Below, piece after piece: positions 1 to 64,000 of a stretch of DNA of 64,000 nt. Made by a program: the position numbers and the translations under genes. The DNA is from a phage. The notes under the pieces were generated by a model. It was given only the letters and a program-made list of their open reading frames with translations, was not told where the DNA came from and did no database searches. The stretch lies in NCBI GenBank assembly GCA_020619395.1, contig GCA_020619395.1_4860.1, one strand, 5' to 3'. Positions within the stretch are counted from its first letter, which is position 1. The number at the start of each line of letters is the position of its first letter.

Positions 1-126
1 GCCATTAGCCAGAGTGAGCAGATTGATAGTTTTCATTTTCATATTCCTTAAGTGATGGTCGGTTAAAAGATTACCAATGCAATCTCACCTAGGTAATATA
101 TATCTGAAATCTTTTCTAATCTGAGA

Positions 127-167
127 CAAAAAAAGAAAGGGTAAATCCCCCACCGAAGTGGGGGATT
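127..167 (-). terminator. rho-independent terminator after CDS 179..1438
   Basis: Seen in sequence: hairpin 145-166 (atcccccac / cgaa / gtgggggat) with an A-run on the + strand at 127-136, which is a U-run after the hairpin on the - strand. Confidence 0.6.
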
Positions 168-178
168 CGCCAGTCTAA

Positions 179-1438
179 TTACTTAGACTTTTCATACGCA
201 CCGATACCGGCGCTGATGTAGCCGTTAACGCCGGCGATCAGGTTTTTCTGGCCGGTTGCAACGCAACGTTCGGTCCAGGAGATGTACTGGTTCGCAACGG
301 TGATTGCACGACGTGCAACACGGACGTTGGAAGTCAGTTCAGCGTTGTCGTCGATCTTCACGCCGTCGATACGTTTCAGCAGCGCCTCAATAGCCCGCTC
401 GTACGATTCTTGAGCCTGGTTATTTTTGTGGTACGCTTTCACGTTCTCTTCGACTGCTTTACCCAGCTGGTTGAAGAACGCAACCAGAGAAGACAGCGTC
501 TGAGCAGACGGAGTAGAAACAGATTTTTCTACGCTGCCTTCAGCATCGATAACGGTGAAGGAAGCTTCCAGGTCATCCCCGTTCACTTTCACGTCAGCTT
601 TACCGATCTGGTTACCCAGCAGTTGAACTTCGCCCGCTTTGCCTGCAGTGGCTTTGTTAACCGCTGCTGCGAAGCCGCTGTTCAGTTTGCCGCCTTCAAC
701 TGAGCTGACCATGCGGGTTGCATCTTTGACCACTGCTTCCTGCTCGCCGTAGATGCTGCCGATAGTAGACAGAACACCTTTCAGTGCATTGATGTCGTCA
801 CCAACAAACTTACCACCGGTGGTCAGGTTCTTAATGAACCCACCGCTAATGGTGTCTTTCTTCTGCTTGCCCAGGCCACGCAGAGCCGCGTCATATTTCT
901 TAGCGCGTGCCTGAATGGATTTACCCTGGTTGCTGAACTTGAGCCAGCGATCTTTGATTTTACGGCCTTGTTCTTTCAGCCAGTCGAAGATACGCTGCAG
1001 GAACGCTTTGATGTCGTCCCACAGTGATTCGCGAGCAACCTGACGGCGTTTACGTGCGCCGTAAGATTCCTGCGCAACGCTTACGCGGTGATCGAATGCC
1101 CAACGCTTACGGATAGATTCCTGCGCAACGTCCAGCTGCTCAGCAGCTTCGTCAGGCATATCTTCTTCCACTTCCATTGGCTCTTCGCCATCTTCGCCTT
1201 CGCCGTCAGCGGCGGCTTCAGCAGCATCAACTGCATCCAGCTGTGCATCAGTTTCGTCACCGTCTTCTGCCAGCACGTCTGCTTCTGCGTCCAGCTGGTC
1301 GATCGGTTTGGTGTCATGCTCGATGTCAGCCAGAGTACCTTCCACGGACTCAGCCGGCAGCTCGATGCCATCTGGAACGACAGTGCCTGCGCCTTCGACA
1401 GATTCACGAGCGAGTTTACTTTTTACAAAGTTAGCCAT
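179..1438 (-). CDS. tandem paralog A; acidic N-terminal region then basic/Gly-rich body; candidate virion internal (protease-processed) protein
   Basis: 419-aa ORF; N-terminus MANFVKSKLARESVE, internal VAQESIRKRWA and LGKQKK-x-x-ISGGFI, and C-terminal G-x-NGYI-x-AGIGAYEKSK are shared with 1516..2793; own terminator. Function is inference. Confidence 0.6.
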   Translation of the reverse strand: MANFVKSKLARESVEGAGTVVPDGIELPAESVEGTLADIEHDTKPIDQLDAEADVLAEDGDETDAQLDAVDAAEAAADGEGEDGEEPMEVEEDMPDEAAEQLDVAQESIRKRWAFDHRVSVAQESYGARKRRQVARESLWDDIKAFLQRIFDWLKEQGRKIKDRWLKFSNQGKSIQARAKKYDAALRGLGKQKKDTISGGFIKNLTTGGKFVGDDINALKGVLSTIGSIYGEQEAVVKDATRMVSSVEGGKLNSGFAAAVNKATAGKAGEVQLLGNQIGKADVKVNGDDLEASFTVIDAEGSVEKSVSTPSAQTLSSLVAFFNQLGKAVEENVKAYHKNNQAQESYERAIEALLKRIDGVKIDDNAELTSNVRVARRAITVANQYISWTERCVATGQKNLIAGVNGYISAGIGAYEKSK

Positions 1439-1515
1439 CTTTTTCTATCCTCTAGGCGGTACGCCGTGTACCGCCATTAATGATTTGTCAACTGACGTTC
1501 AGTACGTAAAGCGGA

Positions 1516-2793
1516 TTAAGCTTTAGACTTTTCGTACGCGCCAATACCAGCGCCGATGTAGCCGTTCAGGCCGCTAATAACAGTGTTACCAACGTGAGCC
1601 ACAGCACGGTTCAGAGTCTGGTAGTTACGCACAGCCTGGTCAGCTGCAGTACGTGCATTACGCAGCGCTTCCCACTCACCTTCGTCGTTGGATTTTTTCA
1701 GAGCGGCAGCAGCTTTGGCAGCAGCCTCTTCCAGTTTCTCAACGTCAGCGTCGTAGCTGCGGAAGTCTTGCAGGACTTTCTCGAAACCTTTACCGATAAC
1801 GTCCAGGGCAGACGCAGCAGATGCCAGTGCAGAAATAGCCGGAGTAGCGATTTCTTTCGTTTCAGAAACGTCACCCGTCGACAGGAAGGCCACTGCGGTG
1901 AATTCCTGGCCGCCTGCCAGAGTTTTGCTGCCGGTCTGTACATAGGCGTTGCCTGGCAGTGCCAGAACTTTCTGACCGCCTTCGCCGTCTTCGAATTGCG
2001 GCAGTGCGCGCAGTTTCTTCGCAGCGGTACCAAACAGGGCAACGTCAACAGCGCCTTTAGCAGCGGTTGCGGTACCGTCTGAAGTTTTGGTGATCGCTAC
2101 AGCAGAGTCAGCCGCCTGAGAGGACAGCTTGTTGATGGCATCTTTCGCTTTACCGCCGGTCAGCTCTTTCGCGATAGCGATAGAGTTGGCCACATCGAAT
2201 TCACCTTCGATAGACAGTTTGCTAATAAAGCCACCAGAAATGTTTTCTTTCTTCTGTTTGCCGAGCTTACGCAGCATCTCCTGGTAAGCTTTCGCACGTT
2301 TCTGCGCGGACTTACCAACGTTGATGTACTTCAGTTTCAGCTCTTTCGCTTTCGCGATAACTGCTTTACACAGTTCAACGAAGCGTTCGAACAGATCTTT
2401 CAGGGTTTCTTTCCAGCCTTCCTGAGCTGCTTTGGTCATGCCACGGCCACGGCGATAAGATTCGCGCGCCAGTTTGGTACGATCGATAGCCCAACGTTTA
2501 CGGATAGATTCCTGCGCCACTTCGGTGTGAGCGATGGCTTCTTCAGGCATCTCTTCACCGTTTTCGATTTTTTCGTCAGCAGCGTCGATAGCAGCTTCGG
2601 TACGCTCGGTATCAGCAGCCAGAGTTTCCTGGTCGCCATCGAGCTGTTCCAGCTGACCGTCGATAGACGCAACTTCTGCCAGCTGGACGTCGATGTTCTC
2701 TTCTGCCGGTTCAACGTTGCTCAGACCGTCGATTACGTCGCCGGTAGCTTCAACGGACTCGCGGGCGAGTTTACTTTTTACAAAGTTTGCCAT
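1516..2793 (-). CDS. tandem paralog B of 179..1438; candidate virion internal protein
   Basis: 425-aa ORF with the same conserved N-terminal 15 residues, central blocks and C-terminal GAYEKSK motif as paralog A. Confidence 0.6.
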   Translation of the reverse strand: MANFVKSKLARESVEATGDVIDGLSNVEPAEENIDVQLAEVASIDGQLEQLDGDQETLAADTERTEAAIDAADEKIENGEEMPEEAIAHTEVAQESIRKRWAIDRTKLARESYRRGRGMTKAAQEGWKETLKDLFERFVELCKAVIAKAKELKLKYINVGKSAQKRAKAYQEMLRKLGKQKKENISGGFISKLSIEGEFDVANSIAIAKELTGGKAKDAINKLSSQAADSAVAITKTSDGTATAAKGAVDVALFGTAAKKLRALPQFEDGEGGQKVLALPGNAYVQTGSKTLAGGQEFTAVAFLSTGDVSETKEIATPAISALASAASALDVIGKGFEKVLQDFRSYDADVEKLEEAAAKAAAALKKSNDEGEWEALRNARTAADQAVRNYQTLNRAVAHVGNTVISGLNGYIGAGIGAYEKSKA

Positions 2794-2849
2794 TTGTTTC
2801 GGTTCCTTTGGTTATAACCCAATTACACGCCCCTAGATAAGGGGCCCCC

Positions 2850-3407
2850 TTAGGGACGTGCGATTTTTAAAAACACTGCTAACGACGAGATCATATCGGA
2901 TAACCCGTTCGGACGTGTCAACCAACGTGCCAGCAGTTCGTGGTCTGCATAAGATAATAGACGCCGGTCAGGCGTGTACGTCTGATGCGCAGTTCCCATA
3001 CGGCGAACTTGCCCACTACGACCGTAAGCCGCAGCAAGAAGTCGTGAGCCCAGGGAACCGGTTCGCTCTACTTGCTTAGTAGAGTGGATATCGTTCATGT
3101 ACGATACCAGAAGAACGGACCACTGTCCTGTTGACACTGTACGGCGTTTACCGTCAAGTATGAACGATGCAGATTCGTTATAAAACGTATTAAACGTAAA
3201 ACCGACCTGCGGATATTCGTCATATAATACTTGTTGGACAGAGTCAGCGCCCATCATGCGGAAATACGGCAGCACAACGGCTGCAGCTTCCAGGGTTTCA
3301 TGTATCAGTTCGTCGTCATGAACCAGCACGGGGTTTTGGGTCAGTTTCGCCATGTAGTTTTTAATCAACTTCTCGGCGAGGTTAAAATTCTGGTCATTGT
3401 CAAACAT
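2850..3407 (-). CDS. hypothetical protein
   Basis: 185-aa ORF in the minus-strand gene block; no motif recognised. Confidence 0.55.
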   Translation of the reverse strand: MFDNDQNFNLAEKLIKNYMAKLTQNPVLVHDDELIHETLEAAAVVLPYFRMMGADSVQQVLYDEYPQVGFTFNTFYNESASFILDGKRRTVSTGQWSVLLVSYMNDIHSTKQVERTGSLGSRLLAAAYGRSGQVRRMGTAHQTYTPDRRLLSYADHELLARWLTRPNGLSDMISSLAVFLKIARP

Positions 3408-3430
3408 GAGACTCTCCTGATAATACGGCC

Positions 3431-4363
3431 TTAAACCAGACCGTATTTTTTCTCCAGACGTTCACGTTTGTACTTGAGTTCCATCAAGCGCTTTTCGTGT
3501 GCTTCGATGAGTTTCTCAATGTGCACGTCCCCTTCACCGGCAGCCTGTTGTTTCTTGTACAACAGAATACGCAGCTCAGTCGCTTTCGCGGCTTCCACGC
3601 ACTCGTCATAACGATCCATTTGCCATTCTGCAATATTCAGACGCACGCGGTAGACAATTGACAGCGGGAACGGAACGGAGGACATACCCAGTGGATCAGT
3701 GGTGTTCGAACCGAACTGCTGAACCAATTGGCTATATGTCTCTTCGTCAAACACCGCTTCAGGTATCTCAGCGTAGTCTGCTTTCAGTTTGGTAATGGGG
3801 GTTGCCAGGACGCGCACCGCAATACAGAAAGACGTCTTACGGGTTTGCAGATACTGAAGGTCTTTCGGACCGATTCCCTTCACTGCAATGTTCGAGTCTT
3901 GTACAGCGGCAATCTCTTCGGCCGTGATGTAGTTAATCAGGGTGCTAGCGTAACCGACGAAGAATTCGATCATATCCAGCAACTGCAACACGGTTTGTTT
4001 GTTGAACGTTAGAGATGAAGTCACCAACGTCTTCCCGATGTCGCGGTCGATACACTGCTCCAGGAAAGGTCGCAGCGCCTGTACGTTCTGCATAGACGCG
4101 ATGACGTACTCCAGCATACTTGCGTTACGTAACCCTTTAACTTCCAAACCGGAGCTATGCAGGTACTTAACGATTTCAGTAGAAAGGTCTGCAACAGGCT
4201 TCGCTTTAAATGGCTTACCCTGGACACTTCCCACCAGTTCCTGGAGGTTCTGGAACTGTGGCTCTAACGCAGCAATCGAGTCGCAGTTAGATGACAGTTG
4301 GTTTTTTAAGTTCGTGGCTTCGAAGCTCGGCAGCAACATCGCCAACATATTCGGAATCGGCAT
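3431..4363 (-). CDS. hypothetical protein
   Basis: ORF-track 3431..4408 trimmed to the internal Met (ATG at 4363) that has an upstream AAGGGGA Shine-Dalgarno-like tract and removes the overlap with 4374..5492. Confidence 0.5.
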   Translation of the reverse strand: MPIPNMLAMLLPSFEATNLKNQLSSNCDSIAALEPQFQNLQELVGSVQGKPFKAKPVADLSTEIVKYLHSSGLEVKGLRNASMLEYVIASMQNVQALRPFLEQCIDRDIGKTLVTSSLTFNKQTVLQLLDMIEFFVGYASTLINYITAEEIAAVQDSNIAVKGIGPKDLQYLQTRKTSFCIAVRVLATPITKLKADYAEIPEAVFDEETYSQLVQQFGSNTTDPLGMSSVPFPLSIVYRVRLNIAEWQMDRYDECVEAAKATELRILLYKKQQAAGEGDVHIEKLIEAHEKRLMELKYKRERLEKKYGLV

Positions 4364-4373
4364 TCTTTTCCCC

Positions 4374-5492
4374 TTACAGTACCGGATTCGCGCCGACGCG
4401 ATAGGCATCGATGATTTTGTTTACATCGCCGCTACCGGACTTCGCCTTGCTAAAGTCTGATTTGTCGAGTTCTTGAGACCCGGTCTGACCACGCGTATAA
4501 ATGGTTACACGGTTCCAGGTCTGGTCGACAACCACGTAGTAAACAGTCAGGGTGTCTTTGAACACACGCTGGCGGATATTGTAATCATCGAAGTCACCGC
4601 CCAGCTGAGCAGTCAGATCGTCGATAGTTTCTTGAGAAACCACCATAACCGAAGACGCGTTGTTGATGGATGGGCTCAGCGTCAGCAGGCCAGACAGCCA
4701 GTTGGCGTTTTTCTTTTCCATCATCTTACGGTAATAACCGGACTTATCACGGAAGCGGTTCTTACGGTATTCTTCAATGAGGTCATTACACAGCGCGATA
4801 TCTTTCGCGTAGCTGAGAGAACCGACCTTCGCACGCAGCACACGTTCCCAGAAGGTTTTGGTTTGATCGCTGAACGCAATGAGCGTTTTCATTTCGTCGG
4901 TCGGCAGAGACTTCACATCAAGACGCAGACGCATCGGCAGCTCGACTTTATTACCGTCACGTTCGAAGGTAACAGAGAACACTTTACCGTTGGACAGACC
5001 TTCTTGATCATGCAGGAGCTTCAGCGTGTTGTTCGGCAGCACAGAACCTGCGGACGATTCAGTCGCTACTTTGTTATCGGATTTCTGGCGACGGGATTCA
5101 CCGACCGCAAGCCCGATTTTATCGTATGACGGCAGCGTGTGACGGGAGGACTCGCCGATTGCGAAAGACGCTAAGCGAGAACCCGAACGTGCAGCCGCAT
5201 CGAGGGCATTACGACGGGTGCTAACCTGGTCAAGCGTACCAAGGATATCAACCTCAGGAACACCCACCAGAATTGAGATGGCGGTAAGTTGGTTGCCCGC
5301 GAGCAGGATTTGGATTTTCTCCAGAATACCTGGCAGGTAATCTAAGCCCAACAGACTTTGTTCAACCAGCGTGGTGTGCTCGTTGTACAGCACAGAGTTG
5401 AATTCTTCCGTCGATTCCGCCCGCTGGCGAAGCAGCATGGGAAACTTAGAAAGAAAGGAGACGAGCGATGTCTCAAATGTTTTTTCTGCCAT
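4374..5492 (-). CDS. hypothetical protein
   Basis: 372-aa ORF; divergent from the + strand gene at 5515 with only a 22-bp gap. Confidence 0.6.
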   Translation of the reverse strand: MAEKTFETSLVSFLSKFPMLLRQRAESTEEFNSVLYNEHTTLVEQSLLGLDYLPGILEKIQILLAGNQLTAISILVGVPEVDILGTLDQVSTRRNALDAAARSGSRLASFAIGESSRHTLPSYDKIGLAVGESRRQKSDNKVATESSAGSVLPNNTLKLLHDQEGLSNGKVFSVTFERDGNKVELPMRLRLDVKSLPTDEMKTLIAFSDQTKTFWERVLRAKVGSLSYAKDIALCNDLIEEYRKNRFRDKSGYYRKMMEKKNANWLSGLLTLSPSINNASSVMVVSQETIDDLTAQLGGDFDDYNIRQRVFKDTLTVYYVVVDQTWNRVTIYTRGQTGSQELDKSDFSKAKSGSGDVNKIIDAYRVGANPVL

Positions 5493-5514
5493 TTTTAACT
5501 AAACTCCGGAGTTA

Positions 5515-6777
5515 ATGATGAGTAACGAGACCGATAAGAACGATCCGGGGTATGACCCGAATACCGACTACGACAATTCGTATCAAAACCCGAATAATAT
5601 CGATGCAGTACCATCGGTCGCCGACTACTTTGACCGTCGACTGTCCGATGCGAAACCCACCACGGCGTACAACGTTAATGATGAGTTATCGGGTTGGAAT
5701 GACCGTATCCGTCTTACGTTAGGTTTGGGTCTGGCTGCGCAGCGTGTGACCAACCCCTACATGGGGTTCAACCATATGATGGCGTCGAACCCGACGCCTG
5801 TTAACCGTGAGTACGGTGGCCTAACCTTCATTACCCGCCCTGACTTCAACTTGTGCTTTGACAACATTGCCAACTCGCGCAAGATGTCGAACATGGCTTC
5901 TCAGCCGAAATCGTCACTCGACTATTCCATTCTGGCAGCGTTAGACCCAGATTTTGAATTGGGGTTCTCTGATTCACCGATGGAAGATGGGCGAAGAAAG
6001 AACCGTTTGGGCACGCCATTCATGAAGGACATTATGTTTGACAATCTTCAGGCATTCATACCATTGCTGAGTACGCAGATGCTGAGCCTCTCGGGGATGC
6101 CTGACCAGTCTGTCGATAACTGGATGTCTGAAGAAGGTTTAATGCGCGAACAGTGGGGTATGGTTGACTCCACACATGAAATCAATAACCAGTACAGTAT
6201 GTCGATGTCGCTGAACAACCCATACGGCAACCCTATCATGCGAATGATGGGCGTGTGGCTGGAGTATATGTCCGGCATTAAGATGGGTAAGTTCAAACCG
6301 AAGATGCGTAACTCCATCCAACGCCGCATTGACTACCAGTCGAGGATGTACGGGTTTAAATACGACGCGCTCGGAAACATCACTCGTTTCTGGACAGCGT
6401 GTGTTTGTTGGCCGATGAACGATAACGCCGGTCAAATGGCGAATGTCGATAACACCAAGCCTCAATTAAATGACGACACCACAATTAACCTCAACTGGCA
6501 ATGTATCGGGGCGCGCTTCGATGACCCATTGTACATGGAGATGTTCAACTTGACGGTGTCTATGTTTAACCCGGATATGATGCCGCAACCAGGGAGTGTT
6601 GCAGCGGGTAACTTTATCCCGATTGCTGAAGACCAGCTTGTGCCGATTGCACCACAGCTACTACCGCTGTTCAACTACTACGGCTATCCGCACATCGACT
6701 CCCTGCGTCGTAAACTGACCTGGTATGTTTATCAGGCAGATTACCAATTCATCCTTAAACGAGCGGGCTTACTGTAA
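5515..6777 (+). CDS. hypothetical protein
   Basis: 420-aa ORF; its stop overlaps the start of the next gene (TAATG at 6775-6779). Confidence 0.6.
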   Translation: MMSNETDKNDPGYDPNTDYDNSYQNPNNIDAVPSVADYFDRRLSDAKPTTAYNVNDELSGWNDRIRLTLGLGLAAQRVTNPYMGFNHMMASNPTPVNREYGGLTFITRPDFNLCFDNIANSRKMSNMASQPKSSLDYSILAALDPDFELGFSDSPMEDGRRKNRLGTPFMKDIMFDNLQAFIPLLSTQMLSLSGMPDQSVDNWMSEEGLMREQWGMVDSTHEINNQYSMSMSLNNPYGNPIMRMMGVWLEYMSGIKMGKFKPKMRNSIQRRIDYQSRMYGFKYDALGNITRFWTACVCWPMNDNAGQMANVDNTKPQLNDDTTINLNWQCIGARFDDPLYMEMFNLTVSMFNPDMMPQPGSVAAGNFIPIAEDQLVPIAPQLLPLFNYYGYPHIDSLRRKLTWYVYQADYQFILKRAGLL

Positions 6778-9737
6778 TGACTACGAAAACGTACGACGCA
6801 TTATCGAAAGACTTGCTGCTGATGGCACATAACCCATCGGCAATGCAGTCATTAATGCTGAACCAGCTCCAAGACGTGCAGGACGCCGACGGGCAAATCC
6901 TGCTACGTGACCCGACCGACCCGGTGGTCTACATGACCGAGGTCGGAATTACGATGGGCCACACTATTATCCAGGGCGATCGGGACACCATTCCGAAAAT
7001 GTTCCCCTCTATGGCACAAACTCACGATGATCTGTTCCGCCACATGTCTGACGTGGATTATGTCGATGTTTTTGCCCAGCCATCACAAGCGACCTTACTG
7101 TTGCTTCTAGATGTCGACTCTCTATTAGCGAAGGCGATGCCGTTAAACGTGGCAGGTATTCGTAAAGTCGTGATTCCACGGGATACCGTCTTTACTGTTT
7201 CAGGTTACAACTTTGCCATTCAGTATCCCATCGAAATTCGAGTGCTGCCGTATGGTACCGTTGATAATCCAGCCTTCCAGGTCTTGTGGATTACCGAAAC
7301 CCAGTCACCGATATCGCCCGTAACCACTAACGCGTTGGACTGGGAACTGACAAGTGTTCCTAGCACACCGTCGCAGATACTGGCTATCCGTATTCCGGTG
7401 ATGCAGTACAGTGTAAAGGACGAGAACGATACGTTGTTGGGGCAGAACACGTTTGTGATGACGCGCACGTTCACCAACAAGTTCTTCTACGCACGGGTGT
7501 GGAATAAACCGTCCAATTCAAACACCTGGACAGAAATCCACCACACGCACAGTCGTGACGTTTACGATCCAAACACGCCTACGGCGCTGATTCAAGTCGT
7601 TAACCAGTCCATTCGTTGTACGATACCGTCTATCTACATGGCGAAGAACCTGGTAAGTGGTGAAATCCGCATGGACGTATATACGACCATCGGGCCACTC
7701 GACCTCGACGTTTCTGCATTCCCGGCGGACGAGTACACCTTCTCATTGCGCGACTTGAACGGTGAATACGATGCGGGATACATCAACCCGTTAAAATCAT
7801 TCTCCATCAAAATGCTGGTTGCGGAAGAAGGCAGTTACGCCACCGGGGGCCGTACACAACTTTCGTTTGATGAGTTGCGTGACCGTGTGGTAAACAATGC
7901 AGTGGGGATTCGCAAACTGCCAGTAACAGAGAAGCAGTTAGAAGCCACGGTATCGGATTACGGCCTGACCTTGTCTAAGCCAAACGACTACGTAACTGGG
8001 CGTACTTACTTCCTGACTGCGCCGATGCCGGAGTCCACGTTATCTAAAGTGAGTTCCCCTATCGGGACCATCACCGCCCCGCTGTACTTTAGCTGGGATG
8101 AACTGGTGAAACTGCCGACGGTCCGTATTAACGGCAACCGTTTGACGATTGAGCCAGATACACTGTATCGCTTTACGGATACCAGTCTGCAAATCGATGC
8201 GGAGATGACCATCCTTGCGAAGACCATGCGTAAAGAAGATTTGGTTAACGCGGGTAACACTAACCGTTACCTGTTCACGCCGTTCCATTACGTGGTGGAC
8301 ATTAACAACAAATCTTGCGATGTTCGTATTTACCAACTCGATAAACCGCAGTTGAACTCAAAACGTTTCGTTAGCACCAACGTGACAACGGAGCTGAGTG
8401 TTGTCACTGCAGATTATCAGATTGAGAAAACGGCCGAAGGTTATATCCTGCGCACTGTGACTAAATCAGAACCGCCATACCAGGCGTTAAGTGATGACCA
8501 AGTCTTTGCGCAGATTTCCTTCTCGCCACGCAACGCAGACGGTAAGTTGGCGTACATCAACGGCACCTTAGTGGGTCGTCAAGGTTCGGAGCGTGTATGG
8601 GAATTCTTGTTGAAAACCAATCTCGATGTTGACCGTAACGATGAGTTGATTATCAACAACACCCGAATCACCACCGAAGTGGATGTGGACACACCTGCAC
8701 CGTTGTTAACCGAGTATAACGTGTTCTACGGCTGTACGGGTTACTACCCCGGTAATTACGAACGCGCTGAAATGGATACAATGATTGTACCGCCTGCGCG
8801 CGATGGTATTGGGATTACACATGAGATTTTCAAAATCGAGCTGGGTAAAGCCATGTCCTATTACTGGCGAAAAGCACGTGCAGTAACGGACAGCATCAAC
8901 TACGAATACTACCAGGAGGACGTTCTGGCGTATTGGGAAAAGGATGTTATTAAAACCAAAGACGATGGCGTAACACCTGAGTACACGTACGACCCTGATG
9001 CTGTTCCACCGTTGCAAATCACGTACCTGCATCGTAAAGGCGATCCGAAGATAGACCCGAAGACCGGTGAACAAGAAATCGCTCACCACATTGGGGAACA
9101 AATCTTCGACGGGAACGGTCAGCCTATTATTGCGAAGCCGCGCAGTATTAAGTTCCGTAGTGAAATGGCTGTATTCGATGCCCGTTATAAGTTCGCAACC
9201 TCGAAAGCGGTTAAAGCGTACCTTGATAGCGTGATTGACAATATCATCAACTACGTTACGGTGGTACTACCGAATCTGAAACCGCTGCTGTTGGAGCAAA
9301 CTGAAGGCTTCTTTGTTCCTATCACCACGATGGGTTATATCGATGTACGTACCGAAGACGGAGTTGTGTCACCGTTGCCTGCTGAAAACCAGTTCACTGT
9401 CAAATATTACCTCACGGCAGCGAACCGAGCAAACAGCGAGCTTCTGGCACAAATCCGGAAACGGACTTCGCAAGTCATTAACGACTATCTGTCAACACAT
9501 CTGACCGTTTCAGCAACCGAGATCGGTAATGCGTTACGCAATACGCTTAACGATGCCATTATCGGTGTTGAACTCGACGACATGGGGCCAGATAAAGACC
9601 TGCGACTGTTCACTGTCATTACCGAAGCAGCGCGAGCTACAATTGGTAAGAAACTCGATATTGAAGCCAACGGCGACATCGGTTTGAAAGATGACATCGT
9701 ACTGTCGTACAACCGTCACGATACCGAAAAAGAATAA
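6777..9737 (+). CDS. large hypothetical protein (986 aa), possibly structural
   Basis: Long uninterrupted ORF, translationally coupled to 5515..6777, followed by a strong terminator; no catalytic motif recognised. Confidence 0.65.
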   Translation: MTTKTYDALSKDLLLMAHNPSAMQSLMLNQLQDVQDADGQILLRDPTDPVVYMTEVGITMGHTIIQGDRDTIPKMFPSMAQTHDDLFRHMSDVDYVDVFAQPSQATLLLLLDVDSLLAKAMPLNVAGIRKVVIPRDTVFTVSGYNFAIQYPIEIRVLPYGTVDNPAFQVLWITETQSPISPVTTNALDWELTSVPSTPSQILAIRIPVMQYSVKDENDTLLGQNTFVMTRTFTNKFFYARVWNKPSNSNTWTEIHHTHSRDVYDPNTPTALIQVVNQSIRCTIPSIYMAKNLVSGEIRMDVYTTIGPLDLDVSAFPADEYTFSLRDLNGEYDAGYINPLKSFSIKMLVAEEGSYATGGRTQLSFDELRDRVVNNAVGIRKLPVTEKQLEATVSDYGLTLSKPNDYVTGRTYFLTAPMPESTLSKVSSPIGTITAPLYFSWDELVKLPTVRINGNRLTIEPDTLYRFTDTSLQIDAEMTILAKTMRKEDLVNAGNTNRYLFTPFHYVVDINNKSCDVRIYQLDKPQLNSKRFVSTNVTTELSVVTADYQIEKTAEGYILRTVTKSEPPYQALSDDQVFAQISFSPRNADGKLAYINGTLVGRQGSERVWEFLLKTNLDVDRNDELIINNTRITTEVDVDTPAPLLTEYNVFYGCTGYYPGNYERAEMDTMIVPPARDGIGITHEIFKIELGKAMSYYWRKARAVTDSINYEYYQEDVLAYWEKDVIKTKDDGVTPEYTYDPDAVPPLQITYLHRKGDPKIDPKTGEQEIAHHIGEQIFDGNGQPIIAKPRSIKFRSEMAVFDARYKFATSKAVKAYLDSVIDNIINYVTVVLPNLKPLLLEQTEGFFVPITTMGYIDVRTEDGVVSPLPAENQFTVKYYLTAANRANSELLAQIRKRTSQVINDYLSTHLTVSATEIGNALRNTLNDAIIGVELDDMGPDKDLRLFTVITEAARATIGKKLDIEANGDIGLKDDIVLSYNRHDTEKE

Positions 9738-9782
9738 AAAGCACTACCCTCTCCCGAAGGAGAGGGTAGCCTTTTATTTTAT
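9727..9782. terminator. bidirectional rho-independent terminator
   Basis: Hairpin 9744-9769 (ctaccctctcc / cgaa / ggagagggtag) with A-run 9727-9740 before and T-run 9771-9780 after; sits between convergent genes. Confidence 0.65.
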
Positions 9783-11512
9783 TCGCCGTCAAGCATGTTT
9801 TTGCGATTATTACCTTTCACCAACGGGTTACGTTTGGCCAGGTTCAGTATCGTCTGCAGTGTAGCGGCAGCACCGCAACAACGACGCACCAACGACAGGT
9901 TACGACGCAAGCCGACGAAGAGGTCTTCATCACCGTCTGGGGAGAATAACACCATCGAGAGTTCACGACCGTCGGTGCGCAGACCAGAAGGTTGATTAAG
10001 CTCGTTCATAATGACTTCGCTAATCAGGTTAACGTATTCAGCGTTATCCTTGGTTGCTTTCTGGAACTGCTCCAACACTTTAATCGTGTTATTAACCGCC
10101 TTATCCAGTGCACTGTAACGGTTCAGGTTAGTCGCGGCGGTGTCGTTGGTAAAACCTTGTTTACCTAGCGTTACCACCACGGCCAGCAGCTCACGTTCGT
10201 CACCAACCGATAACGTGCCCGCTTGGCGCATTTGCTCTAAGCACTCGCGTCCCAAGAACGCCGATGCTTGTGCATTAACCAACACTTTACCAGGCACGAA
10301 GTCCACACCATCGTCATGACCCACTAAACCACGAACTTTGTTTTCTGGGATAACGACCAAAGGTGCAGTAGCGTATTCGAATCCTTTGCGGGAAACGTCG
10401 CTGATGATGAAGTTCATCGTGGTGTTCAGCTGCGCTAACGCCTGACCGAAAATAAGCGCGGTGTCGTGTGCTGCTTTGTTAACTTGCTTACCGTTGTGCG
10501 TGGTGGTTGAACCTTGCTGATTCTTAAAACCTTCGGCGACGCTTGGGTCAATCATCGCTTTAAAGGCACTCTGGAGCGAGCCAAAGTAACCGATAAGTTC
10601 GCTGGCAACATTCGACATCTGTTGGAAGTTCAACAGGTTCGGAATACGCACACCGGCTTCACGCGCAGACTTCGGCAATGCCTGCCAGGCTTTCTTACCC
10701 ACCTCAATCGGATAGATACCGTAAGTTACGTTGTGTTGTAACAGGGTATCTAACAGGTCGTGAATAACCTGCTGGCTCGATTGGCGTTTCTTAGTGTAAC
10801 CTTTGAACAATTCAGTGAACGGCGAACGACCCAGCGCGCTGCTCAAGTCATTCAGATACTCTTCCGCGTTCATGTTCGTAAACACTTCGTCGGCCATCGC
10901 GATAGCCAAGTTCAGGTTTTCCAGGTCACGACCTTTCAGACCCTTAGAGGCTTCGATGTATGCATCTTTCACTGCGCTGATTTTCAGCTGACCGATGATA
11001 GTGTTTTCGGTCTGGGAGAAACTCTCTGCTTTTTCGCCGACTTTCTCAGCGTAACCTTCGCCGTCGAATTCGCCATTACCAGCAAACCCGTTACCGTTGC
11101 TGATAATCCAACCGATGATTTTGATAATCGCGGTCATGATTAACACAACCAATCCCACTTTACCTGCATTTGCCCAGGATTCGAGCGCAACAATAGTCTC
11201 TTTCTGGTGCGTGCGGGTATAGTTAGAGGTCAGGATTTTGCGGACAGCTTCGGGAATTGTGCCTGGGCGAGAAGATTCAACAGCGACAGCGACATCTTTC
11301 GATAGGCCAGCGCGTCGCACCTCATCAAGAATCGCGTCGATTTGCAGAATCAGTCGAGAGCCGTAGATTAAGTCGGCTTCGTTGCGTTGCATGTACAGAT
11401 TGAGCTGGTTGACAGAATCAATACGCTCGGCCATACGTGAACGCAGGACTTCACCGATCTCCCCCAAACGCCATTTGGGGTGGGTGGCGTTACCTGTCAT
11501 TTCCATGCTCAT
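9779..11512 (-). CDS. hypothetical protein with one predicted transmembrane segment
   Basis: 577-aa ORF; hydrophobic stretch KVGLVVLIMTAIIKIIGWII; no enzymatic motif seen. Confidence 0.6.
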   Translation of the reverse strand: MSMEMTGNATHPKWRLGEIGEVLRSRMAERIDSVNQLNLYMQRNEADLIYGSRLILQIDAILDEVRRAGLSKDVAVAVESSRPGTIPEAVRKILTSNYTRTHQKETIVALESWANAGKVGLVVLIMTAIIKIIGWIISNGNGFAGNGEFDGEGYAEKVGEKAESFSQTENTIIGQLKISAVKDAYIEASKGLKGRDLENLNLAIAMADEVFTNMNAEEYLNDLSSALGRSPFTELFKGYTKKRQSSQQVIHDLLDTLLQHNVTYGIYPIEVGKKAWQALPKSAREAGVRIPNLLNFQQMSNVASELIGYFGSLQSAFKAMIDPSVAEGFKNQQGSTTTHNGKQVNKAAHDTALIFGQALAQLNTTMNFIISDVSRKGFEYATAPLVVIPENKVRGLVGHDDGVDFVPGKVLVNAQASAFLGRECLEQMRQAGTLSVGDERELLAVVVTLGKQGFTNDTAATNLNRYSALDKAVNNTIKVLEQFQKATKDNAEYVNLISEVIMNELNQPSGLRTDGRELSMVLFSPDGDEDLFVGLRRNLSLVRRCCGAAATLQTILNLAKRNPLVKGNNRKNMLDGE

Positions 11513-11952
11513 GAAATCTGCCCTTTCAGTTCTGCCATGTAGAAACCAACCACTTCCATAAAGCGGCTAATCCACAGACCGACGGTTTCCCAGATATCTT
11601 CCCCGAGTGCCTGGTTGAAAATCTCACGAACTGAGAAACTTTCCAGAGCTTTAGCGCCGCCATACACGTTGCAGTAACGATTGCAGTACAGACCCACGGT
11701 CATGTCCTCAATCACGCCTAAATCAACACAGTACAGCTCGTTAACGTCAGAGACGATGTTACGCATTACCGGACGTAAAAACGTCCCAGCGGCCTCTGCA
11801 GCGCCATATTGGCCATTGTCAGCCAATACCGCGTTATACGCCAGTGAGAAAGCAACCAGACCGGTCAAAGCACGCTGGGCGTGTACACCTTTCCCTTCGT
11901 TGGTACGTTTGAAATCCAGTACCAGGTTATTTAAAGAAACTTTATGCGTCAT
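11509..11952 (-). CDS. hypothetical protein
   Basis: 147-aa ORF with a 4-nt stop/start overlap with the downstream gene. Confidence 0.5.
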   Translation of the reverse strand: MTHKVSLNNLVLDFKRTNEGKGVHAQRALTGLVAFSLAYNAVLADNGQYGAAEAAGTFLRPVMRNIVSDVNELYCVDLGVIEDMTVGLYCNRYCNVYGGAKALESFSVREIFNQALGEDIWETVGLWISRFMEVVGFYMAELKGQIS

Positions 11953-11967
11953 GTTAAGTACCCTTAC

Positions 11968-12405
11968 TTAAGAAACGGTAAGACCGGCTTCTTTGATGTG
12001 GTTGTGAATCGTGTCGAAGTAGACTTCTTCGTAGTCTGTCACGCCACGTGTGTAATATTCGGGGGAACCTTCGTAGGCTTGCTGCCAGGGTTCGGAGCAT
12101 TTACTAGGATCAATCCGATACAGATGCAAGCTGTCCTGCATCGAAATATTGTTCCAGTAACCGTTCGATTTCAACAATAGCTCGTTGCCGCGCTGTTGTA
12201 CGCGTACGGAAGCGATAGGCTGCCCCGGTGCCGATGAACGATTAGTTCGACAGGCATACTCGATGCCCGCTTTAACCGCCTCTGCGCGCGTCGCATACGC
12301 TTCGAGGGTCGGTGTGTCAGTTCCAATACGGTCACCGTATAAGTCACGGTCAATCTGACTGGCTGACAGCACCTTCCAGTGGTACGGCAGCATCACCCAC
12401 AACAC
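11968..12405 (-). CDS. hypothetical protein
   Basis: 145-aa ORF in the same block. Confidence 0.5.
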   Translation of the reverse strand: MLWVMLPYHWKVLSASQIDRDLYGDRIGTDTPTLEAYATRAEAVKAGIEYACRTNRSSAPGQPIASVRVQQRGNELLLKSNGYWNNISMQDSLHLYRIDPSKCSEPWQQAYEGSPEYYTRGVTDYEEVYFDTIHNHIKEAGLTVS

Positions 12406-12431
12406 GCGAGGTGATGTGGACGAAGATTCCC

Positions 12432-13781
12432 CTACGACTTTACCGTGGCGAGCTTCGCAGAAGCCACACGCAGGTCATTAGAAAGATAACGCTCCATCGT
12501 ACGCTGATAATCCACACCAGCGCGCTCACGGCGACCGCCAGGGGTCAGCGTTTTCATGATGAAGCTAAAGACGTTGTCTTTGTCTTTCACGGTTTTCAGT
12601 AATTCGTCGATAGACGCAATGCCCTGCAGAATACGTTTACGATGTTCGTTCGCTTCTTTCGTGGTGCTACCTTTTAAGGTGTTCAGCTCTTCCACTAAGT
12701 TACGACGCATCGTCTCAAAACGTTCCTGCGGCGGATCGTAGATGGTGTTGCGTGGGTCGTTCACAATCAGACCGAACGCCACCGAGATAGTCGTGAAGAA
12801 CAGGCCAACTGGATTAGTCGAAGCCACAATCAGCAGCGAAACGTTAAGCATTTCCAGCATCAGATGCACACCGTAGTTCATGTACGACGCGTTCCGGCAG
12901 AGATAGAATTGGGACGTTTCGATTTTGTACAGGGCTGACGCCAGGTACGGGGCTGCACCAAAACGAGCTGCGAAGTCATCTGCAGCACGTTCCCAGGTAC
13001 GGTTAGCGAACCCTTCCGAACCGGTAACAAACGGACGCTCAAGCAGAATGTCCGTCACCAGATGCATGTAGATGTTCTCTTTAGACATCTCTTTGCAGAT
13101 AGTTTCCGGCTGATTCACTTTGGTGTTCAGCATACGTTCAACGTCTTTTACGACTTTCAAACGCACTGTCGGGTCTTCGGTTTGCATCATGCGGTTCGCT
13201 GCAGCATCCGCAATCAGGTTCGTTACCACCGTACGCATCAAGGTACGGAAATAGTAATAGACGTGGCCGACTTCATGTAGAATAATCGCCGCGACTTCTA
13301 AATCCGTTAAGTCGATACTGGTCAGTAGTTTCGGGGTCAGCCAAAGTGGGGACGGCACCTTGCTGAGTTCGCCTGAAAGCTTCGCATTTTTATCGTCGAA
13401 CTCGCCGTTCAGTTCGTTCTCTTTTAAGAACTTACTGTAGACATCCAGGTCGGTGTTACCCTGCACCATTTTGCGTTGCAGGTCGGCGATAATTGGGTTG
13501 TTCGCGTCGAGCTTCGGTGGCTCCACACCCGCAAACACAACGTCCGCCACACCTAAGTCGGACCCGTTACGAGGCAGGACTGTAATACCGTTGTTGTCAA
13601 AGACCCAGGCAGCAATACCAGAACTCTGATAACCCGCTGGCGAGAAATCGCCCGCATCACGGAACTTACGTACCACTTCCGCCAAAGAGGCGAGTTTCTT
13701 TTTATCTTGGAATCCGATGGACTCCGAGGCCACGGCTTTCGCGTCGGCCAACGAGGTTATGTGCTTTTGCCAGTGTCCCAT
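12432..13781 (-). CDS. M48-type zinc metallopeptidase-like membrane protein
   Basis: 449-aa ORF with HEVGH (HExxH) and downstream ERAADDFAARFG (E-x-x-AD-x-FA, the third zinc ligand pattern of M48/HtpX/Ste24-type peptidases, recalled), plus hydrophobic helices such as VSLLIVASTNPVGLFFTTISVAFGLIV. Confidence 0.5.
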   Translation of the reverse strand: MGHWQKHITSLADAKAVASESIGFQDKKKLASLAEVVRKFRDAGDFSPAGYQSSGIAAWVFDNNGITVLPRNGSDLGVADVVFAGVEPPKLDANNPIIADLQRKMVQGNTDLDVYSKFLKENELNGEFDDKNAKLSGELSKVPSPLWLTPKLLTSIDLTDLEVAAIILHEVGHVYYYFRTLMRTVVTNLIADAAANRMMQTEDPTVRLKVVKDVERMLNTKVNQPETICKEMSKENIYMHLVTDILLERPFVTGSEGFANRTWERAADDFAARFGAAPYLASALYKIETSQFYLCRNASYMNYGVHLMLEMLNVSLLIVASTNPVGLFFTTISVAFGLIVNDPRNTIYDPPQERFETMRRNLVEELNTLKGSTTKEANEHRKRILQGIASIDELLKTVKDKDNVFSFIMKTLTPGGRRERAGVDYQRTMERYLSNDLRVASAKLATVKS

Positions 13782-13851
13782 TTAGACGTTCCTTTTAGAA
13801 AATACGTTACCCACAAATCAGTATAGCAGACACCATATTTGAGAGTAGACC

Positions 13852-15636
13852 ATGGAAATCAATACCTATTACGCACCCGAGGATGTCATCGCTAAAGAGT
13901 GCAAGCACGTCGCTTATGCGACGGACGAAGAAAAAGAAAATGACTTTGTCCTCATCAAAGAGGTCATCCATACTAAGGATGGCAGGCTTATCCCGCGCTT
14001 GGTAATGCGTGAGAATTTAAAGCGTCCGGTGTACGTTACCCGTGAAGAATATCGTAACCACCAGGAGAAAAAAGAGTTCGAAGAAAAAGGAAAATGTCAA
14101 GAACTCTGGACCACCGATGCACAAATGGCGAAGACGTTGCAGATGGGTTTAGGTGCACGTTTCCCTGACCCGAAAAAGAACCTGCGTCGTGTCTGTACTA
14201 GCCCGTACGTTTATTGGGCCGACTTACCGATTACCAGCTGGATTAAACAGAAATACTTAAAGCGCTGGCCGAACAATATCAGTCCTAACCGTCTTTGCGT
14301 ATACGACGTGGAGACTAACGAAATGGACGGCACGAAGGAACCGTGGATCGTGTCATTTATCTTAGACGACGAAATCCATTTCTTTGGTGCTAAGAACTAC
14401 ATGGACCGCATCGGTAAAAACGCGGAAGAAGTCATTCTCAAAAAAGCGCAGGAACTCTTAAGCAAAATCGAATTCGATGAGAAAGACAAAAAGACTGGCG
14501 AAAAGGTGACAAAGACCAAAGACATTATCAGTGGTTATAAAATCTTCACCTATACCTGCGCTACGGCAGGGCAGTGCATCGTCAGGATGTTCGAAGAGAT
14601 TCATCCGCGTCTTCCTGATTTGCTGGTCGCATGGAACCACCAGTTCGATATTTCACGCATGTTGGAAACCTTGCAGAAAGAAGGTATCGATCCACTGGGC
14701 GTCTTTAACCATCCGGATGTGCCGGAGAAATACCGTCGTCTGTGGTTTAAAGAAGACCAGGCGAACAAAAAGACGGAATCCAAGTCACTCACCAAAGCAC
14801 CGTCACAACAGTGGCACGTACTCTACTGTACTGCGTCTTTCTACTGTGTGGATGCCATGGTGTTATTCCGTTCGTTGCGTGTCCACGAAGGGCAACGTCC
14901 TTCGTACAAGTTATCTGCCATACTGTACACCGAACTCGGTTTACACAAACTCGACATTCCTGGACTGCCGTATGAAGATAACCTGCAATGGCACATAAAA
15001 GCACAACGGGACTACCCTGCCGAATATGCCGTATACAACATGATGGATAACTTGTTAATCGTGTTGTTGGATAAGAAGACGAACGACTTGTCTTCGGCAA
15101 TATCCATTCTGGCAGGTTTCTCGATGTACGATATCTTCCCGTCGCTACCAAAACGTATCTGCGTGGCCTTTACCTATTATCTGTATGACAAAGGATACGT
15201 CATCGGTTCCGTAGGGTCTGCAATGCGTAACGATTACGATGAAGAAGTTATCGGTACGGACGGTTGGATTGTTACCCTGACAGCATGTATGAATGCTGAG
15301 AACGGTCTGAACAACATTCTGGAGGAGATTGACGAATATTACTCTGCGTTCCGTGGACAAACTGCGGATGCGGACTTAACCCAGGCCTACCCTTCGGCCA
15401 CAAACATGATGAACCAGTCTCGTGAGACCACACTCATCGAACTACTGTCCATCAATGGGGTTAGTGAAGAGATTCGACGTCGCACGGGCGTCAACTTAAC
15501 TGCTGGGCGAGTTAATGCCATGGAAATAGCGACAGACTTCTTCTGCTTACCGGACAAAGACACTGTCCTGTCCACGTTCTTACGTAAGCAAGGGGAAGTA
15601 GTGACAGAGCCTATGGAGTACATCTGCGGGTTCTAA
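13852..15636 (+). CDS. DEDDy-type 3'-5' exonuclease domain protein; candidate proofreading part of a split family-B DNA polymerase
   Basis: 594-aa ORF with Exo I-like CVYDVETNE (D-x-E), Exo II-like WNHQFDISR (N-x3-F-D) and Exo III-like YNMMDNL (Y-x3-D) in the expected order. Confidence 0.5.
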   Translation: MEINTYYAPEDVIAKECKHVAYATDEEKENDFVLIKEVIHTKDGRLIPRLVMRENLKRPVYVTREEYRNHQEKKEFEEKGKCQELWTTDAQMAKTLQMGLGARFPDPKKNLRRVCTSPYVYWADLPITSWIKQKYLKRWPNNISPNRLCVYDVETNEMDGTKEPWIVSFILDDEIHFFGAKNYMDRIGKNAEEVILKKAQELLSKIEFDEKDKKTGEKVTKTKDIISGYKIFTYTCATAGQCIVRMFEEIHPRLPDLLVAWNHQFDISRMLETLQKEGIDPLGVFNHPDVPEKYRRLWFKEDQANKKTESKSLTKAPSQQWHVLYCTASFYCVDAMVLFRSLRVHEGQRPSYKLSAILYTELGLHKLDIPGLPYEDNLQWHIKAQRDYPAEYAVYNMMDNLLIVLLDKKTNDLSSAISILAGFSMYDIFPSLPKRICVAFTYYLYDKGYVIGSVGSAMRNDYDEEVIGTDGWIVTLTACMNAENGLNNILEEIDEYYSAFRGQTADADLTQAYPSATNMMNQSRETTLIELLSINGVSEEIRRRTGVNLTAGRVNAMEIATDFFCLPDKDTVLSTFLRKQGEVVTEPMEYICGF

Positions 15637-15688
15637 AACAAAAAAAAGAAAGGCCTCTCTACCCTAGGGTAGAGAGGTACTTTTATTT
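15636..15688. terminator. bidirectional rho-independent terminator
   Basis: Hairpin 15654-15677 (cctctctaccc / tagg / gtagagagg) with A-run 15636-15650 and T-run 15681-15687. Confidence 0.65.
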
Positions 15689-16262
15689 AACCGCCAAAGG
15701 CGTGCATAACCAGCGAACGCAGGTCCGGGTCGTTCAGGCGACGAGCCAGACGGTCAACATCGTTGGTATCACGGAAACGGCCTTTATCGGCGCAACGTGC
15801 GTAACGAATCAGCATGTTAATAAAGATAACGAAGACTTCACGCTCGTCACGATTCGGGAAGTTCTCACTGATACGGTTATTAGCAGCCGGTGCGTAGAAA
15901 ATACCGTTACGGTGCTTATTAGCCGCTTCTACAAAGGCGTAGAAACCGTCCAGGAAGGCCTGACCGCGCAGTTTAAACAGCTCACGGAAAGAGTGATGCA
16001 GCTTATTATACGCATCTTTCTCAGCCTGGGTACCAGATGCTTTACGTGGGCCGGCATTGTTACCTGCTTCATCGAGCATCGTGGTGATCAGTTTAACACG
16101 ATATTGGTCGTCGTTGCTGTAAGAAGCGCTATCACGGACCACGCCTTCTGTACGCGGGTCAAGGGTAGTAGTGTCTTTCTTAGTCATGAGGAAACAATCC
16201 TTAGGTGATGTGGAATTTAGGGATGTACTCTTTAACCACGGTTTCGCGACCGTGCATCGCAC
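15687..16262 (-). CDS. hypothetical protein
   Basis: 191-aa ORF; the start is uncertain because the ORF-track start overlaps the upstream gene by 62 nt (alternative Met at 16187). Confidence 0.45.
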   Translation of the reverse strand: MRCTVAKPWLKSTSLNSTSPKDCFLMTKKDTTTLDPRTEGVVRDSASYSNDDQYRVKLITTMLDEAGNNAGPRKASGTQAEKDAYNKLHHSFRELFKLRGQAFLDGFYAFVEAANKHRNGIFYAPAANNRISENFPNRDEREVFVIFINMLIRYARCADKGRFRDTNDVDRLARRLNDPDLRSLVMHAFGG

Positions 16263-17499
16263 CCATTGCAGTGGTCATAACGTTCGAGAAGCCGGAAGAG
16301 ATATCCGCAGCGATTGCCCGTGGCTCTTCTGCTTTGTGTGCAGAGGCGCACGCCGCACAACAGTCTACGTGACCTTGCTGACATAAGATGGGTCGGCGGA
16401 GTCGAACAACTTTACCAAATTGTGTTTTCAAATACTCTTCGGTGAGTTGGGTAACTTTACCGTTAATCATCGCGTTCATGCCAACATAACGCTTGTAGTT
16501 ATACTGGTTAATTACAAGTGCATGTGTCAGTTTTGTCCCGCAATCACCAGGTACGATTTTGTGGTTCTGGAAGATCATCTGGATGATACGTACTTGCTCC
16601 CCGCCCTTGGCAGTTTCTGCACCACGCATGAAGGAACCTTCTCGCGTATCATTGAACTTCTCTACCAGATACTTCATCCCGGTCTGATCAACTTCCATCA
16701 GACTCGTTGGGATTAAGGTAAAATCTGCACCTTCTTTAAAAGCGGTCTGAATACCATACATCAGCATCAGCTTACGGCGACGCATACGCGCTTTAGGAGA
16801 GCTGTAGAACTCAACGGACTGGTCGCCACTCAACCACTCTTTATCAAGTTCGTCGAGAGCTTTTTCAATCATAACGATAACCGCAGGGTTATCCAGTTCG
16901 TCTTTGTGCTTCAACAGCAACGCATCTCGTACCTTATACGCGTCAGGATGCGTTGTAAGGCTTCTAATAGTTCCTGTTGGGGCAATCCCACGACACAACG
17001 GAGCAAGCTCGTGTAGACCCCCTACAAAGCGTCCTATCATGTACGGTCGAATCGCGTCTTCGTTGTCTGGATCGGTGTCATCATATTCCACACAACGCTC
17101 ATACATCTCTTTACGGTAGGCTAGCGGGTCACGAGACTCTGCCAGATACGGGAGACGGGTACCGAAAGCGTAGTAGATAGCAATCCAGTTAAAGACATAG
17201 CGACCCACGGTAGTCGGAATGGGACCAGCTAAACCTGGGTACATCTCAGGACGCAATTCAAACTGCTCTTCCGGCACGAACAGCTCTTCATCTTTTTTGC
17301 ACCCTTCAATCGGCACCCACTTGGTTTCTTCGTTTTCCCAGTAGTGGGGTAAGCCGTCAATATAGTTCAGGTCGTATTGCTCAGGCGGCTCACCTTTTTC
17401 ATTAAAGATAGCCACGTTGAAAACCGCAATACGCCACACCAGTCTACGCCAAGCTTCTGCTTTACACGCAGCAACCAGATAATCAATCTTGTTCATCAT
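16201..17499 (-). CDS. hypothetical protein with a C-terminal Cys cluster
   Basis: 432-aa ORF; CQQGHVDCCAAC cysteine cluster near the C-terminus suggests metal binding; no further assignment. Confidence 0.55.
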   Translation of the reverse strand: MMNKIDYLVAACKAEAWRRLVWRIAVFNVAIFNEKGEPPEQYDLNYIDGLPHYWENEETKWVPIEGCKKDEELFVPEEQFELRPEMYPGLAGPIPTTVGRYVFNWIAIYYAFGTRLPYLAESRDPLAYRKEMYERCVEYDDTDPDNEDAIRPYMIGRFVGGLHELAPLCRGIAPTGTIRSLTTHPDAYKVRDALLLKHKDELDNPAVIVMIEKALDELDKEWLSGDQSVEFYSSPKARMRRRKLMLMYGIQTAFKEGADFTLIPTSLMEVDQTGMKYLVEKFNDTREGSFMRGAETAKGGEQVRIIQMIFQNHKIVPGDCGTKLTHALVINQYNYKRYVGMNAMINGKVTQLTEEYLKTQFGKVVRLRRPILCQQGHVDCCAACASAHKAEEPRAIAADISSGFSNVMTTAMGAMHGRETVVKEYIPKFHIT

Positions 17500-18367
17500 C
17501 TACCTCCGCGTCCCCACTAGCGTATATGACTTTCAACGCTTCCAATCCTTTCCGCAAGATTTCTCCAGGCGGGACGTTGTCGACGTTCAACAAGGCAAGG
17601 TTCTTTTCTAAGTCACCGTAAGCCCCGTCAAACTCCGCATGAGGAATAATCGATAAACCTACCGCATACATCGTCAGCAAATCAATTTCGCTAATGTCTT
17701 CTACGCGAAACTCTAACGACTGCTGCACTACCGTTAAGTCTGGCTCAGCAGGCAGATTCATAAAGACAAACGCTGACGGGTTCTCAGGGAACAACCGCAA
17801 GTAAGTGACGATACGCTCTTGGCGCACATCATCGCTGTTTCGTTTCTGGCTTTCCAACGACTCTGCTGCTAAGAAGTTTTCCATCACGGTAAGCACGCGT
17901 GGGCTGACAACAGTAATCAGGTCTTCAAAGTGCAGGTTTTCGTCACCGTAAACATAACGACACATGTTCTCCAGGATATACTCTGGTGTCTCACCAGAGG
18001 AGACGATCCCGTAAAGAGCGTCGCTGTCTTCGAACTCTTCGAAGGCTTCCAACACACCGTGAAGGATACGTACGGTTTCTTTCGGTTTCTGGAAGACGAT
18101 TTGTGGATTAAGTCCGATACCGAGGCGGTTGCCTAATCCAACCGCTACCTTCACGATAATGGATTCCAGACGAACAGTTTCGTCCGCAGGGTCAGACAAC
18201 GGGTTGCTATAAACATCGGATAACGCCACATCGTAACCGTAATCCATACCGAGCGTCACTAAATCTAGCATCGGTGCTGCACGACCTTCGTGACGGTTGA
18301 CTGTCAATACAGCCGCATAGTCGGTATAAATATCAATCATGGCTCTGTTCCATAGTGAAAAGGGCAT
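17483..18367 (-). CDS. hypothetical protein
   Basis: 294-aa ORF followed by a terminator. Confidence 0.55.
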   Translation of the reverse strand: MPFSLWNRAMIDIYTDYAAVLTVNRHEGRAAPMLDLVTLGMDYGYDVALSDVYSNPLSDPADETVRLESIIVKVAVGLGNRLGIGLNPQIVFQKPKETVRILHGVLEAFEEFEDSDALYGIVSSGETPEYILENMCRYVYGDENLHFEDLITVVSPRVLTVMENFLAAESLESQKRNSDDVRQERIVTYLRLFPENPSAFVFMNLPAEPDLTVVQQSLEFRVEDISEIDLLTMYAVGLSIIPHAEFDGAYGDLEKNLALLNVDNVPPGEILRKGLEALKVIYASGDAEVDDEQD

Positions 18368-18380
18368 TCATACCAAGGCG

Positions 18381-18418
18381 AATAAAAAAAGAAAACGGGG
18401 CCGAAGCCCCGAATTTCT
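18381..18418 (-). terminator. rho-independent terminator after CDS 18420..18791
   Basis: Hairpin 18395-18410 (cggggc / cgaa / gccccg) with + strand A-run 18381-18394. Confidence 0.55.
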
Positions 18419-18419
18419 A

Positions 18420-18791
18420 TTAATGTCCCGTCAGATCTTTCTCCAGCTCTTTTAGCGCACGTTCACCTGCCACCTGTTCGCCGGCTTTGGCGATAATCGC
18501 TTTGCGACGACGGATGTTGTCGAGCATCAGGAGTATCTGCCAGCGGGGGCGGTCGAGGAACTCGTCTATCGACATCCGGTAGTTTTCACCGACCTCTTCA
18601 CGTAAGTAAGTGGCGTACCAGATATCGTAAAGACTACCGTATACCGGGTTTTCAAAATCCGACAACCCTACCTGATGGTCGCCGGTATTAAGAGCCAGTG
18701 TACGGTCATACGCTTCCAGAAGCTCGTTATGGGCTTCCTGATACGTAATAGGACGTGTGCTACGCTGCTTGAAGAGAGAGGTGGTATCCAT
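18420..18791 (-). CDS. hypothetical protein
   Basis: 123-aa ORF with its own terminator. Confidence 0.5.
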   Translation of the reverse strand: MDTTSLFKQRSTRPITYQEAHNELLEAYDRTLALNTGDHQVGLSDFENPVYGSLYDIWYATYLREEVGENYRMSIDEFLDRPRWQILLMLDNIRRRKAIIAKAGEQVAGERALKELEKDLTGH

Positions 18792-18835
18792 CTTGAGCGT
18801 TGTAATGATTTGCTCGGACGGAACGTCTTCCTGGT

Positions 18836-20806
18836 CTAGCCAATATCGGCGTATTGATCCAGCAAGAATTTCTGAATCTCGGACACCACTCGAGAGAGCA
18901 CGAAAAAAACCCTGTCCGGTGAGATGGTAACAATACCACGATACAGACCGTCTTTCTCGCCGTGTGTTTTACCGCACGCCGGGCAGCGTTTACCCATGTA
19001 ACCGAATACCGCTAAACGTGTACGTTCGTTGTATTCAGCAATTGCGTTTTCAAACTGGCCAACGTAGATACGGTCGGAAGACAGCTCTTCTAGCATCTCA
19101 ACGATTTTCGCTGTGTCGGTTTCAGTTTGTGGGATAACCTGCATTTCACCGTTTACTTCACGTTGCTCGTTAACAGTGATAGATTTCACCATGTGAGCAT
19201 AGCGCGTTAAGCGACGGGCTTCCGCAGTTAAACGCATATGGGATTCACGTTCACGCTCGGTAGCAAATTCAGACAGCGCTGCCGTAGTTGACGCGTTAAC
19301 GTCTTCAATCCACTTCTCAGTGGAGTCAAAGAAGCTACCCAGGGTAGAACGGCCAAATTCAACACGCACGTCGTGGTATTCAAATACCGAGGATGGGTCA
19401 ACCTGATGCGCCGCGATATATTCGCGCTGTTCAGCAATAGAAATCACAGGACGCTCAGTACCGCGTTGACGTGCCCACAGTTGTTTCTGCAGGTCGCTAA
19501 ACAGACCGGAACCGAAACGGATACAACGCGCGATATTCAGCTTCACATCTTCCTGCTGAGTACAACCGTCCTCACCGCACATCAGCGTCCATGGAATACC
19601 AGACGGCCATTTCGCTTGCAGCGGACCCAGAATTACCAGCCAGTAGTCAGCCAGATCAATGGTATCCAACAGCACAGTACGCAGATCGTTACCCGCGCAG
19701 TCGATGGTTGCTTCAGTAACAAACTGAAGTGCGAATTCAACCATGTGACGCATGTACACACCAGAAGACGACGACAGCATCAAACCGTAGGTCTGCATAC
19801 CGATGGTCGCAGTTTCCAGTGTGAGGCGCATGTCGAAGTCACAAAGGTCACGTTCATGCGGTGCGCGGAAGCCCACGTAGATACCTGTGGCCGGCAACCA
19901 AACCATATTCGGAATACCCGACTTACGTACACGGCGCAAAGCAGCCAGCGCGCCAGTGTGCATATTGTCACGCGGTGCAATAGCACCAGATGCCTTACCG
20001 TCCGGCAACATCACACGCTGTTCCCAAGCGGTGTCGCCACGGTCCAGTGCACCCGCGAATGCTGGTACGCCGTCCTGTAGACGTGGCGGGGTCATGTTCA
20101 AAGCACGATAGATGTCGTCGTATACCTGTTGCTGTTCAGGGCTTTCGAATAGCAGCCGGCCGTCTTTCGGTGAACGTTTAATATTACCGAGGAACTTTTG
20201 CAGGGAGTCTGCAATGATGTTAGGGTCTTGTTTCAGACCAATCAACATCTTCGACTGTGTCAGAATACGATCAGCTTCGTCTTCACCCATTTCGGCAGTT
20301 TCAGCTAAATGGGTATTACCGAAGTTAATCTCACGCACCTGTTGTTGTTCCGGAACCTTCGGTGCTGCATCTTCCATTTCTTTTACAGCCGGCTGGGCCG
20401 GTGCAACCGCTTCCGGAGCTTTTGGCTGCGGAGCAGGTTCTACCGCAGGCGCTTTCTCTACTACCGGTTCCGGGGCACGATGTAGGTGCTCCTGCACCTG
20501 TTCAGCAAAAGTCTGAGGTGCCGGTGGTACAGGCGCAGCAGGTTCAGGCAACGCCTCTTCTACAAACGTCGGACGCTCAAGCTTAGGCTCAGGACGATGA
20601 TAGTGTTGGTGATAAACTTCTTCTGCACGGGCAAAAGAAAAATCGGGATTGGCTTGTTTAATAGCCATGATGATTGCATCCGAGGTCGCGTCATCAGGCA
20701 CGGTCGGAAGAATCATCTCTTGTTGGGTAGCAGCCGCCACAGGGGCTGGCTGGTCGGGATTAGGGCGACGGGCATTACCCGGACGCTGATCTTGGATCTC
20801 AGACAT
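18836..20806 (-). CDS. hypothetical protein with Pro/Ala-rich linker and C-terminal CxxC pair
   Basis: 656-aa ORF; about 90-aa PEPxxP-rich low-complexity region near the N-terminus; C-terminal CPACGKTHGEKDG. Confidence 0.6.
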   Translation of the reverse strand: MSEIQDQRPGNARRPNPDQPAPVAAATQQEMILPTVPDDATSDAIIMAIKQANPDFSFARAEEVYHQHYHRPEPKLERPTFVEEALPEPAAPVPPAPQTFAEQVQEHLHRAPEPVVEKAPAVEPAPQPKAPEAVAPAQPAVKEMEDAAPKVPEQQQVREINFGNTHLAETAEMGEDEADRILTQSKMLIGLKQDPNIIADSLQKFLGNIKRSPKDGRLLFESPEQQQVYDDIYRALNMTPPRLQDGVPAFAGALDRGDTAWEQRVMLPDGKASGAIAPRDNMHTGALAALRRVRKSGIPNMVWLPATGIYVGFRAPHERDLCDFDMRLTLETATIGMQTYGLMLSSSSGVYMRHMVEFALQFVTEATIDCAGNDLRTVLLDTIDLADYWLVILGPLQAKWPSGIPWTLMCGEDGCTQQEDVKLNIARCIRFGSGLFSDLQKQLWARQRGTERPVISIAEQREYIAAHQVDPSSVFEYHDVRVEFGRSTLGSFFDSTEKWIEDVNASTTAALSEFATERERESHMRLTAEARRLTRYAHMVKSITVNEQREVNGEMQVIPQTETDTAKIVEMLEELSSDRIYVGQFENAIAEYNERTRLAVFGYMGKRCPACGKTHGEKDGLYRGIVTISPDRVFFVLSRVVSEIQKFLLDQYADIG

Positions 20807-21461
20807 TAGCCGCTTCCTCGGTTTCTACTACAACGTCGTTGTGATCGACGATGGCGTTTTTAGGGAGTTCTTTCGAATTATTAGCCAAAGCTTCGGCCAA
20901 CAGAACTTCGGCTTGTTCCACGGTATGACCGTTATTCAGCGCCTGCTTCACGAACTTCACTTTCGCGTTATACGTGGAGAAGATTTCGATACTGGTGCCC
21001 TGAATATCCATCGCAAGCATGTTTGCCCGCTGGTCAATCAGGGACAGTTCGGTGTGGTCGACGTGGAACTGGTCTTTGATTTCTTTCCACGTTTTGCTGT
21101 TATCGTTCAGCATGTCAAACACCGGCACAGCCTTAGCATCTGCCTCAACAATCAGTTTACCGAACAGCTCTTTGCCCTGTTGGCACATGCCAAGGAAAGC
21201 CGCCTGTGCTTCATCCAGCGCTTTCAATGTGAAAGCTTTCAGCTCTTCGTGCGCAATGGCTTCAGTTACTTCACGCTCCCGATCAATTTTGCCTGACAGG
21301 AATTCGGTACTTTCGATAAACACAGCTTGTTTTTTCAACACAGACTGCATCATCGCCTTGACGAAATCGCGTGCGTCTTTACGTGGGTTATAAGCGGGTT
21401 TCTTTTTGCGACGACTCATCGTAATAATCCTTTTGCAATTAGGGGTTGGGTGTATACACAA
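20799..21461 (-). CDS. hypothetical protein
   Basis: 220-aa ORF; the true start may be the Met at 21419 (MSRRKKK...), just downstream of the palindrome at 21446-21472. Confidence 0.5.
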   Translation of the reverse strand: MCIHPTPNCKRIITMSRRKKKPAYNPRKDARDFVKAMMQSVLKKQAVFIESTEFLSGKIDREREVTEAIAHEELKAFTLKALDEAQAAFLGMCQQGKELFGKLIVEADAKAVPVFDMLNDNSKTWKEIKDQFHVDHTELSLIDQRANMLAMDIQGTSIEIFSTYNAKVKFVKQALNNGHTVEQAEVLLAEALANNSKELPKNAIVDHNDVVVETEEAANV

Positions 21462-21479
21462 TATACACCCAAAACGTGA

Positions 21480-21863
21480 TTAACTTGCATCGTGTGGAAC
21501 AGTCACCCAATCGTGCCATTTTTCAGAGTAAAGACGATAAGCCATCTTTGGATTCTGATCGACGCTGCCGGCCGGGTTCTCATTCCACAACACGTACGTA
21601 TATAACTCGTACGACGAAGTGTTACGGATACTTGACGTGCGGGTGACGTAGTACGTCAACCCGCGTTGGTTAAGGAACAGGCCGCTGTAATGTTCAGTGA
21701 CCATGTAGTAGTGAAACGCCTGGTTGATAGTGGCGTCGGTGCAGAGTTTCTTAGCGACGTCTTCTACGCCGGGATACGCCTTTAGAATGTTTTCGAGAAA
21801 ACTTGCTAAAGTCATTCCGATGTAGGGTGGCAGCGGCTCTGCTGGACGCGGCGGAGTGAGCAT
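21480..21863 (-). CDS. small hypothetical ORF overlapping the 3' end of the helicase gene
   Basis: 127-aa ORF in another frame over 21751..21863; could be real or a shadow ORF. Confidence 0.25.
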   Translation of the reverse strand: MLTPPRPAEPLPPYIGMTLASFLENILKAYPGVEDVAKKLCTDATINQAFHYYMVTEHYSGLFLNQRGLTYYVTRTSSIRNTSSYELYTYVLWNENPAGSVDQNPKMAYRLYSEKWHDWVTVPHDAS

Positions 21864-24495
21864 GTGATTTCCTTACAACGTAGGGGGATGTCGCGATACG
21901 GAACGACAATACGACATCCTTGAGTGATTTCTGGCGGGCATTCAGGTAATTGCAATGCTTCGGTACGTTATACGCATGGAATAACCACACCGTTGGGTCT
22001 ATTTCACCCCACTCGTTGTGGAGAATCTTACGTGGACGACCGGCCATCTGTTCGTTCAGTTGCTGGTCTTCTACCGGGGTTGAGATGTACATGTGCACCA
22101 ACCCAGGTTTATCGACCGCAGTCCCCGCTTTCCCCGGTGTGGAGATAGAGAAGTCTGCTTGGATAAAGTCGTCATACGAATCGCCTGCATTATATTTCGC
22201 CACCATGAGTGGATGGAATACAGGGTCACGCGATAACTTATCTTTCACATACTCGGTAAAGAACTCACACATTGCAACCGTAGCAAATAGCAGCAAACAC
22301 TTCTGGCCGGGTTGATACCGTTTAAGGAACGATTTCTCAACCACATCCCAGATCATGTTCGCGTATTCTAAATGCAAGTTCTCTTTAATCAGCTTCCCTT
22401 CGAAGAGTTTGTGGTTATACGGCGTCATCTTCGACGCCCACCACGCGAACTTCTTATCATCCAGTCGATAGTACAACGCTTTCACGTCAACCACCGGAAT
22501 GATTGGAATACTGATTCGGTACTCCATTGGGAAGCGTTCTAAATACCGCTCCGCGATAAAGGCTTTACTGCTACCCGGTTTAAGAGTTGCAGACATCTCT
22601 ATCGATGCCGGCGGGTTCAACATTATACCAGCCATGTAAACGAGGTGAAAATGCTCGTGCACCTCATCCATCGCCACCAGACCCACACCCAGAACATCAT
22701 AAAACGTATCCAGGTCCACAGGGTTAGTCGCAGCAGTGTTAATGTACTCCTTCAGGAAACGCTGTAGAGAGACCGTGGGGAGGATTATTACCTTAATACC
22801 GCGTCTATCTAGCTCTCCCGACTTACCCATCTCCAGCGCGTCGTAAATCGCCTGTACGCCTGTACAAACTAACACCTCGTCACGAAGTATACGAAGTCCT
22901 GTTTCATCATCACAGACGTCAAACAGCCATTTGGGAACGTATGACGGACGGTGAATCAATGCGGTACGGGTTCCCCGTTTAACCATCGACTTCATACAGG
23001 TCTTGGTGTTGTGCGTAACGATCCACTTGTCCACCACAAACAACGCATCGTCGTTCTCGACACGAATACACGTGGCAAGATCACGACCAATGGGTTCGAT
23101 AGACTTAACACGGAGTTTCAGTATATCGGTGTATTGTCCGTTATCACGACACAGTTCTTTCTTCCTTGGAAGATGGAACAGTTTCGATGGTGTTTTGTGG
23201 CGGATGGAGACGTTATAAGCCAAACGACCTTCACGACGTTCGCCGTTGTGTGTGAAGAACGGACGTTTCTCGCGTAGTGTTGCAATCCCTCCTAAAGACC
23301 GCACAAGTTCCTGAACACCTAAAGCCAATTCTTTACTGGTGGAACAGAAAGAAGGCGTACCACCATCCTTATCCACAGTACCGTCAGTATCCATCAAGCC
23401 ACGCAACAACTCCCACCGTTGTTCGATGGACGTTTCGAAGTAATCTCCAGGTATGAACTTTTCCCAAGACCTGCAGCCAATTAACCCTAACCGCTCAAGC
23501 TCTCTGCGGACAAGGTTAACACCGCCGGGACAAGAGATGCACTTCGTTATCCCATCGCTGTACGATGAATCATGGATTGCATGTCCAGCGGGCATGACCT
23601 CAGCAACACGGTCACGAATCTCCACATCGCCTTTGGTGTATAAAACACCAGGCATCGATAGGGAGCCATCACCCAAGAGGATACCGAGTAAATACGGATG
23701 AATGACAAAATCCTTAGCTGGCTTTTCCTCTGGTTCTGGTAATGGGATGTATACCCGTGGATTAGGCATCGAAATTAAACGTTTCATCTCTAGGGTATCA
23801 CGTACACCCCAGCGACGATTCTCGGTGGTATTAACGTAGTAGCTTTGCCACAAGTGCTCGCCACATACGTCAACACTCCTACCATCCCAAAACGTCACCT
23901 GATACAGGTCAACCACACCCTGTGGGAACACTCCAGAGACCATTGCTGGTTTTCCGTCACGCCCCGTAACGTAATCACCTAGCTGTATATCCTCAATGTT
24001 CTTCCAACCACCCGGTACACGCACACGCGTACCATGCGCGAGAGCTTTTCCTCTTCCTGTTTGTATCGCGAAAACCGTTTGTGAGCGCGATGGATCTGTT
24101 GCGGCGGCTACGACTTCATTCTGATAATAGAAACGCGACTCTGGGTCTGTCTCTTCCATCTTGAATCCGTAATTATCAAACGTGCACTTATAAGGTGTTC
24201 CTCGTACAGGACGGTGCTCTGTTAGCTTGTACTGAAAAGCGTATTCAATTGCTGCTCGTTGGAGGATATGTTTAATCTTCTCAGCGAACACTTTATGGAA
24301 AATGAACGTCCTTAAAGACGGAATGTGGGCGTAGTACGCGTCACCGCGTTCCGTGGTTATTCGTCCATGTTGCTTGCCCATCTTTGGGGCGTGCATATTC
24401 TCTTCGGCCCACGCGAGTATGGCCCTTTCAGCCTGGCGGATAGGGACTTCAACCCGTACCCCCATACTCGTGTAAGTCATTTGAATTTCTACCAT
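21751..24495 (-). CDS. SF2 DExH-box helicase, intein-containing precursor
   Basis: Walker A is split as ...AIQTGRGK / TKTC... by the intein; downstream DEVH (motif II), MSATL (motif III) and QMAGRPRK (motif VI-like). Start set at ATG 24495 because the upstream gene's terminator (24512-24538) lies between it and the ORF-track start 24552. Confidence 0.65.
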   Translation of the reverse strand: MVEIQMTYTSMGVRVEVPIRQAERAILAWAEENMHAPKMGKQHGRITTERGDAYYAHIPSLRTFIFHKVFAEKIKHILQRAAIEYAFQYKLTEHRPVRGTPYKCTFDNYGFKMEETDPESRFYYQNEVVAAATDPSRSQTVFAIQTGRGKALAHGTRVRVPGGWKNIEDIQLGDYVTGRDGKPAMVSGVFPQGVVDLYQVTFWDGRSVDVCGEHLWQSYYVNTTENRRWGVRDTLEMKRLISMPNPRVYIPLPEPEEKPAKDFVIHPYLLGILLGDGSLSMPGVLYTKGDVEIRDRVAEVMPAGHAIHDSSYSDGITKCISCPGGVNLVRRELERLGLIGCRSWEKFIPGDYFETSIEQRWELLRGLMDTDGTVDKDGGTPSFCSTSKELALGVQELVRSLGGIATLREKRPFFTHNGERREGRLAYNVSIRHKTPSKLFHLPRKKELCRDNGQYTDILKLRVKSIEPIGRDLATCIRVENDDALFVVDKWIVTHNTKTCMKSMVKRGTRTALIHRPSYVPKWLFDVCDDETGLRILRDEVLVCTGVQAIYDALEMGKSGELDRRGIKVIILPTVSLQRFLKEYINTAATNPVDLDTFYDVLGVGLVAMDEVHEHFHLVYMAGIMLNPPASIEMSATLKPGSSKAFIAERYLERFPMEYRISIPIIPVVDVKALYYRLDDKKFAWWASKMTPYNHKLFEGKLIKENLHLEYANMIWDVVEKSFLKRYQPGQKCLLLFATVAMCEFFTEYVKDKLSRDPVFHPLMVAKYNAGDSYDDFIQADFSISTPGKAGTAVDKPGLVHMYISTPVEDQQLNEQMAGRPRKILHNEWGEIDPTVWLFHAYNVPKHCNYLNARQKSLKDVVLSFRIATSPYVVRKSHAHSAASSRAAATLHRNDFSKFSRKHSKGVSRRRRRR
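23008..24045 (-). mobile_element. intein (346 aa, class-3-like, with LAGLIDADG homing-endonuclease domain) in the helicase P-loop
   Basis: Block A ALAHGTRVRV starting with Ala (codon gct, - strand, 24043-24045); block B ...GEHLW; LAGLIDADG-like LLGILLGDGS and LLRGLMDTDGTV; block F DLATCIRV; block G WIVTHN followed by +1 Thr; excision restores TGRGKT. Confidence 0.7.
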
Positions 24496-24511
24496 GCTGC
24501 CCCTCTTCGCA

Positions 24512-24538
24512 CAAAAAAAGAGGGGCGCAAGGCCCCTC
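24512..24538 (-). terminator. rho-independent terminator after CDS 24542..26647
   Basis: Hairpin 24520-24538 (gaggggc / gcaa / ggcccctc) with + strand A-run 24512-24519. Confidence 0.55.
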
Positions 24539-24541
24539 GGT

Positions 24542-26647
24542 TTACAACTCAATTACCACAGCGGCTCCTAGGTCATCGTACAACGATGCCGGGATTTTGT
24601 ACTCGGTATAAAAACCAACGCGATCGATATTCCCCTGCTGTCCTTCAAACAACAACATCGGAATTGCCGAGCGCAAACTAATGAGCGTGTTGTGATCGAC
24701 AAACCGTTTCCCGGTGGCATTAGTAGAATCCTCACTGTCAAATCCTACTGCCGGGAACGGATTGGTTGGTGACTCTACACGAGATATCGCCAACATAATC
24801 GCAATGTGCGTCATCGGTATACCGCTCAGCTTACGCTGGATGTACTTAAACGTATCCATCAACGCATAAGTACACTGTTTCTCTGTAGCACCACCCATTT
24901 CAACCAACGTTACCGGTTTCACACGACCTTGTTTCTTGTTCAACTTCACAGTCGAGGCTGTGTTGATGATTTCCACAATGTCTTCGTTCTTATCGGCTGC
25001 GATTGAACGTAGCTTGGTTTCTAACCCTGCCACGAATTCTGCCATCGATTCAGAACGGTTGGTGTAGACCAGTACCGGGTGTTTCGGGTTCCATCCTTTC
25101 AAAGGAATCTGAACCGTCTTCTTCTCGATACGAATGTTCGCACGTTGTTTCAAGAAGTAATGCAAGAACGGTTTAGAGAAGTTCCCACAAACACCCATTC
25201 GCACATCGATAGAATCTGCAGCGATGATTTGCCCATCTTCTAAACGACGCTGGAATGTCAAGTCGGTGATTTCCGGCAATGCTGTTTCATCGATTGCATC
25301 GAGATCTTCATGATACGCAATCTGGCTCAGCTCCGAATAAACTTTGTCGGTAACGACCAACTCGTATTCTGACCAATTACCACGCTGTGGTTTTGGTAGC
25401 AAGCACAACCCTTTCAGAGAGTTATGTTTGTATTCGGTCATGTACTCACGCATTCTCGGCGTGAGTACCAGGTTGAGCAGATAACGCAAGAAGTCAAGGT
25501 GCTTGGTAGAGAGAATTCCCTGTGTACCCTTTTCCGAGATGGACGTGGACGCCAGGTGACCTGGTGACGTACCTTCAGAGAGGTTATAAATCAAATCCCC
25601 CATACAGGTCGCACAGATGGACTGATTCGCCATCTCTTTACAGGTCATGGCACTACGGAAGACCAGCGGTTTGCCAACCAGGTCTGCGTATCCGCCTTTC
25701 TCAAATCTCAACCACGGACCATTATCACCTTCTAAACGATAACGCATCCCCACCATCGCTTTATAGGCACGCTCATCCAGCTGCGTATCCTTAAACGTGT
25801 AGCGGTGTGCGTGAGTTGTACCGCAGTCGTCGTACGTGAAATACATCAGTACGTTTGCTGCCAACTGCAGTTTACGTGAGGCGTATTCTGCTTCGGCAAT
25901 CTTGTCAGTGTTGTACAAGTGGGAACGTGAAGTTGCACCGGATTCTTTCAAACGCGAAATAACCGAGTGCATTCCGGTAAAGAAGCCTTCCCACACCTGA
26001 TTGGTGTATACACGTGAGTCAATTTCTGACGTTTTACCACGCACGAAGGCTTGCAGTACCTGGTTCATCTTCACAGTACCGTCCAGTACCGACATCACGA
26101 CCGGGTTATACCGTAGCGCAGGGTCTTTGAAGATTTTCTCGATAAGCTTGTACGCTTCTTCAACCATATCCCGACCATCTTCATCGTAGCCAGTAGGATA
26201 TTGCACTTCCCACTGACGGATGAGTTCGAAGTTCGGATGGTCGTAGATCTCCATCATCGTATCAAAGTCGATTGTCGTACAATAGGACAGCAAGTTCTTC
26301 ACTGTCATGTTGAACGCATCGGCGTAGACATGTTGACTCAGGATATAACGCGTTTCAGCAAGGTCGACGCCTGCTTTACGGGCCAGTACCGCTGCTTCCG
26401 ACATAAAGTCCAGATGCAGGTCATCTGTTGCTACCTGACCTGGACGATACGCCATGGTCGATGGAGTGGGCACCTGCGGATACAGACGCGACACACCCCA
26501 ATACGGCCAGCTGAGTTTGATGTGGCGACTAGACATTTCCAACGACTTACCATCGTCGAATGTCACGTAATAACGCCCGCGTAGTTTCCACACCTGATCA
26601 GAGTTAAGCATACGCAAATCACGTACGTGTACAGAACGACCCGCCAT
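24542..26647 (-). CDS. multisubunit RNA polymerase beta-prime-like, C-terminal part (candidate)
   Basis: 701-aa ORF directly downstream of the beta-like gene; SEKGTQGILSTKH resembles the beta-prime trigger-loop motif E-P-GTQ-L-T-M-R-T-F-H (recalled); the rest is unassigned. Confidence 0.45.
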   Translation of the reverse strand: MAGRSVHVRDLRMLNSDQVWKLRGRYYVTFDDGKSLEMSSRHIKLSWPYWGVSRLYPQVPTPSTMAYRPGQVATDDLHLDFMSEAAVLARKAGVDLAETRYILSQHVYADAFNMTVKNLLSYCTTIDFDTMMEIYDHPNFELIRQWEVQYPTGYDEDGRDMVEEAYKLIEKIFKDPALRYNPVVMSVLDGTVKMNQVLQAFVRGKTSEIDSRVYTNQVWEGFFTGMHSVISRLKESGATSRSHLYNTDKIAEAEYASRKLQLAANVLMYFTYDDCGTTHAHRYTFKDTQLDERAYKAMVGMRYRLEGDNGPWLRFEKGGYADLVGKPLVFRSAMTCKEMANQSICATCMGDLIYNLSEGTSPGHLASTSISEKGTQGILSTKHLDFLRYLLNLVLTPRMREYMTEYKHNSLKGLCLLPKPQRGNWSEYELVVTDKVYSELSQIAYHEDLDAIDETALPEITDLTFQRRLEDGQIIAADSIDVRMGVCGNFSKPFLHYFLKQRANIRIEKKTVQIPLKGWNPKHPVLVYTNRSESMAEFVAGLETKLRSIAADKNEDIVEIINTASTVKLNKKQGRVKPVTLVEMGGATEKQCTYALMDTFKYIQRKLSGIPMTHIAIMLAISRVESPTNPFPAVGFDSEDSTNATGKRFVDHNTLISLRSAIPMLLFEGQQGNIDRVGFYTEYKIPASLYDDLGAAVVIEL

Positions 26648-28884
26648 TATTTATCCTCCCGAATTGGACGCACTAATTCAAAACCTTCACAGCGATGGAT
26701 GTTACGTATCATCCTGTCAATCTGCGAATCTCCCATTGGCAGTTTCTTACGATCGACCAGCACCCCCGGATTGGTTGGTGTTGGCGAGTTATACAGCCCC
26801 GTTACGATCGCACGGTGTACCGCAGGGTTATTAGCGCGGTCATGAGTTTCGGGGAAGTTGCCCGGACCAAAGCCGTCGGTAAGACGCTGCTCGGAAGGAC
26901 CACCCCACTTCAACCCTTTCAGGTTAATCGGATATGAACCACGTCCTTGGTTGGATGCATCAATACAACCCAAATAGTTCGTGTACATCGACGAGATACT
27001 GGAGAACTCACGACCGGTTTTATCCAGGCGCAGAGTCTCTACCATGCCGACGTAGAACTGGTTCTTCGTCCACTCTTTCTCACCCTGATAGTTAGTAATC
27101 AGTAGCTTAGACTTGCGTGGTGCATACTCGCCTAGAGCACGGCAGATTTCTACCTGGGTGGCATTCAATTCGTGGGGAAGCCAGATACGAATCGTGAAGT
27201 CGTAAATCTCTTTAAAGAGTTCCAGACGTGACTCAGTATCTGGGTGACTGGCATTGAGATAGAATGTCCAGCGTGGGTTATAGCGATCGATATAGTCCAT
27301 CAGGATTTCCCAGGCTTCATCAACCTGGTTGGCAGCAAGTAATGGTTTCAACCGCATCTTCAACTGCTCGGATGCAGCAGACCAATACATGTGGAACAGC
27401 GCAGCATAAGTCGAACGACGAATTACGGCGTTCATGGAACGAATGACATGCACACGTTCTCCGAACTCGTTAATCGGCATTTCTTCATCAGGCCGCACTG
27501 CACCCACGATACCTTTTGTACCTGAACGGTCGGTGATTTTCGATGAGACGGTAACTGGGATTGGATAACGTACCACGATGCGTATCGTGTAACTACCAAT
27601 TGGGTCCCAGAGACCACGCTGAACCGGCTGCGCCAGTTTGTTTAACACGTTCTTATCAGCAGAACGGTTATACTCGCCTTTGCGCATGGCTTCATCGTAT
27701 TCACGACCAATCTCTTCACGGAAGTCGTTATAGACTTCATACGTCTCAGAACAGAACGCCTTGTCAAGAATCTCAAACGCTTTCGGTGACCAGACAATAT
27801 TCTTGTCCTTGGACATCGCAAAATAGAACCGCACGATATCATTGTAAAAACGTTTCAAAGCGTTCGCGTAGTGATCTAACTCGCGTTTGTTCTCTTCGGT
27901 ACATGCGATATTGTTAACACCACGATCGCATTTGGTTTCGTCCCGCCATACCTGAATATCAACGACACGAGAACCAGTACGTTCCATCTTTTCAAAGTCG
28001 CCAGCCTGACGCGCTTTGTAATGCTCAGGGTCAGCATCAACATACTCACAACGGTCGAAGTGCGGAGAGATATGTTGTGTTTCACCTACGTGCGAGTCAA
28101 TGGCTGCCCATAGCTTATCGAAACGGCGCGCGGCAATAACCAACCCATCATCACGAATTGCCTGTCCTTTATTGGGCAGGTACTGTGGTCGACGAACGCC
28201 ATCAATACCCGTTGTCCCATACGTATCAAGCAGGTACTCGTCGTCGCGCAAGGTAAAGTCGATTGCACGCAAACCATAAGCGTGCATCGCTTTCGCTGCA
28301 GTTTCGGAGATGGTGTACGAGTCCTCGATAATGTCCGGGTGCGACATTGTCACAGTGTGCAGGTTGACCCCATCGACAAACTCACCGTCTTTCTGTGCCG
28401 GCAGTACGGTAAGCATTTCATCTTTTTCCAGGTGCTGCGTCTGCCCGCGCAGCAACGCCTGAAGTTTCCCAGTAGCCTCTTTCTTAGACGAGAAAATGTT
28501 ATCGTGGTTGGTGTAATACTTAATATCGATTACATCAATCATCACTTTGCGCTGGTTGGTTAAATCTGCGCGCGTGAAGAAGATAACATGCTGGAGCGGT
28601 TCGTGATCCCCTTCACGACCATAGCGTGCAAAAACAGCTGCACGAGTAACACCTTCTTTGGTTGTGTAACTGCACACGGTACCACTGTCTTCCACGATAT
28701 CGTTAAAACAATAATCGTGGTAGTTCACATCAGCGCCGGTAAAATGGATAGTCGGATCTGGATTGTCCAGTGGTACCGCCGACTTCATATGTCCACCCAC
28801 CATTGAGGCACGTGCCCCAGATACGCCAGTGATATTCACCTCACGGTCAGCAACGCTTGACATGAGTTCGACTGGTGTTTTCAT
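26647..28884 (-). CDS. multisubunit RNA polymerase beta-like subunit (C-terminal catalytic part)
   Basis: 745-aa ORF; ITDRSGTKGIVGAVRPDEEMPINEFGERVHVIRSMNAV lines up with the bacterial beta motif GDK-x-AGRHGNKGV-x(5-6)-EDMP-x(3-5)-G-x-x-VD-I-V-LNPLGV (recalled from E. coli RpoB). Confidence 0.7.
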   Translation of the reverse strand: MKTPVELMSSVADREVNITGVSGARASMVGGHMKSAVPLDNPDPTIHFTGADVNYHDYCFNDIVEDSGTVCSYTTKEGVTRAAVFARYGREGDHEPLQHVIFFTRADLTNQRKVMIDVIDIKYYTNHDNIFSSKKEATGKLQALLRGQTQHLEKDEMLTVLPAQKDGEFVDGVNLHTVTMSHPDIIEDSYTISETAAKAMHAYGLRAIDFTLRDDEYLLDTYGTTGIDGVRRPQYLPNKGQAIRDDGLVIAARRFDKLWAAIDSHVGETQHISPHFDRCEYVDADPEHYKARQAGDFEKMERTGSRVVDIQVWRDETKCDRGVNNIACTEENKRELDHYANALKRFYNDIVRFYFAMSKDKNIVWSPKAFEILDKAFCSETYEVYNDFREEIGREYDEAMRKGEYNRSADKNVLNKLAQPVQRGLWDPIGSYTIRIVVRYPIPVTVSSKITDRSGTKGIVGAVRPDEEMPINEFGERVHVIRSMNAVIRRSTYAALFHMYWSAASEQLKMRLKPLLAANQVDEAWEILMDYIDRYNPRWTFYLNASHPDTESRLELFKEIYDFTIRIWLPHELNATQVEICRALGEYAPRKSKLLITNYQGEKEWTKNQFYVGMVETLRLDKTGREFSSISSMYTNYLGCIDASNQGRGSYPINLKGLKWGGPSEQRLTDGFGPGNFPETHDRANNPAVHRAIVTGLYNSPTPTNPGVLVDRKKLPMGDSQIDRMIRNIHRCEGFELVRPIREDK

Positions 28885-28913
28885 TCGTAAATGCTCCTTT
28901 TGGTTACCTCGGT

Positions 28914-28930
28914 AAGATAATATCTATCTG
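28914..28930. promoter_or_regulatory. recurrent AGATAATATCTATCT-type promoter-like motif
   Basis: aagataatatctatctg between divergent starts 28884 (-) and 28951 (+); same motif family as 32657, 34073, 42181, 42274, 50184, 53150. Confidence 0.3.
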
Positions 28931-28950
28931 TTTTATTTTAAGGAGAGACG

Positions 28951-29274
28951 ATGCTAGATAAATTTGCTACCTTATCCGAAATAATACCTTCGCCTGATTC
29001 GACCAAGTATAAGGTGTTGCATGACTATACAGACTTCCTTCGCAAACACCCAGATACTACAGAAGAAGTTGTTGACCCAAAATATGCCTACCCAGAGGTA
29101 CACAGTTTCTACGCGTACTGTCGTCTCAAACAGTACGATAATAGTATTATTTATCCGATGATGTTAATGAACGGAATTTCTACTCCGTTTGATTTCACGC
29201 CAGAGATAAGAACCTTATTGGTTCCTAGTGTCGGCGTGGTAAGTAACATCTTATCGACTATCGTAGAATCTTGA
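28951..29274 (+). CDS. small hypothetical protein
   Basis: 107-aa ORF with AAGGAGAG Shine-Dalgarno 7 nt upstream, followed by a terminator. Confidence 0.55.
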   Translation: MLDKFATLSEIIPSPDSTKYKVLHDYTDFLRKHPDTTEEVVDPKYAYPEVHSFYAYCRLKQYDNSIIYPMMLMNGISTPFDFTPEIRTLLVPSVGVVSNILSTIVES

Positions 29275-29306
29275 AAAAAAGAAGGGACGCCCAGTCCCTT
29301 CTTTCT
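29274..29306. terminator. bidirectional rho-independent terminator
   Basis: Hairpin 29281-29301 (gaagggac / gccca / gtcccttc) with A-run 29274-29280 and T-rich 29302-29305. Confidence 0.6.
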
Positions 29307-29311
29307 AACGC

Positions 29312-30679
29312 TTAACGTAAATTAGCTGATGAGAATGGTAGGTTGCCTAAACTGCTGCTACTTCCGCCACCTAAACCACCCAGACCACCTAACACGTCAC
29401 TACTCCCTCCTAAGAGGTTGGTGCTACCGCCGCCCAACTGCGTGCTACCCCCCAAGAGATTATTACTACTTCCCAGCAAACCAGAACCCAGACCACTTTC
29501 TTTCGTCACCGCATTACCACGCAGCGCCTCACCGAGAGACAGTTCTTTAATTGTCCCTTTCGGTAAATGGCCGTTGTTCTCACGCAGCGCTTCCTGAATC
29601 TTCGGTGCTAACGCATTGAAGCTATTAGCTGAAGACGCCTGTTGCGCTTTCTTCGCACGGAAATAGTTTACCGGATCGTTGAGATCAAGATTTTCCTGCG
29701 GAGCTTGTTGAGAAGCTAAAGCAACGACCGGCTTTGTGCCGGCAGGTGTACGCCCGATACGGAAATCCGTTGCGGTGGTGTCTGTTGCCTGATCGGTGCG
29801 TGGGCCGGTATTATACGGCAGAGTTTGGATAACGTTATCATAAACGCTCATGTTATCCAGTTGGCCAATCCATTCTTCTTCTAACGGACGCAGTGGAGTG
29901 TGGTCACGCAGACCACGAACCACTTGATTGTAGTTGGTCACGTATTGTGCCCAACCGCGTGCCAAAGAACCGAAGTACGGACGCGGATCGTTAGAACCAG
30001 TAACCGAAGGATACCAACCAAACACTGCAGTTAGCAGGTTAAAGATAATGACCTTATCCTGCTTACGCTGGAGCTTGGCACCGAAGAATGTTGCCGTACC
30101 ATCCAGTGACTCTTCTTCAAACATGTGTTTGTAGTTCGCCACACGGATATATTTGATACCTTCAATGGTCATATCGCTGGAGATGAAGATACTGGTGATC
30201 TTTGTCTTTTTATCTTCTTCCAGCAACCCGTAAACGTAGTTCTTCACTGCGTGCCAGCTCTGAACCAGTTTCTTATCCATCGTTGGATCTTTCAGGTCAG
30301 CACAAACCACATCGCTTAAAAACTTCTTGTACGCTGCCAGACGGATATTTTTTCCTTCGGCTGCTGTTTCCAAAATCGCATCGATTAGCTCGAAGCTTTT
30401 CAGGAAGAGGTTCGCGTTGATGGCTTTCTTCAGGAAACGAATCGTTCCAGATTCGCCAGCCAGCACCGATTCACACAGCGGGTGGAACGCATGACATTCA
30501 CTACCTTCGTCATCTTCCAACCCACGCTTAATCATCGCTGCAGTTGGAAGCACCAAGCGGCGCTTCACTTTGTTGTAGGTGAACATTGCCGGATGACCAT
30601 CATCGATAGTCAGCATGTCACCTTCGAATCCGTATCCGAGCGAGGTCAGAAACGAACGGTAGAATTCAATCAATTTCAT
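29312..30679 (-). CDS. hypothetical protein with Gly/Leu/Ser-rich C-terminal tail
   Basis: 455-aa ORF; last ~60 aa are LGSGLLGSSNNLLGGSTQLGGGSTNLLGGSSDVLGGLGGLGGG... low-complexity repeats. Confidence 0.6.
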   Translation of the reverse strand: MKLIEFYRSFLTSLGYGFEGDMLTIDDGHPAMFTYNKVKRRLVLPTAAMIKRGLEDDEGSECHAFHPLCESVLAGESGTIRFLKKAINANLFLKSFELIDAILETAAEGKNIRLAAYKKFLSDVVCADLKDPTMDKKLVQSWHAVKNYVYGLLEEDKKTKITSIFISSDMTIEGIKYIRVANYKHMFEEESLDGTATFFGAKLQRKQDKVIIFNLLTAVFGWYPSVTGSNDPRPYFGSLARGWAQYVTNYNQVVRGLRDHTPLRPLEEEWIGQLDNMSVYDNVIQTLPYNTGPRTDQATDTTATDFRIGRTPAGTKPVVALASQQAPQENLDLNDPVNYFRAKKAQQASSANSFNALAPKIQEALRENNGHLPKGTIKELSLGEALRGNAVTKESGLGSGLLGSSNNLLGGSTQLGGGSTNLLGGSSDVLGGLGGLGGGSSSSLGNLPFSSANLR

Positions 30680-30691
30680 GGTTAATAATCC

Positions 30692-32392
30692 TTAATCAAT
30701 GAGACCGTTGCCGAGTCCGTTTCCGCCTATACCGCCTAAGCCACCACCCAGGTCAAGACCTCCAAGAGGATCTAAGCCACCTGTGTTAGTTGGAATGTTA
30801 GATAGCATTCGACCCCGGCCTTGGCCTTTCTCGAATTCTGTATAACCTTCTTCCACGGCTTTCAACAGCGTTGCGGTGTTCTGTGCCAGCTCACCAACGT
30901 ATTTGAGATCGGTGGTGTTGCCGGTATGGAGACGGAATTGCATAAACGACGCGTAGGTGTAATATTCCAGCGGTTCGTCGTCGACACGGATTTCAATACG
31001 AGTAACGGTCCCCAACAATGCGGTGACCAGCATGTGGCAGCGAATATGGTTATGTTTAGTAACCTGAACCATCGCTTCTTTCATGTTCTGCAAGAAACGA
31101 CGACCTAACGCAGCAGGTAACTGATGGTGCGTGATGCTGCTGACTGAGTTAGGAATAACTTCCAGCGTAGGCTCTATCATGATATCTGTGTTGCGGTTAT
31201 CAAAGACAAAGCTCACTTCACCAATCAGGTTACGTGACATAATCGGCCCGATAGACATAGCCAGATCATACGCAACTAGACTACCCTGCGTGGAGAAGCC
31301 ATTACGTCCAATCCAGTGGTCGGTTTGGTTAACCAGCCCTGCACCCAACCCACGGCGACTTGCCAGCGCCAGCGATTCACGGATACATTCATCCAACCGC
31401 ATTGGGTTGACAATCGCATTACGCAAATCAGCCAAACGGAACGTCGCCTTACTGGTTGCTTTCCAGCCGCCAGATACATCAGACATCCCGTTCTGGAGTG
31501 CTTGACGCATCGCAGCAATCAGTTCGTGGTTGCTGTAGTTACGGATAACACCACGTTGCTTCAATTCAGATTCAACGCCGATGGAGTTATTACCTGCAAA
31601 GAAGCTTTCCACGCTACCGAGTTCGGTATCTACCCCAGAGCTTGCCAGATACGCATTACTGATGGCAGATACGTAGTTTTCTGGACGCTGGAGTTGGGAT
31701 ACCATCAACTGTGGTGCAGAGCTACTGGTTGCGGATAGCACAGAGTCGCTCGTTGGGACGAACTTCTCACCGCTATTCATTTCAATACGTTTTACCATAT
31801 CCGCCGCTTTCGCGATCGAAATGATATCTACCGTACTTTCCGTTTGACCTTCAACAGACAGCGCTTTCGATAAAACGTAGTTATCCAGTAGACGGAATGA
31901 GTCTGGGTTCAATGTTTTGCCGCCCAGGGCATCGTGTGTATACGTTGCCTGTAAGCCGTAGATGTCGTTAATGTACAACACCATATCGTCAGGCAGCAAG
32001 CTACCCAGGCTGGTTTCTGCCTGACTGGTATAACCGGATACGATGTATTGCGTTTCCTGAGTGCGTGTTGCATTCAGAGGTTTAGCAATAAACACCGCCA
32101 CGAAGTTAAAGATACCGGTATCACGTGATTCCCATTGGAACTGTACAGGACGATTGTCATCATCGGACACGTTGATGAATGGACGCTCAAAACCATTCTG
32201 GGTGCCATCGAAGCCCACGATGGCAGATAATGCTTCTTGATACTGCTGTGTTCCCACAGCTTTTTCCCCGCCCAGTTCAACCGCTGCTGCTAAGTCATCC
32301 AGTGCACCCGTCGATGCGTTAAAGCCGATGCGGCGACGAACTTGCTCTGGAACATCGTAGACCGGATACATCAGTAGATTTACAAGCTGCAT
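30692..32392 (-). CDS. hypothetical protein with Gly-rich C-terminal tail
   Basis: 566-aa ORF ending ...TGGLDPLGGLDLGGGLGGIGGNGLGNGLID, similar in style to the tail of 29312..30679. Confidence 0.6.
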   Translation of the reverse strand: MQLVNLLMYPVYDVPEQVRRRIGFNASTGALDDLAAAVELGGEKAVGTQQYQEALSAIVGFDGTQNGFERPFINVSDDDNRPVQFQWESRDTGIFNFVAVFIAKPLNATRTQETQYIVSGYTSQAETSLGSLLPDDMVLYINDIYGLQATYTHDALGGKTLNPDSFRLLDNYVLSKALSVEGQTESTVDIISIAKAADMVKRIEMNSGEKFVPTSDSVLSATSSSAPQLMVSQLQRPENYVSAISNAYLASSGVDTELGSVESFFAGNNSIGVESELKQRGVIRNYSNHELIAAMRQALQNGMSDVSGGWKATSKATFRLADLRNAIVNPMRLDECIRESLALASRRGLGAGLVNQTDHWIGRNGFSTQGSLVAYDLAMSIGPIMSRNLIGEVSFVFDNRNTDIMIEPTLEVIPNSVSSITHHQLPAALGRRFLQNMKEAMVQVTKHNHIRCHMLVTALLGTVTRIEIRVDDEPLEYYTYASFMQFRLHTGNTTDLKYVGELAQNTATLLKAVEEGYTEFEKGQGRGRMLSNIPTNTGGLDPLGGLDLGGGLGGIGGNGLGNGLID

Positions 32393-32404
32393 TTTAAATA
32401 CTCC

Positions 32405-34039
32405 TTAAGAATTAAACCATTCAACTTCTTCTAACTTGCGACGTGCATTCAACACCATAAACTCCGCCAGGCTATTGTGCAGTGACAAGTGAGGTATATA
32501 GTTTGGCTGATCCGTCTCACACTTCAGCAGCGCAGCTGCTTCTGGTGTAGCCCTGAGATGGAACAGATACGGGTTGATGTGATCCTTGTGTAACAAGGTC
32601 AATGATTCCCGTGGTGTAGATTGCGGTTCGAGATTACGCGGGTTGCGATACTCCTGAAGATAATATCTATCTAAATCTGCTTTGAGTTCAGATCGAATTG
32701 GGTCGGCTGCATAACCGGCAGACATCTCAGAACGCACCATATTGCAACTTAACAGTTGCGCAACGTCATACATTCCATAATTGAGATAAGTTGCCTGTGC
32801 CAACGCCATACCGTAGCGAAACGCTTCTGGTCCACATTCAGTATACGTCTTATAATGCGCGCTACGATGGAGTGCTAATGCGACTAACCATTCGTGCAAC
32901 GTATAGACAGGACCGTCATGTGTTGCCAGTTGCGAATCAATCAATAACTTAACATCTGCTGGAGCGGCATTATCCAGACGCATTGTTTTCAAGAAAGAGC
33001 GGTATTCTTTAAATACGTACTCGGTACGGACGTATTCTTTCATCTGTGCAGGAGAACGTGCCTGCACCAAATCCATGGCGTTTATCTTACCCTTTTCGCC
33101 ATTGAATACCACACTTTCCGGATGCGCTTTTAACAGCACCGGCTGGTTAGAGATTTTGTTTGCAAAACCTGTTTCAATCTCTTGTTTAACCAGAAAATAC
33201 ATGCCGGTGACGATATTGTTGTTAACCATGATTTCAACCGGTAATTCACCACCGACTTCACGGACAGCCAACAATTTAATAATAGCATACGCCAGGATAT
33301 AATCTTCCATCATATCCGTGCCATAGCCCCGCACCGTAGCCAGTACCGACAAACTGGTGCTGTTCGTACCTTTGTTTGCCAGTTCTTTTTCTACCTTTTC
33401 CATCACTGTCTGTAGGAACCCACGCAGTTTCGGAATAGCAGGTAAAGACATGACTTCCGTGTCTTGAAGCATCTCCAGACAGTATGTCAGATTGTACACC
33501 ATTTTCCGGTGTGTTTCGATTGGCAAGTTCTTACCTATCGGGAACGTCCCCATGGTGAGGAACACCGGAATATACGGTTTAATCATCAGGACCAGTATCA
33601 ACAACTCGTAATAGTCCGGACGAATGTACGTCATCGCTTCCGGATAATTACTGTTCATTTCATCGTGCGTATCTTCCATGTTCTGCGGAATCCACAGCTT
33701 ATCGATGGGATACAGCTTACGATACACTTCGGCCTTGTGGAACTTCGCAATCGTCTGCACAATCTTCGGCATGTGCTTACGCTGCGTTTCCGTCGATTCG
33801 TTTGCCAGCTCGTCCAGCATCAGATACGCCATGAACAGTTCATCTTGTTCGTCTGGCGTTAAATAATCCCACACGCGTTGTAATTCCATGAAGAGAATGT
33901 TGTCGCGTGCAATCTGTTTACCTTTAACAGTGATGTAGTCGGGTGCGTTGTTATCCTTCCGATAACGTAAGCCAATAAATGTGACCTCTTGACCATGATG
34001 CTCGATTGTCATCCGGTCTTTAATCTTCATAATTTTCAT
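32405..34039 (-). CDS. hypothetical protein
   Basis: 544-aa ORF; promoter-like motif 26-40 bp upstream (34073-34089). Confidence 0.6.
   Translation of the reverse strand: MKIMKIKDRMTIEHHGQEVTFIGLRYRKDNNAPDYITVKGKQIARDNILFMELQRVWDYLTPDEQDELFMAYLMLDELANESTETQRKHMPKIVQTIAKFHKAEVYRKLYPIDKLWIPQNMEDTHDEMNSNYPEAMTYIRPDYYELLILVLMIKPYIPVFLTMGTFPIGKNLPIETHRKMVYNLTYCLEMLQDTEVMSLPAIPKLRGFLQTVMEKVEKELANKGTNSTSLSVLATVRGYGTDMMEDYILAYAIIKLLAVREVGGELPVEIMVNNNIVTGMYFLVKQEIETGFANKISNQPVLLKAHPESVVFNGEKGKINAMDLVQARSPAQMKEYVRTEYVFKEYRSFLKTMRLDNAAPADVKLLIDSQLATHDGPVYTLHEWLVALALHRSAHYKTYTECGPEAFRYGMALAQATYLNYGMYDVAQLLSCNMVRSEMSAGYAADPIRSELKADLDRYYLQEYRNPRNLEPQSTPRESLTLLHKDHINPYLFHLRATPEAAALLKCETDQPNYIPHLSLHNSLAEFMVLNARRKLEEVEWFNS
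32657..32673. promoter_or_regulatory. intragenic copy of the AGATAATATCTATCT-type motif
   Basis: gaagataatatctatct inside the 3' end of CDS 32405..34039, about 265 bp upstream of the start of 30692..32392. Confidence 0.25.
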
Positions 34040-34072
34040 TATAGTTGAACTCCGCGAATAGTCGATTGCACT

Positions 34073-34089
34073 GAGATAATATCTATCTC
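34073..34089. promoter_or_regulatory. AGATAATATCTATCT-type promoter-like motif
   Basis: gagataatatctatctc in the intergenic region upstream of minus-strand start 34039. Confidence 0.3.
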
Positions 34090-34174
34090 AATCTTCTTAC
34101 AGTGTGTGTTGCAGGACCACGCATAAGCGTTAATAGCCCAAGGTTTCCCTTGGGCGTATTTTTTATTTTGTTTC

Positions 34175-34873
34175 TTAGAGGAATTCGTCGTAAGAATCAG
34201 TGGTTGCTGGAGGTGCAGATTGTTGCTGCTGTTGATAACCGCCGCCGCTACGCTGACCACCACCCTGGCCACCACCGTATCCACCACGACCGAAGCTACC
34301 ACCACCTTGCTGGAATTCACGCGGCTTATATTTCTCTTCCAGGTTCTGTAAGAACTTCTCGAAGTTAGTGATAAACGCACGTGCGCAGCGCTCGGCAAGT
34401 TCTAAATCAGAAACCTGCTGGCCGTCGCGGAAAATACGGAAACCTTTCGGGTAGGAGAAGTAGAACTTCTTCTGGCGGGCACCAACGCCCTGGATTTCAC
34501 CGGCAATAGCGATGAACGGTAACAGGTTGTCTTCACGGCCAACAATCAGACTAACGGGCGGTTTGTTGCCGTTTTCGTTAGTAAACTTCAGCATACTCTT
34601 TTCGCTCTTACGCAGACAATCCTGCAGAGCTTCGATAATGGTACGGCAAACCGTAATCGGCGCAGAGAAATAGAGACCTTCGCCCTTACCAAAGGAGTAG
34701 CTAAACTTCATAGTTTCAACATCACCGTTGAAATCATTCGGTTCGATGTTGAGTTTACGCGTACGGTTTTGCTGATCCGGTTCGGTCTGCGGGTAAAGCC
34801 ATTTGTCTTTGAAAATTTCTTGGTTAATCATCATTTCATCCTTTTCGGAAAAGCAGTCTAGTGGTTCACACAT
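34175..34873 (-). CDS. SSB-like protein (candidate single-stranded DNA-binding protein)
   Basis: 232-aa ORF; C-terminal Gly/Gln-rich linker GGGSFGRGGYGGGQGGGQRSGGGYQQQQQ ending in an acidic/hydrophobic tip DSYDEFL, like SSB C-terminal tails; OB-fold not verifiable by eye. Confidence 0.35.
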   Translation of the reverse strand: MCEPLDCFSEKDEMMINQEIFKDKWLYPQTEPDQQNRTRKLNIEPNDFNGDVETMKFSYSFGKGEGLYFSAPITVCRTIIEALQDCLRKSEKSMLKFTNENGNKPPVSLIVGREDNLLPFIAIAGEIQGVGARQKKFYFSYPKGFRIFRDGQQVSDLELAERCARAFITNFEKFLQNLEEKYKPREFQQGGGSFGRGGYGGGQGGGQRSGGGYQQQQQSAPPATTDSYDEFL

Positions 34874-34899
34874 GATGTCCCACTAACGTAAATTTTAAC

Positions 34900-35736
34900 T
34901 TACTTCATAAGCCTGCGGAGCAGTTCAATTACAAATGGCTCATTCACCAGTTTTAGACAGTTATAAATACGGTCCATTGTGGTATCCTGTTTCCAGCTGT
35001 ACTTCTCTGCGGTTTTTAACACCACCCCACGCGTTTTGCGATCGAGGGGTGAAAACATTATCCCGTCGCCAAACAACGTCAGGAACGCTTTGTTAAACGG
35101 AATATGTTGGGGTTTCCCGTTAAGTTTGGTGTACCACTCCAGTTGTGTTTTCACTTTACCGGTGTGCGATTCCAACAAACCCAGTTTAGGGAAATCTTTA
35201 CGTGCCAGGAGATCAGCTGGCATGTGGGTCAGTAACAGTGTGTCGCGGCTACCCTCTGGGAAAACATCGAATTGACGGAAGTCATTTTCGTGTTTCTCAC
35301 CGTACATTTTTAAGGTGTCGTGTTCCAGTGCATTATAGTGCAGCTGGTTTGGCGTCATCTTATCCTGACCGCCTGCAATGTTTTTGAACGAGGCTTCGGG
35401 AAACACTTTGTTAGCGCTACGATAGCTACAAAGGTACGGAACGCATAACACCGAAGGGGCTACCGCTCTCGCGGTAGCCGTAAGATTATTAATATCTTCT
35501 TCAATCGATGTTAGCATCACGTCGGGTGTTAACCGTTCTCTATTCTCTTCAAACGCATAGAAGGCGTTACGGAACAATGTCCGGAGATTCAGGTATATTT
35601 CCTGATAGGAATGGATAGGCAATTCGCCTTTCCAGTCGGCGTATTCGCCGGTATGCAGCAGACCTTCAAACGCCAGCGAACTGGCGATTGACACTGAATA
35701 GAACCCGAAAGTGCGATCAACACTGATTGGATTCAT
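34900..35736 (-). CDS. hypothetical protein
   Basis: 278-aa ORF with a 4-nt overlap with the upstream phosphoesterase gene. Confidence 0.55.
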   Translation of the reverse strand: MNPISVDRTFGFYSVSIASSLAFEGLLHTGEYADWKGELPIHSYQEIYLNLRTLFRNAFYAFEENRERLTPDVMLTSIEEDINNLTATARAVAPSVLCVPYLCSYRSANKVFPEASFKNIAGGQDKMTPNQLHYNALEHDTLKMYGEKHENDFRQFDVFPEGSRDTLLLTHMPADLLARKDFPKLGLLESHTGKVKTQLEWYTKLNGKPQHIPFNKAFLTLFGDGIMFSPLDRKTRGVVLKTAEKYSWKQDTTMDRIYNCLKLVNEPFVIELLRRLMK

Positions 35737-36884
35737 TCTATTTTCCTAATGATTGCAGTAACAACATCAGGGTCGTACTTCACTGATGTTAGCTCTTCGA
35801 GAACCAACCGTTCGAAGTTCTCAGGAGTAGGTTTTTCGTACACTGGGGCTTCGTTCGAAAAACTCTTTACTAACAACTCCTCTTCTTCAGAGGAGCGCAC
35901 ACGTTCTCCAGATATGTGGAACGTGTATTCTTTTTTCCACCGACTGACGTATTCGGCCATCGGTGAACCTGCGTAATACTCGACTTCAAATCGTCCAATA
36001 GCGGACGAAGGATGATTGTCGATGTATTCTAATGCAGAAAGACAAGCTGCTAACTGCGCATCAAAGTCTTCCTGTGCCCGAATCTTTTTCTGCGGGCACG
36101 CGCGTGGGTTAACCAGGAAATAATCCCTGGCAACCGTATCGGTGAAATCGACAAGAGCTACGCCTTTGTCCTCCTCTTCACCTTGAGATAGCCGCTCAGG
36201 ACTACCTACAACTCTTATCTTGTCTAATTCTTTAGGTCGATGGTCGTGCCCGATAAATATCAGGTGCTTGACTCTCGGCAACCAGAACTCCTCGTGGAAA
36301 GAACGAGGGGACTCGACAGGGAGTTGAAACTGGAAGCAGCCGTGCATGAAGATAAAGTCTAACTTCTCCAAGCCTCGTGTCGCCATCAGTTCTGCCATTT
36401 CTGCCTCAGTGGCAGCAGCATTAATTTCATCGACGCCAGCAGCTTTATATTCGTCCTGCACCCAACCTACCATCGCATCGAGAGCCGGATCGTAAAATAT
36501 CCCGATCCCTGCCAAATACAAACAGTCTGCGCCTATACTGATGTTCAGCGACTCAACTATTTTGGACTGGCCATGGTCATGGGACGGTGTTCCCTCAACG
36601 ATGCGAACTGCGGTATTAGTGGCCTTAGACCACTGGAGCAACCACGTCAAGAAGCCCACAGCTTCTTGAGAATCTTCCTGGCGAAGATGTCGGGAATCAT
36701 CAAATAAATCCCCTGCTATATAAAAGGCATCAAGCGTATTTTCGCAGCTAATGAGTACCTCACGTATCACATCCACGATGTGCCAAGTAGGCACACGTTT
36801 ATGCAACAAATGGATATCGTTAGTGTTCAAAAGGCGCTTAACGCCTTCTGGTTTCTTAGGAGGTTTAGTAATCTTCTCCATCAC
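35733..36884 (-). CDS. calcineurin-like metallophosphoesterase, SbcD/Mre11-like nuclease
   Basis: 383-aa ORF with the ordered phosphoesterase motifs NTNDIH (D-x-H), AGDLFDD (GD-x-x-D), GTPSHDHG (GNHD-like), FMHG and IGHDHR (GH-x-H). Confidence 0.6.
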   Translation of the reverse strand: MMEKITKPPKKPEGVKRLLNTNDIHLLHKRVPTWHIVDVIREVLISCENTLDAFYIAGDLFDDSRHLRQEDSQEAVGFLTWLLQWSKATNTAVRIVEGTPSHDHGQSKIVESLNISIGADCLYLAGIGIFYDPALDAMVGWVQDEYKAAGVDEINAAATEAEMAELMATRGLEKLDFIFMHGCFQFQLPVESPRSFHEEFWLPRVKHLIFIGHDHRPKELDKIRVVGSPERLSQGEEEDKGVALVDFTDTVARDYFLVNPRACPQKKIRAQEDFDAQLAACLSALEYIDNHPSSAIGRFEVEYYAGSPMAEYVSRWKKEYTFHISGERVRSSEEEELLVKSFSNEAPVYEKPTPENFERLVLEELTSVKYDPDVVTAIIRKIE

Positions 36885-37539
36885 CGATCCCTACGATTGG
36901 CTGCGTTTGAGCTGGGGCTTGCACCGAGGTCTCTGCAGCTGTCGCCGTGTTTTTACCGCCGGTAATTTTATCGACGTATTCAACCAACCCTTCCGGATAT
37001 GGCAATTGACCACCCACACCGTAGCGTCGGAAAATCCAGTTCAGCAAGTCAATAATGTACTTCGCACGAACTGAATTTTCAGCCAGTGACATATTTTCGA
37101 TCCCGGTTAGGGTGTAATCGATCATCTTGTACATCTGGGTTTCACCGACGGTTGCAATCACATCAACCTGACGACGGATGTACTCAGTCTCATCGGAGAG
37201 TGAAGGTTCGCCGTCAACGGTGATTAATGAGCGGCCGGTGTTCAACAGAGCAGGGATGGTAAATAGCAGTTTGCTGTTATCAGCATCGTCCACAATCTGC
37301 AGGGGTACAAATGGACTTCCTACGTAAGCCGTCCAGGTCTCTTCGTTAAAAGTACCATCAAGCATACCGGACAACAGTGGTAAGCCCTGGCGACGGAACT
37401 GTGCTTCGGTGAACACACTGCAAACGTTCTGGCTTTCCGCCAAATCGTTTTCAATCTCTTTGAGTTTGTTATACTCAAAGCGCATCTGCTCATTCATCTG
37501 ACTTAACGGTACACCGTTAAATGTAGGTTCCTGGCTCAT
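36865..37539 (-). CDS. hypothetical protein
   Basis: 224-aa ORF. Confidence 0.55.
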   Translation of the reverse strand: MSQEPTFNGVPLSQMNEQMRFEYNKLKEIENDLAESQNVCSVFTEAQFRRQGLPLLSGMLDGTFNEETWTAYVGSPFVPLQIVDDADNSKLLFTIPALLNTGRSLITVDGEPSLSDETEYIRRQVDVIATVGETQMYKMIDYTLTGIENMSLAENSVRAKYIIDLLNWIFRRYGVGGQLPYPEGLVEYVDKITGGKNTATAAETSVQAPAQTQPIVGIGDGEDY

Positions 37540-37925
37540 TACATATCCTCAATCGCACTCGACTCGGTATCCACGTACCGCTCAACATCGTACCATTCAC
37601 CGTCTACAACTTCTTGCACACGGACACTAATGAAGATGCGGTAGCGCACATCTGAATCTTTTAAAAACTCCCAGCTGGTTTCAACTTCAACGCCAGCAGG
37701 AAATACGTTCCCGTAGAGGTTCTCCAAATCCATTTTAATCTGGGCAACCATCCCGTCGGGATCTTGTGCAAACACAGCTTGCGTATACGCAAGTGATTTA
37801 ATGTTCCCACGATAAACCACCGATTGGCTATAGCCAGACTCGGTGTAATGGTTCATCAGCTCACGCGCCTTTTCCTGGGGTGTACGTGCCCAGCCACGTG
37901 TGGATAAGGTTCCTACCGCAATCAT
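37539..37925 (-). CDS. hypothetical protein
   Basis: ORF-track 37539..38045 trimmed to Met at 37925 because the upstream gene's terminator hairpin (37987-38000) lies inside the longer ORF. Confidence 0.45.
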   Translation of the reverse strand: MIAVGTLSTRGWARTPQEKARELMNHYTESGYSQSVVYRGNIKSLAYTQAVFAQDPDGMVAQIKMDLENLYGNVFPAGVEVETSWEFLKDSDVRYRIFISVRVQEVVDGEWYDVERYVDTESSAIEDM

Positions 37926-37975
37926 GTTAGCTCCTGTCAAATTCAAGGTAGGATGCTGCATACAGCCCCCAGTGA

Positions 37976-38008
37976 AGAAAAAAAGAGGGGCCGAAGCCCC
38001 ATCTTTTT
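37976..38008. terminator. bidirectional rho-independent terminator
   Basis: Hairpin 37987-38000 (ggggc / cgaa / gcccc) with A-run 37976-37985 and T-run 38001-38007. Confidence 0.6.
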
Positions 38009-38589
38009 TAACACGTCGCGCCAAGTTCCGAACAGGGATCACCATCTTCCCAGTCGAAAGCTGACATGCGTGCCCAGTTAAGTTGAATATCCACTTTATC
38101 GATTCGACTCAGTCGTACTGCACGATCTTCATTGGTAGCCCATTGCCAAATCTTATCTTCGTCGTACTTCGTCGAAATGCCCGATGTTGCTTCGCGGAAG
38201 TGGTCATCGGTACGCATATACGCATTGCCTTTGAACACATCCAACCGCGAAAAGCCGTTCTCATAACCAGTCGCCATACCGTCATTATACAACTTACGAT
38301 ATTCCGGCATGGCAACGAGGAATGGCTGTAAAGCAGCATTGGCGAACTGGAATTCACCCAACTCTTCGATCTGTCTTACCATCTCTACCGCATCGCTATA
38401 ACGTAATTTACGTGCGGTACTGAATGTTTCACGGAAACGCTCCAGTGAGATTAAGTCCTGACAATGTTCTTTTACACGGTCAACGAGATCGGGTGCCAGG
38501 CTAGACAGCGAAAACGATTCTTTGAATACGCTGAGTGCCCCGCTACCTTCGGTCTGTTTCGTCCACACCGTGCTACCTTGTAGCCACAT
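38008..38589 (-). CDS. hypothetical protein
   Basis: 193-aa ORF between the beta-prime-like gene and the terminator. Confidence 0.55.
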   Translation of the reverse strand: MWLQGSTVWTKQTEGSGALSVFKESFSLSSLAPDLVDRVKEHCQDLISLERFRETFSTARKLRYSDAVEMVRQIEELGEFQFANAALQPFLVAMPEYRKLYNDGMATGYENGFSRLDVFKGNAYMRTDDHFREATSGISTKYDEDKIWQWATNEDRAVRLSRIDKVDIQLNWARMSAFDWEDGDPCSELGATC

Positions 38590-38602
38590 TACAATACTCC
38601 TA

Positions 38603-40198
38603 TTAGCCCATCACCGCTTCCAACGGAATGCCTTCTTCATCATCCTCATCTGCTTCAATAAGGAACTGGTTCTGCATACTGATTAGCTCGTTATGTAAAA
38701 CCATGCCGTGTTCTACGCGGTCCACATCAGTAGAAGACATAAAGCCGTTATCTGGACGGAATTGGAGTGCCAACTTCATCTCAGTTTCATCGACTGGCAA
38801 ACGTACCTGGAACTGGTCGCCATCGAAATCTCCATTTGCCATCTTGATCACACGGTCAGAGATACGCAGCGAACACTGGTTAACATCGGTAACAACTTCA
38901 TCGATGTACAGCGTTTGAATAGACAACTGTACCAGCGTTGGGTTACGTAACGGTATGACCATGATCCCAAGACCGCCTGGGGATTCACGAATCAGTTCTT
39001 TAAAGATTTCATCTACAAGCGGGTCATACTGCATTGCCGCTTTCGCAACGATACGTTCACACTGCCGTGACGAATAACCGCGTCGTAGCAGTTTGTTCTC
39101 GATGTGGGTCGACATCAACCCAACCATCCAACGCCATGGTGCTTTTAACTTCCAGGCATCATGTGGTTCTGAGATAGGTGAGATGGTTGCACGACCACCG
39201 AACGGGATATGGGTAGAACCCAATTTCGCACGATAGTCACCCGGTTTACCTTCCATAGACTCACGACGGAAGTCCATGTGGAAGTACGTTAACTGACGGT
39301 TCGCCTTCAAAGCGCGACTAATCAGAAAACGTGGTTCGATCGCTTTACGCCGCGTATAGAGCAACGCGATATTTTTCACCGCATCAATAGCACCCGTGAA
39401 CACTGGGTCTACCATGACACCACGACGACCTTCCTCAGTAACGATAAGTTTAGAGGAGATTAGCGGTAAGTGTCTTGGGAAGAATGCGTGACGTTGCGTT
39501 TCGAATAGCTCCTTCCATTGTAAACGTAAGCGTTCACCTTCAGCGGCGTTATGCCGATTAGGTGCGAAGATTTCCTTCCAGGCTTCTGGCGTGGTAAGGA
39601 TGTTAAAGATACTAACGTGGTTATCAACCAGATTGCGCAAGCCACGAACGAAACCGTGTTCTTCCAATACACGTTTCACAGCATGTGCGCGTTTACCGTC
39701 TGGTTCTTCTATACGGTAATACGGGTCAATCATCCACATCATCAAGTCATTACCGCGTTCGATAGTGACCTTGTTACGTTCAAACTTCTTCAACTTGCTA
39801 TTAAAGAAAGCATTGAACATTGCCCAGAATCGTGGGTTGACGAAGTTACCCATTTCATCAGGTGCACGTAACCAGACATCGGATTCAATTCGATGTTCAG
39901 TTACAACATAGCCACACGTCGGACACTTACAACCGAGATTGTAACGATGCGCGATCGGTGCCGGACAATCCAAACTACAAATCGGTGCAGAGTTCAGTTC
40001 TTCGTCAACGATTCTGTTCTGTACCATGCGATCGATAAGTTCAGCAACTTCGATCGCATCCCCGTTAACGGCGACATCGTTAATAATAGTGGGTGGTTTA
40101 ATACCTTTGGCTGCAGCTTCTATTTGCAAATCGGACAAATAGTTATCCTGACTAACCAACCGGCCGGATATTCCGTAGAATTTTGGTACCTTTCTCAC
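38603..40198 (-). CDS. multisubunit RNA polymerase beta-prime-like subunit, N-terminal part
   Basis: 531-aa ORF with N-terminal zinc ribbon (CSLDC ... LGCKCPTCGY), LRNPTLVQLS (resembles conserved beta-prime NRQPTLHRLG) and catalytic MANGDFDGDQ (NADFDGD-type Asp triad). Confidence 0.75.
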   Translation of the reverse strand: MRKVPKFYGISGRLVSQDNYLSDLQIEAAAKGIKPPTIINDVAVNGDAIEVAELIDRMVQNRIVDEELNSAPICSLDCPAPIAHRYNLGCKCPTCGYVVTEHRIESDVWLRAPDEMGNFVNPRFWAMFNAFFNSKLKKFERNKVTIERGNDLMMWMIDPYYRIEEPDGKRAHAVKRVLEEHGFVRGLRNLVDNHVSIFNILTTPEAWKEIFAPNRHNAAEGERLRLQWKELFETQRHAFFPRHLPLISSKLIVTEEGRRGVMVDPVFTGAIDAVKNIALLYTRRKAIEPRFLISRALKANRQLTYFHMDFRRESMEGKPGDYRAKLGSTHIPFGGRATISPISEPHDAWKLKAPWRWMVGLMSTHIENKLLRRGYSSRQCERIVAKAAMQYDPLVDEIFKELIRESPGGLGIMVIPLRNPTLVQLSIQTLYIDEVVTDVNQCSLRISDRVIKMANGDFDGDQFQVRLPVDETEMKLALQFRPDNGFMSSTDVDRVEHGMVLHNELISMQNQFLIEADEDDEEGIPLEAVMG

Positions 40199-40212
40199 TC
40201 TGTCAACCTCAA

Positions 40213-40255
40213 CAAAAAAAGAGGGAAGGACGGAGGCGTTAGCCCCCGTCCGTTT
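40213..40255 (-). terminator. rho-independent terminator after CDS 40281..42134
   Basis: Imperfect hairpin 40228-40251 (ggacgg ... ccgtcc) with + strand A-run 40213-40220. Confidence 0.5.
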
Positions 40256-40280
40256 CCTAACTACTCAGTAACCGATTCGA

Positions 40281-42134
40281 TTACAGTTTGAAGTTGCTCA
40301 GAGACACGCCCAGACCGAAATCGGAACCGCTTGCAGACAGGCCGTTGCCAGACAGCGTGAAGTCTTCCCCACCGTTGTTGAAGAACAGAGAGGTCGCCAT
40401 CGTGTTGTAGGCATTTACACCAGTCATAGACCAGGTGCAGTTGTTACGGACGAAGTCCAGCAGGCATTTACCGAAGATCGGGTTGATAGCCATATCCAGA
40501 GATTCACCGGTAGCTTGCGGTGCTTTGGATGCGAACAGAGAAGCGGCCAGTTTCAGCATGTAGATACGCTGTTGACGCTCGTTCAGTTCACGGTGGCTGT
40601 AGGACTGTGCGTTCAGGTAGCTATAGACGTCGTTCGCGTTATCACCCAGTTTGGTAACAACGGAAATCAGGTCCATATCCTGGAAGCTACGTTTCTGTGC
40701 AGTACCGGTGTAAACACCGGAAACAGTCGGTACGGCTGCTTTCACGATGTGGCTGCAATGGATGGTACCATTGAAGGCATCGCCCAGCTGTGCTTTCAGT
40801 GCAGAAGCAAATACTGCAGTGAAGCTGGTCGCTGCAACAACTTCGCCGTTCTGATCACGCGGGGACATGGAATTCAGAATAGCGAGCAGCTGTTTCAGAG
40901 AGTTGTCGTAACCGACCGCAATTTCAGACAGCATAGTAGACAGACCACCCAGACCGTTACCGGCACGATGGCTAACTACCAGTGCTGCTTCACGCGGTGC
41001 GAACATATCCAGGCAACCTTCGATAGCTTCACGGCTACCGTCGATTTTGGATACATCAGGACGAGCGTCAGCACCCCAGGACAGGTATTCTGCCACACGG
41101 GAGAACTTGCGATCTTGTTTGTTCAGACGTTTCACAAACAGGTCACGCCAGCCACCGATTGCCGCGATTTCTGCAAATGCAGCCAGCAGCAGCAGTTGAC
41201 GTTCATACGGTGCCATTGCACCTTCAGTTTGAGAATCGACCAGACTTACTACGATTTCAGCCTGCAGCTGTTTCAGGTCGTAGACGCCGTTAACGACAGG
41301 CTTCTGACCGGTGAAACGCATGTTGACGAAACCAGTACCGGATACACGCGGATACACCTGTACCTGATTGGTGTCCAGCAGAGTCGGAGTGGCGTCGGAT
41401 ACGTTGCTTGGGCTGTGCTCAACGGTGATTGCGAAATCAGCACGTTGTGCGTGGCCGTTAGCATCCACAACCGCACCATCTTCCAGCGGCATTACTGCAG
41501 CCTGATAACGGTCATGCTTACGCAGGTTCAGCGTACCCAGGTAGCCTGCGATACGACCGAAGATGCCCATCATCATCTGACCCATCAGAGTACGTGCCCA
41601 CTCAGCATCCAGAACTTTACCCAGGTCTGGTACGGAGTTGATGATCATGAAGTTCGCATTGGTCAGACCATGCGCTTCCATGATGTTTTTCTGTACTACT
41701 GCCAGCACGTCTTTGTTGAACAGTTCAGTGATGGTGTAGTAGTCTTCCTGGCCGTTGTTGGTAGTTTCTTTCAGACGCAGAGACTGACCGCGTTCAAAGA
41801 AGATAATACCGTACAGCCAGTGGCCCTGCCATTGGCCTGCGACATACGCCGCGGAACCCATTTCGTTACCCACGCCGGCGATGGTGCCCCAGCGGAACGC
41901 GTTGAGGTATTCGTTGCTTTTCTTCAGCTCGTCCAGGAGGTTGACGAAGTGCATTGCATAGGTGCTGATGTTGCGGATGCCAAATGCGTTATCGAATTGG
42001 CTGACAGTAGAAGTACCCGGCACAGCAGTTTGCACTTTTACAGTCTCGTTGCCCAGACCGCCCAGTGGTGCGGTGTCTTGAGTCTGAGTGTTGTTCTGCT
42101 GAGCGTTGTTGTTAGAGTCAACGATTTTTACCAT
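40281..42134 (-). CDS. abundant-protein candidate: phage nucleus shell protein (chimallin-like); alternatively a major virion protein
   Basis: 617-aa ORF with no enzymatic motifs, own promoter-like motif and terminator; sits immediately upstream of the beta-prime N gene, the arrangement recalled for phiKZ shell protein gp54 next to nvRNAP gp55. Size fits chimallin (about 600-700 aa). Inference only. Confidence 0.4.
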   Translation of the reverse strand: MVKIVDSNNNAQQNNTQTQDTAPLGGLGNETVKVQTAVPGTSTVSQFDNAFGIRNISTYAMHFVNLLDELKKSNEYLNAFRWGTIAGVGNEMGSAAYVAGQWQGHWLYGIIFFERGQSLRLKETTNNGQEDYYTITELFNKDVLAVVQKNIMEAHGLTNANFMIINSVPDLGKVLDAEWARTLMGQMMMGIFGRIAGYLGTLNLRKHDRYQAAVMPLEDGAVVDANGHAQRADFAITVEHSPSNVSDATPTLLDTNQVQVYPRVSGTGFVNMRFTGQKPVVNGVYDLKQLQAEIVVSLVDSQTEGAMAPYERQLLLLAAFAEIAAIGGWRDLFVKRLNKQDRKFSRVAEYLSWGADARPDVSKIDGSREAIEGCLDMFAPREAALVVSHRAGNGLGGLSTMLSEIAVGYDNSLKQLLAILNSMSPRDQNGEVVAATSFTAVFASALKAQLGDAFNGTIHCSHIVKAAVPTVSGVYTGTAQKRSFQDMDLISVVTKLGDNANDVYSYLNAQSYSHRELNERQQRIYMLKLAASLFASKAPQATGESLDMAINPIFGKCLLDFVRNNCTWSMTGVNAYNTMATSLFFNNGGEDFTLSGNGLSASGSDFGLGVSLSNFKL

Positions 42135-42180
42135 TTTAAATATTCCTTAATAGTGATTGCAATCATAGTTCGGTTCGCAG

Positions 42181-42194
42181 AGATAATATCTGCC
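42181..42194. promoter_or_regulatory. AGATAATATCT promoter-like motif upstream of the chimallin-candidate gene
   Basis: agataatatctgcc, 47-60 bp upstream of minus-strand start 42134. Confidence 0.3.
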
Positions 42195-42273
42195 TGTAAT
42201 TTCATGGAATGCAAGTACGCCGTCGCTTACTTACAAGGCACATAGTCCAGACATTTCTCAGGAACTGTCACAT

Positions 42274-42288
42274 AGATAATATCAATCT
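42274..42288. promoter_or_regulatory. AGATAATATC promoter-like motif upstream of + gene 42320
   Basis: agataatatcaatct, about 32-46 bp upstream of ATG 42320. Confidence 0.3.
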
Positions 42289-42319
42289 GAGATATTTTTG
42301 ACTGTGACTGACTTCCTAT

Positions 42320-43408
42320 GTGGAATCTAAGGAGTCTGCCATGTTCAGCCAAGCCGAGTTAAACCAAGTGGCCATAAAGGGTCACAGCACGGACCCCTCC
42401 GCTATAACATTAGCGGCTCACGTAAAAAACAACAGCCAGCGTATACGCAACTACTACGAACAGCTTAATCGCAGTGCTGGTAATGGCCATTTGTTGCAAC
42501 AGGTGTTGTCTGCCATCGGCTATGCCGGTGAACCAGAGTACGAAGACATCGAATGGGCTTGCCGTCGCAAGCTTGTTCAGATTGGTAACGCCTTACGCTT
42601 GACGTCTGTTGGTGAGTACGGTCAAATCTTTAATAGCAAGTTTATCCAGGGCCAAGATGAGGTAATCTCTCTCGTAGCCCGCCCAGTAAATCCAGACCTT
42701 TCGTTCCGCGACTACACCCCCGCCCGTTACCTCTACCATGAGTATACCAACCTCAATTGGAAGTTCGGTGACGGACGGCCCCGAGGTGTTACGGTGATCG
42801 AAATCAACCTGGTTGCTTTGCTTTGGCAATATGTCAAAGGTCAGCAACACTACAGTCGCGGTACCGAACCTATTGCCACACCTGTGTATCTCCAACGACA
42901 TGTGATCTCTCGCATGTTGCCGAGCTACATGGATATCGCCTTTGTAAATATACATCGTGCGATAGCCTTCGGGAAAGAGATTGAACCGGATGAAACATTA
43001 CGTGTCATTCCTGTTCCACCGCTTCAAGCTTTAGCTGTGAAGCACGCAAAAGGCATCCGTAGTAAACTACTGGCTGCCAACCCGTTACCGGGACAAGTCT
43101 TAAACAACATCCCATTGTTCTTCCAACACCCTGATGAAGAAGGCCACACAGCACTGGAACTGATTGTCTTTCGAGAACCAGGTCAAACACTGCAGAACAC
43201 CTGGCACCAGAACATGGTGAACTGGTACTGGGCACTGTTTTGTCTTCAATACAACCAGGGGAATATGGAAAAGCATAAACGTACGATGTTGGTTGATTTG
43301 GCGCGTTATGTGGACTCTAAAGTCCTCACACGTCTGACCAAATCCTTCTATAACTTTATCCAACGGGATTTGATTATCCCGTTGACGACAGAGCTAGAAG
43401 AAAAATAA
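42320..43408 (+). CDS. hypothetical protein
   Basis: 362-aa ORF with AAGGAG Shine-Dalgarno upstream; terminator downstream. Confidence 0.6.
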   Translation: MESKESAMFSQAELNQVAIKGHSTDPSAITLAAHVKNNSQRIRNYYEQLNRSAGNGHLLQQVLSAIGYAGEPEYEDIEWACRRKLVQIGNALRLTSVGEYGQIFNSKFIQGQDEVISLVARPVNPDLSFRDYTPARYLYHEYTNLNWKFGDGRPRGVTVIEINLVALLWQYVKGQQHYSRGTEPIATPVYLQRHVISRMLPSYMDIAFVNIHRAIAFGKEIEPDETLRVIPVPPLQALAVKHAKGIRSKLLAANPLPGQVLNNIPLFFQHPDEEGHTALELIVFREPGQTLQNTWHQNMVNWYWALFCLQYNQGNMEKHKRTMLVDLARYVDSKVLTRLTKSFYNFIQRDLIIPLTTELEEK

Positions 43409-43455
43409 GACTTACTCTCTCCTCGCGAACACTCTTTCGAGTATTCATACTATAT

Positions 43456-43500
43456 ACAAAAACTACACACTTCGGTGTGTAGTTCTTTTTTTTATTTTTT
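43456..43500. terminator. rho-independent terminator (strong on +, possibly bidirectional)
   Basis: Hairpin 43462-43483 (actacacac / ttcg / gtgtgtagt) followed by a 17-nt T-run 43484-43500. Confidence 0.65.
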
Positions 43501-43506
43501 GTCTGT

Positions 43507-43707
43507 CTAGTATTTTATCGTCTCCGTGAAGTCACTTGCGTATGGTTTACCCCACACAGTGATACTACGTTTCCGTTTGGCATCCAATGCCGTGATATGC
43601 ACCGTTTCGCCTGCCTGATGTAACTCAATATCCACGCAACCCCGTTCTTCGAGGTCGCGACGGATTGCGGTTATCATCTCTGTGGACTTCCCACTATTTC
43701 GATACAT
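43507..43707 (-). CDS. small hypothetical protein
   Basis: 66-aa ORF; weak evidence. Confidence 0.35.
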   Translation of the reverse strand: MYRNSGKSTEMITAIRRDLEERGCVDIELHQAGETVHITALDAKRKRSITVWGKPYASDFTETIKY

Positions 43708-43763
43708 ACCCTTCCACCCCCGTAACGGTTATTGTTTGTGGTACACACGATCGTGACTTATTC

Positions 43764-46043
43764 TTACTCCTCCGCTTCTTCCCCATCCTCTTCCTCTCCA
43801 TCACGTTCAGATTTCTTAACGTACTCGCCGCTACCTAATTCTTCCTTGACCGAGTCTACGGACTCGCCGTAGTAATCCGAAAGCAGACGAGTTCTGTTCT
43901 TGTCCATCATGAAGACACCCAGACATTCCAGGATGTGATAGTAAGGTTCTACTGTGGAGAATGCGCTTCGACGTGTGTCTGCAGCATCAATCAGCTCCGG
44001 AGGAATACCGAAGTTTTCCACCAAGAACTCTGGCAGTATCAGAGTACGATAGGTGCGATAGTTGTTCTCTTCGAACCACCGTGTTGCAGTGGTCTTAATC
44101 ATCGGGTCTTTAATGTTTTCCAGCCACTCTTTAACGGCTGTTTTGTTCTCCAGGTTTACCGGAAGTTTCACGGCGTCATAAGGCGGTTCGTCCAGGTAGC
44201 CGTACTTCGGTCCAAAGATGGCGTTGTACATGCGGTGATAGTGGTAGCTCTTTTCATCATCTTCAGAGTACGCACTACGGTCTTTGACGTTGGTTGTTTT
44301 CAGGTAGCCTGCTTTACCAGCGCGAATAGAATCCACCACAACGTGCTCAATTGCAGCAACCTTTTCCAGCAGAGGCAGAATCTTAATCTTGTCACCACGT
44401 GCCACGATCTCACAGAGTTCTTTAATCGTGCGTTTGAACTCTTTCATGACCACCGGAGGAATGTTCGACGTACGTAAAGACACGCCCTTAACTTCTAACT
44501 CAGGGTCAGACTTCAACTGCCCTTCCTGGCCAGTGATGATGGAGAAATAGTGTTTTGCTTTCGTGGTTAACGCAAAGGAGTCGAACTTAAATTCGTTCTT
44601 CATTGCGTACAAAAACAGACGCTCTTTCGCCACACCGATATTCGCCGACATACTCGCCATCAGATGACGTAAGTGCTGGGTTGCGATATAAATCATCGCA
44701 TCCGATACGCGCGTAGCTTCACGACCGTAATGTTGGCCGGTATACCACTGCGCCCACCACTGTGCAGTCATCATCGTGGAGTCGGTATCAGACACCACGC
44801 CGACACGACGAACCACGTCGGGCATCCTGGCAATGTTGATTGGCAGGTTTTTGGTGGTCAGGATATTACGAATCAAGCACGCGTACTTACCGATGGTTTT
44901 CTGCAGATACACAGCTGAGCGAATCAGCTCTTTGTATTTTTCCTGCTTATCCCACGGTTCCGCTTTGTTCGTGTTTTCGTCTTTGAGTTTAACGTCAGAG
45001 AACGACTTACCTAACGGCACGATATCAGTACGGAACTGCGAGATAATGATCTGCATGTCACCGTCGATAGAGCGCTCAGCGGCATCCCAATCAGTGATCT
45101 CGTCTTCCATCTCCTCGGCAATCAGCGCGCCGATAAATCCGCGCATGAATTCATCGTTGTATTTCGCCAGGTGGTAGAAGTCACCCATGTAGACAAACGC
45201 TGCACGTACCAGCGGGCTACAATTACCGACGTAGTGACGAATGAACTCCAGCCCTTCGTCGTTACGGAAGTAAAACTCTGCAGAGTACATAACCACTTCC
45301 ATAACCTCGTCCACTGTTGGGTAGTGGAGGTTATAGAGTTCCATACACTTCTTGAACTCCGCAAAGTTAGTCAGTGTACCGATAGAAAGTAGGTGGTCGA
45401 TAACACGGGACGGCGTGTCGTAGTGACGATTACCGCCCAGTAGACGTTCGTTGCCCGCGTTACCGAACGATGTAGCCGTACGGCAGGTTGACGTCAATAC
45501 AGAGTGCGAGGACTGGTTAAAGATTACCGTGTACGGTGATGAGAATGCACCCGACATTCCGTTGTTCAACGTCTTAACAGCGTTCTGTTCGTTCTTTTTG
45601 TTAATACGCAGAACTTCATTACCCGCAGCACCTGCTGCGTACATCTCTTTCTTAACGACCGCACGCTTACGCACGTTCTCTGCGGTAAATTCAGCAAGCT
45701 TAGAGCGCTTGACGTGCTCAGGCAGATAAAAGGTCAGCGACGGTGCAGAAATAATCTGCTTATCAATCACTGTACGGAACAGTTTATCTACCGTGGTGTA
45801 TTTTTCTTCGCGATCGCCGGTCTTTTGATTGCGCACCCACATCTTACACACGGGGAATTCGTGTACTAACTCACCACCAGGTTGGAACATTTCTTCGACC
45901 TGCTGTCGACAGAACTCCAAAGAATATTTCCCGTTGGTGACGGTATGAATGTAGAGCGCCAGTTGTTCGTAGTACGCATCGATAACGTCAATGTCGCGAT
46001 GATACTCGTCTTGACTAAGACGAAATGGTGAATTGTAGTCCAC
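43764..46043 (-). CDS. family-B DNA polymerase, polymerase-domain part (candidate)
   Basis: 759-aa ORF with motif A-like SAPSLTFYLP (cf. D-x-x-SLYPS), motif B-like KTLNNGMSGAF (K-x3-N-S-x-Y-G) and motif C VVSDTDS (YGDTDS); no exonuclease motifs in this ORF. Confidence 0.55.
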   Translation of the reverse strand: MDYNSPFRLSQDEYHRDIDVIDAYYEQLALYIHTVTNGKYSLEFCRQQVEEMFQPGGELVHEFPVCKMWVRNQKTGDREEKYTTVDKLFRTVIDKQIISAPSLTFYLPEHVKRSKLAEFTAENVRKRAVVKKEMYAAGAAGNEVLRINKKNEQNAVKTLNNGMSGAFSSPYTVIFNQSSHSVLTSTCRTATSFGNAGNERLLGGNRHYDTPSRVIDHLLSIGTLTNFAEFKKCMELYNLHYPTVDEVMEVVMYSAEFYFRNDEGLEFIRHYVGNCSPLVRAAFVYMGDFYHLAKYNDEFMRGFIGALIAEEMEDEITDWDAAERSIDGDMQIIISQFRTDIVPLGKSFSDVKLKDENTNKAEPWDKQEKYKELIRSAVYLQKTIGKYACLIRNILTTKNLPINIARMPDVVRRVGVVSDTDSTMMTAQWWAQWYTGQHYGREATRVSDAMIYIATQHLRHLMASMSANIGVAKERLFLYAMKNEFKFDSFALTTKAKHYFSIITGQEGQLKSDPELEVKGVSLRTSNIPPVVMKEFKRTIKELCEIVARGDKIKILPLLEKVAAIEHVVVDSIRAGKAGYLKTTNVKDRSAYSEDDEKSYHYHRMYNAIFGPKYGYLDEPPYDAVKLPVNLENKTAVKEWLENIKDPMIKTTATRWFEENNYRTYRTLILPEFLVENFGIPPELIDAADTRRSAFSTVEPYYHILECLGVFMMDKNRTRLLSDYYGESVDSVKEELGSGEYVKKSERDGEEEDGEEAEE

Positions 46044-46083
46044 GTCTGGCCCCTTGGTTTTTTACTCAGCTATAAGACTTGCG

Positions 46084-46120
46084 GGATACGTGAAAAAAGA
46101 AAAAAAATAACCCACTCCGA
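46084..46120 (-). terminator. rho-independent terminator after CDS 46135..46545
   Basis: Hairpin 46102-46119 (cccact / ccgaag / agtggg) with + strand A-run 46084-46100. Confidence 0.6.
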
Positions 46121-46134
46121 AGAGTGGGCTTACT

Positions 46135-46545
46135 TTAACCGGCAATACTCTCAACGATTTCAAAATCGACGTCATTGAAACCATTGGCAGCCAGGGCACG
46201 TTTAAGGTCGTCAATCTCCTGTTTGTTATCCAGGGTGACGGTGAAGCGCACCTTCGTGTTTTCGATAATCTGAACATCACGAATCCAGGCATCGGCAGCG
46301 ACTTTTGGTTTGCCGTCAACACCTTTGAAAATCAGATACGTGTATTTGTTCACATTATCTTCTGGCTGGGAAACAATGGAAGAGTAGATATTCTTCTGCT
46401 CCGCCATCACATCCATATAACTTTTGGCCATCTCGTAGCCAACGCCGGTTGCCAGAATAATTACACGCGTCTCTTGCCCTTTCAAAGGGGTGTCGTAAAC
46501 AATGTTAACTTTTTGCCCAGCGACCAGTGTGCGTAAATCGAACAT
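46135..46545 (-). CDS. small hypothetical protein (last gene of a 9-gene small-protein operon)
   Basis: 136-aa ORF; start overlaps the stop of 46545..47144. Confidence 0.55.
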   Translation of the reverse strand: MFDLRTLVAGQKVNIVYDTPLKGQETRVIILATGVGYEMAKSYMDVMAEQKNIYSSIVSQPEDNVNKYTYLIFKGVDGKPKVAADAWIRDVQIIENTKVRFTVTLDNKQEIDDLKRALAANGFNDVDFEIVESIAG

Positions 46546-47144
46546 TATTCCTCCTCAGGAACATCAATAAGCAGCCTCATATCCAAAGCATTGGTCACTG
46601 GTGTTTTCGGGAAGTCCACCTTGAGAACCAACGTACGGATAGCGCCATTATGCGCCTCTAAGAACATCTTCACCGGCTCAACATAATGCGCCATAACTGC
46701 CTCCGTTACGGCGGTCGCCATTAGATCCAACGTGTAGTGCTTGAGCGTGGCCCAGTGTGAGCTGTCTTGCTCTTTGTACATCAACGCTAAATCTAACAAT
46801 GGTGTCAGCCCGTTAAAATGTGACTCGGTGCTGGCTTCCATTGCAACATTAAACTTCCACCGACGGTACTCGTCAGTCAGTAACGTAAAGAAGTCGTGCA
46901 AGAACGTAAGGTCGGTGCGAGGCAACATGCAACGAAACTCGTACGTATAGCTAGTCAGTGTTTCACGTATAAGTTCGTGTATCTCGTCCTGGTCCAATTC
47001 TTTTACGGGTATCTCCACGGTGATACGCGGCAGGCGGACTACGGTGTCAACCACCAAATCCAAAAACCGCATACCGTCCGGAAGATACCCCACGACCCCC
47101 AAGTCCACATTAATCAAGTGGTTGGCGATCACCTTGTAGATCAT
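46545..47144 (-). CDS. hypothetical protein
   Basis: 199-aa ORF in the operon. Confidence 0.55.
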   Translation of the reverse strand: MIYKVIANHLINVDLGVVGYLPDGMRFLDLVVDTVVRLPRITVEIPVKELDQDEIHELIRETLTSYTYEFRCMLPRTDLTFLHDFFTLLTDEYRRWKFNVAMEASTESHFNGLTPLLDLALMYKEQDSSHWATLKHYTLDLMATAVTEAVMAHYVEPVKMFLEAHNGAIRTLVLKVDFPKTPVTNALDMRLLIDVPEEE

Positions 47145-47153
47145 TCGTACTCC

Positions 47154-47585
47154 TTAACATTCAACACAGATGAGTGCGTTGCCAATTTCATTCATAAGGA
47201 GTGAAACCTTTGTCTTTTTTGCTCCGTCTTCTGGAGTCAAGCCAGCCATGCCCCACACACGTTCTATCACGGAAAGGATTTCATAGAACCGAACATCATC
47301 CTTAATCCCACTGCTCATGCTGTAGCAGTTTAGAGGCAGCACCTTTTCAGTACCCCACATCCCGCGCAACTGTTCCAGTATCAACGCAGGGTCTGGGGGA
47401 ATAAAAGTAAGAAAGTTCTTACCCTTACCTAGCCCATTAACAATAGAACGAACCGTTAATTCGGCGTAACTGGCCAGAAACAAATAAGCGACAGCGGGCT
47501 CGATCTCGCTAGTATCAGCAATCTCGGCCCGTGCCAACAACGACTCATATTTGAAGACTTCGCCTATGGTCATGTACAGTTTCAT
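47154..47585 (-). CDS. hypothetical protein
   Basis: 143-aa ORF with 4-nt overlap with the upstream gene. Confidence 0.55.
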   Translation of the reverse strand: MKLYMTIGEVFKYESLLARAEIADTSEIEPAVAYLFLASYAELTVRSIVNGLGKGKNFLTFIPPDPALILEQLRGMWGTEKVLPLNCYSMSSGIKDDVRFYEILSVIERVWGMAGLTPEDGAKKTKVSLLMNEIGNALICVEC

Positions 47586-48070
47586 TCGCAGATTAACACC
47601 ACATCGTTAAAACTATCACCTACATACGTTTGATATCGACCCGGATACAGCGACTCTATCAATCCAGCGAAACCAGTTAAGTTTGTTAACTCTTCGACCA
47701 ACAAACTTACCGCAGCGCCGAAGGCAGCTTGATGTTGTTCGGGCGAACCTTGTGCTGCCAGAAACGTCGTATCGACAGACATTTCTTTAGCGAACTGGTC
47801 AACGGACAGACCATCGGTCACCAACTCCCAATTGCCCAGAGGTTCAAGCGTGTCTTCCTGTAACAAATCAACCATTGTCGATGGGTCACGAGTTTTCACA
47901 CCGATGATATACGCAAACGCAAAACGTTGATAAAAATCACGTATCTGCGTTTCATCAATCTCCAGGTTACTGGCTTCCAATACACGCAATGCTGCTTCGC
48001 GAACGTGCTCGTAAAACCGAGTCGCGCTATATTGGTTCGCAATATCCGCCACATCAAACAGAACGCTCAT
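47582..48070 (-). CDS. hypothetical protein
   Basis: 162-aa ORF with 4-nt overlap. Confidence 0.55.
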   Translation of the reverse strand: MSVLFDVADIANQYSATRFYEHVREAALRVLEASNLEIDETQIRDFYQRFAFAYIIGVKTRDPSTMVDLLQEDTLEPLGNWELVTDGLSVDQFAKEMSVDTTFLAAQGSPEQHQAAFGAAVSLLVEELTNLTGFAGLIESLYPGRYQTYVGDSFNDVVLICE

Positions 48071-48576
48071 ACACGACCTCCGAGATTACCGATAAGCAAA
48101 TCGATAACAGGCAGAAGTTGTGGGGTGATTCGCTCGTACGCTTCCTGGCTGGCAAACTGTGGGAATTTATCACCACCGTTATAGTCTAATAAGAATTCGA
48201 CATCCGCCGGATTGCGCGTTGTGTATTGTGCACCGACCCAACGACCGTAGTGAGTAAACCAATAAGGAGACTGCGATACGGCGGTCATATACGCACGACC
48301 GATGTTTTGAATTGCGGTGCCGTAAGTGATTACTTGCTCATTTTCCAACACAACGCCGTGCGCATTCAGTGTACGAGAAACAAACCCAAAGGTATTGTTC
48401 ATCATAAACTTTAACTCACTACCAATGGTTCCACGTTCCACGAAGCTCATGGCGGTATTGATTATCGAGTTCAAATCGTCATTCACTTCGCGGAGCACAT
48501 CGTTTGGCGAAAACTCCGTTAACGGCCCAGCCAATAACTGATAGCCGGGGATATAAAAATGAGATCGCTCAATCAT
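48067..48576 (-). CDS. hypothetical protein
   Basis: 169-aa ORF with 8-nt overlap. Confidence 0.55.
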   Translation of the reverse strand: MIERSHFYIPGYQLLAGPLTEFSPNDVLREVNDDLNSIINTAMSFVERGTIGSELKFMMNNTFGFVSRTLNAHGVVLENEQVITYGTAIQNIGRAYMTAVSQSPYWFTHYGRWVGAQYTTRNPADVEFLLDYNGGDKFPQFASQEAYERITPQLLPVIDLLIGNLGGRV

Positions 48577-48976
48577 TGTAAGTAACCCCTGTAGTTAACA
48601 TTTTCCAGACACCGTCTCCTACATGCCAGAGGAGAAAGTCGGATTGTGGTAAATAAGTCATGTCCTCGTCGATTGCTTGCCAGATGCAATCGGTGTCCCG
48701 TATCAACAACTCAAATCGACAAAGAGCCCAGTATTTTGCCGACGTGGTTGGAGTAATGATTGGGTTATCGTGAACATACTCCATAAAGAACTGGCGTATC
48801 ATGCTATCGATAACGCCATATTTTTTCCGCAGAACATGCAACCGAACAATTTGCTCGATATAGTCGTCAAGCTCTACCGCAGCATCCTGGTAATCGATGC
48901 CGAGATTCTCTTTGACGAGTGCGGTGAGTCGGCAAGTCAATCGCACGAACTCAGTATAAACCGTCATCATAGACAT
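48569..48976 (-). CDS. hypothetical protein
   Basis: 135-aa ORF. Confidence 0.5.
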   Translation of the reverse strand: MSMMTVYTEFVRLTCRLTALVKENLGIDYQDAAVELDDYIEQIVRLHVLRKKYGVIDSMIRQFFMEYVHDNPIITPTTSAKYWALCRFELLIRDTDCIWQAIDEDMTYLPQSDFLLWHVGDGVWKMLTTGVTYND

Positions 48977-49259
48977 CTGTTACCTTACGTGGAATGAAAC
49001 GGAGAATTCTGTCTGCTTGATTATAATGATACCGATACCCTTTCGGAGGAATGCCCATTTCCTCACAGATAGCACGATGAACGTGTGACGCGATGGTGTG
49101 GATTTCCCGCGAATGACTTCTGGGACGATAACACCTAACAATCAGTGAGACTGTTTCTGTGTCCCACGCACCGTGTTCTGTAAATGTCGGAATCATGTAT
49201 TCGAGCATACAGAGAATGATATGCTTCAACCCCGTGTTAACATCATACATGCTGAACAT
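48951..49259 (-). CDS. hypothetical protein
   Basis: ORF-track 48951..49418 trimmed to Met at 49259, which removes a 146-nt overlap with 49273..49923; start uncertain. Confidence 0.4.
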   Translation of the reverse strand: MFSMYDVNTGLKHIILCMLEYMIPTFTEHGAWDTETVSLIVRCYRPRSHSREIHTIASHVHRAICEEMGIPPKGYRYHYNQADRILRFIPRKVTDVYDDGLY

Positions 49260-49272
49260 GATGTCGCTGGGG

Positions 49273-49923
49273 TCATTCAATATCCTGACGTATGCCGTCG
49301 AGGCAATGTGATCGATCAGTACCAGACGGACGATATCGTTTGTTTGGGAAGCATTGGCGGTAGTGGATGAATCTGATGTCTTCTCCAATTTGTAACTCCA
49401 GAGATTGCACCTGCCCACGACGGGTTATGTGTGGTTCCAGTTTAATCGTCGCATAACGATTAAACGGGTGTTTGGCGGCTTTCACAGCATTCTCCACAAG
49501 CGCATGGATACTGTCCAGGAAACTGTTGTAACAGTCTTCGAATGCTAATCCGATAAGATATTCGGTAGAACGTAAAATCGCTACGGTCTCTTTCGTCTTA
49601 TTAACCGGAGTACCCAAACCGCCACTGGAAACGTGTGTACGTTCCACAGGAACTGTTTTCGGTGGAAGTATGATCTGGTCAGCCACCAACATCATCGTGA
49701 GATTAAAAGCGTCAGTATAAGGTTCCAGCAAAGGTTCCATACGTGCATTAGGCATTTCCGGAACGGAGTAAAAGATATCTTCGAGCGCAGTGTGTAACAG
49801 TTGTACAGTTAACATCTCGCGTTCTTTTTGGCTCATCCGCAGAGCGGTAGCGTACTGGGAAGCATCGACAGGCCCCCAGAAGCTAGAATGAACCGCAGCT
49901 GGTTCGAGGTATATTCTGACCAC
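49273..49923 (-). CDS. hypothetical protein
   Basis: 216-aa ORF. Confidence 0.5.
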   Translation of the reverse strand: MVRIYLEPAAVHSSFWGPVDASQYATALRMSQKEREMLTVQLLHTALEDIFYSVPEMPNARMEPLLEPYTDAFNLTMMLVADQIILPPKTVPVERTHVSSGGLGTPVNKTKETVAILRSTEYLIGLAFEDCYNSFLDSIHALVENAVKAAKHPFNRYATIKLEPHITRRGQVQSLELQIGEDIRFIHYRQCFPNKRYRPSGTDRSHCLDGIRQDIE

Positions 49924-50153
49924 GTTTGCACAACTCCATTTTTGTAATGAAAGGGATAGCTATGGTTTCGGCCCAACGCCGAAATAACAAACCACGCTTC
50001 CGTGCCAAAATAACTTTCGGCAATGCGTGTCCACTCGCGTGGAAACTCATGCGTGCCGGGATAAATGACTTCTTGTATCGCGCACAGTAACATGTCCGCA
50101 GGCACAATCTGTTCATTTGTCCCTGGAGAGAAATTAAAGAACATGCGCGTCAT
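49833..50153 (-). CDS. hypothetical protein (first gene of the operon)
   Basis: 106-aa ORF; promoter-like motif 31-45 bp upstream; overlaps 49273..49923 by 91 nt so one of the two starts is probably wrong. Confidence 0.4.
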   Translation of the reverse strand: MTRMFFNFSPGTNEQIVPADMLLCAIQEVIYPGTHEFPREWTRIAESYFGTEAWFVISALGRNHSYPFHYKNGVVQTWSEYTSNQLRFILASGGLSMLPSTLPLCG

Positions 50154-50183
50154 CGAGAAATGCTCCTTAAGGATAATTCACGA

Positions 50184-50198
50184 AGATAATATCTATGC
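50184..50198. promoter_or_regulatory. AGATAATATCTAT promoter-like motif
   Basis: agataatatctatgc in the divergent region between minus start 50153 and plus start 50317. Confidence 0.3.
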
Positions 50199-50316
50199 AA
50201 AATTTCTTCGAGTATGGTGCGCACATAAAGGTCGTAAAACGTATTTTAATGTCAGGCAATGGGATAGCATTACCCGATGGTATGAGTTGTCCTACGAGCT
50301 TCATAGGAGCCTTAGA

Positions 50317-51129
50317 ATGAATGTTATCGACTACTGTCTGCGTAAAATCAGACAGCATATTCCTGCCCCGATTCTACAGGCGGCTTTTGTTCCAGAAAAC
50401 CTCAAGTTACTGGGAATTGCAAGCTCTGTAGATAACGAAATCCAACAACGTGTTATTCGTGAGATTCTGGTCCCTGAAATCTCCAGAATGGGGCAGTATC
50501 AAGAAGTAGATTTGCAAGGTGTCCCTTGGGATAACGACACGCAAGATTATTTCAGTCGCGTGTATTATCTCGACGACATCAAAACAGGCGGTCGTCCTAT
50601 TCTGGATGCCCACATTTCTGTAACACCCGTTGCCGGACAGGCGTACACCATGCCTCCCGCAGGTTCATATCTGGACGGTGCCACCTCTGGCGTATTAGCA
50701 TCCACCCAGCAAGTGGTTGATAGTCAGTCGGCGATGCCACGTATCGCCTCACCAGAGGTCGAGGTACTCGGCCCGAATACCATCCGTATCAAAGACCCAG
50801 GCATGTTCGTTTACTCTACCAAACTCGTGGTGAAGTACGAACTATCCCAGGAGATGAACGAAATCAAACCAGCATTCTATCCGGTTGTAGGTGAGCTGGC
50901 AGTCATGGCTGTTAAGCAATATATTTACAACACCATGATCTTCGACATGGATTCCGGTAAACTGGAAAATGGTATGGAGTTCGGTGCCTTCAGAAACGTT
51001 ATTGAAGGTTACTCGGACGCGGGTCAAATGTTCGAAGACACCTTACCGAAAATGCAACGTTGTCTGGTCCACAACGACAACATCGGAAACCGTTGGAACT
51101 ACATGAACGGTGGACGCTTCAAGTCGTAA
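50317..51129 (+). CDS. hypothetical protein
   Basis: ORF-track 50065..51129 trimmed to ATG 50317 (MNVIDY...), which has AGGAG 8 nt upstream and leaves room for the divergent promoter region. Confidence 0.5.
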   Translation: MNVIDYCLRKIRQHIPAPILQAAFVPENLKLLGIASSVDNEIQQRVIREILVPEISRMGQYQEVDLQGVPWDNDTQDYFSRVYYLDDIKTGGRPILDAHISVTPVAGQAYTMPPAGSYLDGATSGVLASTQQVVDSQSAMPRIASPEVEVLGPNTIRIKDPGMFVYSTKLVVKYELSQEMNEIKPAFYPVVGELAVMAVKQYIYNTMIFDMDSGKLENGMEFGAFRNVIEGYSDAGQMFEDTLPKMQRCLVHNDNIGNRWNYMNGGRFKS

Positions 51130-51184
51130 CAAAAAAAGAAAGATTCCGTACCTCTACGCGAGTAGAGGTACTTCTTCTTTTTTA
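51129..51184. terminator. bidirectional rho-independent terminator
   Basis: Hairpin 51148-51171 (gtacctctac / gcga / gtagaggtac) with A-run 51129-51140 and T-run 51172-51183. Confidence 0.65.
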
Positions 51185-51571
51185 ACCGGCAACACCCAAC
51201 ACATCCTTAAGATGGTGGGTAATGCCTGACGTCCACGCCTCACCTTCACGCACGATTTCTGGTTGAGCGTTAACCAGTCGGCGGAGAGAAATTGTGTGTT
51301 CCGCTAAACCCGCTACTGGGAACACAGGCGGAACGGTGGCTTGTTTAACATAATCGACGACATCATCAAAGCCTTCGTTAGAAGACCAATCGATTTCTAC
51401 GCCGTCGCAGACATCTAATTGACGCGTGTTGTTCTCTTCATCGGGGTGGAAAGTAAAACCCCATTGAATAGTATCCAGGAGACCACGGTCAAGTTCGTTG
51501 ACCACTTTAATTTTCTTGAGGGTATCCGGATGCGCCATAATCACGTCCAGCGGACGCAGTTTGTTTTTCAT
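51182..51571 (-). CDS. hypothetical protein
   Basis: 129-aa ORF. Confidence 0.5.
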   Translation of the reverse strand: MKNKLRPLDVIMAHPDTLKKIKVVNELDRGLLDTIQWGFTFHPDEENNTRQLDVCDGVEIDWSSNEGFDDVVDYVKQATVPPVFPVAGLAEHTISLRRLVNAQPEIVREGEAWTSGITHHLKDVLGVAG

Positions 51572-51638
51572 CGAGCATCTCCTTTGGAATCTATTACAGC
51601 ACAGACTCCCTACAAGATAGGTGCCTGCCGTAAAAAAG

Positions 51639-52055
51639 TCAGTGTAAGGTTCCGAGGGTTTTATAGTGTTTATAATTCATTGCGTGGATGCTGTCTAACA
51701 CAATGGCGAATACTTCCTCATAAGGTAGTCGTTTCTGCATAACTGCAGCGCACATCGAATCGAATAAAGAAGGCATTAGCTGCGGCATTTCATTTATCGC
51801 CGACGATTCGCTACGGGATAAACACTCGCTTGTATTTATTGTTGGTGTGTCTGACCCAGTGTAGATAGCCACAACATCTACCACATCTAGCGAGTCGAGC
51901 CACGGTTGGAATTGAGGCAACTGCATTAGCACCGGAAAGACCTCACTTGCAAGCATTCTTGAATAACTGCACTGCGGTCTTAAAGTCGTGGGTAGCTTAT
52001 TTTCTTCCAATGCTTTAAATAAATCTTGCGTCTGGTAATAGCACTGCGTAATCAT
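51639..52055 (-). CDS. hypothetical protein
   Basis: 138-aa ORF. Confidence 0.5.
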   Translation of the reverse strand: MITQCYYQTQDLFKALEENKLPTTLRPQCSYSRMLASEVFPVLMQLPQFQPWLDSLDVVDVVAIYTGSDTPTINTSECLSRSESSAINEMPQLMPSLFDSMCAAVMQKRLPYEEVFAIVLDSIHAMNYKHYKTLGTLH

Positions 52056-52091
52056 GGTAACTTCCTCCTATAAGATTCTGAGGCAGTCGTG

Positions 52092-52128
52092 AAAAAAGAA
52101 AAAAAAAAGAGGGAACCGAAGTTCCCTC
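52092..52128 (-). terminator. rho-independent terminator after CDS 52143..53090
   Basis: Hairpin 52109-52128 (gagggaac / cgaa / gttccctc) with a 17-nt + strand A-run 52092-52108. Confidence 0.6.
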
Positions 52129-52142
52129 AAAAGCATCGACTA

Positions 52143-53090
52143 CTAACCAAACTGATTTTCATACGCACGGAGCCATTGCTCATGCGGGAATAAATTATAG
52201 ACCTCTTCGGGAACGTGTAACATCAGCCACCTCACGCCAATACTGCTCGCGTACCACGAAGCGTATGGATAGATTGAATCCTTCGGTGGTGCTAACGGTG
52301 ATGGTAACTGTTGAACATCGGTGACAGGGTTACCGATAACTTCACCGCCGGGTAGTACAGCCGCTAGCATCCAGGTCGTTGGGTAGTAATTACCGCTATC
52401 TGTTTTAGCCAGATAACGTAAGTCTAAGTTTTCTGGCTCGAGCTGTTTGCGTAACGTTAAGAACAGGCACAACTCAAACGGTGCGATGTTCAATCTGGTG
52501 TTCGGGAGACTGTGTCCTTTATACCAGTTTGCATAGCCTGCCTGGAGAGCGTGGATTGCCAGAATCGGTCTATCCACATCCACAGGTAACTGGAGCGGTG
52601 TAATGTTCAAATCAGCTACAGTTGGAAACATTACCGGTTCAGGATTGATAAGCTGGTTATACGCTTCCCGTAAACGATTCATCTTGATGCGCAATGCACC
52701 GTTCGTTAACATCAGCCTACGTCCGTGGTTTTCATCTGTAGCCCGTTCCGTAAAGAGTGCATCGCCGAAATGGCGAACGAATTCGATACTTAAGAACCTG
52801 GTGTGGTACGTAGGTGAGGTATACTCAATAAACTCGTTCTGTTGGAATCCGAAGTAGTGGAGCAATTCGCCGTTACCCCATTTGAACACAAATCGGAATT
52901 CGAAGTTCTTGTACTGTAGTGCATCTTTTACAGCACGTATCGCTTCCCAAGCGTCGAAATTCGTTCTGTATAACGAACCGAAAGGGAAGAATCTGCGAGG
53001 TAAGAAAGGTCGAATGCGGGTTGCTTCTGCGAGGCTGAAGCCATCCTGGTTTAATCCTTCAATAGCACTAGGATTACTTGGTCTGTACAT
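52143..53090 (-). CDS. hypothetical protein
   Basis: 315-aa ORF with promoter-like motif upstream (53150-53164). Confidence 0.55.
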   Translation of the reverse strand: MYRPSNPSAIEGLNQDGFSLAEATRIRPFLPRRFFPFGSLYRTNFDAWEAIRAVKDALQYKNFEFRFVFKWGNGELLHYFGFQQNEFIEYTSPTYHTRFLSIEFVRHFGDALFTERATDENHGRRLMLTNGALRIKMNRLREAYNQLINPEPVMFPTVADLNITPLQLPVDVDRPILAIHALQAGYANWYKGHSLPNTRLNIAPFELCLFLTLRKQLEPENLDLRYLAKTDSGNYYPTTWMLAAVLPGGEVIGNPVTDVQQLPSPLAPPKDSIYPYASWYASSIGVRWLMLHVPEEVYNLFPHEQWLRAYENQFG

Positions 53091-53149
53091 GATGCTTACC
53101 TTTTATAGTCGAGTTGGGGGAATTCAGATGAGGCTTTCTCATCTCACTT

Positions 53150-53164
53150 AGGTAATATCTATCT
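53150..53164. promoter_or_regulatory. GTAATATCTATCT promoter-like motif
   Basis: ggtaatatctatctg, 60-75 bp upstream of minus start 53090. Confidence 0.3.
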
Positions 53165-53180
53165 GTGAATATTTGGAATA

Positions 53181-53224
53181 CAAAAAAAAAATAAAAGAGT
53201 TGTCCTCACTCCGAAGAGTGAGGA
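53181..53224 (-). terminator. rho-independent terminator after CDS 53316..54137
   Basis: Hairpin 53201-53224 (gtcctcactc / cgaag / agtgaggac) with + strand A-run 53181-53196. Confidence 0.6.
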
Positions 53225-53315
53225 CTTCCCTGGTGTTGGCATGTAAATCTACAAGGTCTTACAAGGTCAGACGAGGGCTAATCGTCAGGAACATAGCTAC
53301 TGGGCGTTAGCTAAT

Positions 53316-54137
53316 TCAGCGAAGGACGTCGGTAGTCTTACCGTGAGAGTTAACCACGTAGACTTCGTCGCCTTTATAAAACAGTTCGTACAACGCACCG
53401 GTACTGATCTGGTTATCAGGATCGTATCCAGATTCTTCTTCGATGCACATTGCGCCAATCAGTTCATCGACTGACCGGTCGCCAGGGCGAGCGCCTTTTA
53501 AAACAGTAACAACAGACTCACCGTTAATCCACTGCGACTGCTCCTGGACACCAGTGAACTCGATAGATGGACCAGGCTCTAATTCGACTTGTTGCAGTTC
53601 TTCCTGAGTGTAGACAATGATCGCCATGTCGCTATCAGGAGATGGTTTGTACCAGCCTAATTTCTCTGGGGGAGTACCGAAACCAACGAGTTCGCCGCAG
53701 ATACTATCCATGGCTTCTGGTTCACATAAATTTGTCGCCAGTACCAAGATAGCATTGCCCTTATTATCTAGCACGTAGCTAATAAACTCGCGTGCGTTGC
53801 AGTTAAACACCTCGACCGTTTCCAAATCGGGGATAATAAGGTTGGGGAAAAGCTGCCGCAAATACGTGTGTGCATAAACCTGACTTTTATATAATCTGTG
53901 CGACCAGCTGCAGTAGTCAGACAAATGCATGGTGTTCGGATCAGGCACATCAGGGGCAACGCGTTTTAACCCCGGATTAAGGGCTAACTTTTCATCATCG
54001 ACAACAATGTCGAAGCGCTCGTTCTCGAGCATCTTTAACGCCTCGCGGAATACACGAGACTTACGGTCACCGATACGAACTTTTTCATGTTCGGTAATAA
54101 TGCGGTCACCATCAATTACACGTTTAACTGTAAACAT
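53316..54137 (-). CDS. hypothetical protein
   Basis: 273-aa ORF; last phage-type gene before the island. Confidence 0.55.
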   Translation of the reverse strand: MFTVKRVIDGDRIITEHEKVRIGDRKSRVFREALKMLENERFDIVVDDEKLALNPGLKRVAPDVPDPNTMHLSDYCSWSHRLYKSQVYAHTYLRQLFPNLIIPDLETVEVFNCNAREFISYVLDNKGNAILVLATNLCEPEAMDSICGELVGFGTPPEKLGWYKPSPDSDMAIIVYTQEELQQVELEPGPSIEFTGVQEQSQWINGESVVTVLKGARPGDRSVDELIGAMCIEEESGYDPDNQISTGALYELFYKGDEVYVVNSHGKTTDVLR

Positions 54138-54517
54138 GTTGCTTCCTTCTTACTACTATTGCTGCTTCTATTGGTAGTCCACGACATATCCCTCGTGGGT
54201 GGGTTCGGTGTGTAACCGAATAAGTTTTTCTGTTCCCAGGGCAACGCACCAGGCTTAATTGATTTAGTTGGCAAACCAGGAACAGAAAAGGGGTATACAG
54301 ACTAGGGCGCGAGGTGGCTCTGGATGGATGCGTAAGAAAAACCCAAACGGCCCTGGCCTGTAAGTTGGCCCGAAGTCACCGTGTCGGAGGACAGCCCATG
54401 CAGGTAGGCGGCAATGGACACGGTGACCGCGGAAGTGGTTCGTGTTACCCTTGACCCGTGTGTGGATACGCGTCTTAATTCGAATGCCTTCGGGATAAGG
54501 GTAACACAAATGGGGCG

Positions 54518-54661
54518 AGCAAACGGACGGATTCGAACCGTCGAAATATCCGATTATGAGTCGGGTGTTAATTCCTCTAACTTCGCTGCTCTTGCTTTGA
54601 CCGGACTCGAACCGGCGACCTTCCTCGAAGAGGTTGCTCTACCTACCTGAGCTACAAAGCC
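54518..54661 (-). ncRNA. two tandem degenerate tRNA-like elements
   Basis: Element 1 (about 54518-54595): D-arm GTTA/TAAC, anticodon-like arm CCCGA-CTCATAA-TCGGA (CAU loop), T-arm GACGG-TTCGAAT-CCGTC, acceptor pairing imperfect. Element 2 (54593-54661): acceptor GGCTTTG/CAAAGC, D-arm GCTC/GAGC, T-arm GCCGG-TTCGAGT-CCGGT, but anticodon arm and variable region too short. Confidence 0.3.
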
Positions 54662-55706
54662 ATTGTTCATGGCATCATGATAGTTACACTCAACGTACCA
54701 CACCCCTACTGGTTTCCGTTTCGGGGGACTTAACCAGACACCATACGTCCAAGGTCGACGCTTAGGTGTGTTATCAGTTGCCTGACTGGAAATCTCTTAC
54801 GAGACGTCTACGTTGAACCGGCAAGCCGGCCATGATGTGAAGATGGGGGAACGCCCAGGCTTCCGCCCAGTCGAGTGAGGTACGAATCCTTCACTCCTGT
54901 CATCACTGATGGTGACAGCGCTCCCATTGTAAGGTGCCGGTGCATCCCGGCGTGTGTTAGTGCACTCAGCTCCCTCGGGCTTATCTGCGGCAACACGTTG
55001 CCCGGAGCACCGACATATACCACAGTAACCTCGTAAAGTCACTCTGGTATTGTTCGTTGCATACTACTAAGTTATCACGTAAACGATTTCATCACTTCCA
55101 TAAATAATAATTAACCTAAATTCATTTCTGAATGCGGGTGATGGACTTCTTCTTCTGAGCCTGGCCGCAAGGTCAGGTCTTAGCGCCTCCAAGCACCACC
55201 CGCTATCACGTACATTCGTGGCGTACCGGCCGTATGAGGTACCGCGCCTACGGTGACACACAGTCACCCTAACACTGGGAACTCAATCCCATTCGGTTAT
55301 CAGATTGTGGATTTACAGGCGTAGCGTAGCGGCTTAATGGGCCGGTGCTTGCCTGTCCCCTAGGGACGGTTGTCGTGGAGACGCCAGTCTGTAAGTGGGG
55401 CCCTTGCGGGAAAACCCATCGCCTGTAAACCAAACATGATTGAATACCCAGAACCGGACGTTGGAAATCAACATCCTGATGTACTGGAGTATTTCATGCA
55501 TAAACGTGTCTCGTATCGAATGAGGTTATGACCGGTCAGATACCCAGCATCCTGTACAAGCGACCTGGTGCTTTGTGTACCTGGCTGCTACGGATTTATT
55601 GGTCTACCGTAGGTCTGAGCTGCTACCGGCTCATGCGGGACATCAACCCGCACAATCTGAGTAAGTATCATGGCTCGAATAGGGTTAGTGGGCCGAAGCC
55701 CACTGT

Positions 55707-55961
55707 TTAGCCAGCATTGAACGATTCATGAACGACGGTCCCAGCAGGATAGTGCGTAGTGCCGATAAGAGTAACGGTCAGGGTAAGCCCTTCATCCCAG
55801 CGCTCTTTCGGTAACCAGCGGCAGTCCATCCAATGACCACAGTCGGGAGGAATTGCACACGCAGCTTGCTCCGTAGGAGCCGCCACGATTATGGAATCAA
55901 ATTCATCATACCCGATATCGTCAGTTCGTTCTAGCAAGTACAAATTCATGTTGTTCTCCAA
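55707..55961 (-). CDS. small hypothetical protein carrying one copy of the repeated NLY...VVAA..EQAA module
   Basis: 84-aa ORF with GGAG Shine-Dalgarno upstream; N-terminus MNLYLLERTDDIGYDEFDSIIVAAPTEQAA resembles two segments of 56671..57246. Confidence 0.45.
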   Translation of the reverse strand: MENNMNLYLLERTDDIGYDEFDSIIVAAPTEQAACAIPPDCGHWMDCRWLPKERWDEGLTLTVTLIGTTHYPAGTVVHESFNAG

Positions 55962-56013
55962 CAGTTGACAAATCTGTGTCTTCTGTGTTGAACCTGAATT
56001 CGTTGGCTAAATG

Positions 56014-56089
56014 TGGCGGGGGCACGAGGTTTCGAACCTCGAACCTTCGGTTTTGGAGACCGGTGCGCTACCAATTGCGCCATACCCCC
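56014..56089 (-). tRNA. tRNA-Trp (anticodon CCA)
   Basis: Hand-folded 76-nt cloverleaf: acceptor GGGGGTA/TGCCCCC, U8, D-arm GCGC-AATTGGTA-GCGC, anticodon arm CCGGT-CTCCAAA-ACCGA (U33, CCA, A37), variable AGGTT, T-arm CGAGG-TTCGAAA-CCTCG, discriminator G, encoded CCA. Confidence 0.85.
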
Positions 56090-56182
56090 AGAATTCTTTA
56101 AACGTGTTTATACGGATGCGCTACCCCGTTATCGCAGGCGATTGATGGGGTCAAGCTTGCGTGCTTCTGACTCCCGCATGAT

Positions 56183-56674
56183 TCACCTCCGTAATTCGTA
56201 AGTGCTAATCTCACCACCGGTGTAGATATCGCATTCAGACGCAATCTCAATAGCACGAACCGCACTCGCGCCCATCTTCATCGCACCCAACGCATACTCG
56301 TAACCGCTTCCGGTTGCCAGAGGTGGTGTGGCTTCACTCCACCACAACGTCACGTCGTCTTCACGTTTTCCGCCGACTATCGCTTTTCCTGAGGCCAAAA
56401 GCATCAGGAAAGTAAAATCCATCTTCGCAGGTAACTGCGAGCTTTGTGTTAACCCCTTGTAGCCGGGTCTCAAGCGGACCGTTTCCAGCAGGGCCAACTG
56501 TCCTGTGATGTCACCGCTTACTCCGAACGCCACAATCCGTTCACCAGTAATCCACCACTCCTCGTCAGGAGGACAGACGAATAACTTCTGGGTATTCAGG
56601 TTGCAGATATTCGACCCACGGGTTAACTGGCCGTCAGCAGCTAAGACTTTTCCATCGAACGCTATCGTCGTCAT
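56183..56674 (-). CDS. HslV-like N-terminal-threonine peptidase (proteasome beta-type fold)
   Basis: Start at ATG 56674 (GAGGAAGG Shine-Dalgarno; ATGA overlap with the upstream stop) gives MTTIAFDGKVLAADGQLT... (cf. E. coli HslV [24 protein letters not shown]), plus GSGYEYALGAM (cf. GSGGPYAQAAA) and DIYTGGEISTYEL (cf. DICIYTNHFHTIEEL); recalled from the E. coli sequence. Confidence 0.65.
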   Translation of the reverse strand: MTTIAFDGKVLAADGQLTRGSNICNLNTQKLFVCPPDEEWWITGERIVAFGVSGDITGQLALLETVRLRPGYKGLTQSSQLPAKMDFTFLMLLASGKAIVGGKREDDVTLWWSEATPPLATGSGYEYALGAMKMGASAVRAIEIASECDIYTGGEISTYELRR

Positions 56675-57246
56675 TGGGCCACCTTCCTCGGTGTGTACTC
56701 GAATGTCGTTTCCGTCAGGTAATCCTGGCGCATCCAAGTCAGCTCCTGGCCTTGCTCACACTTGATGTTCGTAACCAAACCGGCTTCAAGTGGTAGCTCA
56801 CAGACCGAAACGATTCCGGGTTTATCACCGTCCCAATGTGCGAATGCCGCCTCGGGGGTTGTTGCCCCGACGATGATTCCGGCGTCGACATAGTCTTCGG
56901 TAGCGACGTCGCTGTAAACCAGGTACAGCTTGATGATCGACGGTTGCTTGGCTTGGTAGCCGAAGTACACTCTGGTTTTACCCGTGGTAAGATTCCAGGT
57001 GTGTCTGGCGGATTCGGAAACAAATTCCAAACCGGGATGGGAATAATCATCCCAACGGCCTTGCTTCAGAACCACCCCAGGCGTAACCATCGGGGTAGAC
57101 ACAGCGCCGTCGTAGCAGCACGCAACCGCTGGACGCTCTGCGCTAACCGGCCAGAAGGATTTGGCCTGCTCCTCGTTTTCGGCTAAGACAACCAAAACCG
57201 ATTCAGGCATCTCGTTTCGGTAAAACCCGACGCGATACAAGTTCAT
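56671..57246 (-). CDS. hypothetical protein with internally duplicated NLY/KLY...VV-A..EEQA/PEAA..W module
   Basis: 191-aa ORF with GGAG Shine-Dalgarno upstream; segments MNLYRVGFYRNEMPESVLVVLAENEEQAKSFW and KLYLVYSDVATEDYVDAGIIVGATTPEAAFAHW are similar to each other and to 55707..55961. Confidence 0.5.
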   Translation of the reverse strand: MNLYRVGFYRNEMPESVLVVLAENEEQAKSFWPVSAERPAVACCYDGAVSTPMVTPGVVLKQGRWDDYSHPGLEFVSESARHTWNLTTGKTRVYFGYQAKQPSIIKLYLVYSDVATEDYVDAGIIVGATTPEAAFAHWDGDKPGIVSVCELPLEAGLVTNIKCEQGQELTWMRQDYLTETTFEYTPRKVAQ

Positions 57247-58164
57247 GGTTTAATTCTCCGTTTGGTTTATCATACCTCACGCAGAATCTGTAAATTTTAA
57301 TCAGCCAGGTACCGTCGTTTCTCAACGGGAGTACCCACCCCTCTCGTCTATTCCGAGCCGTCAAGATCCGATCACCCCACTTTGGAGTTATCCCCCAAGT
57401 CTGCGGTTCTACACGCAGACCCCTTTTCGACGCAACGCCGAATTCGAATCAGTTTTGGCCCGACGCCAGAGCGGAATCAGCGATAACTATCGGAGGTAAG
57501 TTCAACGACGTCTCTCCGCTGCCCAGTCCTCTGGCGCTGCCACGGTCAACTCGGATTTTGTCATGGGTGCGCAGTCGACTTTCTCGACACTCTCGCAAAC
57601 CGAACTACGCCCGACGTAGCACCGTCGGCAGGTCGGTTATTTACCGAGTACCTGAATGGGTGGTGATTGTCGGAATCCCCGCCGACGCTCACCGGTTCTG
57701 TTCCACGGCGAAAGTTTTCCAGAACATAATAAATCACGCAGTGTTAGATTGCGCTTTGTCGAAGACACCACGGTAGGTATTTTCGAAAAAGCGTCCTGGG
57801 TATCAGTCCCAGGACTTGGAGCCCTAGCGTGCAGGGTTTAAAAGTGATTGGACCATTGGCGCGGTCAATCGCTATTCGCATATAACAACAAACTCACGTA
57901 ATCAAAAAATTACCGGCTCGAGGCGTAGGCGTCCAGGAGCCGGTGAGTCACACAGCAGTGAGTCCCTCTGCGGGGATTTTCGTGGAGCTTGTCGTTGGAA
58001 TAAAAATCCGTCCCCGGACGGGTTGGTGTTGTGGGTCGACTTGTCAGAGTCTACCGACCAGGGAGGCGACCACCGAAGCTATGGGTTTTGGACATCGAGT
58101 GGTGGTCTGAACACACGATAGGGAAACCACGTAAAAAATACACAGGGTACCCAAACTAGGACTT

Positions 58165-58600
58165 CCGTCCGATCACGATCTCTTAATAAGGATCACGCGC
58201 GCGCCTGCACGCGTTTTAAGATCTTAATATATTAATATATTTATTTATATAAATAATTATAATAATTAAATATAATACCTAAAGGTATTATTATATTTAA
58301 TATTATTATATATCTTTTAAAAGATCCTGGAGGATACGGGTGTGCGCACGCGCACGCGTATAAGGAAAGGGTCTTCGACCCGATCCACAGGATCAATCTA
58401 AAAAACAATCTAAGTGATTGTTTTAAAAAGAAATTTTGAGAATTAGATTAAATTATCCCCTAAGGGGGATTTTAGAGCGAGTTAAACAACCCAAAGAACT
58501 CGTAAGTAACCGACAGTGTGTGTCGGTTACAGAACGATCCAGTTTTCACCCAGACATGGCACGAAGTGCTACCCAACGTGTGATCGTCGTCGCCGGCCGC
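58165..58600. other. origin/unwinding-element-like region: AT-rich core flanked by alternating CG tracts, GATC cluster, direct repeats and palindromes
   Basis: About 110-bp core with over 90% A+T (58213-58320) between cacgcgcgcgcctgcacgcg and gtgtgcgcacgcgcacgcg; 9 GATC at 58171, 58177, 58191, 58220, 58323, 58382, 58391, 58536, 58582; caatcta direct repeats 58393 and 58406; palindromes 58454-58470 and 58506-58530. Confidence 0.3.
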
Positions 58601-58958
58601 GACCGTCGTCCCGGAACCGAAACGGGAATGGCACTCTCGCGCTCTCAGCGGCCCGCTGGCGCGATTTTCCGGTATGGGGAACCCAAGTGTACTGGGTCTG
58701 AGTTAAATCTCGTTCTAGCGCTTTCTAGAGCGTTTTTAATAACTGGTTAAAAAACATACAATCCTGAATCCCCATTCCCTGAATTTCCTCGCCCCGACAA
58801 AAATAAATTCTCTGTCTCGATACATAACCCCCTCTAAAACGCACGTAACCGACCCTAGAAAACGATAAACTGCCAAAAACGAGCTACCCTACGTCGATAC
58901 CACCTAATCGTTTTCTGATGCTTCCCAGACCCCTTTAACCGGTTGGTTAAAAAGTAAC

Positions 58959-59009
58959 CAAAAAAATAAAAAAAAATAAGATTGGCGTACTCCCCGAAGA
59001 GAGTACGCC
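58959..59009 (-). terminator. rho-independent terminator after CDS 59017..59571
   Basis: Hairpin 58984-59009 (ggcgtactc / cccgaaga / gagtacgcc) with a long + strand A-run 58959-58980. Confidence 0.6.
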
Positions 59010-59016
59010 TAGTGAC

Positions 59017-59571
59017 TTAACACTTGATGGTGTAGCCATCAAGGCCAAGGTGTACTGGTTTTATCCATAACCCTGGCTCCCCGAAAATATTCAGGTCGTA
59101 AGTTTGGTAATGCATGATCTTTGCAGGAACATGCACACCCATGCGTTGCAGAAATTCCCAGACGGCGACGTAGCGTTCACGAGTGATGAACATTAGCCCG
59201 GAGTCGAACCCGGAACCGATGTCTAGGAAATTACCAAGAGAACTGTCAAAACTTGACACCCCATCTTGAGTAAGTGCGACCAACCCTTTAGTTAAATCTC
59301 TGTGGTTGTCAATGAAGTTACAGAGATCTACGATGGTTATTTGACCGTAAATACGACGGAGGACGGCAGCAACAGCCAAAATCTCGCTGGTATTTCCGTA
59401 GTCACCTAAAGGGTTATGGTCCATCATCGCAGTAATTATGCTTGTGTCGCAGAGGTCGATTAACCGCTGGTCATGTACCACCAGGTTAAGACCTTGCCCC
59501 ACCTGCACGGTTGGCGCAGTAAACATAGGAGGCTCCTTACGTTTTGACTGACTGTGAAGGTACTCTGGCAT
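59017..59571 (-). CDS. hypothetical protein
   Basis: 184-aa ORF with terminator immediately downstream. Confidence 0.55.
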   Translation of the reverse strand: MPEYLHSQSKRKEPPMFTAPTVQVGQGLNLVVHDQRLIDLCDTSIITAMMDHNPLGDYGNTSEILAVAAVLRRIYGQITIVDLCNFIDNHRDLTKGLVALTQDGVSSFDSSLGNFLDIGSGFDSGLMFITRERYVAVWEFLQRMGVHVPAKIMHYQTYDLNIFGEPGLWIKPVHLGLDGYTIKC

Positions 59572-60670
59572 CGTACATTAAAAAGATTTCCAGCAGGCTC
59601 ATACCCGTCGCGTAAAAGATTTGGTCTGTGATGACACTCACTAACGCATCTGGGTCAATCGCATCTACTGCAAAATCGCTGTCGAACTGCCAGAACTCGA
59701 CATCATCCCCCTTTTCAAACGTCGCGGCATACAATCCAGGTTTCACACCACGCCGGAACGAAAAGAGTTTTGCGTCAGACTCAGTGTCCTTACCATAAAT
59801 TTCCCCGTCGGTCCGTGTGATCGCTGCGCGTTTACACCGAGTTACCGTAAGGAGCGCACGGTTTGCAGATGCTTGCGATTTAAACGGATAGGGGCCATCG
59901 TATGTCGGGACATTCTGGTCGCCTAAGGCATCAAGTGCCTTACTCCGATAGACTACCGGAGACTTAAAATTACACAGTCGATTCCCTTCGGTAAACATTG
60001 TGTATTCGACCTTAACGTCGGTACCGACGAGGTCAGCAGGGGACACTTTGTAGTGTGCTAACTGTCCCTGCACGCGGCGAGAGAGCATCGATGCCAGGAA
60101 GGTATGGTTGCCCTGTGTACGCAAGACATAACCGAACTCTGTGCAGTCGACGATACGAGCGTCCATACGTCGTACAGGCTCTAGCCGGTAAGTCACATCA
60201 TTCGCTTCGATAAGAAACTGACTGATGCTAACATCGCGAGATCGATGTTTGATTGCTTCAAACACTTCACCCGCTTCCAGAATAGCTGGTTCAATTACAT
60301 TGACCTGGAATGGGAGGGGTTTCGTCGGCCGTTGACCCATTGTTGTCACTGTCATCGAACGTAGCCACGGATCGTCCTCGCTAGGGTCATTGGAAAGCCA
60401 ATGTGTTAACCAGCGAGAAAGGTTCTGAGGAATCGTTGCGGTTGAATATAAAATCACGGTACCCATTATACCTGCATCAGCTAGCAAGCGCGCGAGTACC
60501 GTGTTCATCGAATCGTATTTGCCATTTCGAAGAATAGGTAATCCCCCGACCTGGACCATTTCGCAGATGACGCCGTGCGGCAGCACCCACATCTTCACTT
60601 GTTGAGCAGAATGTATCTGCCCAGTGCGCAGCTTTTCTTGCCACGCGTGCTTACGTTCATAGTTCATCAT
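59537..60670 (-). CDS. hypothetical protein
   Basis: 377-aa ORF. Confidence 0.55.
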   Translation of the reverse strand: MMNYERKHAWQEKLRTGQIHSAQQVKMWVLPHGVICEMVQVGGLPILRNGKYDSMNTVLARLLADAGIMGTVILYSTATIPQNLSRWLTHWLSNDPSEDDPWLRSMTVTTMGQRPTKPLPFQVNVIEPAILEAGEVFEAIKHRSRDVSISQFLIEANDVTYRLEPVRRMDARIVDCTEFGYVLRTQGNHTFLASMLSRRVQGQLAHYKVSPADLVGTDVKVEYTMFTEGNRLCNFKSPVVYRSKALDALGDQNVPTYDGPYPFKSQASANRALLTVTRCKRAAITRTDGEIYGKDTESDAKLFSFRRGVKPGLYAATFEKGDDVEFWQFDSDFAVDAIDPDALVSVITDQIFYATGMSLLEIFLMYDARVPSQSVKT

Positions 60671-60742
60671 TGGGTAAAATCTCCTTCAGGTATACTCTCA
60701 GTATGATAACATATATCCGTAAATTTTTAGAGGTTTAGTGCC

Positions 60743-62119
60743 ATGTCTGAACTGGTTTATGATTTCAGTACCGGTTGTTATCGCGATACCGGAGTGAAGG
60801 TTGCCGTCGAATCATTCGGACGTGACCCATTCTTCGACGATGACACGTATTCTACGGGCTTGTATTACGACTATGGTTTTGGCGGCTACGTCCCGATGGG
60901 TTTGGTGGTTGCTGCAGAAGCCATGAAGAATGACCGATTACGTAAAGTGTTTGACGAATGTTTTAAACATGTCGTCATCGATCGTCGTTTTGCAAAGCAA
61001 ATTCAGCTTCACGTGGATAACATTCTTAAACGTGAAGGCAATGTGGAGTGGTTAGGGTCTAATCTATTAGGCGTCCACACCATTCGTTTCTACGATTCTG
61101 ACCGTAACCGCTTTTTTGAAGATGTCTTGAAAGTCGACGAAGACTATCTGTTCGAGATGATTAAAGAATCGGGCACGATTAACACCGACTGGGCAGTGGC
61201 GGGCGATCCGTATAACCTTTCCACGGTCTATACGCTACATCGGATGATGTCGAAGTTCGCCGATCGTGAAATTCATGCCGCGGCAGTGTCGTTGGTAACG
61301 TTGCTGCAATTCAAATTCTACTCCAGTATATATTACCACTTCTTCCCCAAGCCGGTCGACATGGCCGCCGCCGACGCCGCATACTCGATGTTGTCGTTAA
61401 AGTTCGATATCCGTCGTTTAGGCAACTGGGGCCTGCACATGCAGGAGCGTTCAGAATACTTCTGTTCTCCGGAGTACCCAAACTACGACGCGGTTAAACG
61501 TTTTGATACGCCAGACCTGGTATTGCGTTTTATCACCGACCTGAACACCCGTACCAAACAAACTGTGAAGGACTATTACGCGGTATTGGACAAAGTGCGT
61601 CGTGATAACAGTCGTGTAATTACGCAGTCAACCCGAATTGAGTTAGACGGTGAATCGATTATCCGTGACAAAGTGGGTGCGCTGGATATCGCTAAGCAGA
61701 ATTTGTTCGATGCGTCTTACGACATCAACAATCTCTACAAAGAGCAATTGGCAAAAGTGGTATTGGAGCTAGTACCCAAAGCATCTCCCGCGGCACTGAA
61801 AACTTTGCTGGCGTATATTGCAAGTCTACCGCTTGGCAAAAAGCGTGATGAGATTAACGCTATCATGGAGGACACGCTATCGCACGCGTTCGATGAGATT
61901 GTTACCTCTCGTCTGAACTTTAACGATGCGAGTACGGTTCTACTGCGTATGCGTTCGTTGTACCAGGCTTCGAAGTCCCCTAACCCATACGTGTTATCGT
62001 TGCGTGAACGGATTGAGAAACTGGCCGCACGGGAAACACACATCCGTCATGAAGCCGCTCTGGCTGCCTTACGTAATGCGTTACTGTTGTACTTCTTGAT
62101 CCGCTCTTTGCAGAAATGA
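60743..62119 (+). CDS. hypothetical protein
   Basis: 458-aa ORF followed by a strong terminator. Confidence 0.6.
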   Translation: MSELVYDFSTGCYRDTGVKVAVESFGRDPFFDDDTYSTGLYYDYGFGGYVPMGLVVAAEAMKNDRLRKVFDECFKHVVIDRRFAKQIQLHVDNILKREGNVEWLGSNLLGVHTIRFYDSDRNRFFEDVLKVDEDYLFEMIKESGTINTDWAVAGDPYNLSTVYTLHRMMSKFADREIHAAAVSLVTLLQFKFYSSIYYHFFPKPVDMAAADAAYSMLSLKFDIRRLGNWGLHMQERSEYFCSPEYPNYDAVKRFDTPDLVLRFITDLNTRTKQTVKDYYAVLDKVRRDNSRVITQSTRIELDGESIIRDKVGALDIAKQNLFDASYDINNLYKEQLAKVVLELVPKASPAALKTLLAYIASLPLGKKRDEINAIMEDTLSHAFDEIVTSRLNFNDASTVLLRMRSLYQASKSPNPYVLSLRERIEKLAARETHIRHEAALAALRNALLLYFLIRSLQK

Positions 62120-62120
62120 A

Positions 62121-62170
62121 ATAAAATGCCACCTCTCCAGTTTCGGAGAGGTGGCTACGTCGTATTTTTT
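62121..62170. terminator. rho-independent terminator after CDS 60743..62119
   Basis: Hairpin 62128-62155 (gccacctctcc / agtttc / ggagaggtggc) followed by tacgtcgtatttttt. Confidence 0.65.
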
Positions 62171-62185
62171 CGAGTTAAAGTTGAT

Positions 62186-62428
62186 TCAGGCGAGTGCTCC
62201 CGATACGGCAACTTGATGTAGGGTATACACAACGTGTAGCCCCGCGGTCGATAGTCCACCGATAAGCAATACGCCAAAGCTACAGATAATCTGACCGAGC
62301 CGCATTGTGCGTGTGCAGACATCGTGGCTTTGTGCGTGTATGCGTATTACTTCGATGGTGTGGCGTAAGCCAAAGTATAGGCAAATCCACATTACCAGCA
62401 CGATTGCGTAGTAGAGTTGAGTCATCAC
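62186..62428 (-). CDS. small predicted membrane protein
   Basis: 80-aa ORF with two hydrophobic helices (YYAIVLVMWICLYFGL and ICSFGVLLIGGLSTAGL); directly downstream of the terminase gene with a 4-nt overlap. Confidence 0.5.
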   Translation of the reverse strand: MMTQLYYAIVLVMWICLYFGLRHTIEVIRIHAQSHDVCTRTMRLGQIICSFGVLLIGGLSTAGLHVVYTLHQVAVSGALA

Positions 62429-64000
62429 TTCATCCTCTGTCGTTGGATTAGCTCTTTCAAGCTTTCCATCGATGCGACGTTACGAACGTCAGTGTTGAGT
62501 TGAGAGACGAGCGCTTGAATACGATTCTTGTACATGAGCTGTTGTACCGGGTCGGCTACAACTTGACTCTGCCTAATCATCGTTTCAATTTGCCCCATCA
62601 GTTGTTGTTGCTTTTCTTCTTCCTCGACTGCAGCCTCTTCATCGAATTCACCTGCCATGCCCCCGAGCATATTGCGGTTGCGCATCATCAGTCGGCTGTT
62701 ACTTATACCGTAGTGGCCTAAGTTGTTGCCGAACAGAAGTAACCACATTGCCAGGAGCCAGGATATTACCAGGTCATCGTGACCGGATGCACGGTGGTCT
62801 ATGCGCCCGTTTCGTTCGACGAGACCGAGGATTTGGTCGATCAATTCGCCTGACCGCAGTAAGTCCGCAGAAAGACGCAACGCCGTGGTAAATACTTCAC
62901 CATACAACTTACGGCGTTTATCCTGGTCGGTTGAGAAACCGATGTATTTACGGAATTTGTCCCAGAAGCGCTCTGGACTGCCCACAGGGCCACGATGGAA
63001 CTCTTTGTAAAGTTCATCGTTCCTTGAGTAATCCTGGGTCACTTTCACGTACAAACGACGATGCAAATCGCGAACCTTAGATTGCAGCTGCAGTATGATG
63101 GCATCTGCTACCGAGGAGCCGGTAGACCGTCGTTCCAGAATGAGTACCGTGTTCGGATATTCGATCATGAAGTCTGCTAAGTGAATCGCAAACCCGATGA
63201 CGTTTGTTTCGTTCACGGTGAGCTTGCCGGCATATTCGGCAGTGACAGAGTTGACGATTGACATGGCAATGGCGTCCCGCCCCACGGCTTCGGAAGTATC
63301 CAAACCGATGATGTGGCGGTCTTGCATTTTAACCAGCATCTGTTCTTCGGTGTAATACCAATCCGTTACGTAGTTGGAAGCAGAGATAATTTTCTGTGCT
63401 GCCCGAATACGCGAGGCGTTCATACGTCTTGCATCATCGCCTGAGAACGGTTTGTTGTAACCACCGGTTGTCCATTCACCACCGAAGTCACGGCGGATTT
63501 GGTCTGGTGTACCTGGGGCGTTCGCAATCATATCTGCGAGTTCTTCGTCCGTGGTACCGAGTTGGCGGTGGTTGTATTTCACGTAGAACATGATACGTGG
63601 AATCTTCGCAGTAGAGCCTTTGCGAATCATGTCAATCAGTTGTGCACGAGTCGGAATGTCGATATACCGTTCATCCCACGAAATCCCCGACGTCATCAGG
63701 CTGTACATGTACTCGCCTTCTTCTGTCGCCAAATCCCCAGGCGTTGTTGCGAAGACGTTGCCGTATGGAACACCTTCGGCTTCGTTAATACGACGCGCCG
63801 CGGTACCCGATGCTAGTGCAGCAGGGAGGATATGGTGGATGTTGTTGGTAAACGGTCCTTCATCCGAGAACAGGCGTCCGGCTGTGAGTCCACGGCCTAC
63901 CCCGTTCGCAGCTTCCTTATCGTTTTGACCGATGCCGGTGATAAGTTTGTTACCCTGCGCTAGACATGCAAATGTCTCACGGTTATCAGGATCGTCCGGG
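62425..64000 (-). CDS. terminase large subunit, C-terminal nuclease part (5' end of gene lies beyond the window)
   Basis: The reading frame stays open from 63732 to the window end; IIGLDTSEAVGRDAIAMSIV and GHDDLVISWLLAM match the acidic-residue motifs of terminase large-subunit RNase-H-like nuclease domains (recalled). Confidence 0.55.
   Translation of the reverse strand, partial: PDDPDNRETFACLAQGNKLITGIGQNDKEAANGVGRGLTAGRLFSDEGPFTNNIHHILPAALASGTAARRINEAEGVPYGNVFATTPGDLATEEGEYMYSLMTSGISWDERYIDIPTRAQLIDMIRKGSTAKIPRIMFYVKYNHRQLGTTDEELADMIANAPGTPDQIRRDFGGEWTTGGYNKPFSGDDARRMNASRIRAAQKIISASNYVTDWYYTEEQMLVKMQDRHIIGLDTSEAVGRDAIAMSIVNSVTAEYAGKLTVNETNVIGFAIHLADFMIEYPNTVLILERRSTGSSVADAIILQLQSKVRDLHRRLYVKVTQDYSRNDELYKEFHRGPVGSPERFWDKFRKYIGFSTDQDKRRKLYGEVFTTALRLSADLLRSGELIDQILGLVERNGRIDHRASGHDDLVISWLLAMWLLLFGNNLGHYGISNSRLMMRNRNMLGGMAGEFDEEAAVEEEEKQQQLMGQIETMIRQSQVVADPVQQLMYKNRIQALVSQLNTDVRNVASMESLKELIQRQRMK

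What the first reader, a model, noticed from the sequence alone, without database searches (positions are those of the whole stretch)
179..2793. Tandem paralogs with identical 15-aa N-terminus and candidate protease-processing sites
Both proteins start MANFVKSKLARESVE, have a strongly acidic region (D/E-rich, about residues 40-100) followed by a basic region, and share a C-terminal AGIGAYEKSK motif. The conserved N-terminus contains A-R-E and S-V-E. The S/A/G-x-E pattern is the prohead-protease cleavage motif I recall for phiKZ head/inner-body proteins, so a propeptide that targets them into the capsid and is then removed is plausible.
Basis: partly seen in the sequence, partly recalled or inferred. 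Interest (0 to 1): 0.45.

Follow-up and report, generated by a model that had tools for sequence, protein, structure and literature searches.

The report
Known cleaved internal head protein pair

Summary
Window 1516-2793(-) and 179-1438(-) encode 425- and 419-aa paralogs. They are 34% identical overall, share the first 15 residues (MANFVKSKLARESVE), have an acidic then a basic segment, and end in AGIGAYEKSK. The window is a SPN3US-like Salmonella jumbo phage at 99-99.5% nucleotide identity. The proteins are SPN3US gp53 (100% identical) and gp54 (7 substitutions), both in Pfam PF12699.

The finding is already published. Ali et al. 2017 describe this same 15-residue identity with AXE-12 and SXE-15. 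The 2023 SPN3US mass-spectrometry paper reports cleavage by prohead protease gp245 at ARE-12, AQE-95 and AQE-125 in gp53, and at AQE-124 and ARE-137 in gp54.

Three things are added here:
- Four A-x-E|S/G cassettes are conserved in both paralogs of 13 phages. S-x-E-15 is not conserved in more distant homologs.
- The N-terminal peptide evolves in concert between the paralogs of each genome, despite synonymous divergence.
- phiKZ gp92-95 carry an equivalent 11-13-residue leader.

The "propeptide is removed" reading needs refining. In phiKZ, the homologous N-terminal fragments stay bound to the capsid inner surface. A capsid-targeting role for the 12-mer is still untested.

Novelty: already known. 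Interest: low.

The parts
1516..2793 (-). Gene for the 425-aa internal head / ejection protein, identical to SPN3US gp53 (PF12699)
   Evidence: ORF. 100% aa identity to SPN3US YP_009153347. PF12699 at 254 bits. phrog_2497 internal head protein.
179..1438 (-). Gene for the 419-aa paralog, SPN3US gp54 with 7 substitutions (PF12699)
   Evidence: ORF. 412 of 419 residues identical to SPN3US YP_009153348. PF12699 at 194 bits. 34% identity to the gp53-like protein.
2758..2793 (-). gp53-like residues 1-12, MANFVKSKLARE: basic leader peptide ending at the ARE-12 cleavage site
   Evidence: Coordinates checked. N3, F4, A10, R11, E12 and S13 are invariant in 26 proteins. ARE-12 cleavage of gp53 is reported by MS (PMC10052503).
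1403..1438 (-). gp54-like residues 1-12, identical leader peptide. Cleavage at ARE-12 is predicted here but not yet reported for gp54
   Evidence: Table 2 of PMC10052503 lists only AQE-124 and ARE-137 for gp54.
2509..2757 (-). gp53-like residues 13-95: acidic segment (net -24) bounded by ARE-12 and AQE-95
   Evidence: VAQE|SIRKRW is conserved in all 26 aligned proteins. AQE-95 cleavage is reported.
2419..2508 (-). gp53-like residues 96-125: basic linker (net +7) holding the conserved KLARE|SY (E111) site and the maturation site AAQE|GWK (E125)
   Evidence: AQE-125 is the reported maturation site. E111 is conserved but unreported for gp53.
1519..2418 (-). gp53-like mature protein, residues 126-425 (31.5 kDa, pI 9.2): long helix bundle plus a small beta domain
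   Evidence: AF2 model has pLDDT 82 and pTM 0.80. The fold recurs in jumbo-phage internal head proteins.
1118..1402 (-). gp54-like residues 13-107: acidic segment (net -34) ending at VAQE|SIRKRW (E107)
1028..1117 (-). gp54-like residues 108-137: basic linker (net +6) with AQE-124 and the maturation site VARE|SLW (E137)
   Evidence: Both sites are reported by MS.
182..1027 (-). gp54-like mature protein, residues 138-419 (30.4 kDa, pI 9.4)
   Evidence: [quoted passage not shown]
1522..1551 (-). gp53-like C-terminal motif AGIGAYEKSK, part of the family-wide glycine-rich G-x-x-G-Y-I-G-A-G-I-G-A-Y end
   Evidence: The E of A-Y-E is not conserved in orthologs, so it is not a conserved cleavage site.
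182..211 (-). gp54-like C-terminal motif AGIGAYEKSK
143..168 (-). Intrinsic-terminator-like hairpin (11-bp stem, T-rich tail) 11 nt after the gp54-like stop codon. It probably ends the gp53-gp54 transcript
   Evidence: (-23.3 kcal/mol for the 58-nt stretch that contains it).

Best explanation
What the genes are. They encode the two high-copy internal head (ejection) proteins of an SPN3US-type jumbo phage, SPN3US gp53 and gp54. These are tandem paralogs of the phiKZ internal-head-protein family, PF12699.

Domain layout. Each is made as a 45-kDa precursor with four parts:
1. A conserved basic 12-residue leader, M-A-N-F-x-x-x-K/R-x-A-R-E.
2. An acidic segment of 83-95 residues.
3. A 30-residue basic linker.
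4. A basic helix-bundle body of about 31 kDa.

Assembly and processing. The precursors enter the prohead, where in SPN3US they form a T=1 inner shell under the T=27 capsid. Prohead protease gp245 then cuts after A-x-E at four conserved cassettes: E12; E95 (gp53) or E107 (gp54); E111 or E124; and E125 or E137. This frees the basic body, which stays in the DNA-filled head and is ejected into the cell.

Shown versus inferred. In SPN3US the identity, virion location, copy number and five of the cleavage sites are shown by experiment. Three points are inferred here or by analogy:
- The 12-mer leader is a shared docking or targeting signal read by one common partner. This would explain why it is the only part that shows no paralog-specific divergence and why it changes in step in both paralogs.
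- The unreported sites (E111 of gp53; E12 and E107 of gp54) are also cut.
- Part of the acidic segment stays on the capsid inner surface, as phiKZ gp93 residues 14-84 do, rather than leaving the head.
For: Identity:
- The window is 99.0-99.5% identical to SPN3US-like phages.
- The proteins are 100% and 98.3% identical to the SPN3US internal head proteins.
- Both match PF12699 well above the cut-off and the PHROG family 'internal head protein'.

Published biology of SPN3US gp53 and gp54:
- More than 600 copies each per virion, and the same 15-residue identity noted (PMC5694885).
- Cleavage sites ARE-12, AQE-95 and AQE-125 (gp53) and AQE-124 and ARE-137 (gp54); recombinant gp245 cuts gp53 in vitro (PMC10052503).
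- Propeptides stay intact in protease mutants (PMC7411985).
- The T=1 inner shell is made mainly of gp53 and gp54 (PMC7552025).
- gp243 is needed for their incorporation.

New here:
- The tandem pair is present in 62 of 64 phage records with a tblastn match (two matching places each; the two Phobos records carry the pair as one joined place), across at least five genera (Seoulvirus, Erskinevirus, Machinavirus, Wellingtonvirus, Derbicusvirus).
- All four A-x-E|S/G cassettes align in both paralogs of 13 phages and are enriched about tenfold over shuffles in the propeptides only.
- A10, R11, E12 and S13 are invariant.
- In the N-terminal 15 columns, same-genome paralogs are 0.86 identical, against 0.69 for cross-genome paralogs and 0.70 for orthologs. 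In the rest of the protein the figures are 0.27 for paralogs and 0.54-0.63 for orthologs. None of 20000 permutations reached the observed value.
- Synonymous divergence in the leader (6 of 14 codons) equals that in the rest of the gene (0.43).
- phiKZ gp92-95 have equivalent leaders ending in L-E at residue 11-13, for example gp93 MSLLKMLDKLSLE|SIE.
Against: - No experiment has tested whether the 12-mer targets anything. Its conservation could equally reflect protease recognition or folding.
- Codons 3-9 are identical at nucleotide level in the window and in several relatives. Short-tract gene conversion or selection on the translation-initiation region could therefore produce part of the within-genome concordance.
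- The permutation test ignores phylogenetic relatedness of the genomes.
- Cleavage at E12 was seen only for gp53, and only in some experiments.
- Retention of the acidic fragment on the capsid is shown only for phiKZ. No sequence similarity between the phiKZ and SPN3US fragments was detected beyond the leader (one search found no PDB match).
Confidence: 0.9

Rival explanations
1. The identical N-terminus is a by-product of recent gene conversion between adjacent paralogs and has no function of its own.
For: - The genes are tandem, 77 nt apart.
- Codons 3-9 (23 nt) are identical at nucleotide level in the window, and similar identical runs occur in Caitlin, pEa_SNUABM_4 and SPAsTU.
- The variable residues 5-9 change together in both paralogs of a genome.
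Against: - Six of the 15 codons differ synonymously, the same rate as the rest of the gene (0.43).
- The upstream DNA is unrelated.
- N3, F4, A10, R11, E12 and S13 are invariant in orthologs from at least five genera, with synonymous sites scrambled. This requires long-term purifying selection on the peptide.
- phiKZ paralogs have an equivalent leader.
- At most, a micro-conversion of about 25 nt explains the covariation of residues 5-9. It does not explain the conservation.
Confidence: 0.1
2. The conserved 5' end is constrained at the RNA level (translation initiation of two very highly expressed late genes), not as a peptide.
For: - Both proteins are among the three most abundant head proteins.
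- Codons 2-9 are A/T-rich and are nearly the same codons in paralogs and in many orthologs.
Against: - The most conserved residues (A-R-E-S, codons 10-13) vary freely at synonymous positions: GCT/GCC, CGT/CGC, GAA/GAG, TCT/TCC/TCA/TCG/AGC. Selection there acts on the protein.
- The site is an experimentally observed protease cut.
- The Shine-Dalgarno regions and upstream sequences differ.
Confidence: 0.1
3. The long N-terminal region is not a disposable propeptide. It is a second functional product. After the 12-mer is removed, the acidic fragment (13-95 or 13-107) stays bound to the inner capsid surface as cement between capsomers, as shown for phiKZ gp93 and gp162. Cleavage therefore splits one gene product into a capsid-lining piece and an ejection or inner-body piece.
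For: - In the phiKZ cryo-EM capsid, gp93 residues 14-84 and gp162 residues 18-137 are ordered on the inner surface and start exactly at the cleavage sites (PMC11297242).
- phiKZ gp93 and the window proteins share the family (PF12699) and the leader architecture KLSLE|SIE versus KLARE|SVE.
- SPN3US MS found unusually many PSMs from the gp53 propeptide in purified heads, including the semi-tryptic peptide that defines the ARE-12 cut.
Against: - The SPN3US authors read the residual peptides as incomplete cleavage or clearance.
- For gp54, no propeptide retention was highlighted.
- With more than 600 copies of each protein, only a fraction of the fragments could occupy capsid sites.
- The isolated AF2 model predicts residues 34-100 as helices rather than extended arms.
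- No SPN3US capsid map with these densities assigned was found.
Confidence: 0.35

Closest known systems
Salmonella phage SPN3US gp53 and gp54 (paralog family A; high-abundance ejection proteins)
   Same: The gp53-like protein is identical and the gp54-like protein has 7 substitutions. Gene order, the 15-residue N-terminus, all A-x-E sites and the C-terminal motif are the same.
   Different: Nothing substantive. All seven gp54 substitutions lie in the mature part (residues 197-268) and touch no cleavage site.
phiKZ internal head / inner body proteins gp92-gp95, gp162, gp163 (Pfam PF12699, phiKZ_IP)
   Same: - Same Pfam family and same predicted fold class.
- Tandem paralogs.
- A short N-terminal leader ending in x-L-E at residue 11-13, followed by Ser, Gly or Asp.
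- Multi-site processing by the homologous S80 prohead protease.
   Different: - phiKZ has five PF12699 paralogs according to PMC5694885 (gps 93, 94, 95, 162, 163), and the phiKZ capsid paper lists eight proteins with similar folds. Their leaders are similar but not identical.
- The phiKZ protease motif is broader (S/A/G-x-E according to the literature quoted), whereas SPN3US uses A-x-E.
- phiKZ builds a cylindrical inner body. SPN3US shows a T=1 inner shell in mottled capsids and much higher copy numbers.
- No direct BLAST-level similarity was found.
T4 capsid targeting sequences (CTS) of internal proteins IPI-III and Alt
   Same: A short N-terminal peptide conserved among several internal or ejection proteins of one phage, ending at a Glu-specific prohead-protease site and removed during maturation (as described in PMC7411985 and PMC5694885).
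   Different: - The T4 CTS of 10-20 residues is the whole propeptide. Here the 12-mer is only the first piece of a propeptide of 125 or 137 residues.
- Sufficiency for targeting is shown for T4 and untested here.
- No sequence homology was established.

Membership tests
Pfam PF12699 phiKZ-like internal head proteins / SPN3US paralog family A | Significant match to the family HMM over most of its length | tested here: met
   PF12699 at 254.1 and 194.5 bits (cut-off 27), covering profile positions 2-387 of 387. phrog_2497 'internal head protein' at E = 7.5e-150 and 8.9e-141.
Pfam PF12699 phiKZ-like internal head proteins / SPN3US paralog family A | Orthology with SPN3US gp53 and gp54 (sequence identity and synteny) | tested here: met
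   100% and 98.3% aa identity, with the same neighbours. The tandem pair sits next to the same flanking genes in 12 related phages.
Pfam PF12699 phiKZ-like internal head proteins / SPN3US paralog family A | Located inside the capsid of purified virions | not testable with these tools
   Shown for SPN3US by MS, SDS-PAGE and cryo-EM (PMC5694885, PMC7552025). Inferred for this near-identical phage.
Substrates of the giant-phage prohead protease (MEROPS S80; SPN3US gp245) | A-x-E motifs at the positions cleaved in SPN3US | tested here: met
   All of E12, E95, E125 (gp53) and E124, E137 (gp54) are present with identical context. The motifs are enriched in the propeptides and conserved in 13 phages.
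Substrates of the giant-phage prohead protease (MEROPS S80; SPN3US gp245) | Actual cleavage in vivo or in vitro | not testable with these tools
   Reported for SPN3US (semi-tryptic and chymotryptic peptides; recombinant gp245 cuts gp53) in PMC10052503 and PMC7411985.
Substrates of the giant-phage prohead protease (MEROPS S80; SPN3US gp245) | Cognate protease encoded by the same genome | not tested
   I did not look for the gp245 homolog in the window. Its presence is expected from 99% genome identity to SPN3US.
T4-type capsid targeting sequence (CTS) | Short N-terminal peptide shared by several internal proteins and ending at a prohead-protease site | tested here: met
   The identical 12-mer ends in A-R-E|S in both paralogs. 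It is conserved in orthologs, and analogous leaders occur in phiKZ gp92-95.
T4-type capsid targeting sequence (CTS) | Necessary and sufficient to direct a protein into the prohead | not testable with these tools
   No experiment was found in the literature searched. The SPN3US authors present it as a hypothesis.
T4-type capsid targeting sequence (CTS) | The CTS constitutes the entire propeptide (10-20 residues) | tested here: not met
   The maturation sites are at E125 and E137. The 12-mer is only the first fragment of a long multi-cut propeptide.
phiKZ gp93/gp162-type capsid-lining N-terminal fragments | Fragment starting right after the first cleavage site remains ordered on the inner capsid surface | not testable with these tools
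   Shown for phiKZ. For SPN3US there is only residual propeptide PSMs. AF2 gives residues 14-29 as disordered and 34-100 as helical in isolation.

The most novel reading that the evidence does not exclude
The 12-residue leader is a dedicated docking signal read by one shared receptor in the prohead, for example gp243, the protease or the capsid protein. This would explain why it evolves in concert in both paralogs of each genome while the rest of the proteins diverge independently. After the leader is clipped, the acidic fragment stays as capsid-lining cement, as in phiKZ. Each gene would then yield three products with separate fates. Such a leader could be used to load foreign cargo into jumbo-phage heads.
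Probability: 0.3. Interest if true: 0.4.

Novelty: already known. Interest (0 to 1): 0.12.

Why it matters
gp53 and gp54 make up more than 40 MDa of protein packed with the DNA of a giant phage. How they are recruited, cut and later ejected is central to jumbo-phage head assembly and early infection.

The comparative results here sharpen an open question: is there a T4-like capsid-targeting signal in jumbo phages? They do so in three ways:
- They identify the invariant A-R-E|S core and four conserved cut cassettes.
- They show that the leader changes in step between the paralogs of each genome.
- They link to the phiKZ capsid structure, which suggests that part of the "propeptide" is a retained structural product.

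Tried and rejected
- PDB sequence searches with gp53 alone and with a 39-sequence family profile found nothing meaningful. The best hits were porin at E = 0.29 and SNF7 at E = 0.08.
- Hydropathy shows no transmembrane-grade segment. The maximum 19-residue Kyte-Doolittle score is 1.56 for gp53 and 0.85 for gp54.
- No other ORF in the 64-kb window starts with an M-x-N-F...A-[RQ]-E-S leader.
- I considered recent gene conversion as the sole cause of the identical N-terminus and rejected it because of the six synonymous differences.
- The phiKZ 2012 proteolysis paper (PMC3323674) is not held, so the S/A/G-x-E motif is cited only as quoted by later papers.
Full report
**1. The observation**

The stated interval holds two minus-strand ORFs, 1516..2793 (425 aa) and 179..1438 (419 aa). 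BLASTP between them gives 34% identity over the full length (E = 2e-48), with residues 1-15 (MANFVKSKLARESVE) identical.

At about 36% identity elsewhere, a run of 15 of 15 identical residues has a probability of about 2e-7. The 15 codons differ at six synonymous positions and at no non-synonymous position. The DNA upstream of the two start codons is unrelated.

- Residues 13-95 of the upstream protein have a net charge of -24, and residues 13-107 of the downstream protein have -34.
- The following 30 residues have +7 and +6.
- The remaining bodies have pI 9.2 and 9.4.

Both proteins end in AGIGAYEKSK. Both carry A-R-E (E12) and S-V-E (E15).

**2. What it is**

The first 6 kb of the window is 99.0-99.5% identical to SPN3US-like Salmonella jumbo phages of genus Seoulvirus. 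In the SPN3US RefSeq record the two genes are annotated "internal head protein".

The 425-aa protein is 100% identical to SPN3US gp53. The 419-aa protein differs from gp54 at seven positions, all between residues 197 and 268. Both match Pfam PF12699 (phiKZ_IP) at 254 and 194 bits against a cut-off of 27, and both match PHROG 2497 "internal head protein".

A terminator-like hairpin follows the downstream gene directly at 143-168(-). The pair is therefore probably the end of one transcription unit.

**3. What is already published about this exact pair**

Ali et al. 2017 (PMC5694885) found gp53 and gp54 to be the most abundant virion proteins after the major capsid protein, at more than 600 copies each. 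They defined them as "paralog family A" (PF12699). [quoted passage not shown]

The 2023 mass-spectrometry study (PMC10052503, Table 2) reports cleavage by prohead protease gp245 at these sites:
- gp53: ARE-12, AQE-95 and AQE-125.
- gp54: AQE-124 and ARE-137.

That study also shows recombinant gp245 cutting gp53 in vitro.

Other published points:
- In protease mutants the propeptides stay intact (PMC7411985).
- In "mottled" capsids gp53 and gp54 form a T=1 inner shell (PMC7552025).
- gp243 is required for their incorporation.

No paper was found that tests a targeting role for the N-terminus.

**4. What the comparative analysis adds**

*Distribution.* tblastn found matches in 64 phage records. 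Of these, 62 carry the tandem pair. The other two are Vibrio phages with one partial match each. The 12 fetched loci span five named genera: Seoulvirus, Erskinevirus, Machinavirus, Wellingtonvirus and Derbicusvirus. A search of the 5.8-billion-protein collection gave 72 homologs.

*N-terminus.* Across 26 proteins from 13 phages, N3, F4, A10, R11, E12 and S13 are invariant, and position 8 is K or R in 25 of 26. The S-x-E at position 15 is kept in the close set. It is replaced by ESVG, ESAG, ESAN or ESVA in more distant homologs. The conserved site is therefore A-R/Q-E|S. This fits the SPN3US protease logo (A-x-E with Ser at P1') and the MS evidence for E12 but not E15.

*Four conserved cassettes.* All four align in both paralogs of all 13 phages:

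| Cassette | gp53 position | gp54 position |
|---|---|---|
| A-R-E\|S | E12 | E12 |
| V-A-Q/G-E\|S-I-R-K/R-R-W | E95 | E107 |
| A-R/Q-E\|S/A-Y/F | E111 | E124 |
| E\|G-W-K (gp53) or R-E\|S-L-W (gp54) | E125 | E137 |

A-x-E followed by S or G occurs four times in each propeptide, against 0.34-0.43 expected from shuffles (P < 0.001). It is not enriched in the mature parts. Three conserved sites have not been reported as cleaved and are predictions: E111 of gp53, and E12 and E107 of gp54.

*The N-terminus evolves differently from the rest of the protein*:

| Region | Same-genome paralogs | Paralogs from different genomes | Orthologs |
|---|---|---|---|
| Columns 1-15 | 0.86 | 0.69 | 0.70 (gp53), 0.69 (gp54) |
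| Rest of protein | 0.27 | 0.26 | 0.63 (gp53), 0.54 (gp54) |

None of 20000 re-pairings of genomes reached the observed within-genome value. This test ignores phylogeny. Examples of both paralogs carrying the same leader:
- The window: MANFVKSKLARESVE.
- SPAsTU: MANFAQRKIARES.
- Caitlin: MANFAQRKVARESIEG.
- Wellington: MNFIQQ.
- The CR5 group: MNFMQ.

The leader therefore has no paralog-specific signature and changes in concert.

*Cause of the concordance.* Synonymous divergence in the leader (6 of 14 codons) equals that of the rest of the gene (0.43). Wholesale recent gene conversion is therefore excluded. However, codons 3-9 are identical at nucleotide level in the window and in several relatives, whereas codons 10-14 differ synonymously almost everywhere. 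A micro-conversion tract of about 25 nt, or selection on the initiation region, could contribute to the covariation of residues 5-9. Protein-level co-evolution with a shared partner is the other reading. These data cannot separate them, because each amino-acid change is a single-nucleotide step.

*phiKZ.* The tandem PF12699 genes of phiKZ have equivalent leaders:
- gp93: MSLLKMLDKLSLE|SIE. Compare KLARE|SVE in the window proteins.
- gp94: MNLNKLLDSLE|G.
- gp95: MTFKLNEYLDSLE|D.
- gp92: ...SVLLE|SID.

The short cleavable leader is thus a family-wide feature.

**5. Structure**

An AlphaFold2 model of the gp53-like protein, built from a 39-sequence alignment, has mean pLDDT 82 and pTM 0.80. It shows these elements:
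- A short N-terminal helix (residues 4-14).
- A disordered stretch (residues 14-29).
- Two helices in the acidic segment (residues 34-77 and 84-100).
- A body of four long helices (119-175, 201-238, 320-367, 372-418) plus a small beta domain (about residues 277-316).

Fold searches gave three results:
- Foldseek against the PDB found nothing significant.
- BFVD gave 100 hits at E ≤ 0.001, essentially all jumbo-phage virion or internal head proteins.

The fold is specific to this phage group. It gives no biochemical function for the ejected body.

**6. Mechanism**

*Best explanation (confidence 0.9 for identity and processing; lower for the targeting step).* The precursors enter the prohead and form the inner shell. 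gp245 then cuts the four cassettes. This releases the basic 31-kDa and 30-kDa bodies, which stay with the DNA and are ejected.

- The removed region is 125 or 137 residues and is cut several times.
- The motif used is A-x-E.
- Targeting is untested.
- Removal may be incomplete by design.

On the last point, the phiKZ capsid structure shows that gp93 residues 14-84 and gp162 residues 18-137 begin exactly at the first cleavage site. These fragments remain bound between capsomers on the inner surface, while the helix-rich domains are cut off for the inner body (PMC11297242). In SPN3US, unusually many peptides from the gp53 propeptide persist in purified heads. They include the semi-tryptic peptide that starts after E12. 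This is compatible with the same arrangement but does not prove it.

*Rivals.* Pure gene conversion, an RNA-level constraint, and the retained-cement model are weighed in their own sections of this report.

**7. Verdict**

The feature is real, correctly located and biologically meaningful, but it is already known: the same proteins, the same 15-residue observation and the same cleavage hypothesis were published in 2017 and largely verified by 2023.

The additions here are incremental:
- The invariant A-R-E|S core.
- Four conserved cassettes, three of them with predicted but unreported cuts.
- Concerted evolution of the leader between paralogs.
- The phiKZ leader parallel.
- The link to capsid-lining fragments.

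Interest is low.

Noticed in passing
Proteins P0052-P0058 (Salmonella phages SPFM5/6/9/10/12/14/15/20), hits: These annotated 'hypothetical proteins' consist of gp53 sequence cut into blocks of about 20 aa (60 nt, one sequence-file line) joined in reverse order. P0052 residues 379-398 equal gp53 residues 6-25, 359-378 equal 26-45, and so on. This looks like a database or annotation artefact, not biology.
   Followed up: partly
window 143-168 (-): A strong terminator-like hairpin, GAATCCCCCAC-TTCG-GTGGGGGATTT with a T-rich tail, lies 11 nt after the gp54-like stop codon. The 58-nt stretch containing it folds at -23.3 kcal/mol.
   Followed up: partly
window 1455-1475 (-): A perfect 8-bp GC-rich hairpin, GGCGGTAC-ACGGC-GTACCGCC, sits in the 77-nt spacer between the two paralogs, just upstream of the gp54-like ribosome-binding site and without a T-run. 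It might be an RNA processing or stability element, or a translational coupling element.
   Followed up: no
window 4374-5492 (-) (SPN3US gp50 homolog) and 9779-11512 (-) (gp47 homolog): In the 372-aa gp50-like ORF the only A-x-E is VATE|S at E145, whereas the 2023 paper lists ATE-127. The published mature and propeptide masses (25.6 and 15.8 kDa) fit E145. In the gp47-like ORF the AVE site is at E79 while ALE is at E111, but the paper's table gives AVE-75 and ALE-111. This looks like mixed numbering in the literature. The sites themselves are present.
   Followed up: partly
window 12432-13781 (-) (SPN3US gp45 homolog): A further known gp245 substrate lies in the window, with its short 20-residue propeptide site VASE|SIGF intact at E20.
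   Followed up: partly
gp54-like protein residues 341-347 (window about 398-418, - strand): The mature gp54-like protein contains QAQE|SYE (E344), which closely resembles the cleaved cassette VAQE|SYG at E124. According to published gel and MS data it is not cut. It lies in the region that aligns with a long helix of the gp53 model (gp54 itself was not modelled), so motif context or accessibility may decide cleavage.
   Followed up: no
[not shown]
   Followed up: no

Follow-up and report, generated by a model that had tools for sequence, protein, structure and literature searches.

A head-packaged M48-like zinc metallopeptidase candidate of SPN3US-like jumbo phages

Why would a giant phage carry, next to its DNA polymerase gene, a protein with the HExxH motif of zinc metallopeptidases, and where would such a protein act? 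The question is raised by a gene in a stretch of 64,000 nucleotides (the window) from an SPN3US-like jumbo phage, a giant phage of Salmonella. The reading frame delineated in the first-pass annotation is confirmed as a single minus-strand frame of 449 residues, and the translations of its motifs were rechecked.

12432..13781, minus strand: gp45 coding sequence, a single ORF of 449 residues plus stop; candidate head-packaged M48-like zinc metallopeptidase

This gene is SPN3US gp45, which corresponds to phiKZ gp84 and to the Chimalliviridae core gene cg22 (RAY gp067 / phiKZ gp084 in the supplementary table of the Chimalliviridae core genome). Its orthologs include SPN3US_0045, SEGD1_047 (AMR59696.1), phiKZ gp84 and Goslar gp067. 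The SPN3US and SPFM genes are 98-100% identical to gp45 and are labelled virion structural protein, and the match to phrog_2767 has an E value of 6e-167. Membership in the core genome is borne out by the presence of an ortholog throughout the nucleus-forming jumbo phages, with synteny kept. By tblastn, gp45 matches 193 phage records from Erwinia, Pseudomonas, Salmonella, Serratia, Vibrio, Ralstonia and other hosts, and an exhaustive profile search shows the family to be both very large and old, with 2,450 clusters at 50% identity. The reach of a word-indexed homolog search was limited to members at least ~21% identical, and iteration gained just two sequences. Conservation counts given below refer to 147 family members with a median identity to gp45 of 26%.

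That gp45 is a zincin-like peptidase by annotation and a head protein is already known; the SEGD1 ortholog (AMR59696.1) has been described as a conserved uncharacterized zincin-like metallopeptidase (Iyer et al., 2021). Literature searches on gp45 and its homologs (phiKZ gp84/PHIKZ084, Chimalliviridae metalloprotease, Goslar gp067) yielded no data on enzymatic activity, zinc binding, ejection or localization.

Catalytic motifs and kinship with M48 peptidases

Three blocks of gp45 can be compared with those of M48 enzymes.

13263..13277, minus strand: HEVGH, residues 169-173; two predicted histidine ligands of zinc plus the catalytic glutamate, in a helix spanning residues 160-199
12957..12992, minus strand: ERAADDFAARFG, residues 264-275; E264 is the probable third zinc ligand, and D268 completes an M48-type E-x-x-A-D
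12720..12740, minus strand: YDPPQER, residues 348-354; collinear with the C-terminal HPxxxxR block of M48, with Tyr for His

An HExxH motif alone is weak evidence, because the long six-frame ORFs of the window, ~22,500 residues in all, contain two occurrences. In gp45, a chance motif is ruled out by invariance over the family: HEVGH is kept in 147 of 147 members, aligns with the HExxH of HtpX, LoiP, YcaL, BepA and ZMPSTE24, and falls within a long predicted helix (residues 160-199, by DSSP on the AlphaFold model). The first-pass annotation had placed a second motif about 70 residues downstream. Both motifs are present, but the distance from H169 to E264 is 95 residues (91 from H173), with a family mode of 95 and a range of 91-101. 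The HExxH-to-Glu spacing of E. coli M48 enzymes, ~58-83 residues, is shorter. In alignments, E264-R-A-A-D268 stands opposite the EFQAD of ZMPSTE24 (E415), the EYQAD of Ste24p and the EAEAD of LoiP. Seven residues (H169, E170, G172, H173, E264, D268 and R354) are 100% conserved across the 147 members. In the third block, D349 is kept in 98% of the family and Y348 in 95%. This YDxPxxR block lies opposite the HP....R of LoiP only in a permissive hhalign alignment, and the change from His to Tyr holds in all but 7 of the 147 members. The putative signature of three M48-specific blocks, the third with Tyr for His, is an addition of the present analysis.

Taken as remote homology only, these similarities suggest that gp45 is a divergent gluzincin-type zinc metallopeptidase, closest to M48. 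The earlier label of M48-type metallopeptidase survives as far as this remote homology and the HExxH and ExxAD blocks reach, but the Pfam M48 (PF01435) score of gp45, 18.0 bits (E 0.0026), is under the gathering threshold of 20.3. Pfam M48 matches are found in 23 of 30 family members, with a best E of 4.5e-4 among the 30, and in NCBIfam gp45 gives just HtpX and LoiP fragments, far under cutoffs. When the gp45-family profile is compared with the PDB, the top matches are ZMPSTE24 and Ste24p, with E264 aligned on the known ligand E415. Against E. coli M48 proteins, hhalign assigns probabilities of 94.2% and 88.1%, compared with 0.2% and 0.1% for reversed controls. BFVD ties the gp45 fold to the phage AR9 'Zincin protease' and to 'Peptidase M48 domain' entries; a Foldseek search of the gp45 model against the PDB gave nothing significant. 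Matches to exportin-1 in a single-sequence search of PDB sequences were set aside as chance. The first-pass annotation would have abandoned the zinc metallopeptidase reading had there been neither an HMM match nor an HExxH helix; the position of HEVGH in the helix of residues 160-199 leaves that reading in place.

The alternative of M56 did not fare as well. Pfam M56 matches neither gp45 at E <= 10 nor any of 30 family members at E <= 0.1. An M56/BlaR-type sensor protease is rejected on this count and for want of a penicillin-binding or other sensor domain.

Most records label gp45 'virion structural protein', and the literature holds no demonstrated activity, so gp45 could be envisioned as a structural or scaffold protein that keeps a zincin-like fold but is catalytically inert. 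However, the H, E, H, E and D residues are retained in every member at a median identity of 26%, as expected of an active enzyme on which purifying selection acts; in pseudo-enzymes, catalytic residues are usually lost. We reject a pseudo-enzyme, all catalytic residues being retained, and regard an inert protein as very improbable.

Gene neighborhood, propeptide and head location

The following genes adjoin gp45:

11509..11952, minus strand: gp46, 147 residues; small head protein by mass spectrometry (MS), matching phrog_8529 of no known function; same cluster and direction as gp45
9779..11512, minus strand: gp47, 577 residues; essential head ejection protein of the gp45 cluster, matching phrog_8131
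13852..15636, plus strand: gp44, DNA polymerase gene; conserved neighbor, divergent from gp45 across a 70-bp intergenic gap

The first-pass annotation judged the gene unusual for a replication/transcription region. Its surroundings argue otherwise: gp45, itself a family core gene, heads a conserved head-gene cluster (gp45-46-47, equivalent to phiKZ gp84-86), and the nearby gp42 and gp46-49 also code for virion proteins. The cg22 orthologs keep their synteny with gp85/86 and with the divergent polymerase gene, and adjacency to the polymerase gene is also seen in Goslar and in a metagenomic relative 23% identical. The link to gp47 is an addition of the present analysis. A helix of transmembrane (TM) grade lies at about residues 117-139 of gp47, directly past its maturation cleavage, and particles of the amber mutant 47(am1) have a normal appearance but are non-infectious. 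In some metagenomic long forms, a gp45-like domain is fused to an N-terminal region that resembles gp47, the gp47-like match being weak (28 bits). Pfam domains were found neither in the N-terminal extensions of eight long-form homologs nor in gp46, gp47 or the extra ORF.

Published proteomics show gp45 as a 50-kDa precursor that enters the prohead, loses 20 residues and is retained in moderate amounts in mature heads; MS of purified heads counted 899 PSM for gp45 versus 480 for the 12-copy portal. The idea of a signal-transducing protease, raised in the first-pass annotation, finds nothing that points toward it; published MS places gp45 inside the capsid after prohead-protease processing. The residues removed are as follows:

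13722..13781, minus strand: N-terminal propeptide, residues 1-20, MGHWQKHITSLADAKAVASE; gp245, the prohead serine protease, cuts it off after ASE-20 (published MS)

This propeptide resembles a T4 capsid-targeting sequence, and residues 1-23 have low pLDDT. Across the family, the cleavage site has Glu at P1 in 146 of 147 members and Ser, Ala or Gly at P3 in 133, with a median propeptide length of 12 residues; the family-wide conservation of this prohead-protease site is new to the present analysis. With a short propeptide cut by the prohead protease and a place in mature heads, gp45 has the hallmarks of an internal head protein. It is in this like T4 IPI-III and Alt, which are also carried in the head after the prohead protease has cut a short N-terminal propeptide. 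The proteins phiKZ gp84, PhiPA3, Goslar gp067, RAY gp067 and the AR9 'zincin protease' belong over their full length to the gp45 family and are located in the head where tested; they are only 14-25% identical to gp45. The prohead proteases gp245 (SPN3US), gp175 (phiKZ) and T4 gp21 are, as predicted for gp45, proteases located in the head. However, these three are of the herpesvirus-assemblin/T4 gp21 serine protease type and cut after Glu, and gp45 is a substrate rather than a relative.

Location in the head raises the prospect that gp45 is a second head-maturation protease, which would work beside gp245 to trim scaffold, inner-body and other head proteins during assembly. Exactly this role has been proposed for the ortholog AMR59696.1 (Iyer et al., 2021). 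gp45 is inside the head by an entry route shared with other prohead-core proteins, head-protein proteolysis is extensive in related phages, and gp245, by cutting off the propeptide, could activate gp45 as a zymogen. Yet the A/S-x-E specificity of gp245 accounts for each of the 14 cleavage sites mapped in SPN3US heads, and ~80% of head proteins are uncleaved, so there is no orphan cleavage that would call for a second head protease. The conserved TM-grade hairpin described below is also without obvious use in a lipid-free capsid. We consider a maturation role rather unlikely.

A conserved hydrophobic hairpin

The first-pass annotation had noted hydrophobic helices. These are present, but amount to just one hairpin:

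12762..12875, minus strand: hydrophobic helical hairpin, residues 303-340, YGVHLMLEMLNVSLLIVA-STN-PVGLFFTTISVAFGLIV; family-specific insertion between M48 blocks 2 and 3

In the model, DSSP assigns a helix-turn-helix to residues 303-320 and 324-340. The most hydrophobic window falls in this segment in 145 of 147 members, with a median Kyte-Doolittle value of 2.2 (the 19-residue maximum in gp45 is 1.64) and uncharged runs of 27 residues at the median. The family median of the Hessa dG is 0.46 kcal/mol, and 38% of members are below 0. In gp45 the minimum is +3.95, at residue 314, and no 19-residue window is below 2.5; for comparison, HtpX TM helices reach -2.35 and periplasmic M48 proteins range from +3.7 to +6.6. 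Judged by these predictions, the hairpin is of transmembrane grade in most members and borderline in gp45 itself, where it may be no more than part of the buried core. The position of this insertion and its conservation are further additions of the present analysis.

Among membrane M48 proteases, HtpX has TM1-2 at the N-terminus and TM3-4 between HExxH and the Glu ligand, and Ste24 has seven TM segments. The proposed HtpX/Ste24-like membrane architecture does not hold for gp45: the N-terminus has no signal peptide and no TM helix, and the sole hydrophobic element is the hairpin after the Glu-ligand block. Nor is a multi-pass topology found in the family at large, which still has one hairpin only. 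Ste24p and ZMPSTE24 (MEROPS M48A; PDB 4il3, 4aw6, 6bh8) are barrels of seven TM segments in the ER or nuclear membrane, with an enclosed chamber. Unlike them, gp45 is capsid-packaged and has a single hairpin instead of a TM barrel, besides an N-terminal region and a C-terminal helical domain of its own; identity is ~15%, and the H-to-E spacing is 95 versus 80. HtpX (M48B) is an E. coli inner-membrane quality-control protease; the hhalign probability is 94% (84.8% when HtpX alone is compared), over a strand and the HExxH block. HtpX and, by prediction, gp45 are zinc proteases that each have a hydrophobic hairpin inserted in the catalytic domain. However, HtpX has two N-terminal TM helices and a hairpin between HExxH and the Glu ligand, whereas gp45 has neither, its hairpin coming after the Glu block. 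The periplasmic M48 proteins BepA, LoiP and YcaL and PDB 3c37, which are soluble or lipoproteins, have signal or lipoprotein peptides and the His of HPxxxxR. gp45 differs from these in having no signal peptide, Tyr in place of His, and an extra ~40-residue hairpin and ~100 C-terminal residues.

M48-like motifs together with a hydrophobic segment, in a gene that adjoins DNA polymerase and RNA polymerase genes, would fit a protease resident in the membrane of the infected cell during replication, either HtpX/Ste24-like or M56-like and signal-transducing. However, gp45 is an abundant, processed head component whose neighbors are themselves virion proteins, and it has neither the N-terminal TM helices or signal peptide of the former nor the M56 match or sensor domain of the latter. 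We think such a resident protease highly unlikely.

Alternatively, gp45 could be ejected as a soluble effector with its hairpin buried, acting in the cytoplasm or early-infection (EPI) vesicle on host defense or housekeeping proteins, or activating co-ejected phage proteins. Its location in the head and its capsid-targeting-like propeptide are as consistent with this explanation as with the one we prefer below. The hairpin of gp45 itself is only borderline hydrophobic, and its pLDDT is ~78-84 within one compact AlphaFold prediction (pTM 0.74). However, the TM-grade character of the segment across the family, in dG and in length of uncharged runs, would be unusual for a soluble fold, and the nearest relatives (Ste24, HtpX, BepA and LoiP) all act at membranes or the envelope. 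An effector of this kind is possible, but we give it only a minor share of our confidence.

A tentative role at genome entry

Our preferred explanation, to which we give somewhat short of even confidence, is that gp45 is an internal head M48-like protease that is ejected with the DNA and anchored by its hairpin at a host membrane. The propeptide would serve as a capsid-targeting sequence. Once packaged, gp45 would ride in the capsid and exit as the DNA is ejected, accompanied by the virion RNA polymerase and by ejection proteins that include its cluster neighbor gp47. The hairpin may then anchor the ejected protein in the host inner membrane or in the membrane of the EPI vesicle, where its substrates could be envelope or membrane proteins of the host, or phage proteins ejected alongside it, and their cleavage would aid genome delivery and early infection. 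The idea of gp45 as cargo draws on the conserved S/A/G-x-E site and the short propeptides, as in T4 capsid-targeting sequences. The idea of membrane anchoring draws on the hydrophobic segment conserved in 145 of 147 members, the TM-grade helix of gp47, the fusions of gp47-like and gp45-like regions, and the Chimalliviridae lipid vesicle. Membrane-active ejected proteins of other phages (T7 gp14-16, P22) carry hydrophobic segments, and the concept of ejected cargo can be applied to gp45. To our knowledge, there is no M48-like metallopeptidase among the T4 internal head proteins, T7 gp14-16 or the P22 ejection proteins.

A bolder version, which we offer as a possibility of low probability, is that gp45 (cg22) is an ejected, membrane-inserting M48-like protease within the Chimalliviridae genome-delivery machinery and acts with gp47. 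Its hairpin would insert into the inner membrane once gp45 has been ejected. Together with the TM-bearing gp47, gp45 might then open the entry path by remodeling or cleaving proteins of the membrane or envelope. Alternatively, the two proteins could help form or maintain the lipid EPI vesicle round the injected genome.

In phiKZ, orf84 has no filtered transposon insertions, and gp45/cg22 may therefore be essential in that phage. The missing insertions may also reflect a polar effect; the adjoining orf85-86 likewise have no insertions, yet are deletable. No amber mutant of gene 45 is described in the SPN3US literature.

The genome of Chimalliviridae enters a lipid EPI vesicle first and then a protein nucleus. 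Nucleus-forming jumbo phages resist DNA-targeting defenses because the genome is never exposed, and they are candidates for phage therapy. Reviews list as open questions how the EPI vesicle forms and which injected proteins act at its membrane. Universally conserved capsid cargo with a recognizable, predicted enzymatic fold is rare, and gp45/cg22 is one such protein; it also has a membrane-grade hydrophobic element. This combination, along with its possible essentiality, singles it out as a specific, testable candidate for a function in early infection.

Identity of gp45 and its probable relationship to M48 peptidases

The window shares 98-99.4% identity with SPN3US-like Salmonella jumbo phages (genus Seoulvirus). 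Its candidate peptidase gene corresponds to SPN3US_0045, whose product, gp45, is annotated as 'putative virion structural protein 1'.

gp45 CDS, 12432..13781, minus strand, clean reading frame of 449 aa

The first-pass annotation described this protein as a candidate M48-type (HtpX/Ste24-like) membrane metallopeptidase. Re-verified coordinates confirm the frame and place HEVGH at residues 169-173; ERAADDFAARFG starts at residue 264, giving an H169-E264 spacing of 95 residues instead of the roughly 70 first estimated. A bare HExxH is not rare, as it occurs a second time among the long ORFs of the window, and the motif in gp45 needed conservation as support. All of the 147 sequences compared, at a median identity to gp45 of 26%, keep H169, E170, G172, H173, E264, D268 and R354. 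The second HExxH, HEHFH in a 933-aa minus-strand ORF (frame 1), is probably a chance occurrence.

At full length, gp45 falls into PHROG 2767 (E 6e-167), a family without an assigned function. Homologs were found by tblastn in 193 phage records, with hosts that include Erwinia, Pseudomonas, Salmonella, Serratia, Vibrio, Ralstonia, Klebsiella, Escherichia, Burkholderia and Xanthomonas. phiKZ has it as gp84, a 'structural head protein', and Goslar as gp067; RAY gp067/phiKZ gp084 is cg22 of the Chimalliviridae core genes (Prichard et al., supplementary table). An exhaustive profile search with the family returned 2,450 cluster representatives (50% identity) at E ≤ 1e-3 and 986 at E ≤ 1e-30, and nearly all of the 150 matches listed are 410-450 aa long. 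Several SPFM-phage entries (P0028-P0034, 275-445 aa) score strongly against gp45, with BLASTP query coverage of only 4-5% at 86-100% identity, which suggests that the gp45 sequences deposited in those records are frameshifted, masked or otherwise corrupted.

Pfam Peptidase_M48 matches gp45 at E 0.0026 and 18.0 bits, under its gathering score of 20.3 bits, and by curated thresholds gp45 falls outside formal M48 membership. The remote likeness to M48 is recurrent: a match of this sub-threshold kind appears for 23 of 30 family members, and among the 30 no second peptidase family comes up repeatedly. Searched against all PDB sequences, a 30-sequence family profile ranks ZMPSTE24 and Ste24p on top (E 0.022-0.2), with both blocks aligned and E264 on E415, a known zinc ligand. 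In hhalign, the 147-member alignment matches E. coli M48 proteins with probabilities of 94.2% (HtpX-led alignment) and 88.1% (LoiP/YcaL/BepA), against 0.2% and 0.1% for reversed-sequence controls. In a permissive alignment, HExxH, E-x-x-A-D and YDxPxxR line up with M48 as blocks 1 to 3, block 3 facing HPxxxxR of M48, whose His is replaced by Tyr in the gp45 family and retained in 7 of 147 members. The AlphaFold2 model (pLDDT 75, pTM 0.74) has a small beta-sheet followed by a long helix bearing HEVGH. Full-length BFVD matches to this fold are jumbo-phage virion proteins (TM 0.6-0.75), and weaker ones include an AR9 'zincin protease' and 'Peptidase M48 domain' entries. We read the family, from sequence and predicted structure, as a putative divergent gluzincin clade with M48 as its nearest known family, and it is quite likely that gp45 acts like an M48 enzyme.

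What the first-pass annotation observed is confirmed, and its interpretation is supported in part. Its core idea is correct; it is not new, because the gp45 ortholog AMR59696.1 (SEGD1_047) already carries a zincin-like annotation in the literature (Iyer et al., 2021) and a few family records are labelled 'M48 family lipoprotein protease', 'beta-barrel assembly-enhancing protease' or 'zincin protease'.

Head location and gene neighbourhood

Mass spectrometry in the Thomas and Weintraub laboratories identified gp45 as a head protein, with a predicted mass of 50.3 kDa and a mature mass of 48.2 kDa; the prohead serine protease gp245 cuts it at ASE-20 (PMC5694885, PMC10052503). Their table lists it as 'Head, unknown function'. 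Purified heads gave 899 PSM for gp45, compared with 480 for portal and 829 for gp47, and so it is a genuine head component of moderate abundance, at a rough estimate tens of copies per head. Only gp45 and one other gp245 substrate have a short propeptide that can be compared with the T4 capsid-targeting sequence. Across the family, the S/A/G-x-E cleavage site is kept (P1 Glu in 146 of 147 members, P3 S/A/G in 133 of 147; median propeptide length 12 aa), a conservation that is new as far as we found. The main alternative to the role in entry proposed below is that gp45 could be a second maturation protease in the head. This explanation is weakened by the cleavages mapped in SPN3US heads, all of which match gp245 specificity, and by the roughly 80% of head proteins left uncut.

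The gene had also been considered unusual for a replication/transcription region. The DNA polymerase gene, gp44, does lie divergent from gp45 across a 70-bp gap, an adjacency also found in Goslar and in a metagenomic relative (23% identity). A minus-strand cluster starts with gp45 and continues with a small extra ORF, gp46 and gp47.

Extra ORF, 11968-12405, minus strand, 145 aa, phrog_22066 (unknown function), between gp45 and gp46
gp47, 9779-11512, minus strand, TM-grade helix at aa ~117-139

Both gp46 and gp47 are head proteins, and gp47 is an essential ejection protein, mutants without which form non-viable particles. Given these neighbours and the kept adjacency, gp45 is not out of place; it sits in a conserved module of head and ejection proteins. 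The gp47 helix directly follows the reported maturation cleavage at ALE-111, and mature gp47 would begin right ahead of it.

The 145-aa ORF has no Pfam match and is missing from the SPN3US reference locus. Query coverage is 90%, in two pieces, for SPN3US-type records and 100% for SPFM/SPLA phages, and by this comparison the ORF resembles an insertion into the head-gene cluster that varies among strains. In phiKZ, the gene divergent from gp84 is PHIKZ083 (2348-3862 of its locus, minus strand), annotated 'structural head protein'; the equivalent position holds DNA polymerase (phrog_3011) in SPN3US, Goslar and the metagenomic relative, and phiKZ gp83 could conceivably be a fragment of a polymerase that also occurs in heads.

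The hydrophobic hairpin and long-form homologs

The sole strongly hydrophobic part of gp45 is a helix-turn-helix at residues 303-340, and neither a signal peptide nor a TM segment was found at the N-terminus. The proposed HtpX/Ste24-like topology therefore does not hold. Relative to LoiP, the hairpin is itself a ~40-residue insertion between blocks 2 and 3, and TM3-4 of HtpX lie at a different site. Hydrophobicity over 19 residues peaks between the Glu and YDxPxxR blocks in 145 of 147 members (median Kyte-Doolittle 2.2). On the Hessa scale, the family hairpin has a median dG of +0.46 kcal/mol and is below 0 in 38% of members, compared with -2.35 for true TM helices of HtpX, +3.7 to +6.6 kcal/mol for periplasmic M48s and +7.5 (median) for the remaining long ORFs of the window; gp45 itself, at +3.95, is at the weak end of the family. 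The hairpin is conserved and, judged by hydrophobicity, seems capable of entering a membrane. TM-like 19-residue stretches also occur in two further ORFs (≥200 aa) of the window, one of 495 aa (at aa ~434, Hessa dG 2.4) and one of 427 aa (at aa ~313, 1.9), which may encode more membrane-active phage proteins.

There are several groups of long-form homologs, with lengths of 800-1,450 aa. Each group is conserved over its full length, with 33-43% identity within groups in the N-terminal extensions, and the long forms are thus real fusions.

Long-form homologs of gp45 (metagenomic, gp45-like domain C-terminal)
P0058, P0095, P0124: ~800-840 aa
P0088, P0137: ~1,230 aa
P0069: 1,206 aa
P0171: 1,452 aa

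P0069 and P0137 have a weak gp47-like segment (phrog_8131 N-terminal region, E 1.5e-6) upstream of the gp45-like domain.

A possible role in entry

We envision that the propeptide of gp45 serves as a capsid-targeting signal and that the enzyme would be carried as capsid cargo and ejected together with the DNA. The hairpin could then anchor it at the inner membrane or at the membrane of the EPI vesicle, the lipid early-infection vesicle around the injected genome, where it may cut host or co-ejected proteins. In phiKZ, TnSeq gave no filtered insertion within the 1,242 bp of orf84. Essentiality is only suggested by this count, since the authors of that study warn of possible polar effects here and orf85-86, also insertion-free, can be deleted.

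A protease motif in a phage protein is ordinary in itself. Reviews count the membrane steps by which chimalliviruses enter the cell among the open questions, and for these steps gp45 is a well-defined, testable candidate.

Follow-up and report, generated by a model that had tools for sequence, protein, structure and literature searches.

A family-B DNA polymerase encoded by two distant genes of an SPN3US-type jumbo phage, with its break probably inside the palm domain

Two genes on opposite strands of a Seoulvirus/Chimalliviridae jumbo phage very probably encode the N and C subunits (DNAP-N and DNAP-C) of one heterodimeric, replicative DNA polymerase of family B. The placement of the catalytic motifs in the two sequences argues, with high confidence, for a break inside the catalytic palm domain and against one that separates the proofreading part of the enzyme from the polymerase part. 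Both genes lie in a window of 64,000 nt, the whole stretch of DNA analysed here, which is DNA of a Salmonella jumbo phage of the SPN3US type. The two open reading frames, ORF1 and ORF2, were found at the coordinates and on the strands originally predicted (Table 1), and are separated by 28,127 nt and about 25 genes. The ORF1 protein is 100% identical to SPN3US_0044, and ORF2 equals SPN3US_0018 in length (2280 nt) and position, with 97.5-97.9% nucleotide identity to its nearest records. Gene order and strands also match those of SPN3US, with nothing substantially different. Phage OBP is reportedly where the split polymerase was first recognised (Cornelissen et al. 2012). In SPN3US itself, gp18 and gp44 were termed a 'split subunit DNA polymerase' in 2017 (Ali/Thomas et al., PMC5694885), in a text that is silent on the position of the split; the SPN3US GenBank record lists both genes as 'hypothetical protein'. 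The pair in the window is these already described SPN3US halves: it is real, ordinary in this phage family and known.

Table 1. Coordinates of the polymerase genes, their motifs and neighbouring elements in the window
Feature	Position	Strand	Remarks
DNAP-N subunit gene (ORF1)	13852..15636	+	594 aa; same protein as SPN3US_0044/gp44
Exo I, D152-V-E154	14305..14313	+	Invariant; aligned with phiKZ gp82 D151/E153
Exo II, N262-H-Q-F-D266	14635..14649	+	D266 invariant, N262 at least 90% conserved; phiKZ D251 aligned
Exo III, Y395-N-M-M-D399	15034..15048	+	Y395 and D399 invariant; phiKZ D452 aligned
Motif A, D506-A-D508-L-T-Q-A-Y513-P514-S	15367..15396	+	D508 is the predicted catalytic Asp
C-terminal ~60 residues of DNAP-N	15454..15633	+	Aligned with phiKZ gp82 ~589-631
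DNAP-C subunit gene (ORF2)	43764..46043	-	759 aa, GTG start; counterpart of SPN3US_0018/gp18
KxY primer-binding motif, K497-H-Y499	44547..44555	-	K497 and Y499 invariant
Motif C, S418-D419-T-D421-S422	44778..44792	-	Catalytic Asp pair; invariant; phiKZ gp50 D424/D426 aligned
Motif B (fingers), K157-T-L-N-N161-G-M-S164-G165	45549..45575	-	K157, N160, N161, S164 and G165 invariant
SLTFYLP, ORF2 residues 102-108	45720..45740	-	Conserved segment leading into fingers
Terminator-like hairpin and T-run, SH3DP/DNAP-C intergenic	46099..46130	-	9-bp stem, TTCG loop, T8 tail
SH3-fold protein (SH3DP) gene	46135..46545	-	136 aa; SPN3US_0017 counterpart; PF20287 SH3DP, E = 3.2e-35

Two halves of a family-B polymerase

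Family invariance of ORF1 residues was read from a 50-sequence alignment. The exonuclease motifs of family B, Exo I (DxE), Exo II (Nx2-3[FY]D) and Exo III (Yx3D), are all present in ORF1, and Pfam returned no exonuclease match for ORF2, in agreement with the claim that these motifs are confined to the first gene. The gp82 residues aligned with Exo I are experimentally validated exonuclease residues of phiKZ (PMC13648687). In an AF2 model of ORF1 alone, residues 1-460 have pLDDT >90, and residues 466-594, comprising the motif A region and the tail, score low and come out as unstructured. A Foldseek search with this model gave RB69 gp43 as its top matches (E = 1e-12, probability 1.0); the matches are to full-length gp43 over ~470 aligned columns, which exceeds an exonuclease domain. 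In hhalign, the DNAP-N family aligns with RB69 gp43 (probability 98%, E = 1.4e-13) over ORF1 residues 144-528 and RB69 residues 106-431, a stretch that spans the exonuclease through motif A. Comparison of ORF1 and ORF2 with PDB chain sequences by phmmer yielded nothing useful.

These matches bear on the reading, named as a possible refutation in the original prediction, of ORF1 as an unrelated nuclease of the DnaQ/RNase T type whose pairing with ORF2 is coincidental. ORF1 has no Pfam match, and DEDD motifs are common to many nucleases. Nevertheless, ORF1 falls into phrog_3011, annotated 'DNA polymerase' (E = 4e-251), and both hhalign and Foldseek align it with full-length family-B polymerases, including the N-terminal domain and motif A. 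Furthermore, its phiKZ orthologue gp82 co-purifies 1:1 with gp50, and a chimallivirus core-genome paper counts DNA polymerases among the core genes. We regard an unrelated nuclease as next to impossible and retain ORF1 as the N subunit of a polymerase.

ORF2, a member of phrog_2927, matches Pfam PF20286 (divDNApol) with E = 4e-284 and, weakly, DNA_pol_B at residues 94-189 (profile positions 98-190). The Pfam check proposed with the original prediction was hence positive for ORF2 and blank for ORF1, and it detected no exonuclease motifs belonging to ORF2 itself. Invariant residues of the ORF2 family, read from 59-60 homologues, include those of motif B, motif C and the KxY motif. Motif B sits within a long helix pair of the ORF2 model (residues 115-139 and 143-168) and is a variant of the family-B Kx3NSxYG, with NG and SG replacing NS and YG; RB69 Y567 corresponds to ORF2 S164. 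The AF2 model of ORF2 has a pLDDT of 86.5, with helical content at residues 211-395. When it was searched against the PDB with Foldseek, the top 50 matches were all RB69/T4 gp43, with probability ~1.0, E ~1e-3 and TM ~0.25, the modest E-values being attributable to the large insertion. Alignment by hhalign of the DNAP-C family with the single RB69 sequence recovered the KxY region only (RB69 706-KRY, probability 18%), and the assignment of palm, fingers and thumb in ORF2 accordingly draws on Pfam, its motifs, the Foldseek matches and homology to phiKZ. Taken together, the motifs and the homology to RB69 and phiKZ bear out the prediction of a family-B polymerase encoded by two distant genes on opposite strands.

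Position of motif A and of the break

Polymerase motifs A, B and C had all been placed in ORF2. Motifs B and C are indeed found there; motif A, by contrast, had been identified with SLTFYLP, a segment with no Asp, in which P101 and Y106 alone are nearly invariant. This segment lies within the DNA_pol_B match, and its phiKZ equivalent is SMTAYLP. We rejected SLTFYLP as motif A because it is without an aspartate and the true motif, of the DxxSLYPS type, is in ORF1. There, D506, D508, Y513, P514 and N521 are invariant among 50 ORF1 homologues, and hhalign pairs the motif with RB69 gp43 FDLTSLYPSIIRQVNISPET (FDLTSLYPS; Asp = D411). BLASTP pairs D508 with D562 of phiKZ gp82, and the D562A substitution in that protein abolishes polymerase activity (PMC13648687). 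The alignments point strongly to conservation of motif A and of the exonuclease residues that is family-wide and far beyond chance. With D508 in ORF1 and D419/D421 in ORF2, the polymerase active site would have to be assembled from both chains; on sequence evidence, neither product alone would hold a complete one.

In the rival reading, ORF1 would act in proofreading as a separate exonuclease, and ORF2, holding all of motifs A, B and C, would be a complete polymerase, with no more than an association of the two in the replisome. A layout of exonuclease plus polymerase also appears in Kazlauskas & Venclovas 2011 (PMC3201878), and in the description by Iyer 2021 (PMC7824862) the polymerase has no exonuclease fused to it, with 'such a protein encoded elsewhere'. 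ORF2 folds confidently by itself and contains further invariant Asp residues besides those of motif C, for example D288. However, D288 maps to a palm-insertion segment (phiKZ 221-419), and the invariant DxxxxYPS that aligns with RB69 motif A belongs to ORF1, just as the corresponding D562, on which synthesis depends in phiKZ, belongs to DNAP-N. We consider a stand-alone exonuclease beside a complete polymerase improbable, and a preprint with cryo-EM and mutagenesis of the phiKZ enzyme (PMC13648687) supersedes the 2011 and 2021 layout. The claim of separate exonuclease and complete polymerase genes gives way to a predicted cut inside the palm, with D508 of motif A on the ORF1 side.

In the mechanism that we propose for such a palm-split polymerase, the complete 3'-5' proofreading site (D152, E154, D266 and D399) would come from DNAP-N, together with the N-terminal domain and the first strand of the palm, which carries the motif A Asp; this chain would end ~86 residues past D508, within a lineage-specific helical insertion of the palm. 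DNAP-C would begin in the same insertion and provide the remaining palm, the fingers with motif B and the thumb, along with the KxY motif and the D419/D421 pair of motif C. The chains would interlock via this shared palm-insertion domain, bringing D508 beside D419/D421; since that arrangement requires interlocked chains, polymerase activity would need both products. By homology, the C-terminal ~60 residues of DNAP-N are probably the first of three palm-insertion segments, interlocking with DNAP-C. Proofreading would be physically part of one particle, as in RB69 gp43.

Relatives and origin of the split

That such a split is known in phiKZ-like phages, as the original prediction noted, is correct. 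The phiKZ enzyme, composed of gp82 and gp50, was resolved by cryo-EM at 2.1 A as a 1:1 complex split inside the palm insertion, with D562 of motif A in DNAP-N and D426 of motif C in DNAP-C, and its accessory RNase H-clamp subunit Rhc (gp155) raises DNA synthesis (Basu et al., bioRxiv preprint Oct 2026, PMC13648687). In BLASTP, ORF1 matches gp82 with 32-37% identity (E = 5e-53 and 1e-39) and ORF2 matches gp50 over its full length with 34% identity (E = 1e-148). The catalytic residues of the Exo motifs, motif A and motif C all align, as do ORF2 residues 1-~95 and ~203-414 with the palm-insertion segments of gp50; the C terminus of ORF1 and the N terminus of ORF2 are colinear with the phiKZ proteins and contain no extra domain. 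Judged by these alignments, ORF1 and ORF2 are orthologous to gp82 and gp50, and their break likewise falls after motif A inside the palm insertion. A 1:1 complex, a composite active site and stimulation by Rhc in the phage of the window are inferred by homology with the phiKZ cryo-EM and biochemistry.

The two systems differ in several respects. The motif A Asp is 86 residues from the C terminus of DNAP-N in ORF1 (D508) and 76 in phiKZ (D562). ORF1 is without the ~66-residue 'little finger' of gp82 (residues 350-415), such that ORF1 366 to 378 stands against gp82 352 to 431; this insertion is missing in non-Pseudomonas phages (PMC13648687). Compared with gp50, ORF2 carries an additional acidic C-terminal tail of ~33 residues. 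The phiKZ genes share a strand and are ~35 kb apart, whereas a distance of 28 kb and a change of strand separate the two genes in the window.

RB69/T4 gp43 is the best structural match of both halves and has the same catalytic motifs and the same domain order as ORF1 and ORF2 combined, that is, N-terminal domain, exonuclease, palm, fingers, palm and thumb. In contrast to the pair of 594 and 759 aa, gp43 is a single chain of 903 aa without a palm insertion, and it works with a ring sliding clamp (gp45) and a clamp loader, both of which are reportedly missing from the lineage of ORF1 and ORF2. A single polypeptide is the usual but not universal state in family B, and ORF1 and ORF2 depart from it. 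Naturally split polymerases of this family include PolB1/PolB2 of Methanothermobacter, the split-intein PolB of Nanoarchaeum and gp43A/gp43B of some T4-related phages, in all of which, as in ORF1 and ORF2, the family-B core consists of two assembling polypeptides. Those enzymes are cut at other positions, and their genes are adjacent or associated with inteins or mobile elements; the cut between ORF1 and ORF2, by contrast, is predicted past motif A in a lineage-specific insertion, with distant genes and no intein.

Such precedents, together with a homing endonuclease gene beside the N fragment in Yersinia phage phiR1-37, would favour a recent accident or artefact, whether a pseudogene, a mis-assembly, or an intein, intron or homing interruption repaired by splicing. 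Yet records of closely related phages (44 and 59) contain the same two ORFs intact, and tblastn finds N-type ORFs in 310 records. The halves lie 28 kb and some 25 genes apart on opposite strands, and their catalytic residues are all strictly conserved. Neighbouring ORFs gave no intein or endonuclease matches, and no mobile element adjoins either gene; moreover, the phiKZ proteins form a non-covalent heterodimer. We give an accidental or artefactual split practically no credence and keep to two intact genes for one heterodimer. No fused polymerase was found among 94 N-family matches, among the 120 listed of 346 C-family matches or in the best 150 of 458 representatives of the library; in nearly all full-length proteins of that set, the match stops near the C terminus. 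The sole long match, P0231 (894 aa), was rejected as a fused relative; its C-terminal extension is unrelated and contains no Pfam domain.

More distant counterparts are found in phiR1-37 (g170/g167/g164), whose N fragment has DLSSMYPS at residue 500 of 576, and in Staphylococcus phage SA1 (QPI17116), with DLSSLYPS at residue 484 of 572. Both N fragments end 76-88 residues past motif A, like ORF1 (508 of 594), and phiR1-37 g167 holds motifs B and C. Identity to the window proteins is ~24-29% and covers parts of the proteins only. Besides having an adjacent homing endonuclease gene, the phiR1-37 polymerase seems to be broken once more past motif C (g164, 242 aa). Both phages we take to lie outside the chimallin-encoding set. 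The split is seemingly shared with phiR1-37 and SA1, so it may predate the phage nucleus and not be specific to chimalliviruses.

Neighbouring genes and implications

The conserved gene directly upstream of DNAP-C encodes a small SH3-fold protein, SH3DP, and occupies the position of phiKZ gp49. Pairwise BLASTP between SH3DP and gp49 was not significant, and their relationship derives from the Pfam model alone. The SH3-fold gene neighbourhood of such polymerases was described by Iyer 2021 (PMC7824862). The terminator-like hairpin between SH3DP and DNAP-C is kept in Erwinia phage Stratton. SH3DP could be an additional accessory subunit, absent from the phiKZ reconstitution. With respect to other replication partners, the minus strand encodes a divergent DnaB helicase at ~21.9-23.0 kb, which phiKZ gp75 matches in tblastn (E = 3e-25). 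Rhc is absent within the 64-kb window; the near-identical phage SPFM11 encodes a full-length homologue (E = 8e-29), and a counterpart of phiKZ Rhc therefore exists in the Seoulvirus lineage.

The sequence TATAGC(A/T)G is placed 30-31 nt ahead of the start codons of both ORF1 and ORF2. Within the window TATAGC is not enriched (13 found, 17.4 expected), and we estimate at roughly 7% the chance that two upstream regions of ~90 nt would have a hexamer in common at corresponding distances. On these grounds it was set aside as a promoter element and is given as a weak note; the shared element could co-regulate the two distant subunit genes. Overall, undescribed components or regulation of this polymerase, be it an SH3DP subunit, co-regulation through TATAGC or a split older than the phage nucleus, seem to us a rather unlikely prospect.

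A composite-palm family-B polymerase in which an RNase H-clamp replaces the ring clamp is already published for phiKZ, and the window contributes only a confirming orthologue without the 'little finger' insertion. Public records label these SPN3US genes 'hypothetical protein', 'T4-like DNA polymerase' or 'DNA polymerase II', and the widespread description of such pairs as exonuclease plus polymerase would be wrong in detail. With an active site predicted to be built from two chains, neither product should be expressed or assayed singly. Both are expected to be essential genes, for which the amber-mutant system of SPN3US is suitable.

Two polymerase genes and their catalytic motifs

The DNA comes from a Salmonella jumbo phage of the SPN3US type, in the genus Seoulvirus, and the two open reading frames of the original prediction are exact in coordinates and strand. 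ORF1 (DNAP-N subunit) and ORF2 (DNAP-C subunit) lie on opposite strands, 28,127 nt apart. ORF1 shares 99.8% nucleotide identity with Salmonella phage 1252 and 100% protein identity with SPN3US. Many Seoulvirus records match ORF2 at 97.5-97.9% identity. In SPN3US the counterparts are SPN3US_0044 and SPN3US_0018, both labelled 'hypothetical protein'. Near-identical phages disagree on labels for both genes ('hypothetical protein', 'T4-like DNA polymerase', 'DNA polymerase II' and 'DNA polymerase'). Among the SPFM records, several carry versions of 523-679 aa (homologues P0039-P0042, P0050, P0052-P0053, P0180, P0209), whose BLASTP alignments span just 3-11% of the query.

The Pfam model PF20286, 'Divergent Family B DNA polymerase', covers ORF2 along its whole length (E 4e-284), and ORF2 residues 94-189 weakly match generic DNA_pol_B. 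ORF1 has no match in Pfam; PHROG 3011 ('DNA polymerase') covers it over its full length (E 4e-251), and two ordinary polymerase PHROGs match it less strongly. An alignment of 50 ORF1-family homologues matches the single-chain polymerase RB69 gp43 with 98% probability (E 1.4e-13; ORF1 144-528, RB69 106-431). The best PDB matches to the AF2 model of ORF1 (pLDDT 83.6) are RB69 gp43 and other full-length family-B polymerases (E ~1e-12, ~470 aligned columns). For ORF2 (pLDDT 86.5), the top 50 matches are exclusively RB69 and T4 gp43, at modest scores (E ~1e-3) that are expected given a large insertion in this protein. Together, the PHROG, RB69-profile and full-length structure matches rule out an unrelated DnaQ-type nuclease, the alternative that the original prediction had raised for ORF1.

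Exo I, II and III are all present in ORF1, as predicted, and motifs B and C in ORF2. Motif A is the one element misplaced: the assigned segment, SLTFYLP (ORF2 102-108), leads into the fingers helices, lacks an aspartate and is only partially conserved. The canonical motif resides in ORF1, with D508 86 residues from the end of the protein; D506, D508, Y513, P514 and N521 are invariant in the ORF1-family alignment, and the motif aligns residue for residue with 'FDLTSLYPSIIRQVNISPET' of RB69.

Features of the two polymerase genes and their surroundings
Feature	Position	Strand	Description
ORF1	13852..15636	+	594 aa, ATG start
Exo I	ORF1		D152-V-E154; acidic residues invariant in family
Exo II	ORF1		N262-HQF-D266; acidic residue invariant in family
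Exo III	ORF1		Y395-NMM-D399; acidic residue invariant in family
Motif A	near ORF1 C-terminus		A505-D506-A-D508-L-T-Q-A-Y513-P514-S...N521
ORF2	43764..46043	-	759 aa, GTG start, AAGGGG before start
Motif B	ORF2		K157-TLN-N161-G-M-S164-G165; invariant
Motif C	ORF2		S418-D419-T-D421-S422; invariant
KxY motif	ORF2		K497, Y499; invariant
Acidic tail	43767..43865	-	ORF2 727-759; low model confidence, …SERDGEEEDGEEAEE
TATAGC(A/T)G	13822..13827	+	30-31 nt before start codon
TATAGC(A/T)G	46069..46074	-	30-31 nt before start codon
SH3DP gene	46135..46545	-	PF20287, 'SH3 fold domain associated with phage DNA polymerases', E 3e-35
Hairpin and T-run	46130..46099	-	strong, terminator-like; between SH3DP gene and ORF2
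DnaB-type helicase	~21.9-23.0 kb	-	divergent
Helicase-containing mechanical ORF	21751..24552	-	open for 933 codons
449-aa ORF	12432..13781	-	divergent from ORF1; HEVGH zinc-metalloprotease-like motif

Position of the break and comparison with phiKZ

A trans-split family-B polymerase is supported, but not its proposed division into exonuclease and polymerase: the break lies inside the palm domain rather than at the boundary between the two activities. The ORF1 product comprises the N-terminal domain and exonuclease plus the strand bearing motif A; fingers, thumb and the strand pair of motif C come from the ORF2 product. Because the two catalytic carboxylate motifs are on different polypeptides, the polymerase site would have to be assembled from both chains. 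In the AF2 model of ORF1 alone, residues 1-460 have pLDDT above 90, but residues 466-594, which cover the motif A region plus tail, are virtually without structure; this predicted disorder fits a composite site. Very probably, the two proteins form an obligate heterodimer that builds one composite polymerase active site, proofreads through its own exonuclease and is assisted by the RNase H-clamp subunit Rhc; the part specific to this phage follows from orthology.

As the original prediction noted, a split polymerase has been published for phiKZ-like phages (PMC3201878, PMC13648687). Kazlauskas & Venclovas 2011 (PMC3201878) discovered this divergent polymerase, describing exonuclease and polymerase as separate chains and assigning the two active-site aspartates to the C-type protein. 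For Iyer et al. 2021 (PMC7824862), too, the exonuclease is not fused to these polymerases but 'encoded elsewhere'. A 'split subunit DNA polymerase' comprising SPN3US gp18 and gp44 was named explicitly by Thomas et al. 2016 (PMC5105663) and Ali et al. 2017 (PMC5694885). In the 2.1 A cryo-EM structure of phiKZ gp82 (DNAP-N) and gp50 (DNAP-C) (Basu et al., bioRxiv October 2026 preprint, PMC13648687), the proteins form a 1:1 interdigitated heterodimer split inside a large palm insertion (N 589-638, C 1-98, C 221-419). DNAP-N contributes D562 of motif A, and DNAP-C contributes D426 of motif C, with D151, E153, D251 and D452 as exonuclease residues. D562A abolishes synthesis, and the third subunit Rhc (gp155), which combines an RNase H with a clamp-like domain, strongly stimulates it (PMC13648687).

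Identity is 32-37% between ORF1 and gp82 and 34% between ORF2 and gp50, the latter over the full length. ORF1 D152/E154/D266/D399 correspond to phiKZ D151/E153/D251/D452, ORF1 D508 to D562, and ORF2 D419/D421 to D424/D426. Given these identities and matching residues, an independent reading of the sequence reproduces the published architecture. Unlike gp82, ORF1 lacks the 'little finger' insertion (350-415), the alignment skipping ~67 phiKZ residues, in agreement with the preprint, which restricts this insertion to some Pseudomonas phages (PMC13648687). The acidic tail of ORF2 extends past the conserved 'TRLLSDYY' end, where gp50 stops, and could be a protein-interaction tail.

Gene neighbourhood and upstream elements

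The gene for the small SH3DP protein directly precedes ORF2, in the same orientation. A conserved SH3-fold gene upstream of these polymerases was noted by Iyer et al. 2021 (PMC7824862); the phiKZ preprint does not mention the protein (PMC13648687). Erwinia phage Stratton retains the intervening hairpin and also has TATAGC(A/T)G at the same spacing (L008, L009). With 13 occurrences of the TATAGC hexamer in the window against 17.4 expected, there is no enrichment, and its sharing could therefore be chance; alternatively, it could be a shared promoter or transcription-start element.

RNA polymerase subunit genes are located between the two polymerase genes. In the helicase ORF, ~365 codons precede the annotated 568-aa gene (SPN3US_0036 counterpart); related records have the RNA polymerase beta' gene in that stretch. 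The 449-aa ORF has a weak, below-cut-off Peptidase_M48 match (E 0.0026), and its Stratton counterpart is annotated as a putative virion structural protein. An Rhc homologue was not found within the 64-kb window; the near-identical phage SPFM11 has a full-length one (E 8e-29).

Fixation and age of the split

All 94 ORF1-family matches are 430-640 aa long, and all of the 120 ORF2-family matches listed are 420-807 aa. Searching ORF1 residues 430-594 against 1.84 billion representative proteins gave 458 matches; in nearly every full-length protein of the best 150, the aligned region stops near the C-terminus. Only P0231, at 894 aa, is clearly long, and its C-terminal extension is unrelated to ORF2 and devoid of Pfam domains. 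No fused form was seen among the 94 ORF1-family matches, the 120 ORF2-family matches listed or the best 150 of the 458 representatives. Many metagenomic DNAP-N and some DNAP-C homologues (P0014, P0019, P0030, P0047, P0060, P0066, P0068, P0069, P0083 and others) end in '-AA' or '-VA', resembling an ssrA-like C-terminal dipeptide, which is not present in this phage's two proteins.

Yersinia phage phiR1-37 (L007 110708-119025; L011 104000-112300) apparently has three polymerase fragments: g170, with DLSSMYPS at residue 500 of 576; g167, with motifs B and C; and g164, labelled 'DNA polymerase'. Next to them lies g171, which encodes a homing endonuclease. Staphylococcus phage SA1 (L006) has a 572-aa N fragment with DLSSLYPS at residue 484. 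The N-type fragments of both phages end ~76-88 residues past motif A, placing the break as in ORF1. Neither phage is known to encode chimallin or to form a nucleus, and the break may predate the chimalliviruses.

The split polymerase is real but already known, both for the family and for SPN3US itself. What remains of value is the correction of the annotation, together with smaller points concerning the role of SH3DP, any upstream elements that the two genes may share and how long ago the polymerase was split.
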